This document shows positions 1-64,000 of a DNA stretch of 64,000 bases, piece by piece. The notes beneath the pieces are model-generated. The model did no database searches, had not been told where the DNA came from, and saw only the letters and a program-made list of their open reading frames with translations. Source of the DNA: an uncultured cyanobacterium (GTDB taxonomy: Bacteria > Cyanobacteriota > Cyanobacteriia > Cyanobacteriales > CAWCAG01); contig CAWDOD010000002.1 in assembly GCA_963803805.1 (NCBI GenBank), positions 832,001 to 896,000 of the forward strand, written 5' to 3'. The position numbers were made by a program, and so were the translations under genes. Each line of letters opens with the position of its first letter. The first letter of the stretch is position 1.

Positions 1-1081
1 CCTTGATCCCTTCTTTGTTATCTTGAGAACGATATAACCTAAGAGCAGTTTCTAAACTTTCTTTAGCTTCGCGATCTCTAGATCTACTGTGTAAAGCAAC
101 TCCTAAATTATAATGAGCATCGGGATTATCTGGGGCTAATTCTGCATAGCGGCGGAAAGCAATTATCGCCATCAGATAGTTTTCTTGATCCAGCATGATT
201 TTACCGATCGCAGCCTGGGCTGAGGGAGAATCATCTTCTAGGCTGACAGCTTTTTGATAGGATGCTAAAGCCCCTGCGCTATCTCCTTGGGCTTGAAGAA
301 TGTTACCAATTTGTAGGTAAATCTTAGAGTTGTTGGGGCTAAGTTTAGCAGCTTCTTGTAATTCTTTTAATCCTGCATCCACTTTGCCTTCTTGTAACAA
401 AGCGATCGCTAACTGGAGGCGTAGGTTGCCGTTACCAGGGGAACGAGTAACAGCAGGTTGAAGGATTTCAATAGCTTCTTTATTACGTCCTTCTTCTAAA
501 AGCGCCGCTCCAATAATTGTGTAACCTTCGCTATAACCGGGATCAATAGCAATGGCTTTTTTATAGGCTTCTACTGCGGCGCTATATTCCCCGGCACGAA
601 GCAATACAACCCCTAAACCCATATGATTCTTAGGTTCGGTGGGGTTAAGCGAGATCGCTTGACGATAAGCATTTGCTGCGTTGCTGTTGTCCCCAGCATT
701 GGCAAAGCTATAACCTAGAGCATAATAAAACTCCGCATTTTGGGGATCAAGGCGAACAGCTTGTTGATAGGCTTGTGCTGCTTGAGAATAGTTGCCTTGA
801 CGAGCTTCTAGATAGCCAATGCCAGAGAAGATTTTGGCATTTTCTCTATCTAAGCTAGCTGCTTGTTGATAAGCTGCTACAGCGTTGGAGTAATTACCTT
901 TGTCTGCATATTCTCTCGCCTGTCGTAATAGCTCATTAAGCCTTTCAGCATTAGGGTTGTTTTGGGCTAATAAAACAGGTTCGTTTGCTTGGGCGATCGC
1001 GGGGGCAAAAATACCCCAACTAGCCAAGCAGAGACTAGCAACAAGAGAAATACTAGATTTAGTAAAGATTTTTTGTGACAC
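1..1081 (-). CDS. Tetratricopeptide-repeat protein with N-terminal signal peptide (3' end runs off the window; not in the supplied ORF track)
   Basis: Manual translation from GTG at 1081: MSQKIFTKSSISLVASLCLASWGIFAPAIAQA... followed by consecutive TPRs (AVAAYQQAASLD, AAQAYQQAVRLDPQNAEFYYALG, AVEAYKKAIAIDP, PDNPDAHYNLGVAL). Frame is open to position 1. Confidence 0.9.
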   Translation of the reverse strand, partial: MSQKIFTKSSISLVASLCLASWGIFAPAIAQANEPVLLAQNNPNAERLNELLRQAREYADKGNYSNAVAAYQQAASLDRENAKIFSGIGYLEARQGNYSQAAQAYQQAVRLDPQNAEFYYALGYSFANAGDNSNAANAYRQAISLNPTEPKNHMGLGVVLLRAGEYSAAVEAYKKAIAIDPGYSEGYTIIGAALLEEGRNKEAIEILQPAVTRSPGNGNLRLQLAIALLQEGKVDAGLKELQEAAKLSPNNSKIYLQIGNILQAQGDSAGALASYQKAVSLEDDSPSAQAAIGKIMLDQENYLMAIIAFRRYAELAPDNPDAHYNLGVALHSRSRDREAKESLETALRLYRSQDNKEGIK

Positions 1082-1601
1082 GGCTGGATTTATTAGTAGT
1101 GTGAGTTAGAATTTTCCTAGGACAGAAAAAGCTCTGTAACTTTTTAATCCTTGGGTTTTAGGGACTAGGTAAACCGTTAAGTTAACTAGAAAACCTAAAA
1201 GCTGAGGAAAATATATGGAGGTCAGTTGATGATTGTACAGCAACTGACCAAATTCTCATACCCATATTTACAGAGTTGAGATTATTAAATCCTGATATAA
1301 GTTCAACTAATTTCCTTAAAGTGCGATTTCATCTCAATAAACTAACTTAAATAGATGAATTTTGGCTCTAAATAAGGTAAAGAAGTGGTGATTTAGTAAG
1401 GAAAGAGAAGGATTTATTGATATTTTCCTTGTTTTAATTTCAGCTTATTAATCTCGTCACTTGCGCCAATCTTTTTCCTTTCAAAAAATAAAAGTCTTGT
1501 TCTCAGTACATCTGTATTTCTACTCTTAGTCAGAGTTTCAGAAATAAAGGAAAAAGGTGTAACGAGTTTATAATTCCCCTCTGCTTCCATTGAAAAGATT
1601 T

Positions 1602-2744
1602 TTAAATTAAAAAATTATTACCATCTAAATCATCTCTTAATTCGGGATAATATATTGGGTTAACTTGAAGTAATGTTCCTTCTTTGTTAACCACACCAGA
1701 ACGATATAAAACTTGGATAAGATTTTGAACAATATCTTCATCATCTCCCAAACTATAGGCTAAATGAGGCAAGGTAATTACTCCGTGGAGTAGTAGGGAA
1801 AAAAGTAGATAATGTTGGTTATGGGATAAACTTGGTAAATCTGGTAAGTAGGGATTTTCTACTTTGATAGTTGCAGATTCCTCCTGTGATTCAGAATTGT
1901 TAACCTCATAGCTTAGAGAATCTAAAAATAGTTGTTTAGCGACACTACTTATCCCCCTCGACCTAACAGTTAATTTTTTAAAATACTTTTGTTGTGCTGT
2001 TTCTCGTTCTTCTTTTGCTAATTTATCACTAAAACCTATCTTTGCTTCAGTAATAATTGGAGCTAACCAAGCTTGCAAGTCTTCTTCTTCTAAGGTAGGT
2101 AAAGAGAAAGTTTGGTCAAAATAGGCTTCTATTTTATCTACGTAATCAAGATATTGCCAACTAACCTGTTGAGCGCCAATTAACCAAAAGCGAGAACGAT
2201 CTTTGAGTACGATATCTCTTAAGTAATCAATACCATCAAGGCCTTCCACACCCCGCAAGAAACACCAACTCAAGTTCGGAATAACCACAATTTCTTCATG
2301 TCCTTCTTTCATAACTAAGGTTGCTCTTCCTAATTGGGAGCGCAGTTTTTCTGGTATATTCCTAAAATCATCGGGGCGCTCATTCCAGGGCAACCATTTA
2401 CAAGAAATATGCAGTTTTTCTGGTAATTGGTTTAAACCTTCTGTGAACAAAGAAAATACTGATTCTACCGGATTAGTTAAGACCACTAAACTATTAGAAG
2501 AAGTAGCCGGATATTCGCGCCATTTCTCTAAAGCTGCTTCTAAAACTGTTTGAAAATCCTCCTGTTGATTGGGAGGATTTGGCAAGCTTTCTACCAGCTT
2601 AGTAAGATGTTGAAAAAGCTCTGGGGGCAATTTGGTGAGGTTTTCTTCAGGTGCTGTTTCCTCTTTATCTCCAAAAAACAAAGGTTTAATGTCTTTATAG
2701 GTGTTATGCCACCAAGTTTCTAGATAGTCAAAGGGATTGAACAT
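1602..2744 (-). CDS. Hypothetical protein, possibly a degenerate AAA+-like fold with a C-terminal winged helix
   Basis: 380-aa ORF. C-terminal LLFSLLLHGVITLPHLAYSLG...LYRSGVV resembles a winged HTH. No intact Walker A motif. Confidence 0.6.
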   Translation of the reverse strand: MFNPFDYLETWWHNTYKDIKPLFFGDKEETAPEENLTKLPPELFQHLTKLVESLPNPPNQQEDFQTVLEAALEKWREYPATSSNSLVVLTNPVESVFSLFTEGLNQLPEKLHISCKWLPWNERPDDFRNIPEKLRSQLGRATLVMKEGHEEIVVIPNLSWCFLRGVEGLDGIDYLRDIVLKDRSRFWLIGAQQVSWQYLDYVDKIEAYFDQTFSLPTLEEEDLQAWLAPIITEAKIGFSDKLAKEERETAQQKYFKKLTVRSRGISSVAKQLFLDSLSYEVNNSESQEESATIKVENPYLPDLPSLSHNQHYLLFSLLLHGVITLPHLAYSLGDDEDIVQNLIQVLYRSGVVNKEGTLLQVNPIYYPELRDDLDGNNFLI

Positions 2745-2871
2745 TTATCATTAAACATTTCTAGATTTTAGATTTAATTTAAGCTGGTACGTACTCAAAC
2801 TGATCCCAATGATACAGGGGACAAATTCTCGGACGACGCTAAAATATTAAGGACTGTTAAATGCTGTCTTT

Positions 2872-5766
2872 ATGTCTCATCCTCTCAATATCTCAGATTC
2901 CTTACCTCATACTAATCAAAATGGCTCTCGTGGTGAAAGTCGTAATACTATTCGTATTCGCGGTGCAAGGCAGCATAACCTGAAAAACATTGACTTAGAA
3001 ATTCCCCGCGATCGCTTGATTGTATTTACAGGGGTTTCTGGTTCAGGAAAGTCTTCTTTAGCTTTTGATACCATTTTTGCTGAAGGGCAACGTCGCTACG
3101 TCGAGTCCCTCAGCGCCTATGCTAGACAATTTTTAGGACAGTTGGATAAGCCCGATGTTGATGCCATTGAAGGGTTAAGCCCCGCTATATCCATTGACCA
3201 AAAGTCTACCTCCCATAACCCTCGTTCTAGTGTGGGTACGGTTACGGAAATTTATGACTATTTGAGGTTATTATTCGGTAGGGCAGGAGAACCCCACTGT
3301 CCGGTTTGTGATCGCAATATTGCCCCCCAAACCATTGATGAAATGTGCGATCGCATCACTGAACTTCCTGATGGGACTCGCTTTCAAATTTTAGCCCCAG
3401 TAGCAAGAGGGAAAAAAGGAACCCACAAAAAACTAATCTCTGCCCTCGCAGCAGAGGGTTTTGTGAGAATCAGGGTAGATGGAGAAATTCGCGAACTTAG
3501 TGATGCTATTGAATTAAACAAAAACCATAAACATGATCTCGAAATTGTCGTAGATCGTTTGGTGAAAAAGCCTGATATCCAGGAACGCTTAGCTGATTCT
3601 TTAGCTACTTGTTTAAGGCGAGCTGAAGGTATTGCAGTTATTTTAACCGTACCAAAAGAAGGAAGCGAAGAACAGGCAAAGGAGATAGTCTTTTCAGAGA
3701 ACTTTGCCTGCCCAGAACATGGGGCAGTAATGCAGGAACTCTCTCCCCGGTTATTTTCTTTTAACTCCCCTTATGGCGCTTGTCCTAGCTGCCACGGTTT
3801 GGGTAACTTAAGAAAGTTTTCTCCAGAGTTAATTATACCAGACCCAGAAAAGCCAGTTTATGCCGCGATCGCTCCTTGGTCAGAAAAAGATAATACCTAT
3901 TATCTCTCCCTTTTATTTGGGGTAGCCAAAGCCTATGATTTTGAAATTGCTACCCAGTGGAAAAATCTTACCCCGCAACAACAAGAAGTTCTGCTTTATG
4001 GTAGCGATGAAGAAATTTATATTGAAGGAGAAACCTACAAAGGCGATCACCGGGGTTATCATAAGCGTTATGCTGGCATCTTACCCATGTTGGAGCGCCA
4101 ATACGAATCTTCTTCCGATAAATATAAAGAAAAGTTAGAACAGTATTTAGTTAACCAAACTTGCGAAGCTTGTCAGGGTAAGCGCCTGAAACCAGAATCT
4201 TTAGCTGTACGGTTGGGGCAATGCCGAATCACCGATTTAACTGCGGTGAATATCAATCAGTGCATAGCTAAAATCAGCAACCTACAACTTTCCCCTCGCC
4301 AAGCACAAATTGGGGATTTAGCCCTTAAAGAAATTAAAGCCCGGTTGCAATTTCTTTTGGATGTGGGCTTAGATTATCTTACCTTGGATAGGGCAGCGAT
4401 GACCCTTTCGGGGGGGGAAGCACAACGCATCCGTTTAGCAACGCAAATTGGGGCAGGCTTAACGGGGGTACTTTATGTTTTAGATGAACCTAGCATCGGT
4501 TTACATCAACGGGACAACAACCGCTTACTAAACACCCTCAAAAAGCTGCGAGACTTAGGTAATACCTTAATTGTGGTAGAACATGATGAAGAAACTATCC
4601 GCAATGCTGACCAAATTGTTGATATTGGCCCCCATGCTGGTATTCATGGGGGCGAGGTGGTGGTACAAGGTGATTTAAAGGCTTTACTAAAAAATAAAAA
4701 GTCCCTCACCGGGGCTTATTTGTCTGGTAGAAAGGCGATTCCCACTCCTACTGAACGCCGTGAAGGTAAAGGACGTTCCTTAGTTCTCAAAGATTGCGAT
4801 CGCAATAACCTCAAACATATTGATGTAGAAATACCTTTAGGAAAACTAGTTTGCATCACTGGGGTTTCTGGTTCCGGCAAATCCACTTTAGTTAACGAAC
4901 TCCTCTATCCTGCCCTCAAACATCATTTAACTAAAAATAAACCTTTTCCCAAAAATCTCGGTAAAATTAAAGGTTTGCAAGCTATTGATAAAGCGATTGT
5001 CATTGATCAATCTCCCATTGGTAGAACTCCTCGTTCCAATGCTGCCACTTACACAGGAGTTTTTGATGTCATCCGTAGTATCTTTGCTGAAACCATTGAA
5101 GCAAAAGCCAGGGGTTACAAACCAGGGCGCTTTTCTTTTAATGTTAAAGGGGGAAGGTGTGAAGCTTGTGGGGGACAGGGAGTTAACGTGATTGAAATGA
5201 ACTTCTTGCCTGATGTATATGTGCAGTGCGAAGTTTGTAAAGGTGCGCGCTACAACCGAGAGACTTTGCAAGTTAAATTCAAAGATAAATCCATCGCTGA
5301 TGTTCTAGCCATGACAGTGGAGGAAGCTTTGGAAACCTTTAAAAATATTCCCAGGGCGGCAAGCCGTTTGCAAACCTTATTAGATGTGGGTTTGGGCTAC
5401 ATTAAATTAGGACAACCTGCCCCTACTTTATCAGGGGGAGAAGCCCAGCGAGTTAAGTTAGCTTCAGAATTATCCCGCCGCGCCACGGGCAAAACCCTTT
5501 ATTTAATCGATGAACCCACCACAGGTTTGTCTTTTTATGATGTCCATCACCTTTTAAATGTCTTGCAACGTTTGGTAGATAAAGGCAATTCTATTTTAGT
5601 AATTGAACACAACTTAGATGTGATTCGTTGTGCTGACTGGATTGTTGATTTGGGGCCAGAAGGAGGCGATCGCGGGGGAGAAATCATTGCTGTAGGAACC
5701 CCGGAAACTGTTGCTAAGGAGGAAAAATCTTACACCGGGCATTATTTAAAGCAGGTTTTAACTTAA
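2872..5766 (+). CDS. uvrA: Excinuclease ABC subunit A
   Basis: IRIRGARQHNLKN, two GVSGSGKS Walker A motifs, two LSGGEAQR signatures and CxxC zinc fingers. Confidence 0.99.
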   Translation: MSHPLNISDSLPHTNQNGSRGESRNTIRIRGARQHNLKNIDLEIPRDRLIVFTGVSGSGKSSLAFDTIFAEGQRRYVESLSAYARQFLGQLDKPDVDAIEGLSPAISIDQKSTSHNPRSSVGTVTEIYDYLRLLFGRAGEPHCPVCDRNIAPQTIDEMCDRITELPDGTRFQILAPVARGKKGTHKKLISALAAEGFVRIRVDGEIRELSDAIELNKNHKHDLEIVVDRLVKKPDIQERLADSLATCLRRAEGIAVILTVPKEGSEEQAKEIVFSENFACPEHGAVMQELSPRLFSFNSPYGACPSCHGLGNLRKFSPELIIPDPEKPVYAAIAPWSEKDNTYYLSLLFGVAKAYDFEIATQWKNLTPQQQEVLLYGSDEEIYIEGETYKGDHRGYHKRYAGILPMLERQYESSSDKYKEKLEQYLVNQTCEACQGKRLKPESLAVRLGQCRITDLTAVNINQCIAKISNLQLSPRQAQIGDLALKEIKARLQFLLDVGLDYLTLDRAAMTLSGGEAQRIRLATQIGAGLTGVLYVLDEPSIGLHQRDNNRLLNTLKKLRDLGNTLIVVEHDEETIRNADQIVDIGPHAGIHGGEVVVQGDLKALLKNKKSLTGAYLSGRKAIPTPTERREGKGRSLVLKDCDRNNLKHIDVEIPLGKLVCITGVSGSGKSTLVNELLYPALKHHLTKNKPFPKNLGKIKGLQAIDKAIVIDQSPIGRTPRSNAATYTGVFDVIRSIFAETIEAKARGYKPGRFSFNVKGGRCEACGGQGVNVIEMNFLPDVYVQCEVCKGARYNRETLQVKFKDKSIADVLAMTVEEALETFKNIPRAASRLQTLLDVGLGYIKLGQPAPTLSGGEAQRVKLASELSRRATGKTLYLIDEPTTGLSFYDVHHLLNVLQRLVDKGNSILVIEHNLDVIRCADWIVDLGPEGGDRGGEIIAVGTPETVAKEEKSYTGHYLKQVLT

Positions 5767-5907
5767 AAAGTCTGTTTGGTATTCACCTTTTCAGGTTTTT
5801 TTAGCAAAGTTAAATACGACTCTTAATTTCGCTGTTTTTTCTATTTAAAGGAGTTTGTTAAACTACTTAAGGATCTTGGTTAGAAAAAACCTAATAAACA
5901 ATCAAAG

Positions 5908-7728
5908 ATGAGAACTGCACCAAAAATTGAGTCTAGTAATCTAAGTATCGCTGATTTATTTAGAGACTTCTACTCAGTACCTGACTTCCAGAGAGAGTAT
6001 GTATGGCAAAAATCCAATGTTGAGAGATTGCTATCAGATATTTATTATGAACTTTATGAAGAAGATGTAGCTCTAGATGATACTGAGTATTTTTTGGGTT
6101 CCATTGTAGTTTTCCGAGATGAAGATAAAACTTTTCAGTTGATTGATGGTCAACAAAGACTAACAACTATATATTTAATTTTTTGTGTTGTTCGCAACTT
6201 GATTGTAGATTTAGGTAGTAAGTCTAGAGCTTTAGATGATTTGATAGCTGGGGTTACTCAAGACATGAAAACTGGAGAAGATATTAGCCGAGATCATCTC
6301 TCTCTTCAGTACGATAGCGATAGTGCAAAATTTCTTGCCAATCTTGCTGATAAAAAGTTAGTTGGTAGCCAGATTGATAATAATTCTAGCTCAGTTGGTA
6401 ATTTGTTTGAAGCTACTAAAATAATCCAAAATTTTGTTAATGAACGATTTATCAAAGAGCCGAAACATCTCAAACAGTTTTCTTCCGCTTTAAGTAATAA
6501 AGTAAAGGTAATTAGAATAGAAACTCCTAATTTGAGTAATGCTCTAAGAGTTTTTGAAACAATTAATGAACGAGGCATAGGTCTAACACCAATCGATTTG
6601 CTGAAAAACTATTTGTTTATAAATATTTCTCCTGAAAGAAGCGTTAAGAGGCAATGGTCAAGTCTCAAATCGAGATGGGATAAATTACTAAAAAACTTAT
6701 ATAACAAAAAGGAGAAAGAGAAACCTACACGTTTTCTTCGCTACTATATTATGTCCCATTATAATGTTGATCTAAAAAATGGTTTTCCTGAAGAAGATAT
6801 ATACAACTGGTTCGTGAAGGAAGAATCATATCATAGAATACATCAAGACCCCATAAAGTTTGTTGATGAGTTAATAAAAGCTAGCCAACATTATCGAATG
6901 TTCAAAGAAGGAAAAAACACCGATGGTTCACATAATAGGTACTTGGGTAACATAGAAGAGTTTCGGGGGCGTAATAGTCAATACTTCATATTACTTTTAG
7001 CCGGCAGGCATTTAGAGAAAGATTTGTTTGTCAAACTATGCGAGCAAGTAGAAAACTTGCTTTTTATCTATACTTTTATCCGTAAGGGCAGGAGTAAAGA
7101 CGTTAACCTTACTCGTATATTTTCTCAGTGGAGTGAAAAACTGCACTCAATAAGAAATGCTGAACAGCTATCGACTTTTATAGAAGAGCATTTCAAAAAA
7201 ACAGTTGATTCTTGGAGTTCTGAATTTGAAACCTTTTTCAAGGGATTAACGGAATTAGATATAGCTAAGTACCGACTTCGTTATATTTTGGCCAAACTAA
7301 GTCAATTTGTAGATGAAAAAGCTTATAGTGGTTACAAACCTTTAAATTCCTATCTGACTAAATCTACGCATATTGAACATATATTACCTCAATCGAGAAA
7401 AATTGATCTAATTGATAATTTTGATCAGCCAGAAGAATATGATTACTATGTTAAAAAACTTGGTAATTTGACGCTATTAGAAAATTCAATTAATAGTTCT
7501 ATTTCTAATAAGCCGTATGAACTAAAAAAGCAAGGTTATCGACATTCGCAAATGTTGATAACTAGGTCTTTAGTTGAAAAGCCAAATGTAGGTAGCAACA
7601 CCCAAATAAACCGCAGTGTAGAAAATCTAGAACTTGAACAATATGATGATTGGACATCTGGTTCTATAGACAAACGTCAAGATAAATTAGCAAATTTAGC
7701 CAAAAAAGTTTGGGGTTTGTCTTCTTGA
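5908..7728 (+). CDS. DUF262 + DUF1524 (HNH) protein, GmrSD/SspE-like modification-dependent nuclease
   Basis: DUF262 motifs VPDFQREYVW, IDGQQRLTT and FETINERG. C-terminal HIEHILPQ...LGNLTLLENSINSSISNK is the DUF1524 HNH. Confidence 0.9.
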   Translation: MRTAPKIESSNLSIADLFRDFYSVPDFQREYVWQKSNVERLLSDIYYELYEEDVALDDTEYFLGSIVVFRDEDKTFQLIDGQQRLTTIYLIFCVVRNLIVDLGSKSRALDDLIAGVTQDMKTGEDISRDHLSLQYDSDSAKFLANLADKKLVGSQIDNNSSSVGNLFEATKIIQNFVNERFIKEPKHLKQFSSALSNKVKVIRIETPNLSNALRVFETINERGIGLTPIDLLKNYLFINISPERSVKRQWSSLKSRWDKLLKNLYNKKEKEKPTRFLRYYIMSHYNVDLKNGFPEEDIYNWFVKEESYHRIHQDPIKFVDELIKASQHYRMFKEGKNTDGSHNRYLGNIEEFRGRNSQYFILLLAGRHLEKDLFVKLCEQVENLLFIYTFIRKGRSKDVNLTRIFSQWSEKLHSIRNAEQLSTFIEEHFKKTVDSWSSEFETFFKGLTELDIAKYRLRYILAKLSQFVDEKAYSGYKPLNSYLTKSTHIEHILPQSRKIDLIDNFDQPEEYDYYVKKLGNLTLLENSINSSISNKPYELKKQGYRHSQMLITRSLVEKPNVGSNTQINRSVENLELEQYDDWTSGSIDKRQDKLANLAKKVWGLSS

Positions 7729-8005
7729 AGCAAGTTTGTTTAAATGGTCAGTACTCTCCCCTTGAAACCTTACTAATACATGGGCATAAACTTATGTGCG
7801 TTTAAACCATATTATTAATATAGAAAATAAAACCTGAAACTTTCTTCCTTCTACCTATCTTCAAGTTAGCATTACCAAGAAGTTAAAAAAGCGAGGAAAA
7901 ATAGGTAAAGAAGTTCTTTTTTCTCCTCCTATTTTTCCTACAACCTTCAAGCATTGTGTAACTCAATAAAACCCTGCTCTCTCTAAGTAATAAGCAAGTT
8001 ATTAT

Positions 8006-9208
8006 TTAACTGCGGGTTTTTTCTGCCCAAACTTTGGTAGACATTCCCCAAATATAAATAAAGCCTTCTGCTGCCTTGTGGTCGAACTTATCATCTGCAC
8101 CATAGGTAGCTAAATCAGGGGAATAGATAGAATGATCTGATTGACGACCAACTACCCTAGCACTACCTTTAAATAATTTCACCCTAACTGTGCCAGAAAC
8201 TCGTTCTTGTGTTTCTTGGATAAAGGCATCAAGGGCCGCTTTTAAAGGAGAGTACCATAAGCCCTTATAAATAAGTTGACTATAGGTTTCTTCGATACCC
8301 CGCTTATATTGGGTAACATCGGCGGTTAAGGTTAAACTTTCCAAATCACGATGGGCATCTATCAAGACTGAAAGGGCTGGTACTTCATAAATTTCTCGCG
8401 ATTTAATCCCTACCACCCGATTTTCAATCATGTCAATGCGCCCTACGCCATGATTACCGACGATTTCGTTGAGTTGAGAAATTAAGGCGACAGGATCAAG
8501 TTGCTTTCCGTTAATAGCAACGGGAAGTCCTCTCTCAAAACCAATTTCTACATATTCTGGTTCATTGGGGGTATCGGCGATCGCCTTAGTCATGACAAAA
8601 ACTTCTTCAGCCGCTTCTGTCATCGGATCTTCAAGGGGACCCGCTTCAATACTGCGACCAAGTAAGTTACGATCAATGCTATAGGGGGAAGACTTCTTTA
8701 CGGGGGCCGGAATACCAAAACGTTCTCCATAAGCAATGGTTTCCTCACGACTCATACCCCATTCCCTAGCAGGGGCTAGTACCTTAAGATCGGGGTTGAG
8801 GGCCATAATTGCCACATCAAAGCGAACTTGGTCATTACCTTTCCCTGTACAACCATGAACTACGGCATCCGCCCCATGTTCAACTGCTGCATCCACTAAA
8901 AGTTTAGCAATTAAAGGACGGGCTAAAGCAGTGGAAAGAGGATAGCGATTTTCATAGAGGGCATTAGCTTGTAAGGCAGGAAAAGCATAATCTTTGATAA
9001 AAACAGTAGTTGCATCAGCTACTAATGATTTAGCAGCCCCTGAAGTGAGGGCTTTTTCCTTAATTGGCCCTAACTCTTCTCCTTGCCCCAAATCTGCGGC
9101 TAAGGTAATAACCTCTTTAACACCCCATTCTTCCTTGAGGTAAGGAATACAAACTGAAGTATCTACACCACCAGAATAAGCGAGTATAACTTTATTAGCG
9201 CGACTCAT
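8006..9208 (-). CDS. argG: Argininosuccinate synthase
   Basis: [23 protein letters not shown] and IKSREIYE motifs. Confidence 0.99.
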
Positions 9209-9506
9209 ATATCTTTGACCCTGAAAAACAACTAATCGGTTATTGTAACCATTTGCGGTACTTTAAATGACTATACAGGGGAGGAAGATACACTACTGTT
9301 TTAGTTGGCTACAATAACAAAAGAAGTTGCTTAATATCCTGTCAGGGTTAGGAAAATAAGCTTTCTTCATCATATTAGTTTGACTAGTTAGCTACCCAGA
9401 AAATTGATTTCTTAGATGATGCTATCTTGACAAAAAAACTAGATAGTTCACACAATACCCCTTTGTCAATAGCAAGGTTTAAGCGTAATAGTTAATTCTC
9501 AAGCCT

Positions 9507-10094
9507 ATGACTCATACTACAGAACAACTGATTCAGATTTTAGAGCAGGAACTCCAAGCTAATTGGAAAGGAGAAAGGATTCTATTATCTTGGCAAAATA
9601 GGATTAATGATCCTGTGGTTTCTAGGGCCTTAGACCCAAAAAAAATTAGTAAAGTGTTTGCTTATCGGGAGTTTCGCACCCAAATTCATGAATATCAAAG
9701 AGAGAACCATGTTTCTGGGATTATCTGGCGGGTTTCTAACTTTGACGGTAAATCCTTGAAATTCCCTGAATTACATAATGAATTAGTTGCCATACCAGGA
9801 GATAAACAAATTCTGACAGCAGCGAAGGAAGCAATTTTAGATTTTTGGGGGCAAGTTACCGAAGGTTTGAATTTTTGGCTAGCAACTAAAGAACGCAGGC
9901 GCATTTCTCCTGAGTTTTTAAGGGAATTAACTCAACAAGCAGAATGGGCTGAAATTAACGCCGCTAGGACGGAAATTTATCTTGGTTTATGTTGGGGAAA
10001 CCCAGAAAAACATCGTTATGAGTGGGCCCGTCCTCATTCTGGTTGTAACCAAATTATTGCTACGGTGAGTGAACCTAGCTCAATTAAAATTTAA
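9507..10094 (+). CDS. Hypothetical protein
   Basis: 195-aa ORF with normal composition and no recognised motif. Confidence 0.65.
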   Translation: MTHTTEQLIQILEQELQANWKGERILLSWQNRINDPVVSRALDPKKISKVFAYREFRTQIHEYQRENHVSGIIWRVSNFDGKSLKFPELHNELVAIPGDKQILTAAKEAILDFWGQVTEGLNFWLATKERRRISPEFLRELTQQAEWAEINAARTEIYLGLCWGNPEKHRYEWARPHSGCNQIIATVSEPSSIKI

Positions 10095-10166
10095 GAAGAA
10101 GGGAGCAGTGGAGTAAGTAATAAGTAACAAGTAATAAGTCAAACTACTATTGCAACATTGCTCAAC

Positions 10167-10826
10167 TTATGTTAGGTGTCTTTTGGCTTCTTCAGCTACT
10201 TGTCCAACTTCATCCTGCGCCAGCTTTTCTATCGTTGCTTGAGCTTGTTCTCCGCCAATGTTTCCTAAAGCTTGAACCAAACGGTAGCGTATTTGCCAAT
10301 CAGAATCTTCGGCATAGGGGATAATTAGGGGGATAGCGCGAGGATCTTTCAATTCACCAAAAGAACCGATAGCTGCGGTTTGGAGGAGGTTGTTATCAGA
10401 ATCCAAGGCTTCTTTTAAAAGTTCAAAACCCCTTGGATCGCCCATTTCTCCCAAAGTAGCGATGATACTAAATTGGATCAGCCACTCAGAAGTGTTGTGG
10501 TATAGTTTGGCTAAATCCTCAAAAGCCTCTGTGATTTTCAAAGCCCCCAAAGCATCTGCGGCTGCGGCTTGTACGTCAGCTTCGCTATCATGGAGTAGGC
10601 GATCGCGCAGCAATTTTAAAGAGGTTTGTAAGTCTTGGTTGCCTAATGTATCAAACTGACTAACGGCAGAGTAGCGAACTCTGGCATTTTGATCTCCAAC
10701 TAGGGGTTGCACCATCTTAAAAGCTGTACCTTGTTGCAACTGGCGTAGCTGATTGACTCCTCTGAGGCGATCGCCATAATCATCAGAATCAAGTAGTTCT
10801 TGTACGGACTCAGGAGTAATACTCAT
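10167..10826 (-). CDS. nblB: Phycobilisome degradation protein NblB (PBS-lyase HEAT repeats)
   Basis: MSITPESVQELLDSDDYGDRLRGVNQLRQL N-terminus and HEAT repeats (VRYSAVSQ, VQAAAADALG, WQIRYRLVQALG). Confidence 0.85.
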   Translation of the reverse strand: MSITPESVQELLDSDDYGDRLRGVNQLRQLQQGTAFKMVQPLVGDQNARVRYSAVSQFDTLGNQDLQTSLKLLRDRLLHDSEADVQAAAADALGALKITEAFEDLAKLYHNTSEWLIQFSIIATLGEMGDPRGFELLKEALDSDNNLLQTAAIGSFGELKDPRAIPLIIPYAEDSDWQIRYRLVQALGNIGGEQAQATIEKLAQDEVGQVAEEAKRHLT

Positions 10827-10873
10827 AAGCTTATAACATTGATCATTTATGATTAAACATTTATCTTATGTGA

Positions 10874-11305
10874 CTAATAATAGCGTTCCGGCTGCCTATT
10901 TCCTATTACCTTCGGTAAAGCAGCAATTATTTTTTGGTTAGCTTCTGGAAACTTGAATTGGGCAATTTCAGCTAGAGAAACCCAACGTACTTCTTGGGAA
11001 GCTAGAGGTTGGGGTTCTCCTCCTTGGTGGCGACAATGATGGACGATTAGGGAAATTTGGACTTGGGGGTAGGTGTAGTCAACGCTAATCAAATGTTCCC
11101 CTACTTCAATATCAAGGGCTAATTCTTCTTTTATTTCTCTTTTAATACATTCTTCTATTGTTTCCGACGGTTCTACCTTACCTCCCGGAAATTCCCACAA
11201 TCCCCCCAGATCAGCATCATTAGGTCTGCGGTCAATCAAAATTTCTCTTTTGTTATTGGTGATAACTGCAACACCAATACGTTTGTGGGGTAAACTTTTT
11301 TCCAT
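10874..11305 (-). CDS. mutT: 8-oxo-dGTP diphosphatase (Nudix)
   Basis: WEFPGGKVEPSETIEECIKREIKEEL Nudix box and FPEAN C-terminal motif. Confidence 0.9.
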   Translation of the reverse strand: MEKSLPHKRIGVAVITNNKREILIDRRPNDADLGGLWEFPGGKVEPSETIEECIKREIKEELALDIEVGEHLISVDYTYPQVQISLIVHHCRHQGGEPQPLASQEVRWVSLAEIAQFKFPEANQKIIAALPKVIGNRQPERYY

Positions 11306-11416
11306 GAATAATTCCTTGATGGCTTATCTTTGAAAATTCAACCTCTTAATTATTGAGGAATATTGACCAACAAGGAATAAATAGTGAACACTTCTCTCAA
11401 ATACAGTTACTAAAAA

Positions 11417-11761
11417 CTATTCTCCATCTGGAGCAACTGTTTCTACAGCTTGTAGAGATTTTTCAAATCCTAGACGCTGTTCTGCATTGCGTAGAAAATA
11501 ACCACTCATCATTGCTGAAGCTAATAAGCGTCCTAAATGTTCTCTGTTACTGACAATATTGACACTGAATTGTTCTGAAGGTAGAGAACCTAACAAACCG
11601 ACAATATTTTTTTCCATAACCCCAAACACTTCAGATGATTGAGGTTTAGAAAGTTGGGCGATCGCTTCTGGACTCAAAGACTGAACATATTTCCAAAGGC
11701 TTTCGCCGTTACTATCTTCACTGCTAAAAAATTCATGCTTGGATTGATATTCGTTGCTCAT
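11417..11761 (-). CDS. DUF760 family protein
   Basis: LWKYVQSLSPE...LLGSLPSEQF...LGRLLASAMMSGYFLRNAEQR is typical of DUF760. Confidence 0.85.
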   Translation of the reverse strand: MSNEYQSKHEFFSSEDSNGESLWKYVQSLSPEAIAQLSKPQSSEVFGVMEKNIVGLLGSLPSEQFSVNIVSNREHLGRLLASAMMSGYFLRNAEQRLGFEKSLQAVETVAPDGE

Positions 11762-11988
11762 ACTTTTTCTCCTAAAGGTTGAGTTTTAAATAGACCCCGA
11801 AGAGTTTATTTAACTCCCTAGGGTTGATATTCCGATAAGAAAGTCTTGCTAAACAATGTAACAACTTTTTTACTTATTGAGGGTCTGATTAACCGAACCA
11901 TGAACATCGGATTATGCTACTGGGCATTTTTCGGAGTGGCAGTAGAGTAAGGAATATACTTACTCTACTTTTAAGTACTTTTAGGGAT

Positions 11989-12945
11989 TTAACTAGCTAA
12001 ATACTCCCGCATTGACCCTTTGTGCTTACGTAGCTTAGAGAGTGCTTCCCTTTCAATTTGGCGTACTCTTTCGCGACTGATATTGAGAAGAGTACCAATT
12101 TTCGCTAGGGTTAAGGGCTTTTCATCCGTTAAGCCAAAGCGTAGGGTCAGTACTTCCCGTTGCTGGGGAGTCAAATCTGCCATCAAACGATCCAAATCCT
12201 GTTTTAAAGAAGATTGGTTAGCATAGTCTTCCGGAGAAGGGCCGCTATCTTCTAAAAGTTCTAGTAATTCGGTATCCTGGTTGTCACCAACCCGCAAATC
12301 TAAAGAAAGGGGTTGACGGCCTTTGGCTAGATAGTCCCGTACTTGTTTAGCAGTTAGCTCTAACTCTTCGGCTAACTCCACCGCCGTAGCCGCACGACCG
12401 AGGTTTTGAGAAAGATTTCTTTGGGCCTTTTTAATTTTGTTGAGTTTTTCGGTTATGTGGATAGGTAAGCGGATGGTGCGGCTTTTTTCAGCGATCGCTC
12501 TAGTGATGGCTTGCCGAATCCACCAGTAAGCATAGGTGGAAAAACGATAGCCTTTGCTAGGGTCAAATTTTTCGACCCCTCGCTGCATACCAATAGTTCC
12601 TTCTTGAATTAAATCCAATAAGTCAAGGTTACGCTTGATATATTTTTTGGCTACAGATACAACTAAGCGTAAATTTGCTTCCACCATTTTACGCTTGGCT
12701 GTTTCTCCAGCCTGAATTTCTGAGCGCAGTTTAGCTTCGCTTAAACCCACCGCTTCAGCCCATTGGCTAAAGGTAGGTTCTTCTTCTTGAGTTTGTTCTA
12801 GCTCGTTTTTAGCTTTCTCTAGAGCGATTAGTCTTTGTACTTGCTTAGCATAAAGAATTTCTTCTTCGTGAGTTAACAGAGGTACGCGACCAATTTCTCT
12901 TAAGTAAGTCCGCACTAAGTCCGTAGAAGTCTGGGATTTTTTCAT
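11989..12945 (-). CDS. sigD: Group 2 RNA polymerase sigma factor (SigD-like)
   Basis: [50 protein letters not shown] and SRERVRQIE, with no region 1.1. Assignment to sigD rather than another group 2 paralog is less certain. Confidence 0.8.
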
Positions 12946-13533
12946 GGTTGCTGGTTTTGGTGGGCTGATGACTAGGGATAGACAAAGGAAACCAGATGCT
13001 GAATTCTGTTTTCCAAAACAGTGGCAGAAAATAATCTGTATTATTAATGAGAAATTCGTTTATTTATATTGCAGCCAATTGATGATGGCGGTCTAGCTTA
13101 AGGAAATTAGCCATGGGTAGAAAAATAACATAAATCTAGCTAGGAATACTCGTTGCCCTTTCTTGATTTCGGAACTTGCCCTGAAGCGCTATGAGAAAAT
13201 AGCTAAAGTTCACTTAAAGGATATTTCGGATTTATTATTAAATATTGTAACATTTATGAGTCTGAAAAAAAGTTCCTTAAGCGGGATCTTAATTTTTTAA
13301 TCGTCTTCCTTTGGGAGGATTTGCTGTTAACAGCAAATACTTGGCCAATTTTAGGTACAGATGAGGCTGCCTGCCTAGGTTTTGAAACATAAGCCTGAGT
13401 GGAGTTTGAAAAAAAAGTAGTTGCCTAATCTCTATAAAGTTCAAGCATTAGATTACCCAACTTGAGCTAGAACTACTGCATTCTGGGCAACAAAATTAGC
13501 AAGAAATACTAATCTCTCAAATAGGTAATTGAT

Positions 13534-14172
13534 ATGAACCAAACTATTTGGATTGCTAGACACGGAAATCGCCTTGACTTTGTTAACCCTGATTGGTTTA
13601 ATAGCGCAGAGCGTCCTTATGATCCTCCTCTTTCTGAGGATGGATTTATCCAAGCTCAAGAATTAGGACAAAGACTAAAATCAGAAAAAATTGGCCACAT
13701 ATTTTGTTCTCCTTTCTTAAGAACAGTGCAAACGGCAGCTCCTGTAGCAGAAATTTTGGATTTACCCCTGAAACTAGAAGCGGGACTTAGTGAATGGTTA
13801 AATCCAGAATGGATGACAAGTAAACCAGAAACTCTGTCCCTACAAGTTTTGAAAAAACATTTTCCTCGTCTTGACTTGAGTTATACTTCTCGCGTAATTC
13901 CTAAATATCCGGAAACTATCGAGCAGCTAAGGGATCGCACTAGAGCAACATCCATAACCCTAGTAGAAGAGTTTAACCAGGATCTTCTTTTTGTTGGTCA
14001 CGGCGCTTCTGTCTGCGGAGCTACCACGGGTTTAACCGGAGGTAGTCCTTCTATTAATGCTAGCTTATGTTGCTTAGTTAAGCTAGTACGTCAAGCTCAA
14101 AGTTGGCATCTAGAACTTAACGGCGATACCTCCCATCTCAGTTCGACGGAATCTAGGGTTCGATTTAATTAA
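13534..14172 (+). CDS. Histidine phosphatase (phosphoglycerate mutase) family protein
   Basis: IWIARHG, DPPLS, SPFLRTVQTA and LFVGHG motifs. Confidence 0.9.
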   Translation: MNQTIWIARHGNRLDFVNPDWFNSAERPYDPPLSEDGFIQAQELGQRLKSEKIGHIFCSPFLRTVQTAAPVAEILDLPLKLEAGLSEWLNPEWMTSKPETLSLQVLKKHFPRLDLSYTSRVIPKYPETIEQLRDRTRATSITLVEEFNQDLLFVGHGASVCGATTGLTGGSPSINASLCCLVKLVRQAQSWHLELNGDTSHLSSTESRVRFN

Positions 14173-14189
14173 TTTTTAGTTATTATCAA

Positions 14190-15221
14190 ATGACCTTAAT
14201 CATAGCTGGAGATATTGGCGGGACTAAGACTATTTTGCGGTTAGTAGAGGTAAGGAGGGAGCCAGAAAACTCTTTCCACACCCTTGCTGAGGCAAGTTAT
14301 GTTAGCGCAGATTATCCTGATCTTGTACCAATAGTTAAAGAGTTTTGGGAAACTACCCAGAAACACAAGCTACCCCAAAAGGCCTGTTTTGCTATTGCTG
14401 GTCCGGTTTTAAACAATACTTCTAATTTGACTAACCTTGATTGGTATCTTGATAGTCAAAGGTTAGCTCAGGATTTAGGAATTGAGTCTGTAACTTTAAT
14501 GAATGATTTTGCAGCAGTTAGTTATGGCATTTTGGGTTTAGATTCAGGGGATATTAAAACCCTACAATCAGGAAATCTTCAAGAAAATGCACCCATTGGC
14601 ATTATCGGTGCAGGTACAGGGTTAGGAGAAGCTTTTTTGATTCCCACAAGTTTGGGACATCAAATTTTTCCGACAGAAGGAGGACATACAGATTTTGCCC
14701 CTCGTTCCCTATTGGAATTCCAATTATTAAGTTATCTGCAAGAAAAATATGATGTTGAACGGGTATCTGTGGAGCGAGTAGTATCAGGTCAAGGAATTGT
14801 GGCTATTTATCAGTTTCTTCGTGATCAAAGATTTACTTCTGAAGCACCGGAAATAGCAAGAGTAATTCAGGCTTGGGAACAGGGTGAAAAGTTACCTAAA
14901 AATCAAGATGCGGCTGCAACTATTGCTATTGCTGCTATGAAAAAAAGCGATTCCCTATGCGAAAAAACTATGGCTATGTTTGTTTCTGCCTATGGTGCAG
15001 AAGCTGGCAACCTCGCCCTGAAACTTCTTCCCTACGGGGGAATTTATATTGCCGGGGGTATTGCTGCTAAGATTATGCCTTTGATGGAGTCAAGTCTTTT
15101 CTTGGAAGCTTTTAAACACAAAGGGAGAGTAAGTGCTGCTATTGAGCAAGTTCCCGTACATATAGTTCTTAATCCCCAAGTAGGTTTGTTGGGTTCAATT
15201 TCTTACGCCCTTGCTTGTTGA
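14190..15221 (+). CDS. glk: Glucokinase
   Basis: AGDIGGTKT, MNDFAA, GAGTGLG, EGGH, ERVVSGQG and GGIYIAGGIA motifs. Confidence 0.95.
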   Translation: MTLIIAGDIGGTKTILRLVEVRREPENSFHTLAEASYVSADYPDLVPIVKEFWETTQKHKLPQKACFAIAGPVLNNTSNLTNLDWYLDSQRLAQDLGIESVTLMNDFAAVSYGILGLDSGDIKTLQSGNLQENAPIGIIGAGTGLGEAFLIPTSLGHQIFPTEGGHTDFAPRSLLEFQLLSYLQEKYDVERVSVERVVSGQGIVAIYQFLRDQRFTSEAPEIARVIQAWEQGEKLPKNQDAAATIAIAAMKKSDSLCEKTMAMFVSAYGAEAGNLALKLLPYGGIYIAGGIAAKIMPLMESSLFLEAFKHKGRVSAAIEQVPVHIVLNPQVGLLGSISYALAC

Positions 15222-15325
15222 AGGAGAGAGGGAGACGGGGAGATGACTGGCTGTCAGACTCTTACAATGATCACTGTAGGGCTTGCCCTTGTCGTAGACA
15301 TCATGGAAAACTGATAACTGAAAAA

Positions 15326-16090
15326 ATGGCTGGTCATAGTAAATGGGCTAATATTAAGCGCCAAAAAGCGAGGGTAGATGCGAAAAAGGGTAAAACTTTT
15401 ACTCAGCTATCCAGGGCAATTATTGTAGCAGCACGTAATGGCGTACCAGATCCAGAGGGCAATTTCCAACTGCGTACTGCTATTGAGAAAGCAAAGGCGG
15501 CAGGAATACCCAATGATAATATTAATCGCGCCATTGCTAAAGGGGCAGGAACCTGGGGTAGCGACGAAGATAAGTTAGAAGAAATTCGCTATGAAGGTTA
15601 TGGTGCTGGGGGGGTAGCTATACTTATTGAAGCTTTGAGCGATAATCGTAACCGTACTGCTGCTGATTTGAGGGCTGCTTTTAGTAAAAATGGGGGAAAT
15701 TTGGGGGAGACAGGTTGTGTTAGTTGGATGTTTGAACAGAAAGGGGTTGTTTGTTTAGAAGGGAAGTTTAGCGAAGAGAAGTTATTAGAAGCTTCTTTGG
15801 AAGGTGGGGGAGAAACCTATGAATTCTTTGAGGAAGAAGGAATTCAATGTGCAGAAGTTATCAGTTCAGTAGTGAATTTGGAAGATTTGCATCAAGCCCT
15901 CAAAGCCGAAGACTTACCGGTTACGGAGGTAGAGTTACGCTGGATACCTAGTAATACTATTGAAGTTAGGGATCTTGACCAAGCTAAGTTTTTACTGAAG
16001 ATGATTGAAGCTTTAGAGGCTTTAGATGATGTACAGAATGTAACTGCCAACTTTACAATGGCTGAGGATTTGCTTTCAGCAGAGGTATAA
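15326..16090 (+). CDS. yebC: YebC/PmpR family protein
   Basis: Canonical start MAGHSKWANIK at ATG 15326, plus YEGYGAGG and DNRNRT motifs. The supplied ORF is over-extended at the 5' end. Confidence 0.95.
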   Translation: MAGHSKWANIKRQKARVDAKKGKTFTQLSRAIIVAARNGVPDPEGNFQLRTAIEKAKAAGIPNDNINRAIAKGAGTWGSDEDKLEEIRYEGYGAGGVAILIEALSDNRNRTAADLRAAFSKNGGNLGETGCVSWMFEQKGVVCLEGKFSEEKLLEASLEGGGETYEFFEEEGIQCAEVISSVVNLEDLHQALKAEDLPVTEVELRWIPSNTIEVRDLDQAKFLLKMIEALEALDDVQNVTANFTMAEDLLSAEV

Positions 16091-16093
16091 AAT

Positions 16094-16651
16094 ATGAATA
16101 CGAAAGAATTTCAACAGTTCTTCAATAGCTGTGTTGGCAAGTGGCAAGCAGAACGCACTTACCATTATTTAACTCATCAGGAAGTAGAAAGATCCCGTAC
16201 AGAATTTGTGGTTAAGCCCTTGAATTCGGAAGGCAAGAATAAAGTTTTAACTGATAACGAATATACCTATAGTTCTGAGTTGGAAAATTTGCCAGGTTTT
16301 AATTTAAGTTTCTACACTATTTCCGAGAAAGGCGAAGAGGTGAGTCAGGAGTTAAATTTGTTGTTTGTCCCTAAAGTTGAAAAAGCAGGGATCTTAGAGG
16401 GAGATTATTTACGCGATCGCGCCTACGAAGAAGCTAGACCAATTATTTCTCATTTTAGCTTCAATCCAATAACTAAAGAGTTATTGATGACGACTAATTA
16501 TACTCGCGTTGTTTCAGTGGATTCAATTATTTTAGTTAATCGTGATCTTCGCCTGAGAAAAATTGTTAACTACCAGCGTCCTTTAGAAGGAAAAGTTTTA
16601 GATAAGGTTATGTTAGTGGGATTTGGCTTAGAACAAAAGTTAGCAGTGTAA
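16094..16651 (+). CDS. CpcS/CpeS-family phycobiliprotein lyase-like protein
   Basis: FFNSCVGKWQAERTYHYL N-terminus and YLRDRAYEE are characteristic of S/U-type lyases. Confidence 0.8.
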   Translation: MNTKEFQQFFNSCVGKWQAERTYHYLTHQEVERSRTEFVVKPLNSEGKNKVLTDNEYTYSSELENLPGFNLSFYTISEKGEEVSQELNLLFVPKVEKAGILEGDYLRDRAYEEARPIISHFSFNPITKELLMTTNYTRVVSVDSIILVNRDLRLRKIVNYQRPLEGKVLDKVMLVGFGLEQKLAV

Positions 16652-16666
16652 AAATCCTCAGTAGTT

Positions 16667-17551
16667 ATGAAAACCAAGTTCAAAAACAGGTTAAAAGCAG
16701 CCGTTAAATCTTTCCTTAACCCAGTTGTACCTCCCAAAATAGTCATTCAAAAACAAGTGCCAGAACCTTTAGAGGTAATGGAAAATCAGCTTTTGAATGG
16801 CAAAAATGTTTTGATTGTGGGGGTTGGGAAAAATATCGGTAGAAGTATTGCTTTGGAAATGGCCAAACAAGGTGCAAATATTTTTTTTGCTGATATTGCC
16901 CAAGAAACCTGTAGGAGCTTAGAACAAGAATTAAAACCTTCTGGTGTAATAGCAAAAGGATTCCATTTGGATGTTTCAAAACCCAAGGAAATTGATTCTT
17001 TAGTTAGTTGGTTGGGAGAACATCAAACTAAAATTGATATTTTAATTAATAATGTCGGGATTCAGTTTGAGACAGTGGGGTTGAAAAACCTTGAACCAAA
17101 AGAATGGAATCAAACATTTAATACTAATGTTTTTGGCCCTGCTTATTTAACGAAATTGATCTCCGAAAAGATGATCAAAGAACAGATTCAAGGTTCTATC
17201 ATTTTTATGACTTCTATGTATCAATGGGACGTAGTACGTTGGCCTAGTTACAGTAGCTCAAAAGCTGCCTTGGGAATGTTAATTAAAGAGTTGGCAGTAG
17301 AATTGGCCCCGAAAGGGATTAGAGTCAATGGTATTGCGCCAGGTTGGGTTGCAGAAGATCAACAAGGAAACCCTTTATATCACGAATATACTCTCCTCCA
17401 TCAAAGTTCAATTAATCCTAGCTATATTGGTCGAGGGGTTGTGTATTTAGCTTCAGATTATTTTTCCATGTTTACCACAGGAACAGTTCTTAAAATTGAT
17501 GCTGGAGTGTCATTATATAATTCTCGTGTTATACAAAATCCGCCTCAGTAG
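16667..17551 (+). CDS. Short-chain dehydrogenase/reductase
   Basis: GVGKNIG Rossmann variant, DILINNVG, catalytic YSSSK and GIRVNGIAPG. Confidence 0.9.
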   Translation: MKTKFKNRLKAAVKSFLNPVVPPKIVIQKQVPEPLEVMENQLLNGKNVLIVGVGKNIGRSIALEMAKQGANIFFADIAQETCRSLEQELKPSGVIAKGFHLDVSKPKEIDSLVSWLGEHQTKIDILINNVGIQFETVGLKNLEPKEWNQTFNTNVFGPAYLTKLISEKMIKEQIQGSIIFMTSMYQWDVVRWPSYSSSKAALGMLIKELAVELAPKGIRVNGIAPGWVAEDQQGNPLYHEYTLLHQSSINPSYIGRGVVYLASDYFSMFTTGTVLKIDAGVSLYNSRVIQNPPQ

Positions 17552-17627
17552 AAAGAAATTTTTGGGTAGCTTTCTGTTATTAGCTTTGGGCTTTTGGCTA
17601 CATTATTGTACTAACCATCAAAGACAA

Positions 17628-18560
17628 ATGACTCGAATTAAAACTTGGCTAAAAAAACAGTTCGAGAATCGATTTGTTGCTAATCCTTTCCAGGAAAAGT
17701 CTCAAGGTTTTACTAATCTTTTCCCTCAAAAACCTAAAATAGAGCGTATAGCAACAGGGTTTCAATTTACAGAAGGCCCTGTCTGGTTTGCGGAACAAGA
17801 GTATCTTTTATTTAGCGATATTCCAGCTAATAAAATCTATAAATTAAGTTGTGATCACAACTTAACAATTTTCCGAGAATCTAGCAACCATGCCAACGGA
17901 TTAACCAGAGATAAACAAGGCAGACTGATTACTTGCGAACATGAAACCCGTCAAATTACTCGCACTGAAAAAGATGGTTCTATTACTGTATTAGTAGATA
18001 GATTCCAAAGCAAAAAACTCAATAGTCCTAATGATGTTGTAGTCAAAAGCGACGGTTTTATTTATTTCACAGATCCACCTTATGGAATTGAATTAAAACA
18101 ACAAGAACAACCTATCCAGGGTGTTTATCGACTTTCTCCTGATGGCAAGGAAATTATCCTCGTTGCCGCTGATTTTGCTAAACCTAATGGCTTAGCTTTT
18201 TCCCCAGATGAGAAACAGCTTTACATTAATGATTCAGAACATCATCACCTAAGAATATTCGATGTTCAATCTGATGGTAATCTTACTAATAGCCATGTTT
18301 TTTATGACATGAAAACCGACAAGGAAGGTTTACCGGATGGGATGAAAGTAGATATAGAAGGACATATTTATTGTACGGGGGGAGGTGGAATCTGGGTTTT
18401 CGATTCAGTCGGTAATCATTTAGGAACTATTGTCACCCCAGAAATAGCGGCAAATTGTGCTTGGGGAGATCAAGATTTGCGGAGTCTTTATATTACTGCC
18501 CGAACTTCACTCTACAGAATTCGAGTCAATATTCCAGGTGTTCCTAATTTTTTAAAATAG
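17628..18560 (+). CDS. SMP-30/gluconolactonase/LRE family protein (start could be 17499)
   Basis: FTEGPVW, LFSDIP, NSPNDVV, YFTDPPYG, PNGLAFSPDE and PDGMKVD motifs. Confidence 0.9.
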   Translation: MTRIKTWLKKQFENRFVANPFQEKSQGFTNLFPQKPKIERIATGFQFTEGPVWFAEQEYLLFSDIPANKIYKLSCDHNLTIFRESSNHANGLTRDKQGRLITCEHETRQITRTEKDGSITVLVDRFQSKKLNSPNDVVVKSDGFIYFTDPPYGIELKQQEQPIQGVYRLSPDGKEIILVAADFAKPNGLAFSPDEKQLYINDSEHHHLRIFDVQSDGNLTNSHVFYDMKTDKEGLPDGMKVDIEGHIYCTGGGGIWVFDSVGNHLGTIVTPEIAANCAWGDQDLRSLYITARTSLYRIRVNIPGVPNFLK

Positions 18561-18565
18561 ACTTA

Positions 18566-19570
18566 ATGTTCAACTATATTCTTAAACGTTCCCTTAGTTT
18601 GATTCCGGTAATTTTAGGTATTACCCTTTTAGTATTTTGCTTACTTCACCTCATCCCTGGTGATCCGGCAACGGTTTTGTTAGGAGAAAGGGCAACTCCT
18701 GAAGGTTTAGTAGCTTTAAGGGAACAATTAGGCTTAAATGACCCTTTGCCTCAACAATATCTTACTTTTTTAGGTCAGTTAATTACCTTAAAATTAGGTA
18801 CAAGTATTATTAGCGGTATTCCCATTACAGAAGAAATTGCTAGTCGGTTTCCTGCTACTTTTGAACTTTCCTTTGCAGCCATTTCCGTAGCGATTATTGT
18901 GGGTATTCCTTTAGGAATTGTTGCCGCCATTGACAAGGATAGTTGGTGGGATAATTTAGCGATGAGTGGCTCATTAGTTGGGGTATCGATGCCAGTTTAT
19001 TGGTTAGGTTTACTATTGATTTATTTATTTGCAGTTAACTTACAATGGCTTCCTCCTAGCGGCAGAATTAGCACCACCCAAAGCTTCAATTTTCAACCTA
19101 TTACCCAGTTTTATCTTTTAGATGCTTTAATTCAAATGAATTTACCAGCTTTAGGAGATATTTTAGCCCACTTAATTCTCCCGGCTTTAGCATTAGGAAC
19201 AATTCCTTTAGCCATACTTGCTAGAATAACTCGTTCGGCGATGTTAGAAGTTATTTCTCAAGATTATATTCGCACTGCTAGGGCAAAAGGAGTTAAGGAA
19301 ATTTGGATTATTTTACGCCATGCCCTCAAAAATGCTTTTTTACCGATTAGTACGATTATTGGTTTGCAATTCGGTACTCTATTAGGAGGGGCAATTCTGA
19401 CAGAAACAATCTTTTCTTGGCCGGGAATTGGTACTTGGATTTATGAAGGAATCCTCGCTAGAGATTATCCTGTAGTGCAAGGTGGTGTCGTTTTTATTGC
19501 GATCGCTTTTGTGACTATTAATCTTTTAGTAGATATTTCCTACGCCTTTTTTGATCCGAGAATTCAATGA
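18566..19570 (+). CDS. dppB: Peptide ABC transporter permease (DppB/OppB family)
   Basis: IPGDPA, LGLNDPLPQQY, DYIRTARAKG EAA loop, HALKNA and RDYPVVQG. Confidence 0.9.
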   Translation: MFNYILKRSLSLIPVILGITLLVFCLLHLIPGDPATVLLGERATPEGLVALREQLGLNDPLPQQYLTFLGQLITLKLGTSIISGIPITEEIASRFPATFELSFAAISVAIIVGIPLGIVAAIDKDSWWDNLAMSGSLVGVSMPVYWLGLLLIYLFAVNLQWLPPSGRISTTQSFNFQPITQFYLLDALIQMNLPALGDILAHLILPALALGTIPLAILARITRSAMLEVISQDYIRTARAKGVKEIWIILRHALKNAFLPISTIIGLQFGTLLGGAILTETIFSWPGIGTWIYEGILARDYPVVQGGVVFIAIAFVTINLLVDISYAFFDPRIQ

Positions 19571-20142
19571 AGACGAAGTAATAGCTAATAGCCATTTTTA
19601 TAAATTACTTTATAAGTAGTCTAAATAACTTTAGCTGACTATAAACCACTTATCTTGTCAAGAAAATTATGATTATAAAAATTGTAATTAACTTATTTAT
19701 AATGTAGCGAAATGTAACTTAGTATGAAAACTAAGGACAAGAATGAAAAGTATGATGATCGCCTATAAAAATGAATTTCCCATTTTTGATAAAGAAAGTA
19801 ATCTCCAAATCAAAACGAGAACGGAAATAAAAGACTTTATGAAAAGAGGATAAATGTCCACACTTGCAAAGCATTCCCTGCTGTTGCAGCCATTCCAAAA
19901 TGATTGTATCGGACAGTCCGGCAAATCTTTGTTCAATTGCGTAGGCTTGGGAGCGAAGATCAATTAGAGGAAAGGTTAATACTCAATACTTCATTGTTTC
20001 TAGTTGTTTTCTGGAGAAGCCTATTTTTGAGTAAAAGTTTGTTACCTGATTTTTATGATCGGATTAGGAGTTTTACGTTAACCTGACTAGGTTAGGGAGA
20101 ATTCGAGAGATGATTTCCTAAGATTGCTTTGAGCAAAACTAT

Positions 20143-20499
20143 GTGCTATTAGCTAGGGATATCACTAGGTTAATAAGGTATTTAAGTATGTCAGGGGAAA
20201 AACCGGGCAAAACACAGACTGAAGATAATATCATCTTACCGCCGGAAACATCTCTAGGAAAAGTGCCAACCAGAGAAAATTCTGATTTAGTTATTACGGT
20301 AGAAAAAATTAGTAAAATCATTTCTCCCTATTTTGTAGCCCTCTTGGGCTTATATCTCTATCGAGACAATGGTTTATTTGGTACTATTCTGATCACTATT
20401 GGTATGATTACTTTACTCAAAATCTCTTCTCAAGATGTCATTAGTTTTGTGGTAAGAGTAAGAAATATTTTAGGATTAAATGAAAAAACAAATTCTTAA
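20143..20499 (+). CDS. Small two-TM hypothetical membrane protein (start may be ATG 20188)
   Basis: ORF with two hydrophobic segments, directly upstream of the ferredoxin. Confidence 0.6.
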   Translation: MLLARDITRLIRYLSMSGEKPGKTQTEDNIILPPETSLGKVPTRENSDLVITVEKISKIISPYFVALLGLYLYRDNGLFGTILITIGMITLLKISSQDVISFVVRVRNILGLNEKTNS

Positions 20500-20526
20500 A
20501 GCTAAATAAGATTTCAAGAAGTACTA

Positions 20527-20844
20527 ATGCCAGTTTATAAAGTTCGCTTAATCAATAAAAAACTCAATCTTGACCATACCATCGAAGTTCCCCCAGACCA
20601 GTATATATTTGATATTGCTGATGAACTTGGCATCAGCTTACCTTCTGGATGCTTGCAGGGGGAATGTTCTGCTTGTTTAGCTAAAGTTATTAGTGGTAAA
20701 GTAGATCAAAAAGAGCAGAACTTCCTTAAACCAGAAGAAATTAAAGCTGGTTATACAGTAACTTGCGTTGCCTATCCTCAATCTGATTGTGTTTTAGAAA
20801 CTCATCAAGAACAAGTATTATACAAATCGTCTCTTTATTATTGA
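20527..20844 (+). CDS. Plant-type 2Fe-2S ferredoxin paralog
   Basis: LPSGCLQGECSAC...VTCVAYPQSDC (CX4CX2C...C). Confidence 0.92.
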   Translation: MPVYKVRLINKKLNLDHTIEVPPDQYIFDIADELGISLPSGCLQGECSACLAKVISGKVDQKEQNFLKPEEIKAGYTVTCVAYPQSDCVLETHQEQVLYKSSLYY

Positions 20845-20852
20845 AATAATTA

Positions 20853-21275
20853 ATGCCTACTAATCAAACACCTCATTTAACCATAAAAGAAGCAAAAGAA
20901 ATCCTCGATTTTTACAGTTGTACTCAAACAAAAACTGTCAATACAACGAAAGAAAAAGAGCTATTACAGCAAGCAATTTTACTGATTACAGAACAGTCAG
21001 AATCTGAAAACTTAGGTATTTGCGCCAATAATTCACAACAAGCTATGGTTGCTTTATCAAGCTATCTCAAAGCATTAGGTTATGCTTCTCTAATAGAATC
21101 TCTTTCTCTTCCCCCCATAGAACTGCCAGTTTATATTAAATTTAATACTCAAAAAATGTCCCATTTCCTCGATTCTTATAGCGGAGACTACCGGGGAGTA
21201 CTAATTTCTTGCCAAGCTGAGGATGAAGAAATTAATGGAACCTACGGTCATTTTCCCTTAGATTTATTTATTTGA
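20853..21275 (+). CDS. DUF1824 family protein
   Basis: NLGICA...VYIKFN...YRGVLISCQ...GTYGHFPLDLF motifs. Confidence 0.85.
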   Translation: MPTNQTPHLTIKEAKEILDFYSCTQTKTVNTTKEKELLQQAILLITEQSESENLGICANNSQQAMVALSSYLKALGYASLIESLSLPPIELPVYIKFNTQKMSHFLDSYSGDYRGVLISCQAEDEEINGTYGHFPLDLFI

Positions 21276-21464
21276 TTCCCTAGCAATCTCACTTTAAATC
21301 TGCTACAATTGCCCAGGGTTTATCAAAAAAAATTGAATAACTTAATGATCCCAACAATGAAACAGTAGTAATGCAAATATCAGTTATTTAGACTTGATTG
21401 TAACCTGTTCTTTGCTATATAAACCTCGCCAAGCTCTCAACAGCTAACGAATTATTAAACCCTA

Positions 21465-22421
21465 ATGAAAGAAAACCAAAACCTAATATCCAATTCTCTG
21501 ATTGTTGGTTGCTGGCAATTAGATAACCGTAGTTGGCAAGCAATGACTGAGGAAGAAATTGGACGCACCATTGACACTTATTTAGCGATGGGCATTAGTA
21601 GCTTCGATACCGCAGATATTTATGGTAGAAGCGAACAAATATTAGGTAAAGTTTTACAAGGAAGAGATTGTACAATCTTGACTAAAGCAGTTTTCTTTGG
21701 GGATATTCCTAACACTAACCAAATTAAGAGCAAAGTTGAAAGTTCTTTGCGCAAACTAAAAAAAGATAGTCTCGATTCCTTGCAAATTCATTGGCACAAT
21801 CCACAATTAGATTTTGCTTCAACCTTAGCAACTTTCAATGAACTTTTGGAAATTGGAAAAATTCGCCAATTAGGAGTAACGAACTTTGATACTCCGATGT
21901 TAGAAAAAGCTTTACAATACGCTCCTATTAAAACCAATCAAGTCCAATACAGCTTAATAGACAGGCGGGCCGAAAATTCCTTACAATCTCTTTGTTTAGA
22001 CAAGGACATAAGTATTCTAGCTTATGGTCCCTTAGCTGGAGGTTTCCTATCTCAGAAATTCTTGGGGCTTAAATTACCACCGATAGAAGGAGAACACGCT
22101 CGCAGTTTTTATTATAGTAGTATGGTTCGCGCGCATGGTGGTTGGTCGCCTGTACAGGAGATGTTACTAACTATGGCTCAAATCGCTAATAAATACCAAG
22201 TTAGTATTTCTCAATTAGCCCTTAATTGGGTTAAAAACCAGCCCGGTGTAGGAGCAGTTATTTCTGGTTTCACTCAAAATCGCCAACAAATTAAGAGCAA
22301 TATAGAAGCGATGGAAATCAAGATAACACCAGAAGATTTGCAATTATTATCTGAACATTCTCATGCTTTATTTAAGCAAGAAGGAGATATTTATTCTTAT
22401 GAAAACGGTCAATTTGCTTAA
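21465..22421 (+). CDS. Aldo/keto reductase
   Basis: GCWQL, FDTADIYG, LQIHW, GKIRQLGVTNF and AYGPLAGG motifs. Confidence 0.92.
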   Translation: MKENQNLISNSLIVGCWQLDNRSWQAMTEEEIGRTIDTYLAMGISSFDTADIYGRSEQILGKVLQGRDCTILTKAVFFGDIPNTNQIKSKVESSLRKLKKDSLDSLQIHWHNPQLDFASTLATFNELLEIGKIRQLGVTNFDTPMLEKALQYAPIKTNQVQYSLIDRRAENSLQSLCLDKDISILAYGPLAGGFLSQKFLGLKLPPIEGEHARSFYYSSMVRAHGGWSPVQEMLLTMAQIANKYQVSISQLALNWVKNQPGVGAVISGFTQNRQQIKSNIEAMEIKITPEDLQLLSEHSHALFKQEGDIYSYENGQFA

Positions 22422-22545
22422 CAGTAGACTCTACAGCCCCTCAAGCAATAGCAAAAATATCTCCTGAAGAGTAATAATCATTAAATGTAGAGGCATCAAA
22501 AAAACACCTCTACACTCAACTTTCAAACAATAAAACTATCCCAAT

Positions 22546-23604
22546 CTAAGTTAAAGCCATCGCTGGTTCTTCCCAACGTTCCACAGCCTTACCAATTACC
22601 GCTAACTCCTTCACCAAACGGTCAAAACGTTCTGGAGTTAGAGATTGGGGTCCATCAGACATCGCCTTAGCAGGGTTCGGGTGAACCTCAATCATTAATG
22701 AATCTGTTCCCGCTGCGATCGCCGCTTTAGCCATCGGAGGAACATATTCCCACTTCCCTGTACCATGACTGGGATCAATCATAATGGGTAAATGGGTCAG
22801 CGATCGCAACACAGGAATCGCCGCTAAATCTAAAGTATTACGGGCATACTTGCGGTCAAATGTACGAATACCCCGTTCACAAAGAATCACATTAGGATTA
22901 CCTGCGGCTAGAATATATTCTGCGGCCATCAGTAGATCATCAATAGTTGCCGCCATCCCCCTTTTCAGGAGAACTGGTTTTTCTTGTCCCCCTACCTTCT
23001 TTAATAAGGAGAAGTTTTGCATATTTCGCGCCCCAATTTGTACCACATCGGCAACAGCGGAGATTTTTTCCACATCGGCAGTATCCATTACTTCTGTGAT
23101 AATGCCTAAGCCCGTAGCTTCCCTAGCGGCTGCCAAGAAATGTAAAGCACTCTCACCATGTCCTTGGAAAGCATAGGGGGAAGTACGAGGCTTATAAGCA
23201 CCACCCCGCAAAAATTTTGCCCCCGCTGCCTTAACTCGCTTAGCGGTTTCTACAATCATCCCCTCATTCTCTACAGAACAAGGGCCAGCCACCAAAACAA
23301 TGGGATGATTTTCGCTAAAACTAACCTTGCCATTGGGAGTAGAAACCACTACTTCACTAGGTTGTCCGTGGCGAAACTCGCGGCTAGCGCGCTTATAGGG
23401 ACGTTCCACTCGCAAAACCCTTTCTATCCAAGGACTAACTTCCTGTAGTTGTAAAGGGTCTAAAGAAGCTGTATCTCCCACTAAACCAATCACAACCTTA
23501 TGTTGACCAACAATTTTTTCTGGGGTTAAGCCCCAACCTGTGAATTCGGTGCTAACACGAGTAATTTCCTCTTCTGGGGAACCCACTTTCATGACAACGA
23601 TCAT
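22546..23604 (-). CDS. aroF: DAHP synthase class I-beta with ferredoxin-like regulatory domain
   Basis: AGPCSVE, RGGAYKPRTSPYAFQG, QIGARNMQN and DPSHGTG motifs. Confidence 0.97.
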   Translation of the reverse strand: MIVVMKVGSPEEEITRVSTEFTGWGLTPEKIVGQHKVVIGLVGDTASLDPLQLQEVSPWIERVLRVERPYKRASREFRHGQPSEVVVSTPNGKVSFSENHPIVLVAGPCSVENEGMIVETAKRVKAAGAKFLRGGAYKPRTSPYAFQGHGESALHFLAAAREATGLGIITEVMDTADVEKISAVADVVQIGARNMQNFSLLKKVGGQEKPVLLKRGMAATIDDLLMAAEYILAAGNPNVILCERGIRTFDRKYARNTLDLAAIPVLRSLTHLPIMIDPSHGTGKWEYVPPMAKAAIAAGTDSLMIEVHPNPAKAMSDGPQSLTPERFDRLVKELAVIGKAVERWEEPAMALT

Positions 23605-23809
23605 CTATACAATCTCCGTACACCCAGCAGTTTTAACCCTGGGAACAATAAATTAAGAATCGACAATTGAGAAAAATATTTTTACTGACCTGCTATGAGG
23701 TTCGGTTAACTATTTAGATATTTAATCAAACCGAGAATAAAGTTGCGATAAAAAACACAAAACTTTGATTGTTTTGTTGATTTTGTAAGTACCTTAAAAT
23801 CTCTTTAAC

Positions 23810-24286
23810 CTAATTCTGGTCAAATTCTTTCCTTTGTTTGGCTTCCTTTCTGCCTTCCCGCCAAGCACTCCTTGTTTGTCTAAAGTTAGGCCCAACCTCT
23901 TCTAAACCTAGCCAACTGCCTAATCTATTTTCATCCCAGGAACTGGAAAACAAACCATAGCTTAAGCCCAAAACACCTAAGCCAAAAAAGCCTATACTGA
24001 CAAGCAAGACAGCAGAGGTAGGCAGTTTAAACAAGTCGTGGGAGACAATCCAGTAGCTAATAAAAAAGCTCAGAATTCCCAAACTAGTGGGAATACCAGA
24101 AAATAGGGCCATACGACGCACCATACGCTGACTTACAGCATCAGGTATGGCAGCTAGACTTGCCTCTGTTTTAGCCGAGGATTTCTCAGCAACTTTAGCA
24201 GGAGAGGGAGGGGCTTTTTTCGGGGTTTTCTTCTTTTTGTTTTTGGGTTCAAAAGGTAGAGGTTCCCTTTGAGATTCAGAAGACAT
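23810..24286 (-). CDS. pam68: PSII assembly factor PAM68
   Basis: IPDAVSQRMVRRMALFSGIP and GLSYGLFSSSWD...GSWLG. Located immediately downstream of rpsO, as in other cyanobacteria. Confidence 0.9.
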   Translation of the reverse strand: MSSESQREPLPFEPKNKKKKTPKKAPPSPAKVAEKSSAKTEASLAAIPDAVSQRMVRRMALFSGIPTSLGILSFFISYWIVSHDLFKLPTSAVLLVSIGFFGLGVLGLSYGLFSSSWDENRLGSWLGLEEVGPNFRQTRSAWREGRKEAKQRKEFDQN

Positions 24287-24306
24287 AAGCAGGCTGTATA
24301 GTTGGT

Positions 24307-24576
24307 TTAACGGCGAATGCCAAGACGTTTGATTAACTGGAGATAGCGATCACGGTCTTCGGTTTGAATGAAGGATAATAGCCGACGACGACGGCCAATC
24401 ATTTTTAGTAGTCCCCGGCGAGAAGCAAAATCTTTTTTGTTCTTTTTCAGATGTTCAGTTAGTTGGTTAATGCGTTCAGTCAGCATCGCCACTTGCAGAT
24501 CAGCAGAACCTGTATCGGTTTCGTGCTTCTGATATTCAGACATTAATTCTTGTTTGCGCTGTTGAGTCAGAGTCAT
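24307..24576 (-). CDS. rpsO: 30S ribosomal protein S15
   Basis: DTGSADLQVAMLT...SRRGLLKMIGRRRRLL; 89 aa. Confidence 0.99.
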   Translation of the reverse strand: MTLTQQRKQELMSEYQKHETDTGSADLQVAMLTERINQLTEHLKKNKKDFASRRGLLKMIGRRRRLLSFIQTEDRDRYLQLIKRLGIRR

Positions 24577-24892
24577 AGTTGTTAGGTTATTTTAATAAAA
24601 CGCAGCAGTTTACCATATTATCACTCCTTATTCCGGGTTAGCACCACCGCTATGAAATCAATTTTCGATTCTGTATTGATTATGTTTAGATGGGAATTGA
24701 TGCCCTGGCTGGCTTATTGGTGGCTAAATTAATATGGCTCTATGGCGTTTGTATTATCATCTAACATAAATCCCTATGAAATTAATTCCCTGGCTGAATA
24801 TAATTATTGTTCCGATTAAATATTTAGGCAAAAGCGGGAACAGTACTTAGGGTAGATGAACGTCTATATTTTCATCTACTAAGGTACTATTC

Positions 24893-26320
24893 TTGATAAT
24901 GATTCAACATTTCTCTTCTAAAAGTTCTCCTTTCCTCAAATTGACAATCTTCTGTTTTTCTTTGCTATTGCTCTTAGGAATGGGCAGTTGTCAAGGAAAA
25001 ATAGGGGAAACGGAGTCTAAGAGTCTTATTGAAGTATTGAAATACGAAGCAAGGCAAAATCGCAAATATGCTAGCCAAGCCCAAACCTATAAAGGATTAG
25101 AAGCAATTCCTAATTTCATTGCGGATTTGAAGGCAGAAAATAAAGAAGTTCGTTCTGCTGCTGCTGTTGCTTTAGGAATCATGGGTGCAAAAGAGCCTTC
25201 AGAAGCAGCAACTTTAGTTCCTCACTTAAAATCAGCTTTACAAGACCCTGAAGCTGTGGTGCGTTACTCCGCAGCCCTTGCTTTAGGAAGAATTGGGGCA
25301 ACTTCTTCTGATCCTGCTGCTATTGTCAAAGTATTAATTACCGCTACTGAAGATAAAAACTCTCAAGTACGAGACTCTGCAACTATTTCCCTAGCAAGAA
25401 TTGGTACAAAAGACCCTTTAGTTATACCAGCTTTGATTGCAGCTATGGAAGATTCAGATGTTGGTGTACGCAGTACTGCAGCAGAAGCTTTAGCAAGAAT
25501 TGGCAAAAAAGATTCTTCGGTTATACCTGGTTTTATTGCTACTTTGCAAGCTAAGCGAGGCTATGTACGCTCTATCGCAGCTTATGGTTTAGGATATATG
25601 GGGGCAGAGGCTTCTAGTGCTATTCCCGAAATTATTGTCGCTTTAGAAGATGATCATCCTAGAGTACGCAGGGCTGCAACTACAGCTTTGGGTAGAATTG
25701 CTAAAGAACCAGTATTAACGGTTCCAGCTTTAATTGTGGCTTTAACCGATGAAGATCAGCAAGTACGTAGCATTGCTAGTTCTTCCCTACAAAAAATCAG
25801 CAAACAAGACTCATCGGTAATTCTTGTTTTGTTAGCAGAACTTAAAAATGAGGATGCTGCTGTACGGCAGGGAGTTGCTACAGCTTTAAAAAGAGTTAAA
25901 GCTGAACCTTCGTTGGTAATTCCTGCTTTGTTAGAAGCTTTAGGAGATAAAGATGAGGGGGTACGTCGCTCTGCGGCCCTTACTTTAGGTAAAATAGAAT
26001 CAAGAAATTCGGCTGTTGTACCTGGATTGGTGACCGCTTTTCGGAAGGAAGATCACCAAGTGCAAGAAAGTGCTAGTCTGGCTTTGCAAGAAATTGGTAG
26101 TTCTGCGACTACTGCAGTTATGCCGATCATTTTCCATTCTAATGGAGAAGTTCGTTCCCGTGCGATCGCCTTAACTTGGCAATTGATTCGCTTACAAGTT
26201 CTCTATTGCACAGCTTTAACTATAATAGTTAGTCTGATAGTTTTCTTAGTTCGCAATCCTCAAATTATTATTAATTTCTTATTTTTGCCCCCAGAAGAAA
26301 CAGTTATCAGTGATCAATGA
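24893..26320 (+). CDS. HEAT (PBS-lyase-like) repeat protein with putative lipoprotein signal and C-terminal TM helix
   Basis: About 10 repeats of the form VPALIxAL.D.D..VR..AA.AL..IG. N-terminal LLLLGMGSC and C-terminal hydrophobic VLYCTALTIIVSLIVFLV. Confidence 0.85.
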   Translation: MIMIQHFSSKSSPFLKLTIFCFSLLLLLGMGSCQGKIGETESKSLIEVLKYEARQNRKYASQAQTYKGLEAIPNFIADLKAENKEVRSAAAVALGIMGAKEPSEAATLVPHLKSALQDPEAVVRYSAALALGRIGATSSDPAAIVKVLITATEDKNSQVRDSATISLARIGTKDPLVIPALIAAMEDSDVGVRSTAAEALARIGKKDSSVIPGFIATLQAKRGYVRSIAAYGLGYMGAEASSAIPEIIVALEDDHPRVRRAATTALGRIAKEPVLTVPALIVALTDEDQQVRSIASSSLQKISKQDSSVILVLLAELKNEDAAVRQGVATALKRVKAEPSLVIPALLEALGDKDEGVRRSAALTLGKIESRNSAVVPGLVTAFRKEDHQVQESASLALQEIGSSATTAVMPIIFHSNGEVRSRAIALTWQLIRLQVLYCTALTIIVSLIVFLVRNPQIIINFLFLPPEETVISDQ

Positions 26321-26333
26321 TCAATTATTAATT

Positions 26334-27983
26334 ATGAAAGAAGATTCTAAGCGGATTTGGCTTTACGATACAACCTTGAGAGATGGTTCTCAAGGGGAGG
26401 GAATATCTTTATCTTTAGAAGATAAATTGAAAATTGCTCGCAAATTGGATGAAATGGGCATTCCCTTTATTGAGGGAGGTTGGCCGGGGGCTAATCCTAA
26501 AGATGTACAATTTTTCTGGCAGCTAAAAGAACAACCTCTTCAACAAGCTGAAGTAGTAGCTTTTTGTTCCACTCGTCGTCCCCAAGTTAAAGCCTCCGAA
26601 GATAAGATGTTACAAGGGATTTTGGCGGCGGGAACCCTTTGGGTAACTATTTTTGGTAAATCTTGGGATCTTCATGTTACAGAGGGTTTGAAGACTAGCT
26701 TAGAAGAAAATTTAGCTATGATTGGCGACACCATTGAGTTTTTGCGAAGCCAAGGACGTAGAGTCATCTATGACGGAGAACATTGGTTTGATGGCTATAA
26801 AAATAATCCTGAATATGCCCTGAAAACTCTACAAACAGCAGTTAAAGCTGGGGCAGAATGGTTAGTTTTTTGTGATACCAATGGGGGGACTCTTCCCCAA
26901 GAAATTAGTGCCATTGTCCGGGAAGTTAGGGCTAAACTAAACTCGACAAATTCTACTCAAACTCCAGCTAAACTTGGCATCCACACCCATAATGACTCTG
27001 GGACAGCCGTTGCTAATGCCCTAGCTGCGGTAGGAGAAGGGGCAACTATGGTACAAGGTACAATTAACGGTTACGGCGAACGTTGTGGCAATGCCAACCT
27101 TTGTACCCTCATCCCCAACTTACAACTGAAACTGGGCTATCAATGTCTTGAGAGTGAACAATTAACTCAATTAACTCCCACTAGCCGCATCATTAGTGAA
27201 ATTGTCAACCTCGCCCCTGATGATAGCGCACCTTTTGTCGGACGTTCTGCTTTTGCCCACAAAGGAGGCATTCACGTCTCTGCGGTGCAACGCAACCCCT
27301 TAACCTACGAACATACTCAACCAGAAGCCATTGGCAATGAACGCAGAATTGTTATTTCTGACCAATCAGGGCTGAGCAATGTGCTGGAAAAAGCCCGTAA
27401 TTTTGGCTTAGAGTTGAACAAAAAAGATCCTGCCTGTAGACAAATTTTAGAACGTCTTAAGGATTTAGAACACCAAGGCTACCAATTTGAAGCAGCCGAA
27501 GCTAGTTTTGAATTATTGATGCGTTCTGCTTTAGCACAACGTCAAGAGATGTTCCAGCTTCAGGGTTTCCAGGTACATTGCGATATGCAAGAGGCGGTTA
27601 ATAAAGGGGATAGCAACGCTTTAGCAACTGTTAAGGTAGCTGTTGACGGTAAAAATATCTTAGAAGTTGCAGAAGGCAATGGCCCTGTTTCCGCTTTAGA
27701 TGCAGCCTTAAGAAAAGCTTTAGTTAAGTTCTATCCCGAAATTGCCGCTTTCCATCTTACTGATTATAAGGTGAGAATTCTTGATGGTGAAGCTGGTACT
27801 TCAGCAAAAACCCGCGTCTTAGTTGAATCGAGTAATGGAAAACAACGTTGGACAACGGTTGGTGTATCTAGCAATATTTTAGATGCTTCTTACCAAGCTG
27901 TTGTAGAAGGTATTGAGTATGGTTTGTTGCTTAATTGTGCAACAACACGAGAACTACTTAAAAGACGATTCTCCTCTTTTTGA
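26334..27983 (+). CDS. cimA: Citramalate synthase (LeuA-like)
   Basis: YDTTLRDGSQGEG, EGGWPGANPKD, FGKSWDLHV, HTHND, GYGERCGNAN and GNGPVSALD motifs. Confidence 0.93.
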   Translation: MKEDSKRIWLYDTTLRDGSQGEGISLSLEDKLKIARKLDEMGIPFIEGGWPGANPKDVQFFWQLKEQPLQQAEVVAFCSTRRPQVKASEDKMLQGILAAGTLWVTIFGKSWDLHVTEGLKTSLEENLAMIGDTIEFLRSQGRRVIYDGEHWFDGYKNNPEYALKTLQTAVKAGAEWLVFCDTNGGTLPQEISAIVREVRAKLNSTNSTQTPAKLGIHTHNDSGTAVANALAAVGEGATMVQGTINGYGERCGNANLCTLIPNLQLKLGYQCLESEQLTQLTPTSRIISEIVNLAPDDSAPFVGRSAFAHKGGIHVSAVQRNPLTYEHTQPEAIGNERRIVISDQSGLSNVLEKARNFGLELNKKDPACRQILERLKDLEHQGYQFEAAEASFELLMRSALAQRQEMFQLQGFQVHCDMQEAVNKGDSNALATVKVAVDGKNILEVAEGNGPVSALDAALRKALVKFYPEIAAFHLTDYKVRILDGEAGTSAKTRVLVESSNGKQRWTTVGVSSNILDASYQAVVEGIEYGLLLNCATTRELLKRRFSSF

Positions 27984-28018
27984 AGCAGAATAGTTCTTTC
28001 TCCCCAAAACTCTGCACA

Positions 28019-29029
28019 ACGTGAGTTCGATGAAGTTAAAAAACAGCAGAAGGAAGTTCAGCTAGGCCTTTGGGGTCAAGGTCAAGGGAAGGCTTTTTGG
28101 GCAAGAAAGTATAAGCGATTAGACCAGCTAAGAGATTAACCAAAAAATTCCAAACGCTACGGTGTCTTGAATGCTGAATCTGACAGATATTCTTGAGCTG
28201 GTCATTAACAGTCTCAATCAGAGAACGCTTACGTAGGAGAATCTTATCCTGAAGACGCATTAACTTCGGCTTCATATTTTTCTTGCGGTGTGTAATCAGT
28301 TGTAGTCTTTGTTCATAGAGTTTCTCAAACAAATCCTGAGAAATATAACCTCGGTCGCCAAATAACTTACCAATCAAGCCATCAGCCATATCTGGCACAG
28401 GGTTACGGTCATCAGTATTACCCTCTGTAAGTTTGAAAGCAAGCAGCTCACCTTTGTCATTAATAATTAGATGTAGCTTGAAGCCATAATGCCATCCCAT
28501 AGCATTTTTGCCCCAACCTACCAAACCTTCAAAAACACGGTGGCTTTTGGAGCGATTCGGGTGGCAGACCTCAATGGGGGTAGAATCAATAAAGCTGATG
28601 CCGGTAATTTCTCCTCGAAGAGTATGTAGAAAACAGCAAAGAAGCATTAAGCTCCACGGCATTAGCTCTACGAATCGAGTGTAACTGACCAAGTTGGGAA
28701 AAGCTTTCTTCCAGTAAGGCAAGACTTGTAGAGTGTAAAATTCTTTAAAAGTGCGAAATCCCGAACCATGAAAGGCAATGACAATGGTCATCACTTCGCT
28801 TAGGCTTAGGCGGGAGCGACATAGACGCTCTCCACAAGTTGCTGTTAACATTGGCTGTTGTTGCCAATGCCTCTCAAACCTTTGATAAAAGTCATCTACC
28901 TGACAGAATATTTGGGTGATATCGAGACGAGATACAATATTGGACATAGCATCAGATTCTGATTAAGATTCATTTTCAGCATACCTCTGATGCTTTTCTT
29001 TTCTCTCTTTTCCTCCGTCGAACTCACGT
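28019..29029 (-). mobile_element. IS982-family insertion sequence, 1011 bp
   Basis: Terminal inverted repeats ACGTGAGTTCGA (28019-28030) and TCGAACTCACGT (29018-29029), flanked by direct repeat TGCACA (28013-28018 and 29030-29035). Encloses an intact transposase. Confidence 0.93.
28036..28947 (-). CDS. IS982 family DDE transposase
   Basis: IFCQVDDF, LSLSEVMTI, FIDSTPI, GWHYGFKLHL, GDRGYIS, KRSLIETVNDQLKN and HSRHRS motifs. Confidence 0.95.
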   Translation of the reverse strand: MSNIVSRLDITQIFCQVDDFYQRFERHWQQQPMLTATCGERLCRSRLSLSEVMTIVIAFHGSGFRTFKEFYTLQVLPYWKKAFPNLVSYTRFVELMPWSLMLLCCFLHTLRGEITGISFIDSTPIEVCHPNRSKSHRVFEGLVGWGKNAMGWHYGFKLHLIINDKGELLAFKLTEGNTDDRNPVPDMADGLIGKLFGDRGYISQDLFEKLYEQRLQLITHRKKNMKPKLMRLQDKILLRKRSLIETVNDQLKNICQIQHSRHRSVWNFLVNLLAGLIAYTFLPKKPSLDLDPKGLAELPSAVF

Positions 29030-29095
29030 TGCACAGTTTTTTGGTAGCTTGAATGGTGCTTAGCAAAGGGATATCACCGGAGTTTGTCTTGGTTT

Positions 29096-29494
29096 TTAAC
29101 TACTCCAACAACCCGAACTCAACAAAATTCCTTGGAATTCCCTGACTCTTTCTAAAGTCATAAAATAAGCCCAAGCTTTACCTAAAAGATTACCTGACAA
29201 ATTGTAGACTTCAACTTGCTGGCGATAATATTCATTTTCTTGCCAGGAAGCTTGAGGATTATAACCTTCTAAACAATCCAAACTTGATAAAATTTCTGGT
29301 TGAGCAAAAGTAAGCAAAAAACCCCTCACTTTACTCTTTCCTGTGGTCATAGCCGGATAGCCCAAGGAAAGATCATAAAGTTCTCCGAAGGTATAAGCTT
29401 CCTGTTGCTCAACAACTTTTTCTACACACAGACGTTGATAGTTTATTTCTCCAGGTTTAAGAGTGCCATAAACGAAGATTCTGATTAGGTTCAC
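29096..29494 (-). CDS. Gamma-glutamylcyclotransferase (GGCT/GGACT, AIG2-like)
   Basis: IFVYGTLKPG, GYPAM and LDCLEGY (catalytic Glu) motifs. GTG start. Confidence 0.9.
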   Translation of the reverse strand: MNLIRIFVYGTLKPGEINYQRLCVEKVVEQQEAYTFGELYDLSLGYPAMTTGKSKVRGFLLTFAQPEILSSLDCLEGYNPQASWQENEYYRQQVEVYNLSGNLLGKAWAYFMTLERVREFQGILLSSGCWSS

Positions 29495-29503
29495 CTTGTC
29501 AAC

Positions 29504-29836
29504 TTAGTAATATTCATCATCATCTAATTCATCGTCGTCGTCGTCATATTCATCATCATCACTCTCTTCATCTAACTCCCCTTCATATTCATCGTCATAT
29601 TCATCGTTGTCATATTCATCATCATCACTCTCTTCATCTAACTCCCCTTCATATTCATCGTCATATTCATCGTTGTCATATTCATCATCATCACTCTCTT
29701 CATACTCATCATCATATTCTTCCTCATCGTCATATAATTCTCCTTCATACTCTTCTGGGGAACCAACTAAATCTCCTAACTTGCTCTTCTTTTTGGTTAC
29801 ACCATTGGTTAAAACCAGTTGCTTGCTTCTGTTCAT
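29504..29836 (-). CDS. Small protein: basic 25-aa N-terminus followed by an Asp/Glu/Tyr-rich repetitive region
   Basis: ATG-started 110-aa ORF ending 9 nt before the GGCT start. The internal 66-bp repeat preserves the reading frame. Confidence 0.7.
   Translation of the reverse strand: MNRSKQLVLTNGVTKKKSKLGDLVGSPEEYEGELYDDEEEYDDEYEESDDDEYDNDEYDDEYEGELDEESDDDEYDNDEYDDEYEGELDEESDDDEYDDDDDELDDDEYY
29543..29703. repeat. 66-bp tandem repeat, ~2.4 copies (encodes EESDDDEYDNDEYDDEYEGELD)
   Basis: Identical units begin at 29543, 29609 and 29675. Confidence 0.95.
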
Positions 29837-29989
29837 GAAATTCTTTAAACAAAATGAATCTATATTTTGCAGATCAAATTTAACTTAAGATTGCTATTAC
29901 TCTCAAGAGCCACTCCTAGGTAATCTGTCAATTTTCAATTGACTGGTCAAGGGCAGTACAAATAAACAAAAATATGGAGAACAAAAGCC

Positions 29990-31567
29990 ATGTCGCGATC
30001 GCCTCTTCCCTCATCTGGGCAAACCAAACAACTTAAACAGCTTCAAAGTCAATTGCGCGATCGCTGGCAAAGTATTGATTTATTCGATCAAGATGATTAT
30101 GACATTTTGGTTATTCCTTCTTTTAGTATCGACCAACGTCAAGGGGAAAAGATTCCTGGCTTTCTGCACTACGAGGAGCGAATGCTTTTTTCTTTAATTC
30201 GCCTTCGTAATCCTTATACCAGGCTAATTTATCTTACTGCTTTACCTTTGTCACCCTTAATTATTGAATATTATTTACAACTTTTACCAGGAATTCCTTT
30301 TTCCCATGCCCGCGATCGCCTCTTATTACTTTCTGCCAATGATGCTTCTTTTAAACCTCTTTCTCAAAAGATTTTAGAACGCCCTCGGTTAGTAGAAAGG
30401 ATTCGCAAAGCTTTGCGTCCTCATAAATCTTACATGGTTTGTTTCAATTCTACTATCTTGGAGCAAGAACTATCTCTACAATTAGATGTCCCTCTGTTGG
30501 CTTGTTCCCCGGATCTTCTCTATTGGGGTTCTAAAAGCGGTAGCCGGGAGATTTTTGCCCAATGTCATATTCCTCACCCCGATGGTACTCCTCAAGTCTG
30601 GAACTCAGAGGATTTAGTCGTAGCGATTAATCAGCTTTGGCAACGTCACCCCAACTTAGCCAAGATGGTAATCAAACTCAATGAAGGTTTTTCTGGGGAA
30701 GGAAACGCCTTATTAGATTTGAAGCAGATGCAAAATTACGCCCCAGGGCAAGCAACTCCCGCCCAAAGAAGTCAAGCTATCAGCAATCATCTGCAAAACC
30801 TACGCTTTCAAGCCCAAGGAGAAACCTGGGAAAACTTTAGGGAGAGTATTAGTAAATTAGGAGCCATAGTTGAAGTATTTATTGAAGGAGAAATTAAGCG
30901 ATCGCCAAGTGTCCAAGGCTATATTACCCCTAGTGGTGAAGTAAAAATTCTCTCCACCCATGATCAAATTCTTGGGGGTGCAGATGGACAAATTTATCTC
31001 GGTTGCCGTTTCCCTGCTGATGCAGCTTATCGTCTGCAACTCCAAAAAATTGGGGCAAAAGTGGGCCATTTCTTGGCTAAAAAAGGGGCTTTAGAACGCT
31101 TTGGAGTTGACTTTATAGCTGTTCAACAACAAGATGGTTGGGAAATGCAAGCCATCGAAATAAACCTCCGCAAAGGCGGTACAACCCACCCCTTCATGAC
31201 TCTCAAACTCCTTACTGGCGGTAACTACGACTTAAGTACAGGTTTATTTTTCAGCCAAGATAAACAAGCTAAATATTACATTGCCACTGATAACTTACAA
31301 AAGGAATCTTACCAAGGTTTATTACCTGCTGATCTTATGGATATCATTGCCTGTCATCGTCTTAATTTTAATAGTAGTAATAGAACAGGTAATGTCTTTC
31401 ATCTTATGGGCGCACTTTCTCAATACGGTAAGTTAGGTCTAATTAGTATTGGCAATTCCTTAGAAGAAGCAGAAACTATTTATAACGAAGTAGAAGCAGT
31501 TTTAGACAAAGAAACCCAGTCTATTAATCCTATCGCCAAGTCTAGTTTGCCTATTACTTGGATGTAA
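29990..31567 (+). CDS. ATP-grasp peptide ligase, PGM1-related
   Basis: HYEERMLF, GSKSGSREIF, VIKLNEGFSGEGN, SPSVQ, STHDQILGG, FGVDF and IEINLRKGGTTHPF (ATP-grasp ExN). Family label recognised from memory. Confidence 0.8.
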   Translation: MSRSPLPSSGQTKQLKQLQSQLRDRWQSIDLFDQDDYDILVIPSFSIDQRQGEKIPGFLHYEERMLFSLIRLRNPYTRLIYLTALPLSPLIIEYYLQLLPGIPFSHARDRLLLLSANDASFKPLSQKILERPRLVERIRKALRPHKSYMVCFNSTILEQELSLQLDVPLLACSPDLLYWGSKSGSREIFAQCHIPHPDGTPQVWNSEDLVVAINQLWQRHPNLAKMVIKLNEGFSGEGNALLDLKQMQNYAPGQATPAQRSQAISNHLQNLRFQAQGETWENFRESISKLGAIVEVFIEGEIKRSPSVQGYITPSGEVKILSTHDQILGGADGQIYLGCRFPADAAYRLQLQKIGAKVGHFLAKKGALERFGVDFIAVQQQDGWEMQAIEINLRKGGTTHPFMTLKLLTGGNYDLSTGLFFSQDKQAKYYIATDNLQKESYQGLLPADLMDIIACHRLNFNSSNRTGNVFHLMGALSQYGKLGLISIGNSLEEAETIYNEVEAVLDKETQSINPIAKSSLPITWM

Positions 31568-31864
31568 TTAACAGCTTAGCTTTACATAATTCAAATTACT
31601 AAATATGACAAAGCTTTGCCGTAAGCCTTGTCAATTGTCCGTAGGCTGTTTAATTGGCTGAGAAATTTAGCCATGAAAAGTAACTTTTGTTACAGAACAT
31701 CTCTGTCTTTAGACCAATAAAAAACTTTCTATTTAAAGAAAGTCATGACTTTTTATAGAGAGCAAGTCAGGGTACTAAGCAGGCTAATGATAGATAAATT
31801 CAAATTGAGATAAAGATATCGTTTCATTATAAATAAACGCAATTAAAAACGAGGAAAGGGTATT

Positions 31865-32512
31865 ATGTCTTATACAGAACCAATGGCAAACCAAGTAGTA
31901 GAAACAATTATCACTCCGGATGATAAAGATCGGATTCGCTGGGGACCGATTATTGGTGGTATTTTTGTGGCGATCGCAACTCAACTAATCCTCAGCGCTT
32001 TGGGTGCAGCAATTGGCCTAACGGCTGGTGCATCGGGGACTGATGCTGGTGCAGTAGGGCTTGGTGTTGGTATTTGGGCAGTTATTAGTCTGTTAATTGC
32101 TCTATTTATTGGTAGTTGGGTAGCAGCAGCAGGTTGTAGCCCCATGAATAAAAAAACCGCATTGCTACATGGGCTAATTCTTTGGGCAACAACATTGGCT
32201 ATAAGTGCTTGGCTATTGACTAGTGGCGTATCGGGAGCTTTTGGTATGGCAACTTCTAATGCCGGGGAAGTCTTAAACCAAGTACAGCAACCCGGAGGAG
32301 TGGACATTCCTAACCAAGTTCCCAATGTATCACCTCAACAATTGCAACAAGTAGCAGGAAATTCTGCCAAAGCAGCTTGGTCATTTGTAATTGGCTCTTT
32401 ACTCGGACTAGCCGCATCTCTGATTGGCTCTTCTGTTGGAGCCAAAAAGCCCAGACCAATTCGTACTGGAGTTGCTCCTATTCCTCAAACCGCAGAGAAT
32501 TTCACTAGGTAG
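31865..32512 (+). CDS. Multi-pass membrane protein, hypothetical
   Basis: RIRWGPIIGG start followed by 4-5 Gly/Ala-rich TM helices. Confidence 0.75.
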   Translation: MSYTEPMANQVVETIITPDDKDRIRWGPIIGGIFVAIATQLILSALGAAIGLTAGASGTDAGAVGLGVGIWAVISLLIALFIGSWVAAAGCSPMNKKTALLHGLILWATTLAISAWLLTSGVSGAFGMATSNAGEVLNQVQQPGGVDIPNQVPNVSPQQLQQVAGNSAKAAWSFVIGSLLGLAASLIGSSVGAKKPRPIRTGVAPIPQTAENFTR

Positions 32513-32581
32513 AAAAGAATGGCGTTGGTGAACAGAGAATAGCATGAAATCATTCACCACCTCCCGCCATTCCGGCAAAGT

Positions 32582-33775
32582 CTATTGTTCATCAATTTTA
32601 AGGGCTTCTTTAGCTGTTGTCCCTTCCCCTTGAAAGCCAAAATACCAAAGGGTAGCTGCTGCCTCAGCGCGGGTAACAGGTTTTTTCGGTTGAAAAATGG
32701 TTATGTAACCGAAAGCACGGCGTATATTGGCTTGTTCGCCGTTTTGGAAATCTAAATACAGGGCAGGCAACACTTGAGGATTAATCTTGCTAGCATCTTG
32801 AAAACCCCAGGTTTGTTGAATCGAATCTAAGGTTGTTTTCGGTAAAGCTTGGCGAGTATCTAAAGGGACTTTCCACCAGACTAAATCTTCCCTGGTTAAG
32901 GGTGCATCAGGGCGAAAAAGCCCCGCATCAGTATTTCCAGTCAAAGAAGAAGGAATTAACCCTGCTTCTGCTAAACCTTGAATAACAGCAAAATCAGGGT
33001 CTGATTTTTTAACATCTTGGAAAGCAGGTTGTTGGGCATTCTCTATGAGGCGTATCTGTTTGCTGGGGGTATTTTCATAAAGCAAATTATTCGCTGTAAC
33101 CAACCAATTAGCATAGTCTCTGCGGGTAATAGTTTGATTAGGTTGAAACTGTTCATCTTGATTTTTACTACTTGATGAAGCGAAAACCCCTAATTTCCCT
33201 AATTCCTGAATATATTCAGTTAATTGGGGATTAATTTTATCAAGATCAAAAAATTCTTGAGGTGCATTTTTAACGACTGGCTTGGTTTTTAACGGAGTGG
33301 CTTCGCGCTGATATTCAATCAGAAATTCTGTACCTTTTTCCCCCTCTTCTTTAGTTGTCGGAGTAATCACAGAAACTTTCACTTCCAAATCATTCTTACT
33401 CGCAACTAAAGTACTATCATCTGCTACCTCAGAAGGTTCAACTTCCCAGTCATTCTTTTGAAATTCTTCTTGATAAAAACTAGCAATCAAATTACTAGGA
33501 TCTTCAGATTGCCAACGGGTAAGAGTACCTTTGCCAGCAGGTTTAGTTTCCAAACGTTTCGCTTCTGGATAGGTAGGAATTTCTTCAGGAAACTCTTCTG
33601 TTGCAGGAGTTGGTGTAGGAGTCGGCTTTTTAGCAGCAGTTTCAATGGTTTCAGGACTCTCTTGAAGCTGAGGATCTGGTGCTAACTTATTTTGTAGATC
33701 CTGACTACAAGCGTTTAAGCCCAGCAAACTGAATAGGAGAAAACTAGTAGCGAAGCGTCGATTAAACAATACCAT
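32582..33775 (-). CDS. S-layer homology (SLH) domain lipoprotein
   Basis: Lipobox LNAC; SLH motifs FQPNQTITRRDYA, FRPDAPLTREDL and FQPKKPVTRAEAA. Confidence 0.88.
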   Translation of the reverse strand: MVLFNRRFATSFLLFSLLGLNACSQDLQNKLAPDPQLQESPETIETAAKKPTPTPTPATEEFPEEIPTYPEAKRLETKPAGKGTLTRWQSEDPSNLIASFYQEEFQKNDWEVEPSEVADDSTLVASKNDLEVKVSVITPTTKEEGEKGTEFLIEYQREATPLKTKPVVKNAPQEFFDLDKINPQLTEYIQELGKLGVFASSSSKNQDEQFQPNQTITRRDYANWLVTANNLLYENTPSKQIRLIENAQQPAFQDVKKSDPDFAVIQGLAEAGLIPSSLTGNTDAGLFRPDAPLTREDLVWWKVPLDTRQALPKTTLDSIQQTWGFQDASKINPQVLPALYLDFQNGEQANIRRAFGYITIFQPKKPVTRAEAAATLWYFGFQGEGTTAKEALKIDEQ

Positions 33776-34032
33776 TAAGCAAAAGGGAACAAAACATTCT
33801 TACTTAAGTTTAAGCTAACGCATCTGATACTTTTCTAGTAGTTTATCAATTTGTACAAAAATAAATTCTGGGTTTCCTCGCGTTAACTCAGCCTATAGTG
33901 ATTGTGCGATCGCAACTGTAGCAGAGGTTCGATAATTTCCCATTCTTTGTTTGTTCGGCTACTTGAGTATGTCATTATTCCCTGATTTCTGGTTTCACTG
34001 GGTAAGTCCTATCTCTTTTAATAGCCAAAAAT

Positions 34033-34060
34033 AAGCACTCACCGTTAACGGTGAGTGCTT
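34033..34060 (-). terminator. Intrinsic terminator after ndhCKJ
   Basis: Perfect 28-bp palindrome AAGCACTCACCGTTAACGGTGAGTGCTT followed by a T-run on the minus strand, ~45 nt after the ndhJ stop. Confidence 0.8.
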
Positions 34061-34105
34061 TTACATAAAATTAGTTACCTTATACCATTTTTTAAACGGT
34101 ATTAC

Positions 34106-34636
34106 TTAATAAGCATCCTGTAATTCGTAAAAATCAGGGGAGATATAATCCTTGCGTAAAGGCCAGCCTACCCAATCCTCTGGCATAAGAATCCGCTTCA
34201 AATTAGGATGTCCTTCATAGACAATGCCATACATATCGTAGGTTTCTCTTTCTTGCCAATCAGCCGCTTTCCAAATCCAGTAAACTGAAGGAACTTGAGG
34301 CTGATCTCTCGGTAAAAATACTTTAACCCTAACCTCCTCTGGCCGATCAGCATTGTCACTGAGCTTAATAAGATGGTAGAAACTAACCAACTCCTTACCA
34401 GGGCCAAGATCATAGCCCCCTTGACATTGGAGATAGTTAAAACCGTAAGCAAATAAAGCAGTACAAATAGGAATAAGAAACTCTGCATCTACTTTAATTG
34501 TTTCAGTGCCTAAATGATCTCGTTCTAAAGCTTCATTATCAAAGCCATTTTCCCTTAACCAAGAGGAAACTTGACCAGCTTGGACAATTTCAGAACCTTC
34601 AGAGTTTTCTTCCTGTTTAGTCTCTTCTTCAGCCAC
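34106..34636 (-). CDS. ndhJ: NDH-1 subunit J
   Basis: [38 protein letters not shown]. Confidence 0.98.
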
Positions 34637-35378
34637 GCTCTACCTCCTCTTTTACTTTCTCCTGGAGAGGGGTTTGCATAGGCATACCTGTTGCCGCAGC
34701 TAATTCCTTGGGCGGTGCTTGGCGAGTTTCCGCTTCAATGTACTCTCCTGTGAGAATAGGAGCAACCGCTTTCATTTCATGGGGAATAGTATAATAGCGG
34801 TTGGTTTGCTCCATCACCGCACTTCTTTCTTGCAAGGATTCATTAGCAACCTTCTTACGCAGTTTGATAATGGCATCCATAATTGCTTCAGGGCGGGGAG
34901 GACAACCAGGAATATACACATCCACAGGGATTAATTTATCAACCCCCCTCACGGCACTAGGAGAATCCATACTAAACATTCCTCCAGTAATGGTACAAGC
35001 TCCCATGGCGATCGCATACTTTGGTTCAGGCATCTCTTCATAAAGCCTTACCAAAGCAGGAGCCATTTTCATGGTGATTGTACCTGCTGTGATGATCAAA
35101 TCAGCCTGACGGGGACTAGCACGGGGGACTAAACCGAAGCGGTCAAAATCGAACCTAGAGCCAATCATGGCTGCAAATTCAATAAAACAGCAAGCAGTAC
35201 CGTACATCATCGGCCAGAGACTAGAAAGTCTGGCCCAATTATAAAGGTCGTCTACTGTTGTTAAGATGACATTCTCTGATAAGTCTTGGGTGACTTGAGA
35301 ACTACTAACAGGATTAAAAATTTTGTTGGACTGCTCAGCAAAAGCAGCATCATTAGTTGAGTTAGAATTCATGACCAT
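34629..35378 (-). CDS. ndhK: NDH-1 subunit K
   Basis: [25 protein letters not shown] and [10 protein letters not shown]. Start likely at ATG 35378, overlapping the ndhC stop. Confidence 0.98.
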
Positions 35379-35731
35379 TCTAGCGCTCCTTTTCTCCAAG
35401 CATATACAAGAGCAACCACAAGAATTGCGATGAAGATTAAAGCTTCGATGAAAGCTAGTAATCCCAATTGATTAAAGGCAACTGCCCAGGGATATAAGAA
35501 TACAGTTTCGACATCAAACACTACAAATACTAAAGCAAACATATAGTAGCGAATGTTGAATTGTATCCAGGCTCCACCAATTGGTTCCATACCAGATTCA
35601 TAGGTGGTACGTCTTTCCGGTCCACCAGTACGAGGTCGTAAAAGTTTAGAACCGGTTAACGCCAAAACAGGGACTGCGCTACAAATGAGCAAGAATCCCA
35701 AGAGATATTCGTAGCCACTAAGGACAAACAC
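35369..35731 (-). CDS. ndhC: NDH-1 subunit C (GTG start)
   Basis: YESGMEPIG and [23 protein letters not shown]. Confidence 0.98.
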
Positions 35732-35908
35732 TAGGAATTTCTAAGTTATAACTTCTTTACAATTACCTATTTATTATAAGGTCGATTGGTGAGTTAGTGG
35801 AGGGGGAAAATAAATTAATTGCCTTGAGAATCAATCTCAGATAACTGAATTAAACCAATTTATGCCATAATTTTTAACATACATTTAAGGTTTGCCTTCC
35901 TTTTCGCA

Positions 35909-36256
35909 ATGACTGAGCCTGGACAAGAACAGACACTTGCAGAACAAGCCCCTTCTCGTTATGAATGCCGTAGCTGCGGTTATGTTTATGAACCGAGTAA
36001 GGGAGATAACAAGAGTGATATCCCTCCTGGAACTCTATTTGAAGACTTGCCCAAGGGGTGGAAATGCCCTGTGTGCAGCGTTAGTCGCGCCCAGTTTAAG
36101 GATATAGGCTCTAGTGGCGCACCTTCAGGGTTTAAGGAAAATTTAGATTATGGCTTGGGGATAAATCGTTTAACTCCAGCCCAAAAAAACCTACTCATCT
36201 TTGGTGCTTTGGCTCTAGGCTTTATCTTTTTCCTTAGTCTTTATGGCTTGCAGTAA
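35909..36256 (+). CDS. rubA: Membrane-anchored rubredoxin RubA
   Basis: YECRSCGYVY...WKCPVC and a C-terminal TM helix; lies upstream of ycf48-psbEFLJ. Confidence 0.95.
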   Translation: MTEPGQEQTLAEQAPSRYECRSCGYVYEPSKGDNKSDIPPGTLFEDLPKGWKCPVCSVSRAQFKDIGSSGAPSGFKENLDYGLGINRLTPAQKNLLIFGALALGFIFFLSLYGLQ

Positions 36257-36338
36257 AGAGATTAAAAGTTAGTAGTTTTTCAGGAAGGCAACAAAAATAT
36301 ATATGAACAAATTTTCTTCATCATTTTCTTTAAGTGCT

Positions 36339-37343
36339 ATGAACTCCTTAGTGAGAAAGTTAAAACAAATAGTTGTCTTGGTAGCTGTTGTTTTATTTTG
36401 CGCAAGCTGTAGCAATATTAGTTCTTTAAGTAATAACCCTTGGAAACCTCTTCAGCTTCCTACCGAAGCAAGTTTCGCTGACATTGCTTTTACCAATAAT
36501 CCAAGCCATGGCTGGTTAGTTGGTACTAAAGCAACTTTATTTGAAACTACAGATGGAGGAGATACTTGGGAACAACGTAATTTAGACTTGGGGGAGGAAA
36601 AAGTCAGTTTTAACTCCGTAAGCTTTTCTGGAGAAGAGGGCTGGATTACTGGAGAACCGGCAATCTTACTACATACTAAAGACGGTGGCACAAATTGGTC
36701 ACGTATACCCTTAAGCGCAAAGCTACCTGGTGCGCCCTATAATATTGTTGCTTTAGGCCCTGATTCAGCCGAGATGGTAACAAACTTAGGAGCCATTTAT
36801 GAAACCACTAACGGTGGCCAAAATTGGCAAGCCTTAGTCCAAGGAGCAGTGGGTGTAGCCCGAAATATTGCCCGTTCTCCTGATGGAAGATACTTGGCTG
36901 TTTCTGCTAGAGGTAATTTTTATTCTACTTGGGAACCAGGGGACGATGAGTGGACACCCCACCAACGTAATTCTTCCCGACGGCTACAAAATATGGGCTT
37001 TGGCAAAGATGGGCGGCTTTGGCTTTTAGCTAGGGGGGGTCAGTTGCAATTTAGCTCTTTAGAAGAAAAAGAGATTTGGGATGAAACCAAATACCCAGAA
37101 ATTGCTGCTAGTTGGGGACTGCTTGATATGGGGTACCGTACTCCAGAAGAGATTTGGGTAGCTGGAGGAAGCGGTAACTTACTTCGTAGTAGCGATGGGG
37201 GTCAAACTTGGGAAAAAGATCGCGATGTAGAAGGTATTCCTTCTAACTTTTATGAAGTGATCTTCTTGAATTCTGAACAAGGATTTATTCTCGGTCAAAG
37301 AGGAACTTTACTCAAATATGAGCAACCCCAAGAAGCTGCTTAA
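36339..37343 (+). CDS. ycf48: PSII assembly factor Ycf48/HCF136 (alternative start 36303)
   Basis: Lipoprotein signal, BNR repeats (TTDGGDTW, TKDGGTNW) and AVSARGNFYSTWEPG..WTPHQRNSSRRLQNMG. Confidence 0.96.
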   Translation: MNSLVRKLKQIVVLVAVVLFCASCSNISSLSNNPWKPLQLPTEASFADIAFTNNPSHGWLVGTKATLFETTDGGDTWEQRNLDLGEEKVSFNSVSFSGEEGWITGEPAILLHTKDGGTNWSRIPLSAKLPGAPYNIVALGPDSAEMVTNLGAIYETTNGGQNWQALVQGAVGVARNIARSPDGRYLAVSARGNFYSTWEPGDDEWTPHQRNSSRRLQNMGFGKDGRLWLLARGGQLQFSSLEEKEIWDETKYPEIAASWGLLDMGYRTPEEIWVAGGSGNLLRSSDGGQTWEKDRDVEGIPSNFYEVIFLNSEQGFILGQRGTLLKYEQPQEAA

Positions 37344-37427
37344 AAAAGACTGAGCTTGTAGTGAAGCTTACAAGTTCTTTATGATGTAAAGTGAATTTTA
37401 AAATGTTGTAAAAGGAGAACATTATCT

Positions 37428-37673
37428 ATGTCAGGTACAACTGGAGAACGACCATTTTCGGATATTGTTACTAGTGTCCGTTATTGGATCATCCATAGTA
37501 TTACCATTCCTATGCTTTTTATTGCAGGATGGCTATTTGTTAGCACCGGCTTAGCTTACGATGCTTTTGGTACACCTCGCCCGGATGAGTATTTTAGCCA
37601 AGATCGTCTAGAACTACCGATTGTTTCTGATAGATATCAAGCAAAAGATCAAATTAAAGAGTTTAGTAATTAA
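37428..37673 (+). CDS. psbE: Cytochrome b559 alpha subunit
   Basis: [28 protein letters not shown]. Confidence 0.99.
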
Positions 37674-37699
37674 ATTGTTTTAAAATCAAGTAAAACACT

Positions 37700-37834
37700 A
37701 TGACAAGCAACAACCCAAATCAACCAGTTTCTTATCCCATTTTTACTGTTAGATGGATAGCTGTTCACACCCTAACAGTACCCACAGTATTTTTCTTAGG
37801 CGCGATCGCCGCAATGCAGTTTGTACAAAGGTAG
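37700..37834 (+). CDS. psbF: Cytochrome b559 beta subunit
   Basis: Manual translation: [44 protein letters not shown]. Confidence 0.99.
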
Positions 37835-37842
37835 AAAAAATA

Positions 37843-37962
37843 ATGGATCGTTCACCCAATCCAAATAAACAACCAGTTGAATTAAATCGTACATCCTTGT
37901 ACTTAGGTTTATTGTTAGTTTTTGTACTAGGAATCTTATTTTCTAGCTATTTCTTTAACTAA
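37843..37962 (+). CDS. psbL: Photosystem II protein L
   Basis: [39 protein letters not shown]. Confidence 0.99.
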
Positions 37963-38015
37963 CTAAAAGTTGATCAAGCTATTTTTTTCAGAACACAATT
38001 AGGAGATAAAAAAAT

Positions 38016-38135
38016 ATGTCTGGAGACGCGAGAATTCCCCTTTGGATCGTCGCAACTGTAGCAGGAATGGGCATCATTACTGTTGTCGGAATTTTCTTTT
38101 ACGGTGCTTATGCTGGGGTTGGTTCTTCTATGTAG
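38016..38135 (+). CDS. psbJ: Photosystem II protein J
   Basis: Manual translation: [39 protein letters not shown], with AGGAG RBS upstream. Confidence 0.99.
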
Positions 38136-38175
38136 AAGTTAAGACCCTTAGTAGTTAAAATTCAATTAAAATCTG

Positions 38176-38212
38176 AAGGCTAGCTGTTTTTAAAAATTCA
38201 GCTAGCCTTTTT
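38176..38212 (+). terminator. Intrinsic terminator of psbEFLJ
   Basis: AAGGCTAGCTG...CAGCTAGCCTT stem followed by a T-run. Confidence 0.8.
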
Positions 38213-38305
38213 GTAGTCTAGGTTTTCAAAACCGAGCCTGTAGCAAAGCCTTTTGACTTAAGACAAAGCGATGTTAATATTTGGTGACGAAACTTAAAAA
38301 AAACT

Positions 38306-39784
38306 TTGAAGGCAACAACTTTAAAAAACGAATGGTTCTCAGATATTCCCGGTAACTTATTAGCCGGAGTTGTCGTTGCCCTCGCTTTAATTCCAGAAGC
38401 GATCGCCTTTTCTATTGTGGCTGGGGTAGACCCGAAGGTTGGTTTATACGCTTCTTTTATCATGGCAGTGACTATTGCCTTTACTGGAGGTCGTCCAGGG
38501 ATGATTTCAGCGGCAACCGGGGCGATGGCCTTATTAATGGTTTATTTAGTTAAAGACCATGGCATAGAATACCTTTTTGCTGCGGGTATCCTGACTGGAA
38601 TTTTACAAATTATTTGGGGATTACTGCGGGTGGGGCGGCAAATGAAATATGTACCCCGTTCAGTTTTAGTAGGATTTGTCAATGCCCTAGCTATCTTAAT
38701 TTTCATGGCTCAACTGCCTCAGTTTGTGGGAGTGGGTTGGGAGATGTATGCTATGGTGGCTGGGGGTTTGGCGATTATCTATCTCTTGCCTCGCTTCACC
38801 AAGGCAGTACCTTCCCCCTTAATCGCTATTATTCTCCTCACTTTAATTGCTTTAATTGGTAATGTGAATGTTCCCACCGTAGGGGATATGGGAGATTTGC
38901 CTAGAACTTTACCAGCTTTCCACATCCCCCAAGTACCTTTCAATCTAGAAACCCTGAGAATTATTTTTCCCCACGCCCTCACCCTTTCAGCAGTGGGTTT
39001 GTTGGAATCTTTCTTAACAGCTTCAGTACTTGACGATCTTACTGATACCCTAAGCAATAAAAATCAAGAAGCGAGAGGCCAAGGCATCGCCAACATTATC
39101 ACTAACTTTTTCGGGGGTATGGCAGGTTGTGCCATGATTGGACAATCGGTTATCAATATTCAATCTGGGGGACGAACCCGTCTTTCTACCCTTAGTGCCG
39201 GGGTTTTCTTACTTCTTTTTATGCTAATTCTAGGGAGTTGGGTGGAAAGAATTCCTATGGCTGCATTGGTAGCAGTGATGATTATGGTTTCTATTGGAAC
39301 GTTTAATTGGAAGTCTTTGAATTTTAAACGCTTGCCGAAAAGCGAAACAACAGTGATGTTAGTTACAGTTGCTATTACTGTGATTACCCACAACCTGGCT
39401 TTAGGAGTGCTGTTTGGTGTTGCTTTAAGTACCTTATTCTTTTCTCGCAAAATTGCTCAATTGGTATTTGTAGAAAGTGAACTTAGCGCTGATGCTACCA
39501 AGCTAACTTACTATGTTAGTGGTCAAATCTTTTTCGTTTCTATTAACGATTTCTTGGCTGCCTTTGATTTTAGAGAAGATTTAGAATTGGTAATTATCGA
39601 TTTAACCCAAGCCCATTTATGGGATCAATCTGCTGTTGTTGCCATTGATAAAATCATTCTCAAGTTCCGTCGTAAGGGGGCTGAAGTTAAACTTGTGGGA
39701 CTTAATGAAGCTAGTGCCACACTATTAGATAAACTTGCTATCCACGATAAACCTGAAGGGTTAAAGGATTTAGCAAGTCACTGA
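38306..39784 (+). CDS. SulP family inorganic anion transporter with STAS domain (TTG start)
   Basis: [36 protein letters not shown] and C-terminal STAS ([13 protein letters not shown]). Confidence 0.93.
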
Positions 39785-39851
39785 TTATTAGGTAATAGGT
39801 AATAGGTAATAGGTCTGTTTTTGATTTCTAAATCCCTCTACTCCTTTTAGT

Positions 39852-40721
39852 ATGAAAAAGATTCTTCTGTGTACTGATGGTTCGGCTTTCGCTCAAATTG
39901 GCTATGAATATGTTGCTTGGTTAGCCAAACAGATACCTATAGAAATTGAAGTTTTATATGTCACTGATAGACGCAAAGAACAAGCAGTACAAACCCATGA
40001 TTTTAGTGGCAATTTGGGCATTGATACTTACCAAGAATTGTTGGATAAGTTAGTAGATTTAGAGCATGAAAGGGCGAAGGTTAATCACCTTCGGGCAAAA
40101 ATGATTTTAGAAGCCGCTCAACAGTTTTTTCTTGACCATCACATCCCCCCGGAAACAATTACCCTAACCCATGAAACTGGTTTCCTGGTAGATAAATTTC
40201 ATGAACTGGAACAAGGGGCAGATTTAATTGTTTTAGGTAAGCGAGGGGAAACAGCTAATTTTGCCACAGAACATTTAGGAACCAATCTAGAACGTATTGT
40301 TCGTGCCAGTCATAAACCTTGTTTAGTTACTTCCCGCGACTTCCATGCCATAGAAAAGGTTTTGTTCGCCTACGATGGCAGTAAAAGTGTTGAGCAAGCA
40401 CTGCAATTTATTGGGCAAACACCTGTTTTTAAAGGCTTAGAAGTTCATATTGTTACCGTAGCCAAAAAATATGAAGATCAGGTGGCGATCGCTCGTTTAG
40501 AAAAAGCAGAAACAAGTTTGATTGAATGCGGGTTCAAGCCAGTTTGCCAATTACTGCAAGGTTATTCTGATGTGGCGATTGTTGACTATGCAAACAAAGA
40601 GAATATCGATTTTTTAGTCATGGGAGCTTACGGTCACAGTCGTATTCGTCATTTAGTACTTGGTAGTACCACTGCTCAAGTTCTGCGAAGTTCCCATATT
40701 CCTGTACTATTCTTTAGATAA
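39852..40721 (+). CDS. Tandem-domain universal stress protein
   Basis: KILLCTDGS...LIVLGKRG and FAYDGS...LVMGAYGHSRIRHLVLGSTT. SulP-USP is a common pairing. Confidence 0.92.
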   Translation: MKKILLCTDGSAFAQIGYEYVAWLAKQIPIEIEVLYVTDRRKEQAVQTHDFSGNLGIDTYQELLDKLVDLEHERAKVNHLRAKMILEAAQQFFLDHHIPPETITLTHETGFLVDKFHELEQGADLIVLGKRGETANFATEHLGTNLERIVRASHKPCLVTSRDFHAIEKVLFAYDGSKSVEQALQFIGQTPVFKGLEVHIVTVAKKYEDQVAIARLEKAETSLIECGFKPVCQLLQGYSDVAIVDYANKENIDFLVMGAYGHSRIRHLVLGSTTAQVLRSSHIPVLFFR

Positions 40722-41101
40722 AAAAGCAACAATATATGACAAAAAAGTCTCTTTCACGAAAAAGTAAATTTGTCAAATATATTTTACTTTCGTCATAAAA
40801 CTTTTTTCTTCCTCCAACTCTTAAGCAAAGGATTTTTATCTTGACAATAACGTCTCATCTAGTTTGTGAATGTTGAAACTCACTTTAAGTTATAAAAAAC
40901 CCAGAATAACATTTCGCTAATATTGATTAAATCACGGATTTGCTTGCTTTGACAAGAATAATTTGCTTAATTTTTGACAAGTTTGAAGTTTTGTTATTTT
41001 AAAAATTCTAATGCTCAGGAATCAATAAGCCAGATTTTACTTATACGAACTTAGTTACATAAGTTTTGTACAGAGAAATTACAAATAATGAATATATTTC
41101 T

Positions 41102-41115
41102 GTAACAACCGCTAC
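41102..41115 (+). promoter_or_regulatory. Putative NtcA box upstream of the 70-aa ORF
   Basis: GTAACAACCGCTAC matches GTA-N8-TAC. TAGAAT lies 18 nt downstream, which is non-canonical spacing. Confidence 0.5.
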
Positions 41116-41167
41116 TTTTTATTCTATTTGATGTAGAATGTACATAGATATAACTTAATTAATCATT

Positions 41168-41380
41168 ATGAACAGCCAAGATATTAACCACAACAATCCT
41201 TCTACTTTAAGTGCTTCCTCAGTTTCTAGTGATCATTCTGCTGTTAGCACAATTTTCTTAGTAGTTATTGCTTCCTTTATTTTCGGATTAATTCCTATTA
41301 TTGCCAGTTCCACCACCTCCGGAAACCAAAACGTCCCAGTTCTTGGCGAAGCTGGTGTTTGGAGTAGTTTAGGGAAATAA
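41168..41380 (+). CDS. Small single-TM hypothetical protein
   Basis: 70 aa with ATG start and one TM helix (AVSTIFLVVIASFIFGLIPIIA). Stop codon abuts the narB stop. Confidence 0.55.
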   Translation: MNSQDINHNNPSTLSASSVSSDHSAVSTIFLVVIASFIFGLIPIIASSTTSGNQNVPVLGEAGVWSSLGK

Positions 41381-43600
41381 TTAAGCTCTTAATTCCGTAG
41401 TAACTTGCTCTTTGAGATTAGCCCGATTATCGGCTTCATTCAACTCAGCAGTAACAGGTACAAGCTGCACAGCACAAGCTTTTAACTCAGGTTGGAGGGA
41501 AGAAGGACAGGCTTCTGAATGAGTTAGGGCATTGACTTCCGCATCATCTGCCCACAAAGCACCCCAGTGCATTGGTGCAAACACTGTACCAGGAGCAATT
41601 GCTTTGGTAACTATGCTGGGCAAACGACAAGTACCGCGACGGGATCGCACTAAGAGCCAATCTCCATCTTTGATACCAACTTTTTTGGCATCATGGGGAT
41701 GGATTTCTAAAAAAGGCTCAGAGTGCATCTTGACAATCTTTTCGATGCGCCCGGTACGGGTTTGGGTATGCCAGTGGCCGTAAACCCTACCTATAGTTAA
41801 GACAAAAGGATAACCATCATCAGGAGGTTCTGCTAAACCTCGCGAATGGAACGCTGCGAAAACGGCTCTTTTATCCGGGGTATTAAATTGGAAATCTGTA
41901 TAAAGTCTTTTCCCATGGTCATTAGGAACATTGGCATTTTCTTGACCTTCCGGACAAGGCCATTGGATTGGCCCTTCTTTTTGCAAGCGTTCGTAACTAA
42001 TTCCTGTGACATCACAAGGGCGATCGCGGGTTAGTTGGGTAAACTCGGCATAAACAGCAGCCGAATCCGCAAAATTAAACTCTTTGCTAAAACCTAAACG
42101 TCGCCCCACCTCCGCGAAAATCTCCCAATCTGCTTTTGCTTCCCCTGGACGGTAGCGAAATTCAGGGCAAAGGGTAACAACTCGTTCTGAGTTGGTCATA
42201 GTGCCTGTTTTTTCACTCCACTGAGCAGCAGGGAGTAGTAAGTGGGCATAGTCTGAGGTTTCTGTAGGATAATATGAATCTTGATAAACAGTGAAGGGAG
42301 ACTTTCTTAAAGCTGCTTGAGTTCTGCGGATATCCGGCATACTCACTGCTGGATTAGTCGCCGCAATCCATAATAAACTCACCTCCCCTCGTTCCAATCC
42401 AGTAATCATACTCCAAGCATCTTTACCAGGATAAGGAGAAATACTACCTGATTCCAGTCCCCAAGCCTGTTCTACTTCAGCGCGATGTTGGGGATTCTTA
42501 ACAACTCGATAACCCGGTAAAATATGGGCCAGTCCTCCGGCTTCCCTTCCTCCCATGGCATTAGGCTGCCCTGTAAGAGAAAAAGGTCCTGCCCCTGGCT
42601 TGCCAATATTACCAGTCATAAGATGAAGGTTAATAATAGTCCGTACCTTAGCCGTACCTTCAGAAGATTGGTTAATCCCCATCGACCACATGGAGAGAAC
42701 ACGTTGAGAATTAGCCCAATAACGGGCGGCTTGTTCTAACTCATCCAGGCGAATGCCACACCTGCGGGCTACTAATTCTGGTGGGTAATAGGGAATAATT
42801 TCTGCATAGGCAGCGAAGTCTTTGGTACAGCTATCAATAAAAAGGGTATCCAATTTACCCCAACCCATCAAAAGATGAGCAATACCATTAAGTAAGTCAA
42901 TATCTGTGCCTGGTTTAATAGCTAAGTGCAAATCCGCAACTTCTGCTGTTGGGGTTTTGCGGGGATCAACCACAATCATTTTCACATGGCGATTTTTTTT
43001 GTGATGCTTCCGCAAGCGATTAAAAACGATGGGGTGACATTCTGCGGTGTTCGTACCAATCAAAAAAGCACAATCGGTTTCTTCTAGGTCATCGTAACAA
43101 CAAGGGGGGCCATCGGAACCAAAACTTTGACTATAACCAGCCACTGCTGAGGACATACAAAGACGGGAGTTGGCATCAAAGTTGTTAGTGCCAAGACAAC
43201 CTTTAAGCAGTTTTTGGGCAGTATAATAATCTTCGGTTTGAAATTGTCCAGAACCATACATACAAATAGCTTCCGGACTTTGAGTAAGGCGAATATTTTT
43301 GATTTTCTCTACTATATGTTCAAAAGCTTCTTCCCAACTCACGCGGCGAAATGGTTCAGTTAAAGACTCCCGGAACATGGGATATTTAAGACGGTCTTTA
43401 TCTAAGGATTCAGCAATGGTTGCTCCCTTGACACAAACTTGTCCTTTACTAGAAGGATGCTCGCGATCGCCCCTCACTCTCCAGAGCGGATTTCCTTGGC
43501 TATCGCGATTTGTCGGACGACCAGGAATTGCAGGAGGAGAAACTTCCAGCCCACAACCAACGCCACAGTAAGGACAAAGAGTTTTTGCTGAATCGGTCAT
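41381..43600 (-). CDS. narB: Ferredoxin-nitrate reductase
   Basis: CPYCGVGCG 4Fe-4S motif, [19 protein letters not shown] and QPELKAC. Confidence 0.97.
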
Positions 43601-43684
43601 TGCTTCCTGGTTTAATAACTTGATTACTTTTAAGCGGTGTATATAAAAAAATAAATTTGTTAACTGGGATTGAGAGTGAAGTTA

Positions 43685-43710
43685 GGGCAATCTACAATTT
43701 AAGATTGCCC
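43685..43710 (-). terminator. Stem-loop between nrtP and narB (terminator or mRNA-stabilising hairpin)
   Basis: GGGCAATCT-N8-AGATTGCCC with no strong T-tract. Confidence 0.5.
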
Positions 43711-43743
43711 CGTCCTTCTTTTTCATGCTTTTACCAAAAGCGA

Positions 43744-45258
43744 TTAGTTCACAACTTCTCTGGTTTCCACAATAGGTTCTTCTGAGTGAGCATCTTCCCC
43801 TTCATGGAAATCGGCAAAGGAACCTTTGGGTTCTTTGAGAACAAAGAAACATAGGAAGCCCACTATCACAGCCACAACTCCTAATACTTGGAAGAAGATA
43901 CGGTTGCCCACGTCTCCTTCAGGTAACAAACTGTACATGGTTAAGTAAGCTACTGCACCAACGTTACCGTAAGCACCAACATTACCAGCAATTTGTCCAG
44001 TAACCCTACGCTTAATCAAAGGAACCATTGCAAAGGTAGAACCTTCACCAGCTTGGACGAAGAAAGAACAAGCCATAACTAGTAATACAGCAGCAGGAAG
44101 CCACCAACCTCCAGTTACGGTACTGAAAATAAGATAGCTAACACCCATACAGAAGGTAAGTACCCCCATGGTTAATTTACGGCTACCCAGTTTGTCAGAG
44201 ATTAAACCACCACCAGGACGGGACACTAGGTTCATGAAAGCGTAACTAGCGGCAATCATACCTGCAGCTTGCTTTTCTAAGCCAAAGGTTACTTCAAAAA
44301 ATGCAGGTAGCATAGAAACTACTGCTAGTTCAGAACCAAAGTTAACAACGTAGGTAAGTTCGAGAATAGCAACTTGAGCGAAGTTATAGCGTTCTTCCGG
44401 GGCGTAGCGTTTCCTGCCTGTCATTAAGTCTTTGTTAACTACCCAGCAGTTGTAAGCTTGGAACAGATACAAAGCAACTAAACAAGCCCAGGTAATATAC
44501 ATTGCTTGGATTGTAAAGAAACCCACTTTGTTTAAGCGCCAAGCTAAAAGACCAAGAATCAGGGAAAGGGGCGCATTCATTAAAAGTAAGAACCAGAAGT
44601 CACCTTTGCTAGTTACTTCGATTCCTCTAGCACTAGCAGGACGCTGATAAACTTTGCCGGGAGGAGTATTTTGAACACTAAAGTAGTAAATTACGCCGTA
44701 TACAGCAGCAATGATACCTGTTAAAGCGATAGTTAAGCGCCAGTTGAGAACATCGCCACCACCAAAAGTTAGTAAAGCAGCAATGGTAGGTAGGGTGAAA
44801 GCTGATGCTGCGGAACCAAAGTTACCCCAACCACCGTAAATACCTTCTGCTAAGCCAATTTCTTTAGGAGGAAACCACTCTGCTGTCATGCGGATGCCGA
44901 TTACAAAACCACCACCAACAATACTCAGGGCTAAACGACTGGCTACTAGCTGTCCGAAGTCTTGCGCTGAAGCAAAAGCTAGACAAGGAATAGCTGCATA
45001 GATTAGTAGGCAAGTGAAAGTAATTCTTGGTCCGAATCTATCTAACAGCATCCCAATGATAATTCGGGCAGGAACTGTTAGAGCAACGTTACAAATTGCT
45101 AGGGTTCTAATTTGCCCTTCATCTAAGCCAAAATCTGCCTTAATTGCTGTGGCTAGAGGAGCTAAGTTAAACCAGATTACAAAGGTTAGGAAAAAGGCAA
45201 ACCAGGTCATGTGGAGGATTTTATATCTACCTCGGAACGACCACATTTCTTTGAGCAT
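43744..45258 (-). CDS. nrtP: MFS nitrate/nitrite transporter NrtP (NapA)
   Basis: TWFAFFLTF, nitrate signature AEGIYGGWGNFGS, FGSELAVVS and GAYGNVG. Lies between nirA and narB. Confidence 0.95.
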   Translation of the reverse strand: MLKEMWSFRGRYKILHMTWFAFFLTFVIWFNLAPLATAIKADFGLDEGQIRTLAICNVALTVPARIIIGMLLDRFGPRITFTCLLIYAAIPCLAFASAQDFGQLVASRLALSIVGGGFVIGIRMTAEWFPPKEIGLAEGIYGGWGNFGSAASAFTLPTIAALLTFGGGDVLNWRLTIALTGIIAAVYGVIYYFSVQNTPPGKVYQRPASARGIEVTSKGDFWFLLLMNAPLSLILGLLAWRLNKVGFFTIQAMYITWACLVALYLFQAYNCWVVNKDLMTGRKRYAPEERYNFAQVAILELTYVVNFGSELAVVSMLPAFFEVTFGLEKQAAGMIAASYAFMNLVSRPGGGLISDKLGSRKLTMGVLTFCMGVSYLIFSTVTGGWWLPAAVLLVMACSFFVQAGEGSTFAMVPLIKRRVTGQIAGNVGAYGNVGAVAYLTMYSLLPEGDVGNRIFFQVLGVVAVIVGFLCFFVLKEPKGSFADFHEGEDAHSEEPIVETREVVN

Positions 45259-45775
45259 TTTTTACTTCCTTTCAATGGAGGGGACAACAATAAAAGACTT
45301 CAACTTTAAAAAGCAGTATGCACTCTCGTTAGTTAAGGTTAAAAAAACATTTTTGATGTTCGCTTAACCCAGGAATAAAATCATTCAGGAAAGTCAACAT
45401 ATTCAGGGGGTTTGATGATGTTTCTCTTATCTAGTCTTAACTTTGTTAAGCAAAGAGAACTTTAAAAATCCAGTTCTTCTTTAGCTAGTCAAGTTAATTA
45501 AGATTTTTTGTTGTACTAGGTAAGAACATTGAAATTGATGCAATATAGCTACATATAATTAACCCTATTAAGTTTTGTTTTAGTATTCTTCGTAACAAAA
45601 AAACAAATTAAATTCGCTTTTTTCATAATGTTATACCTCAAAAGCATTAACGAATTTGTAAGCAAAACTGGCACAAAGTTACCATTGGTTAATAGTTTGT
45701 AGTTAACCAACCAAAAAAATAGATGAGCAAGACAATATCCTTCTTTTATAAAAAGGAGACAAATAGCTAAATCAT

Positions 45776-47317
45776 TTAACTTTGTCGAGGTTTAGCACCA
45801 AAATCTTTAATTAACAAATTGCGTAGAAATTCTGGCAAATCATCACAAGCAATGCCCTTTTGAACACAGTTACCAAGGTGCGCATCTTTGCCTACTTTTC
45901 CTCCCATATAAAGATCAACTCCTTCTGTGGTTTTGCCATCTTTGCGTACTTTAGTTCCCATTAAGCCGATATCGGCAACCTGGGGTTGTCCACAGGAATT
46001 AGGACACCCTGTCCAGTGGATACGTACCCTTTCTGGTATTTCCAACTCTGCTTCTAATTCACGAATCATCTTCAAAGCGCGATTTTTGGTTTCAATTAAA
46101 GCAAAGTTGCAAAACTCCGCCCCAGTGCAGGAAACTAGCGATCGCTCCAAAATGTTAGGGGCAATGGTGAATTTTTGCAAAAGAGGTTCTGCCAAAAACG
46201 CATCTAAGTTAGCATCATTGATGTTAGGAATAATTACGTTTTGTTCCACGGTAAAGCGCACTTCGCTGCTGCCATACACCTCTGCTAACCGCGCTAAATC
46301 AAACATTTCCTGGGCAGCTAATTTACCGACAGGAACATACAAACCAACGTAGTTTAACTCTGGTTGTTTTTGGGGATAAACCCCAATGTGGTCAAGTTTA
46401 TCCCAGTCTATAGCATCTTCTAGGGCTTCTGAGGCTAAGGGACGACCAAACTCTTTTTCCACCTCATCCCGGAATTTAGCAATGCCCCATTCATCAATCA
46501 GCCACATCATGCGAGATTTTTGGCGATTAGCCCGTGAACCATTATCTCGGTAAACTTTCAAAATCGCTAAAGAAAGATCAACAACATCTTTAGCTTGAGG
46601 AGGAACCCAAGCATGAAGAGGGATTGCAGCTTCACAACGCTTAGCAGAGAAAAACCCTCCCACAACCACATTAAAACCTAATTCCCCATCTTTGTAGGCA
46701 GGAACAAAAGCAATGTCATTAATTTCAGCATGAACTGAGTTATCCCTTCCTCCCTCAATAGCAATGTTAAATTTGCGAGGTAGATTGGTAAATTCATAGT
46801 TGCCCTCACCGCTATTAGTGATGGCATCTTGAACTTTTTGCACTAACTCCCTGGTATCAATCAATTCATTAGCATCAATACCCGCAACGGGGGAACCTGT
46901 GATGTTACGGACATTATCCATACCAGATTGCATAGAAGTCAAACCCACCTCATCAAAGCGGCGGAAAATATCAGGAATATCTTCTAGGTGTACTCCCCTT
47001 AGTTGCAGGTTTTGTCTGGTGGTAATATCGGCGCTACCGTCTTCTCCATAGCGCTGGACAATCTCCGCTAATACTCGCAACTGGGTACTATTAAGAATGC
47101 CATTGGGGGTACGCATCCGCAACATAAACTTGCCAGGAGTTACGGGACGATGAAATACTCCTACCCACTTGAGTCGATGTTGTAAGTCATCTGCTTCAAC
47201 AGCTTCCCAGCCTATTTGGGCAAGATGTTCTAGTTCATTTTTAATATCTAAGCCATCTTTTTGGGCTTTAAATTTTTCAAATTTGTTTAATTTAGCTGGC
47301 TTGGTAGCACTAGTCAT
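45776..47317 (-). CDS. nirA: Ferredoxin-nitrite reductase
   Basis: TTRQNLQLRG, NLPRKFN, SCTGAEFC and TGCPNSCG siroheme/4Fe-4S motifs. Confidence 0.98.
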   Translation of the reverse strand: MTSATKPAKLNKFEKFKAQKDGLDIKNELEHLAQIGWEAVEADDLQHRLKWVGVFHRPVTPGKFMLRMRTPNGILNSTQLRVLAEIVQRYGEDGSADITTRQNLQLRGVHLEDIPDIFRRFDEVGLTSMQSGMDNVRNITGSPVAGIDANELIDTRELVQKVQDAITNSGEGNYEFTNLPRKFNIAIEGGRDNSVHAEINDIAFVPAYKDGELGFNVVVGGFFSAKRCEAAIPLHAWVPPQAKDVVDLSLAILKVYRDNGSRANRQKSRMMWLIDEWGIAKFRDEVEKEFGRPLASEALEDAIDWDKLDHIGVYPQKQPELNYVGLYVPVGKLAAQEMFDLARLAEVYGSSEVRFTVEQNVIIPNINDANLDAFLAEPLLQKFTIAPNILERSLVSCTGAEFCNFALIETKNRALKMIRELEAELEIPERVRIHWTGCPNSCGQPQVADIGLMGTKVRKDGKTTEGVDLYMGGKVGKDAHLGNCVQKGIACDDLPEFLRNLLIKDFGAKPRQS

Positions 47318-47475
47318 ATATTTCCCTTCTTAAAAGATTGCTCTATTGCCACTGATTTAGTTTAAAGATACAGCCCCATGGATATTTAAAGTGTTTTCCC
47401 TTAGTCTGTACAACAGTTTAATAATGCAAGCTGCTTTCTTTCGGTAAAAAAAACTACTTTTCATGGTTTCTGTTT

Positions 47476-47517
47476 AAGTTATTAGTATTTAGTTAGATAA
47501 AATGTATAGCCTTATAC
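47476..47517 (-). promoter_or_regulatory. Canonical NtcA-activated promoter of nirA
   Basis: GTA-N8-TAC at 47504-47517, then exactly 22 nt, then -10 box TAACTT (47481-47476 on the minus strand). Confidence 0.88.
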
Positions 47518-47553
47518 TTTATGTTCTTTAAAATTCGTTTTACCAATAATAAA

Positions 47554-47568
47554 ATGCAATTAGTGCAT
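47554..47568. promoter_or_regulatory. NtcB (LysR-type) binding site
   Basis: ATGCAATTAGTGCAT = ATGC-N7-GCAT, centred ~92 nt upstream of the predicted nirA transcription start. Confidence 0.8.
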
Positions 47569-47578
47569 AAAAGTTAGA

Positions 47579-47703
47579 TATAGCGATTCTCCAATTCATG
47601 AGGTACATTTGGTCGATTTCCATATTTCTACCAACCACTAGCTAATAGCTAATAGCAAAAACCAGAATCTATGGTGTACCTCACAAGTTGTAGAATTGCT
47701 ATA
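47579..47703. mobile_element. ~125-bp MITE-like element with long imperfect terminal inverted repeats
   Basis: TATAGCGATTCTCCAATTCATGAGGTACA ... TGTACCTCACAAGTTGTAGAATTGCTATA, with TA at both ends and no ORF. Confidence 0.6.
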
Positions 47704-47756
47704 TCTAAATAAAGTATTTTCGTGACGATCGCTATTTTACGATCCACCTTGCTTCT

Positions 47757-47798
47757 ACCATTAGCCACTAGCAACTAGCCATTAGCCATTAGCCATTA
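47757..47798. repeat. Heptamer short tandem repeats (CCATTAG-type, STRR-like)
   Basis: ccattagccactagcaactagccattagccattagccatta. Similar heptamer arrays occur at ~10116-10139, 39789-39813, 49743-49779 and 59417-59447. Confidence 0.75.
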
Positions 47799-47961
47799 AA
47801 ATGCTTCTTCCCAAAAGCACTACCCAAGTTTATCGAGATCTGGCTTGAGCCGATAGTCAATGATTGCTAACCTATTTCTCAATTTTTTGAAGAGATTATC
47901 ATACCAGATCCGACCTCCACAGAGCCTCTAAAATTATTGTATTTGAGGGATAAATCCTGTT

Positions 47962-48135
47962 TTATTGAGAATCTCCTAAAGAAATATCTTCTTCTAAAGG
48001 ATTTTCTAATTCGTCCCCTAAGAGTAAAGACATTTGTTCCAAAATTTCCTTGTCTTCTTCATTTAGGTCATCTTGTTGAGGATTGTGGGCAATGATGGGA
48101 AGATTCACTTCATATAAGACTTTGGTCAATGACAT
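47962..48135 (-). CDS. Possible 57-aa acidic small protein (below the ORF-track cutoff)
   Basis: Manual translation: MSLTKVLYEVNLPIIAHNPQQDDLNEEDKEILEQMSLLLGDELENPLEEDISLGDSQ, with a purine-rich GAGAAAAAAACC before the ATG. Confidence 0.45.
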   Translation of the reverse strand: MSLTKVLYEVNLPIIAHNPQQDDLNEEDKEILEQMSLLLGDELENPLEEDISLGDSQ

Positions 48136-48345
48136 GGTTTTTTCTCGTACTTACTTAGGTTTTTATATTCTCAGAGATTTTTATCCTTAATTCATTGACC
48201 TAAATCAGGAAAAAAGTGTGAATATCCTCAGTAAGGATGATGATGCAGGTGAAGTGATTTTGGCGATCGCCATACTACTTTAGTAGGATCTAAGTCACAA
48301 TAGCAGAGAGCGGGGAGTAGGGAGCAGGATTTCTCCTAAGTGAGC

Positions 48346-48374
48346 AAAAAAATAGGGACGCAATAGTGTCCCTA
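48346..48374 (-). terminator. Intrinsic terminator after chlP
   Basis: TAGGGAC-N8-GTCCCTA stem followed by T7 on the minus strand. Confidence 0.7.
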
Positions 48375-48399
48375 CTTTCCCAATCAATTAATGTTACAT

Positions 48400-49620
48400 T
48401 TACGGCGCTAAAGCATTACCCCGCAACAGGCTACCGATGGTTTTAGCGGTAATCTTCATTTGAATTAAAGGATTAGCAGGAACTACGGTTTTGTAGAGGT
48501 AGCTATCAAAAGTGAGTTTTTGGACATCTTCATCTGCACACATTTCCACAAAAGCTTCTCTAGTAGCATCGGAACGGTAAAAGACTCTTTGCAGGATATC
48601 TAGTACCTTATAAGTAATGCCATACTTCTTATCCCAACGCTTAAGATAGAGTTTTAAATCCGCTTCGGTAGGAATGGTAGCACCATTGTTAGAAGTTTCC
48701 ACAATGGTTTCGGCACACATCCGGGCTGATTTGGCTGCGAAATAAATACCTTCACCAGAAGATTTGGTAACTGTACCAGCCGCATCTCCTACCAAAGCAA
48801 CTCTACCCTGTACTCTCCGGGGTCTAGGATGCTCAGGAATGGGATGAGCCTCTACTTTGATGATTTCTCCCCCAGCTAACCTCTTAGCAGCACGGGCGCG
48901 GATACCAGCCTGAAGCTTTTTGATATCTGCTTTGTTGGCCTTCATTGTACCTGTACCGACAGCCACATGGTCATATTTGGGGAAAACCCAGGCATAGAAG
49001 TCAGTAGAGACATCATCCCCTACATACATTTCTGCTAGGTTATGGTAATAAGCCATTTTATCTTCTGGCAAGCGAATCCTTTCTTGGAAAGCGATCGCAT
49101 AATTATAATCCCCAGCATCAATGGCTTTGGCGATGCGAGAATTAGCCCCATCTGCCCCAATTACCACATCTGCCTTTAAGGTTTTCATTACCCCCATTTT
49201 GCTACCATTGGAGTGGTCTGCATAGTGGAGAGTATAAGGCTGTTTATCGGAAGAAGGAATATCTAGCTTATAAACAGTACCGTTGATTAAATTCGCCCCT
49301 AACTTAGCGGCGCGATCGCGCATGAAGCCATCTAAGACTTCCCGGCGACACATACCAATATATTCACCTTCGTTTTTAATATTGATATCAACCTCGACAT
49401 TAGATGGCGAGATCATTTTCATATTTCTGACCTTACGGTCAATAATTTTTTCTGGTAAATCAAATTCGCTCACCATACAAAGGGGAATTGCCCCTCCGCA
49501 AGGCTTCGCGTTATCTAGCTTACGCTCAAATAAATAAGTTTCAATACCCGCTTTTGCCAGGATTTCAGCAGCCGAAGAACCAGCCGGTCCTGAACCAACA
49601 ACAGCAACCCTTAATACCAA
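48400..49620 (-). CDS. chlP: Geranylgeranyl reductase (TTG start at 49620)
   Basis: LRVAVVGSGPAG, NAKPCGGAIP, GADGANS and GDAAGTVTKSSGEGIYFA. An AGGAG RBS precedes TTG 49620, giving 406 aa. Confidence 0.97.
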   Translation of the reverse strand: MVLRVAVVGSGPAGSSAAEILAKAGIETYLFERKLDNAKPCGGAIPLCMVSEFDLPEKIIDRKVRNMKMISPSNVEVDINIKNEGEYIGMCRREVLDGFMRDRAAKLGANLINGTVYKLDIPSSDKQPYTLHYADHSNGSKMGVMKTLKADVVIGADGANSRIAKAIDAGDYNYAIAFQERIRLPEDKMAYYHNLAEMYVGDDVSTDFYAWVFPKYDHVAVGTGTMKANKADIKKLQAGIRARAAKRLAGGEIIKVEAHPIPEHPRPRRVQGRVALVGDAAGTVTKSSGEGIYFAAKSARMCAETIVETSNNGATIPTEADLKLYLKRWDKKYGITYKVLDILQRVFYRSDATREAFVEMCADEDVQKLTFDSYLYKTVVPANPLIQMKITAKTIGSLLRGNALAP

Positions 49621-49847
49621 GGTTTTTCTCCTTTTCGCTTCTTTAGCTACGAAGAGCATCCTATCACGAGGATTTCGTCTTGGAGCGCTTCGGCTCAAGT
49701 TGCAATAGAGCTTAACAACAGTGGTAATAATACTTAATGTTTGCTAACGGCTAACGGCTAATTGCTAATGGCTAATTGGTAGACCTTAATGATTCCTACA
49801 TATGCTAGGCTAGCTGGGATTAATAGTGCTTGTGGGGGAGTGAGATT

Positions 49848-50903
49848 ATGGCTAAATTAAAGGTGGGTTTGTTGTTTGGTGGTTGTTCTGGTGAACATGA
49901 AGTCTCTCTTAGTTCTGCTGCTGCGATCGCCAACGCTTTGAGGGCTGGGGAAAATGCTGCTAAATATGAAGTATTGCCCTTTTATATTCAAAAAGATGGT
50001 ATTTGGCAAGCTGGGGAAATCCCTCAAAAAGTACTAGACTCAGGGGAAGCTATTCAGGAAAAAGGGGGCAATCTTTGGAGTTTTCCTCCCCAAGCAGCAG
50101 AAGTTGAAGTTTGGTTTCCTATACTTCATGGCCCCAATGGGGAAGATGGCACAATTCAGGGCTTACTTACCCTCATGCAGGTTCCTTTTGTGGGTAGTAA
50201 CGTTTTGGGATCGGCGGTGGGCATGGATAAGCTGGCTATGAAGTCTGCTTTCTCTACTTTAGGACTTCCCCAAGTTAAATATATGGCAGTTTCCCGTGAG
50301 GAAGTTTGGTCAAATCCCTGTGTATTTCCCAAAGTTTGTGATGAAATAGAAGAAAAATTAGGTTATCCCTGCTTTATTAAACCAGCTAACTTAGGTTCTT
50401 CTGTGGGTATCGCCAAAGCGAAAACCCGCAGTGAATTAGAAGCAGCCTTAGATAGTGCCGCTAGCTACGACCGACGCATTATAGTAGAAGCTGGGGTAGA
50501 AGCGAGGGAAATAGAATGTGCGGTTTTGGGTAACGATACTCCCCAGGCTTCTGTGTTGGGAGAAATCTGCTTCACCAGCGAGTTTTATGATTATGAAACT
50601 AAATACACCGCAGGCAAAGCAGATTTAAAAATTCCGGCCCCAGTTTCTCCAGAAATCACCACAAAAATTCAAGAAATGGCGATAGAAGCTTTTCTAGCTA
50701 TTGGTTGTGCAGGATTAACGAGAGTTGATTTCTTTTATGTAGAAAAAACTGGGGAAATTTTTATTAATGAAGTCAACACTCTTCCTGGCTTCACGGCTAC
50801 TAGTATGTATCCCCAACTTTGGGAAGCAACAGGTGTTCCTTTCCCAGAATTAGTTGATAGGTTGATTAAGTTAGCTTTAGAGCGTAAGAAAGTTAAATCA
50901 TAA
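49848..50903 (+). CDS. ddl: D-alanine--D-alanine ligase
   Basis: [38 protein letters not shown] and NEVNTLPG motifs. Confidence 0.98.
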
Positions 50904-50952
50904 GCCACAGTATAATCTAGTAGTTAGGTTGTTCCACATGAACCTATCCCCG

Positions 50953-50982
50953 TAATCAAGGTTTTTAGCAAAACCTTGATTA
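50953..50982. terminator. Bidirectional terminator between convergent ddl and the adhesin gene
   Basis: TAATCAAGGTTTT-TAGC-AAAACCTTGATTA, a 13-bp stem. Confidence 0.75.
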
Positions 50983-51009
50983 TTTTGAGAGCTAGAAACC
51001 AGGATGGTA

Positions 51010-54000
51010 TTAAGCAATTTCAAAATCTGCTTCGTTTATTAGTGAGGATGATACACCCAAAACTGTCACCAACACTTCACTGCTAGCAGTATCGCTAATT
51101 AAGGTACTGTAACCATTAGATGTCACACTTAGCTGCCCAAAAGTTAGACCATCGGTAAGCAAGAAAGAATCCTCACCGTCGGTAAAATCAAAAATAAAGT
51201 CACCTCCTGAACCAGATTTTAAGAGGAACTTATCTGCACCGCCATCGCCAAAAATGCGATCGCTTCCTGTACCACCATCTAAGAGATCGTCACCTTCTCC
51301 ACCCCGTAGGAAGTCATCACCTGCACCACCAAGGAGGGTATCATTTTCGAGGTTCCCAAAGAGGATATCATTACCTTCTCCACCATCAAGGAAGTCATTA
51401 CCCGTATTACCTTGGAGAAAGTCATCACCTTCTCCACCAAAGAGTTGATCATTTCCTAGATCACCCTCAAGAATGTCATTATCAGCACCACCATCAAGGA
51501 AGTCATTACCTTCTCCACCTCCGAGGAAATCGTTACCTGAATTACCAAAGAGGTTGTCATCTCCATCATTCCCCAGGATATTATCATTACCTGCACCACC
51601 TTCAGCAAAGTCATCCCCTCCTTGCCCATCTAAAGTATCATTACCTTCCAAACCAAACAGAGAGTCGTTCCCACTATCGCCAACGAGGGTATCATCCCCA
51701 GGAGTGCCAATTAAAGTCATATCCAAGGCAGGATCTACAGTGATATTAACCGTGGCAGTGGATGTGCCACCATTGCCATCGGCAACTGTGTAGTTAAAGC
51801 TGTCTGCCCCCATGAAACCTGGTGTGGGAGTATAAATAAGTTGATCGTCCGTTGAATCACCAGGTGTACCATTATCATCTAAGGTGACGCTGCCACCAGC
51901 AACAGAGTTGGCATCAAAGCTATCGATGAATACAGAATCACCTTCTACAGGATCACTATCATTAGCGAGAACATCAATAGTTAAGGCTGTATCTTGGGGG
52001 GTTGTGGCATTATCATCTATACTCACCGGGTTATCGTTGACGGAGTTAACCGTCAGATTAACTACTGCACCAGAAGCAAATAAGGAACCATCGGCAGCAT
52101 TCCAAGCAAAGCTAGTATTACCGTTGAAGTTAGCATCGGGAGTGAAGTTGAGTTTGCCAAGATCCGCAGCAGCAATACTATCTCCCGCCCCGACAATAAT
52201 ATCATTTAAACGTAGGATACCAGAGGTGGGGAGAGAAACAATGTTGATTTGATTGAGACTATCACCTTCAACGTCGTTAAATACATCAGTAAAGTCAGCA
52301 GCAGTGAAGGAAATAACTGTGTCTTCGTCCCCAGTTTTGTTAATGTCGCTAATGGTTGGGGCATCGTTGACACCATTAATATTTAAGGTGACGGTAGCTG
52401 TATCTGTACCACCGTTGCCGTCATCAATGGTATAAGTGAAGCTATCGGTAGCGGTTTCTCCTGGGGCTAAATAATCGAAAGCGTTATTAGGGTTGTAGGT
52501 TATGTCATTAGCCGCGCCAATACTTACTTGCCCTAATGTATTGTTGGTGTCTAGGCTAGTCAAAATGAGAGTATCACTGGCATCAGTATCGCTGTCGTTG
52601 TCTAAGAAGCTAGCAGTTGTCAAAGGAGTATCTTCATCAATGGTGAAACTATCATCATTAGCAACAGGAGCATCATTAACTCCGTTGATGGTGATATTTA
52701 CCGTAGCTGTGTCTGTGTTGCCGTTGCCATCATCAATGGTGTAGCTAAAGCTATCAATGGCGGTTTCTCCTACAGCAAGGGATGCAAATTGACCATTAGG
52801 ATCGTAGTTAAATGTGCCATCGCCGTTGTAGGTAACCAACCCTAAAGTCCCTGTGGTATCGAAGCTAGAGAAGTTAATATTATCAATAGGCTCTGGATCA
52901 CTATCATTGCTTAAAACGTTGGAAGTTGTGAAGGGGGTTGCTTCATCGGTGCTGAAGTTATCATCATTAGCAATGGGACTTTCGTCAATGTCGTTAACGG
53001 TAACGTTCAAAGTTTGGGTATCCGTGCCACCATTACCATCATCGGCAGTTACTTCTACCTCATAAACATTATCCCCATCTGCATCAACAGGAGATTCAAA
53101 GTTAGGAGCATTCATGAAGCTTAATTCTCCTGTGGTTGAGTTGATGGTAAACAAACTGCTATCGTTTCCACCTGTAAGAGAAAAGCTAACCACATCATTC
53201 TCAGGATCTATTGCCGCAACAGTAGTAACTAAAGTTGTATTCTCATCCAAACCAGGAGTCAAATCAGAAGTAATAGTAGGATTGTCATTAACACCATTGA
53301 TAGTCACAGTGAAAGTAGCTGCAATAGTACCACCGTTTCCATCGTCAACTGTGTAACTGAAGCTATCAGAGGCTGTTTCTCCTACAGCGAGAGATTCAAA
53401 TTGACCGTTGGGATTGTAGTTAAATGTACCATCTCCATTGTTAACAACTGAACCTAATGTGCCAGTAGTATCGAGTTTACTAACGCTTAGGGTATCTCCA
53501 TCTACGTCGCTATAGTTGTTGAGAACATTAACTGTAGTGAAAGGAGTGTCTTCATCGGTTGTACTATTGTTAATATTGCTACGACCGAAGATGACATAGC
53601 TTTCTCCTGCATCACTATTGCCATTGGGGCTACCTCCCTTTGCCCCAATAATCAAATCGTCAATACCATCTCCATTAATGTCTCCTGCTCCACTTACCGA
53701 AGTACCAGAGAAGTCATCTAAATCAATGCCGTTGATAACAAAGCCATTGCTGCCATTCAGAGTTGATAATTCTATAGTCGCATCAAAGCCATTATTGCGG
53801 CCAAAGACGACGTAGCTTTTCTCCTGCACGAGTATTATCATTGGGATCGGCTCTGTTTGCCCCAATAATCAAATCATCAATGCCATCTCCATTAATATCT
53901 CCTGCTCCACTTACCGAAATCCCAGAGAAGTCACGTTCATTGATGCCGTTGATAACGAAACCATTGCTACCATTGAGGTCTGATAATTCCAAACTGGGAG

Positions 54001-57000
54001 CAAAGCCATTATCACTGCCAAAGACCACGTAGCTTTCTCCTGCACTAGAATTGCCATTAGGGTGAGCTGAGGATGCTCCAATAATCAAATCATCAATACC
54101 ATCACCATTGATATCCCCTGCTCCGCTCACTGAATTACCAGAGAAGTCAACTGAATCAATGCCGTTGATAGCAAAACCATTGCTACCATTGAGGTCTGAT
54201 AGTTCTAAGCTGGCATTAAAGCCATTATTACTGCCGAAGATTACATAACTCTCTCCTGCACGATCTTTACCGTTGGGGTCAACTAATTCTGCTCCAATAA
54301 TCAAGTCATCAATGCCATCACCGTTGATATCCCCTGCTCCGCTTACTGAATTACCGGAGTAATCAAATGAATCAATACCGTTGATGACAAAGCCATTGCT
54401 ACCATTGAGGTTTGATAATTCTAAGCTAGGAGCAAAGCCATTATTACTGCCAAAGACAACGTAGCTCTGTCCTGAACGATCTTTGCCAATGGGGTCGCCC
54501 CACCTTGCCCCAATAATCAAATCATCAATGCCATCTCCATTGATATCTCCCGCTCCGCTTACTGAAACACCAGATTGGTCAATTGGATCAATACCGTTGA
54601 TGACAAAACCATTGCTACCATCGAGGTCTGATAATTCTAAACTAGCATTAAAGCCATTATTAGTGCCAAAGACGACATAGCTCTCTCCTGTACTATAATT
54701 ACCATTAGGATCGGCTCTGTATGCCCCAATAATCAAATCATCAATACCATCACCGTTGATATCCCCTGCTCCGCTCACTGAATTACCGGAGAAGTCACGT
54801 TCATCGATACCGTTGATGACAAAGCCATTGCTGCCATCTAGGTCTGATAATTCTAAGCTAGTACTAAAGCCATTATTACTGCCAAAGACGACATAGCTTT
54901 TTCCAGCATCACTATTGCCATTGGGGTCAGCAAAGGGTGAGCCAACAATCAAGTCATCAATACCATCACCGTTGACATCCCCCGCTCCACTTACTGAATA
55001 ACCAGATTGGTCATCTGCATCAATACCATTGATGACAAAGCCATTGCTGCCATCTAAATCTGCGAGGTTAATGCTGGGATTGAAGAAGCCTGGTGCATTA
55101 TTCGCTACAGGTGCGTCATTTACCCCATTGATGGTAACGTTAACCGTAGCAGTGTCTGTGTTGCCATTACCATCATCAATAGTGTAGCTAAAACTATCAA
55201 TGGCTGTTTCTCCTACAGCAAGGGATTCAAATTGTCCATTAGGATCATAGTTAAATGTGCCATCTCCGTTATAGGTGACTAAACCTAAAGTCCCTGTGGT
55301 GTCGAAGTTAGAGAAGTTAATGTTGTCAATAGGATCTGGATCGCCATCATTGCTTAAAACATTGGCAGTAGTGAAGGCTGTTGCTTCATCAGTGCTGAAG
55401 TTATCTTCGTTAGCGAGGGGGCTTTCATTGACATCATCAACTGTAATGTTCAAAGTTTGCGTATCCGTGCCACCATTACCGTCATCGGCAGTTACTTCTA
55501 CTTCGTAGATATTGTCTCCATCTGCATCGACAGGAGACTCGAAGTTAGGAGCGTTGTTGAAGCTTAATTCTCCTGTAGTTGAGTCTATGGTAAATAAACT
55601 GCTATCTGTTCCTCCTGCGATCGCATAACTAAGATTATCCCCATCAGGATCTGTTGCTGTGATGGTAGTAACTAAAGTTGTGTTTTCATCTAAGTTAAAG
55701 TTACTGCCAGAGGTAATAGTTGGAACTTGATTACTTGCTCCGCCAAAGACAACGTAGGTACGGTAAAAGTTAGTAAAATCAGGGGCTTGATACTCGGAAC
55801 TCACCATTAAGTCAGCGAAACCATCATTGTTAAAATCTCCTGCACCGCTAACAGAATAGCCTGCTGATTTATACCCTGGGCTACCGTTAATTTTGAAACC
55901 ATTACTACCATCTAGGGTAGCTAAATCTAAGGTAGGGCCAAAGCCACTGTTGTTGCCAAAAATCACATAGCTACGACCGTTAATATTTTCCTGGTAGTCA
56001 CCAAGAATGATGTCATCGAAGCCATCACCATTAAAATCCCCAAGGCTACTAATAGACAAGGGAGAGGGAACATTGTTAATTGTTTCTTCCTTGATGCTAA
56101 AACCGTTGCTGCCATCTAGGCTAGATAAATCAAAACTAGGGTCAAAACCACTACCCTTACCAAAGATGACATAGTTGGTGTCTGTGTCGGGATCCACACC
56201 GACAACAATCAAGTCATCAAAACCATCACCATTAATGTCTCCTGCACTGCTAACACGTCTTCCTAAGTCATCAAATTGCTCCTTACCATCGATTTTGAAG
56301 CCGTTGCTGCCATCGAGAGTAGATAGGTCAAAGTTAGCAGCGAAACCAGTTGTTTTACCAAAGACAACATAACTGCTTCCCGGAAGAGTATTGTTGGAAC
56401 CATCTCCACTCGCACCAACAATCAGATCATCAATACCATCCCCATTGACATCTCCGGCATCGCTAACGGAGACTCCTAAGTCACTGTCGTACGCCTTGCC
56501 ATCAATCCTAAAGCCGTTACTGCCATCGAGAGTAGATAGATCAAAGTTAGCAGCGAAACCAGTTGTTTTACCAAAGATGATATAACTGCTACCAGAATAA
56601 TTACCGTTGTTATCAGCTCCATTAGCCCCGACAATCAAGTCATCAATACCATCCCCATTCACATCTCCAACATCATCAACAGAGATTCCTAAGTAGTCGC
56701 GTCCTCCCTCACCATCAATTTTAAAGCCATTGTTGCCATTGAGAGTGGAAAGGTCAAAATCAGCAGCAAACCCACTGGTACTGCCAAAAACCACATAGCT
56801 ACTGCCAGAGTTATAAGCACTAGAGTCTCTAAAAGGATCGCTAATAATCAGGTCATCAATACCGTCACCATTAATATCTCCTGCACCGCTAACAGCATTT
56901 CCTAAGCCTTGATTTGCTGCTGTACTATTAAGTTTGAAACCATTGCTGCCATCTAGGGTGTCGAGGTTAAGGTTAACATCAAAGCCAGTTTCTTTTCCAA

Positions 57001-59407
57001 AGACGACATAGCTAGTATTAATGTTGGGAGCGCCGATGATCACATCGTCAATGCCATCTCCATTAATATCTCCAGCATCGCTTACTCTGTTGTTAGCACT
57101 AGGAGTGGGAAAAGATGTTATTTCGCGCTCAATGATGAAGCCATTGCTACTGTCAATATCGGAAAGATTAAGTTCACTAAAAGTAACCTCGTTGGTATCA
57201 TTAACGCTGATATTCAAGGCTTGTGTGTCCACGCTACCGCTACCATCAATAGCGCTAACTTCCACCTCATAAGTGTTATCCCCATCTGCATCAGCAGGAG
57301 ACTCGAAGTTAGGAGCATTATTGAAGCTTAATTCTCCTGTGGTTGAGTCGATGGTAAAGAGATTACTGTCGTTTCCCCCTGCGATCGCATAACTAATCAC
57401 ATCCCCATCAGGATCTGTTGCTGTAACGGTAGTAACTAAAGTGTTATTTTCGTTGAGGTTAAAGTTACTGTCAGAAGTTATGGTAGGAGTTTCGTTAACA
57501 TTGTCAACAGTAATATTGAGGGTTTGAGTATCTACACCACCATTACCATCATCAGCAGTTACTTCTACTTCGTAAACGTTGTCACCATTAGCATCTGCGG
57601 GAGATTCAAAGTTAGGAGCATTGGCAAAGCTTAATTCCCCTGTAGTTGAGTCTATGGTAAAGAGGTTACTGTCGCTTCCTCCAGTGAGGGTATAACTAAG
57701 ATTATCTCCATTAGGATCTGTGGCTGTAACGGTAGTAACTAAAGTTGTGTTTTCGTTGAGGTTGGGAGTTAAGTTAGAAGTGATGGTAGGGTCATCATTA
57801 TCACCCGGCATTCCAACTTTGATCCCAATAGCTTTCACATTGTCGCTGTTATCAGTTTCCCCTTGCCTATTGTCATAGTCTGTAGCAAAGAGCAAAAAGT
57901 AATTACCTAAAGCTAAATTATCAGGGATATCAGCAGTGGTATTGACTGTATAGTTATCTCCTGCTTCTAAGGGTGGTTGAAACCCAGTATAGTGAAGTTT
58001 TATAGATGTATCGGAATTGTCGAGTACACCGTCTTGAGAGATATAGACTCTATCATACCAATCGTCCCCTGCTACTGCTGTGGCACTGCTGTTTTCTACT
58101 GTCCAGGAAAGGTTGACTGTTTCGTCTAAAGCAACTGATGTTACAGGGTTGCCTGCAAGATTGCTTACTTGTGCTGATGATACTTCTAAGTTTGGGGCTT
58201 CAATTTGAATAGGAATAGCTTTAACATTATCGCTGTTATCAGTTTCCCCTTGCCTATTGTCATAGTCTGTAGCAAAGAGCAAAAAGTAATTACCTAAAGC
58301 TAAATTATCAGGGATATCAGCAGTGGTATTGACTGTATAGTTATCTCCTGCTTCTAAGGGTGGTTGAAACCCAGTATAGTGAAGTTTTATAGATGTATCG
58401 GAATTGTCGAGTACACCGTCTTGAGAGATATAGACTCTATCATACCAATCGTCCCCTGCTACTGCTGTGGCACTGCTGTTTTCTACTGTCCAGGAAAGGT
58501 TGACTGTTTCGTCTAAAGCAACTGATGTTACAGGGTTGCCTGCAAGATTGCTTACTTGTGCTGATGATACTTCTAAGTTTGGGGCTTCAATTTGAATAGG
58601 AATAGCTTTAACATTATCGCTGTTATCAGTTTCCCCTTGCCTATTGTCATAGTCTGTAGCAAAGAGCAAAAAGTAATTACCTAAAGCTAAATTATCAGGG
58701 ATATCAGCAGTGGTATTGACTGTATAGTTATCTCCTGCTTCTAAGGGTGGTTGAAACCCAGTATAGTGAAGTTTTATAGATGTATCGGAATTGTCGAGTA
58801 CACCGTCTTGAGAGATATAGACTCTATCATACCAATCGTCCCCTGCTACTGCTGTGGCACTGCTGTTTTCTACTGTCCAGGAAAGGTTGACTGTTTCGTC
58901 TAAAGCAACTGATGTTACAGGGTTGCCTGCAAGATTGCTTACTTGTGCTGATGATACTTCTAAGTTTGGGGCTTCAATTTGAATAGGAATAGCTTTAACA
59001 TTATCGCTGTTATCAGTTTCCCCTTGCCTATTGTCATAGTCTGTAGCAAAGAGTAAAAAGTAATTACCTAAAGCTAAATTATCAGGGATATCAGCAGTGG
59101 TATTGACTGTATAGTTATCTCCTGCTTCTAAGGGTGGTTGAAACCCAGTATAGTGAAGTTTTATAGATGTATCGGAATTGTCGAGTACACCGTCTTGAGA
59201 GATATAGACTCTATCATACCAATCATCTCCTGCTACTGCTGTGCCGATATTTTGTACAGTCCAAGAAAGGTTAACTGTTTCATCTAAGGCAACTGAATTT
59301 ACAGTGTTGCCAGCACTATCAGTAACGAGGCTGTCTGTGACAATTAGGTTTGCTAAAACATCGTCAAGAGCATTAGGGAGAGAATTATCATTATTTGAAT
59401 TAGGCAT
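51010..59407 (-). pseudogene. Giant T1SS-secreted RTX adhesin (~2798 aa if intact), split by a +1 frameshift at 53817-53820. Domains: 4 CARDB-like, cadherin/VCBS Ig-like repeats, two 7-bladed FG-GAP propellers and C-terminal GGxGxD repeats. The break may be real or a sequencing error.
   Basis: ORFs 53792..59407 and 51010..53865 join within an FG-GAP repeat (RAGE|SYVVFG). There is an extra A relative to sister repeats, and the repeat spacing is 217 nt instead of 216. Confidence 0.88.
57831..59300. repeat. 387-bp (129-aa) tandem repeat, ~3.7 copies, CARDB-like domains
   Basis: Equivalent positions at 57831, 58218, 58605 and 58992. Near nucleotide-identical up to ~59220. Confidence 0.95.
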
Positions 59408-59486
59408 GGTTATAAAAGGTAATAGGTAATAGGTAATGGGTAATGGGTTTTAGTGTTATTTCTTTTCCCCATCTCCCCTGTAAAAA

Positions 59487-60587
59487 CTAGCCAACGGTAA
59501 TGACGCGGCGAATCTCATCGGTACGCAAACCAATGGCCATCGGGCTGCGTATTTTAGGAATCACCGCCACATCATATAATTCACTGACTATGCCTTCAAT
59601 ACGCAAGGAGTGAACAATATCCCCGGTGCGTAAGTCAATAACCAACAAACCACAACGGGCTTCTACTTTTTTCTCCCGCAACATCTCATCTAAAGGCAAG
59701 CCGGAAAAGGTTTTATTTTCCCTCGGTTGAGACAAACCGACAATGGCAAAGTCACCATGGAAAGTACAACCCCTGAGATATCCGGGACAAAAGGCTACTG
59801 GCTCAAATTTTGCTGCTGCTAAATCAACATAGCCAAACTCTCCTGTACCAGAGTTGAGTAACCAGAGTTTGTCTTTGTACCAACGGGGAGAATGGGGCAT
59901 TGATAACCCGGTGAGAATAATTTCCTTACTCTCCACCTCAATTACACAACCACCATCTACCCTTTGATCTCGCCAACCCTCTGCAACATCAGACTGACTC
60001 ACCGCAGTTACATACTTTGGTTGTCCCTCCTTCATAGCTAAACCATTAAGATGACAGCGATCTTCTGCTGCTAAACGGGAAATAAAAGGCGGTTGCCACA
60101 AAGGAGTAAAACTATGGCTTTCGCTGACGGTAGCTAAACAACTAAACAGAGTGTTAACAAAAATTAAAGAAGGAGAAGATTCTTCCTCCACAAACCCCAA
60201 ATCATGAATGTCCAAATCCCCCGTCACATAACTCATTTGAGGAACATAAACACAATCATAACCATTCTGGGTTTGTCCCGGTGGCAGGGCATTTTCTAAA
60301 CGCCAGATTTGATAAAGGGAACTGAAATAAAGACTATTCCCCACAGCACATAAACCCATACAACGGTTAAAAGTGCGCTCAAAGATTGATAACTTACCAC
60401 TGGGTTGTAAACCGACAAAGAAAACTTTGCCAGCTTGGTAGGTGGTGAAAGTAAGACTGAGATTCTGTTCAGTTAACCAAGAGGTAAACTGTCTAGATCC
60501 CGTAATTTCTAATTTTGGAGTTGCCACAGGAATTTGATGTAGATGACTCTGGTGAGTTGATTTTATTGTATTTAAGTTAATTTCCAA
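59487..60587 (-). CDS. TIGR03032 / DUF4915 family protein
   Basis: FTTYQAGK, ERTFNRCMGL, TGDLDIHD, FVNTLFSCL, EDRCHLNGLA, GLSMPHSPRW and FCPGYLRG motifs. Family recognised from memory. Confidence 0.85.
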   Translation of the reverse strand: MEINLNTIKSTHQSHLHQIPVATPKLEITGSRQFTSWLTEQNLSLTFTTYQAGKVFFVGLQPSGKLSIFERTFNRCMGLCAVGNSLYFSSLYQIWRLENALPPGQTQNGYDCVYVPQMSYVTGDLDIHDLGFVEEESSPSLIFVNTLFSCLATVSESHSFTPLWQPPFISRLAAEDRCHLNGLAMKEGQPKYVTAVSQSDVAEGWRDQRVDGGCVIEVESKEIILTGLSMPHSPRWYKDKLWLLNSGTGEFGYVDLAAAKFEPVAFCPGYLRGCTFHGDFAIVGLSQPRENKTFSGLPLDEMLREKKVEARCGLLVIDLRTGDIVHSLRIEGIVSELYDVAVIPKIRSPMAIGLRTDEIRRVITVG

Positions 60588-60733
60588 ATATTTGGAGCTA
60601 ATTTAACTTAGTAGGGTTTATCTCTTACCCCAGCAAAGATATGCAGTTTTAACATTTCTTAAACAAAGTTGTTAATGGCTAGTGGCTAGTTGTTGAATTT
60701 CAGAGGATCTTTTATTTGTTGGAGTCGTTTTAC

Positions 60734-62233
60734 TTAACTGCTAGATTTAAGACTATCAATTTTGCGGGTAAACAAATCAGTAAAAATAGTAATAACTCGA
60801 CGCTTACGTACCTTAATATTGGCATTAACCGACATTCCCGATTGCAATTGTATCTTGTTATTTAAAGCTTGACTATCAAGGCTTATTTCTGCGGGGAAAC
60901 GGTAAAAAGGATAAACCTCATCAGGAGGTAAAGCATCGGAACCAATCTGTACTAATTTCCCCTTAATATCGCCAAATTCACTGTAAGGAAAAGAATCAAT
61001 CCTTACATCCACGACCATATTTTCCTCAACAAAACCAATATCTTTGTTAGTAATATAGACCTTAGCTATTAAGTTATCTTGAGGTACAACTTTGAGGAGT
61101 GGTTCACTAGAGTTAGCTACAAAACCAGGGCCATTAGGTTGTAAATCGAATACCTTGCCACTAACAGGCGCTCTCAATTCCTGATAGACAATAGTCTGAT
61201 TAATTTGACTAATTTGACTGTTAATCTCTTCGAGGCGCTTCTCATTTTCCAAAATCACCTTAGTTAACTGGCTATCAATATCAGCAATGCGTTTCTCATT
61301 TTCAGAAATTTTGCTGTAGACATCAGTATCACTAGTTGCTACTGTGTTGCGTAAACGCTCCTGAGCCTGAGTAATGCCGTATTGTAAACGTTTCTCTTCT
61401 TCTTGCAAACGGTTAACTTCAGCGGTTGCTGACCCAACTTCTTGTTGTTGGCGTAGGAGTTGCAACTCAGAAACAGCACCTTCTTTAACTAAAGGAGCAA
61501 TGCGGTTGACTATTTGTTGGTTAACTTGGAGAATATTCTTAGCATTTGCAAGCTGTCCCCGTACTTGATTTAGTTGTTGCCTGAGTTGATCTGCTTCTAA
61601 ACGAGTAACTTCGGCCCGAGAATCTGACTCTGTTTGGTCAGCTTGGAAGCGGTTTAATTGCTGTGGGTTCAAGTTGGAAGTGTCCCCCTCTCCTTGAAGA
61701 GTAGCTTGATAATAGCGATTTTCTGCTACCAAAGCAGCACGATTTTCTGTTAAAGTTGCTAACTCTGGGGAAATACTAATGTTTTCTGGTTTTTCTGTGG
61801 TTATGCCCTGAAGCTGAGAACGATAAAAGCGATTTTCTCCTTCTAACTTTTGGCGGATTTTGAGTAGGGATTGGGATTCATCTTTAGCAGTTTTCTGCTC
61901 AAAACTAACTAATAATTCCCCCTCCTTAACATCATCTCCTTCCTTAACATGAAGTTCCTCCACTACTCCCCCTACCGGGGCCTGCACAGTTTTTACAGCA
62001 CTTTTCGGTTCTAATTTACCTTGGGCAGGAACAGCCTCTTCAATTTTAGCAATGCAAGCCCAAGCAATAGTGAGGGAAGTAACTCCCACAATCGTCCCCA
62101 CAATAGCCCGTGACCAAAATGGAGACTGCCGTAAGATTACTTTACGGTCAAAAGGTTTACTAGATGCAACAATCTCCTCACCGGGAGTATCTGCGAAATT
62201 TGACGACGACATATTATTATTACCCATTACCAA
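60734..62233 (-). CDS. HlyD family T1SS membrane-fusion protein
   Basis: Single TM helix, GKLEP..VQAPVGGVV, long coiled coil, LRAPVSGKV, DSFPYSEFG and LQSGMSV. Confidence 0.95.
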   Translation of the reverse strand: MVMGNNNMSSSNFADTPGEEIVASSKPFDRKVILRQSPFWSRAIVGTIVGVTSLTIAWACIAKIEEAVPAQGKLEPKSAVKTVQAPVGGVVEELHVKEGDDVKEGELLVSFEQKTAKDESQSLLKIRQKLEGENRFYRSQLQGITTEKPENISISPELATLTENRAALVAENRYYQATLQGEGDTSNLNPQQLNRFQADQTESDSRAEVTRLEADQLRQQLNQVRGQLANAKNILQVNQQIVNRIAPLVKEGAVSELQLLRQQQEVGSATAEVNRLQEEEKRLQYGITQAQERLRNTVATSDTDVYSKISENEKRIADIDSQLTKVILENEKRLEEINSQISQINQTIVYQELRAPVSGKVFDLQPNGPGFVANSSEPLLKVVPQDNLIAKVYITNKDIGFVEENMVVDVRIDSFPYSEFGDIKGKLVQIGSDALPPDEVYPFYRFPAEISLDSQALNNKIQLQSGMSVNANIKVRKRRVITIFTDLFTRKIDSLKSSS

Positions 62234-62237
62234 TTAC

Positions 62238-64000: not shown

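Follow-up and report, generated by a model that had tools for sequence, protein, structure and literature searches.

The evidence favours three real genes that do not belong to one conserved system: an ATP-grasp ligase, a gamma-glutamyl cyclotransferase-type enzyme and an extremely acidic repeat protein whose adjacency is probably incidental, around a young orphan gene. The initial annotation of the window (the whole 64,000-nucleotide stretch of cyanobacterial DNA analysed here) had instead cast the trio as writer, eraser and substrate. The layout that it described, with three ORFs, a 9-nt spacer on one side of the acidic ORF and a 153-nt head-to-head gap on the other, is fully present in the sequence:

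28036..28947, minus strand: IS982-family transposase, immediately downstream of the GGCT gene (PF13612, E 1.3e-72)
29096..29494, minus strand: GGACT/AIG2-like gamma-glutamyl(amine) cyclotransferase family gene (GGCT), 132 aa, GTG start
29495..29503, minus strand: spacer from the acidic ORF stop to the GGCT start, 9 nt, species-specific
29504..29836, minus strand: polyanionic D/E/Y repeat protein ORF (the acidic ORF), genus-restricted, 110 aa, ATG start
29538..29703, no strand assigned: 66-nt tandem repeat in the acidic ORF, 2.5 copies, 99% matches
29837..29989, no strand assigned: divergent intergenic region between the acidic ORF and the ligase, 153 nt, head-to-head
29838..29906, minus strand: 5' block of the acidic ORF, conserved; promoter-like site TTGAGA-18-TAAATT at 29906..29877
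29990..31567, plus strand: BesA/PGM1-type ATP-grasp carboxylate-amine ligase, 525 aa

The locus was compared with that of a second genome of the same genus (G001; the genome under study is G000) and with a sister genus (G002). The IS982 transposase beside the GGCT gene (265 bits to the NCBIfam IS982 model, cut-off 130) is missing from the corresponding place in G001 and is the mark of a rearranged flank. An Rfam scan of positions 28900-30100 returned only chance-level matches below threshold. Housekeeping genes surround the trio (ndhCKJ, rubredoxin, ycf48, DAHP synthase and a LeuA-like synthase).

The acidic ORF and its same-genus orthologue

The acidic ORF encodes 32 aspartates, 27 glutamates (59 D/E) and 13 tyrosines per 110 residues, with a calculated charge of -53 at pH 7 and the C-terminus DDDEYY. 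The D/E/Y-dominated region of ~85 aa noticed earlier is borne out by residues 26-110, which are 84% D/E/Y and contain four Ser and neither Lys nor Thr; the 22-aa repeats noticed with it are two perfect units that start at residues 49 and 71 (the 66-nt tandem repeat). A six-frame scan of the 5.3-Mb genome for ORFs of at least 40 aa in which D/E make up 60% or more of some 30-aa window gave eight D/E-rich ORFs, this being the sole one of the D/E/Y type. Its codon preference is the same as that of the neighbouring genes, and it has no Pfam or NCBIfam match. A complex model of the ligase with the acidic protein scored 0.00 (mark 0.32), with the fold of the partner uncertain (pLDDT <50), a result that counts neither way on binding.

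Six-frame searches for homologues covered about 460 cyanobacterial genomes in total. The ORF was found in two of 61 relatives, both of the same genus, and in one of 401 genomes sampled across the phylum, which is the genome under study itself. In metagenomes, 591 stretches fitted a search pattern and none was confirmed by tblastn; a word-indexed protein-database search found nothing at E <=0.001, and a profile of the ORF had 0 hits among 1.84 billion representatives. These database blanks are weak, as the public protein collection contains both neighbours and lacks the acidic ORF itself, so such ORFs may go uncalled. The best scores in the ESM Atlas (0.82-0.83) came with low recognition and gave no lead, and a literature search found no paper on a BesA/PGM1-like ligase from cyanobacteria or on an acidic peptide of this kind.

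The orthologue in G001 is an open frame of 114 aa, 68% identical to the acidic protein. It starts at the same ATG, has an unchanged stretch of 12 N-terminal residues and the same DDDEYY C-terminus, and stops directly after that motif. The 12 N-terminal codons differ by two nucleotide changes, both synonymous. The three indels between the species measure 12, 6 and 6 nt, all multiples of 3, and dN/dS is ~0.37 at a dS of 0.62, with neighbouring genes alike. Upstream, the 69-nt 5' block is 95.7% identical to G001, compared with ~85% over the whole block shared by the two species; its promoter-like hexamers, which are a consensus match only, are identical in both. In other genomes, no such block was found upstream of either the ligase or the GGCT.

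Other parts of the locus are less stable. The basic leader proposed for the acidic peptide is present here as a K-rich start, of which MNRSKQLVLTNG alone is kept in G001, where acidic repeat-like sequence takes the place of the K-rich stretch. The acidic ORF and GGCT had also been read as one operon; the 9-nt spacing fits this in the genome under study, whereas in G001 the spacer is 156 nt long and holds a terminator-like hairpin. The 153-nt divergent region carries a 26-nt indel relative to G001. A short dispersed repeat lies in the half nearer the ligase, and the genome has more than 20 further sites with 15-29-nt matches to ~29924-29956. The X1 contigs contain pieces identical to the window, and among the pieces listed none bridges 29572-29674 in the repeat; a useful third allele was not obtained. 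The X2 contigs have only short, poor matches in the repeat, plus a few pieces in the ligase.

A reading in which the acidic ORF is no gene, and is instead a GAT/GAA/TAT-like triplet repeat in the intergenic junction that stays open by chance, draws on its low complexity and on the other frames open at the same place (on the plus strand an S/Y-rich ORF of 93 aa; on the minus strand one of 42 aa, in a different frame). It also draws on the public gene calls, which include both neighbours and skip the acidic ORF, and on the lack of a family match and of homologues in the genome, metagenome and protein-database searches. We consider it unlikely: a frame open in both species, with in-frame indels, a dN/dS of this order, synonymous changes only in its N-terminal codons and a conserved 5' block with the same promoter-like site, looks like a real, genus-restricted gene on these sequence comparisons.

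Family assignment of the ligase and the GGCT

The earlier call of a PGM1-like ATP-grasp enzyme was confirmed by family profiles, with the ligase scoring 86.1 to PF24923 (ATP-grasp_IQCH, cut-off 27) and 32.9 to PF18105 (PGM1_C, cut-off 22.5), and by a match to the BesA structure in the PDB (8yi6, E 1.4e-44, residues 40-505 versus 9-458). PGM1 was absent from the PDB sequence search with the ligase at E <=0.01. An assignment as a BesA equivalog was excluded, since the score to the NCBIfam BesA model (NF042917) is 167.8 bits, far below the equivalog cut-off of 750. Orthologues are present in 52 of 61 relatives at 60-90% identity, and the ligase remains 60-75% identical across the cyanobacterial order in genomes that have no acidic peptide. 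Beyond close kin it has no conserved neighbours, the best neighbour cluster occurring at 7 of 35 loci.

The family of the second enzyme was likewise correctly named: PF06094 (GGACT) matches the GGCT at 76.2 bits (cut-off 22.8, E 4.1e-21), with residues 6-131 aligned to profile positions 1-119 of 120. In the GGACT family, a YG(S/T)L motif and an acidic residue in an L-D-x-L-E region have a catalytic role. Among 17 orthologues of the GGCT, F7-G15 (FVYGTLKPG), D73, L75 and E76 are invariant. A PDB sequence search with the single sequence found nothing; with a profile it matched YtfP (1xhs) and YkqA (2qik), with which the conserved motifs align. Orthologues occur in 52 of 61 related genomes. An ECF sigma factor and a zf-HC2 anti-sigma factor lie beside the GGCT in 21 of 30 loci, including that of the sister genus G002; in both G000 and G001, the zf-HC2 anti-sigma gene is located elsewhere, away from the GGCT.

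Neither enzyme has diverged faster in this genus. The distance between the genus and outgroups is 0.70 for the ligase (0.69-0.80 among the outgroups themselves) and 0.53 for the GGCT (0.48-0.58).

Linkage of the three genes across genomes

The initial annotation had named a lack of conserved synteny around ligase homologues as grounds for rejecting the trio, and genomic neighbourhood analysis shows that lack. No GGCT match or D/E-rich ORF was found at any of 34 ligase-orthologue loci in other cyanobacteria, 32 of which hold at least 1.3 kb of upstream sequence, and no ligase or acidic ORF was found within 1.5 kb of the GGCT at 28 loci outside the genus. Among the 61 related genomes, 45 contain both ligase and GGCT, seven the ligase only, seven the GGCT only and two neither; since ~44 genomes with both would be expected under independence, the co-occurrence is not beyond chance. 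With G000 and G001 set aside, 43 genomes contain both; the two lie on different contigs in 38 of these and on the same contig in five, where they are 1.0-2.9 Mb apart (G006, G008, G010, G013 and G031). The claim of a writer/eraser/substrate trio is thus left with no linkage outside the genus and no co-occurrence beyond chance.

The complete trio is found in only two of the 61 genomes, G000 and G001, and both of its flanks differ between them. These two are the only genomes of the genus in the collection, too few to gauge selection for linkage. Synteny blocks between the two near the trio are 1-4 kb long; with blocks of this size as the norm, a shared 2.5-kb trio block is ordinary.

Comparison with known systems

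BesA (L-propargylglycine--L-glutamate ligase; 8yi6, NF042917) is homologous to the ligase over nearly its full length, with the same ATP-grasp core and a PGM1_C-type C-terminal domain. It differs in setting: Bes-pathway genes are absent near the ligase described here, which is a stand-alone gene in 52 of 61 related cyanobacteria. In butirosin biosynthesis, the ATP-grasp enzyme BtrJ and the GGCT-like BtrG form a pair that adds and removes a protective gamma-glutamyl group. The present locus likewise places an ATP-grasp ligase next to a GGACT-fold enzyme, but the acidic ORF has no acyl-carrier (phosphopantetheine-binding) domain, there are no aminoglycoside genes, and the two enzymes are adjacent in only 2 of 61 genomes, with one present without the other in 14.

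PGM1 of the pheganomycin pathway joins a small, ribosomally made core peptide to a non-proteinogenic acid, as described in PMC8939145, a precedent in favour of a peptide substrate. The likeness lies in the PGM1_C domain and in a small ribosomal ORF adjoining the ligase; here, however, conservation of the ligase does not extend to a peptide partner (0 of 34 loci), and the amidinotransferase, the PKS and other pathway genes were not found. Graspetides, which are microviridin-type RiPPs, resemble the present locus in having an ATP-grasp ligase beside a short Asp/Glu-rich repeat ORF. They differ in that the ligase here comes from another ATP-grasp branch (PGM1 is called 'distantly related' in PMC8939145), the core lacks Lys and Thr and has just four Ser, the conserved leader is limited to 12 residues, and ligase and precursor are not conserved together. 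Polyanionic proteins such as prothymosin-alpha and the cyanobacterial Ca2+-binding CcbP share with the acidic protein small size and extreme D/E content, a likeness of composition only; the acidic protein has no homology to any family, and its Tyr-rich 22-aa repeats are peculiar to it.

Alternative functional readings

One rival reading is a system newly acquired in the genus, in which the ligase would write, the GGCT would erase and the acidic peptide, as a RiPP-like precursor or acidic carrier, would be reversibly modified on its carboxylates or at its C-terminus. Several observations favour it or count against incidental adjacency. The three-gene block is retained intact in both species despite their different flanks. 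Judging by its molecule names, the product of BesA is a gamma-glutamyl dipeptide, the substrate class of GGCT-type enzymes, which makes the ligase/GGCT pairing chemically sensible. The 9-nt gap here suggests co-transcription of the acidic ORF with the GGCT, and the divergent 153-nt region could co-regulate peptide and ligase. The invariance of the first 12 residues and of DDDEYY also favours this reading. This reading is nevertheless very unlikely. Linkage and co-occurrence are lacking outside the genus, and conservation of the ligase across an order that has no such peptide indicates that its ancestral substrate is something else. The unremarkable divergence of both enzymes, the lack of conservation of the K-rich leader, the longer spacer with its hairpin in G001 and the normality of short shared blocks all weigh on the same side. 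Within ~10 kb of the trio there is neither a peptidase or exporter gene nor any other gene of RiPP type, and the Lys/Thr/Ser content of residues 26-110 would leave few nucleophiles for graspetide-type cross-links. Had the peptide-modification system held, it would have represented a new RiPP-like class; comparative genomics gives this no support.

Two further versions were weighed beside it. A two-gene unit made up of the acidic protein and the GGCT, independent of the ligase, in which the enzyme might act on gamma-linked groups of the protein or the protein might regulate the enzyme, is suggested by their common strand, the short spacer here and an adjacency kept in G001; the 28 GGCT loci of other genera with no such partner, the altered spacer of G001 and the ordinary catalytic-type motifs and divergence of the GGCT make it extremely improbable. 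A genus-level recruitment of the ligase and the GGACT-like enzyme to a newborn polyanion is a long shot by analogy, in which amino acids would be added and gamma-linked additions trimmed, with the ligase targeting Glu/Asp side chains or the ...DDDEYY C-terminus in the manner of RimK and tubulin ligases. If true, the genus would show a bacterial writer/eraser pair at a stage shortly after its substrate gene arose.

A probable young orphan gene at a proposed rearrangement junction

In the preferred reading, the orphan gene lies beside two enzymes of housekeeping type that are unrelated to it. The ligase would be a stand-alone BesA/PGM1-family enzyme present in most cyanobacteria of the order, which by homology would activate a carboxylate with ATP and join it to an amine. 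Its strong conservation in genomes that lack the peptide makes a common small molecule or an amino acid the probable substrate. The GGACT-like enzyme, a widespread protein whose usual neighbour is the ECF sigma/anti-sigma pair, would on family grounds cyclise gamma-glutamyl amines or peptides to 5-oxoproline. A rearrangement in the ancestor of the genus probably set the two genes head to head, with the acidic ORF in the junction. This ORF would be a gene of recent origin, restricted to the genus and preceded by a conserved promoter-like 5' block of its own, and its predicted product is a ~13-kDa intrinsically disordered polyanion whose repeat number may change by in-frame slippage or recombination.

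Judged from its composition, this protein would act by bulk electrostatics, most likely through binding or buffering of divalent cations or by soaking up basic partners. Roles as a substrate of tyrosine sulfation or phosphorylation, as a DNA mimic or in biomineralisation were also considered and set aside. The results are compatible with the fallback offered in the initial annotation, in which the peptide is an unrelated, disordered protein that binds metal.

The acidic ORF provides a clear example of an uncalled, taxonomically restricted gene for an extreme polyanion, evolving through changes in its repeats at a probable rearrangement junction. The BesA/PGM1-like ligase, conserved across a cyanobacterial order, merits study for its own sake. 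In the highly rearranged genomes of cyanobacteria, suggestive neighbourhoods need a synteny check before they are read as operons.

Gene content and family assignments

The initial annotation had described an acidic open reading frame (ORF) beside a gamma-glutamylcyclotransferase (GGCT) gene, head-to-head with an ATP-grasp ligase gene. This layout was recovered exactly, with 9 nt between the ORF and GGCT and a 153-nt gap to the divergent ligase, and the claimed families all scored above their cut-offs:

28036-28947: IS982-family transposase, intact-looking, directly downstream of GGCT; missing here in the same-genus genome G001
29096-29494, minus strand: GGACT/AIG2-like cyclotransferase (GGCT), 132 aa; PF06094, 76.2 bits against a cut-off of 22.8
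29504-29836, minus strand: acidic D/E/Y ORF, 110 aa, ending 9 nt upstream of GGCT; no family match in Pfam or NCBIfam
29990-31567, plus strand: ATP-grasp ligase, 525 aa; PF24923 ATP-grasp core and PGM1_C PF18105, both above cut-offs

The D/E/Y-dominated region with 22-aa repeats also held. The ORF contains 32 D, 27 E and 13 Y (calculated charge -53), D/E/Y make up 84% of residues 26-110, and a 66-nt tandem repeat (2.5 copies, 99% matches) encodes two perfect 22-aa units. With ORFs, families, composition and repeat all present, the original observation is confirmed. When the entire 5.3-Mb genome was scanned in all six frames, eight strongly acidic ORFs were returned, this being the sole D/E/Y type.

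The surroundings are housekeeping genes (ferredoxin, DUF1824, aldo-keto reductase, DAHP synthase, Pam68, HEAT-repeat protein, LeuA-like synthase, ndhC/K/J, rubredoxin, ycf48, sulfate permease and a Usp protein); among them there is neither a peptidase nor an exporter, nor any further natural-product gene. The HEAT-repeat gene (24893-26320; 475 aa, hydrophobic N-terminus) overlaps by 11 nt the start of the LeuA/citramalate-synthase-like gene (26310-27983), and the pair is still adjacent in G001.

Conservation of the ligase and GGCT

The nearest characterised relative of the ligase is BesA, an L-propargylglycine--L-glutamate ligase, whose structure (PDB 8yi6) aligns to residues 40-505 (E 1.4e-44). 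Because this alignment is strong and the score against the NCBIfam BesA model is 167.8 bits, well under the equivalog cut-off of 750, the protein belongs to the BesA/PGM1 family without being BesA itself. The gene is single-copy, stand-alone and strongly conserved, with orthologues 60-90% identical in 52 of 61 related genomes; across a cyanobacterial order, identity is 60-75%. Its window neighbours recur at none of 34 orthologue loci from public genomes, and the best-shared neighbour family reaches only 7 of 35 ligase loci. Three copies are broken: one in three pieces with 2 TGA (G049:C80), one with a single stop (L028), and one matching in several frames at 49-74% identity (L032), on a metagenome-assembled contig binned as Chloroflexaceae, which could reflect mis-binning or transfer.

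GGCT orthologues likewise occur in 52 of the 61 relatives. An alignment of 17 orthologues shows an invariant YGTL-type motif and D-x-L-E, both presumably catalytic. At 21 of 30 loci, GGCT lies convergent with the genes of an ECF sigma factor and a zf-HC2 anti-sigma. The sister genus (G002) shares this neighbourhood, which is conserved among loci L040-L065 (for example L040:120-1917). In the window's genome and G001, the zf-HC2 gene lies elsewhere. The ancestral partner of GGCT is something other than the ligase or acidic ORF.

The trio is confined to one genus

Ligase loci were scanned for GGCT by tblastn and for acidic ORFs by composition (at least 40 aa, with at least 50% D/E in 40 residues), with the window's own locus as positive control; in 32 of 34 loci the sequence reached 1.3 kb or more beyond the ligase on its upstream side. 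The recurrence that the initial annotation had proposed as its check was not found: neither GGCT nor an acidic ORF lay near the ligase at any of the 34 loci. Conversely, only two of 30 fetched GGCT loci, the window's own and that of G001, carry the ligase and acidic ORF, and neither lies within 1.5 kb of GGCT at the 28 loci from other genera. Across the 61 genomes, 45 have both genes (∼44 expected under independence), 7 the ligase alone, 7 GGCT alone and 2 neither. Five other genomes carry both genes on one contig, separated by 1.0-2.9 Mb; in the remaining 38 the genes are on separate contigs. The absence of the trio outside the genus, together with displacement of the anti-sigma gene that usually neighbours GGCT, indicates that the arrangement arose by rearrangement inside one genus, here represented by two genomes.

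Between these two, alignment is limited to 29104-29482 and 29504-31568, and both flanks differ. Retention of the block despite different flanks lends some support to linkage, but its 2.5 kb is of ordinary size, since the surrounding 20 kb is scattered across G001 in ∼1-4 kb blocks. Over 19000-41000 the two genomes, 85-91% identical in DNA, have only such blocks in common, and G001 joins ndhCKJ to the counterpart of the 20.1-22.4-kb segment, so that the ∼12 kb between them is differently placed in the window's genome. The operon-like spacing read earlier between the acidic ORF and GGCT is not shared: in G001 the two are separated by 156 nt, and a terminator-like hairpin immediately precedes the start of GGCT. 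Neither enzyme diverges faster in the genus, judged by identity to outgroups (ligase 0.70, against 0.69-0.80 among outgroups; GGCT 0.53, against 0.48-0.58). Within the half of the intergenic region nearer the ligase, the sequence at ∼29924-29956 has 15-29-nt matches at more than 20 genome places, coincides with a 26-nt indel relative to G001, and may represent a small dispersed repeat.

A probable young gene: the acidic ORF

The G001 orthologue of the acidic ORF (114 aa) is 68% identical. The N-terminal MNRSKQLVLTNG (12 residues) and C-terminal DDDEYY are common to both, and the basic leader proposed earlier fails at this point, acidic sequence replacing the K-rich stretch in G001. The two copies differ by three indels (12, 6 and 6 nt), and dN/dS is 0.37 at dS 0.62, on an uncertain low-complexity alignment, compared with 0.18 for GGCT and 0.11 for the ligase. 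Codon preferences agree with those of neighbouring genes. The 69 nt immediately 5' are 95.7% identical, against ∼85% over the whole block, and hold a promoter-like TTGAGA-18-TAAATT (a consensus match only) in both genomes; this segment is absent upstream of the ligase or GGCT in other genomes. Protein-database searches gave zero matches, which says little because the ORF itself is missing from the public protein collection while both neighbours are present. Six-frame searches, independent of gene calling, placed it in just two members of a single genus among the 61 relatives, in one of 401 genomes sampled phylum-wide (the window's own), and at no confirmed metagenome locus. On the evidence of the indels, dN/dS, codon preferences and upstream segment, it is taken to be a real, young gene; that this stretch is instead a non-coding repeat appears unlikely.

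Possible functions

The earlier writer/eraser/substrate model, recast as a genus-specific innovation, is improbable. It is retained because a BesA-like gamma-glutamyl ligase and a GGCT make a chemically attractive pairing, paralleled by BtrJ and BtrG of butirosin biosynthesis. Under the favoured reading, the GGACT-like enzyme would act on gamma-glutamyl compounds, as its family suggests. The acidic protein, from its composition, would be a disordered polyanion working through charge, most plausibly in cation binding or buffering, or in sequestering a basic partner. The ligase, judged by family and distribution, would join a carboxylate and an amine, using a substrate that most cyanobacteria share.
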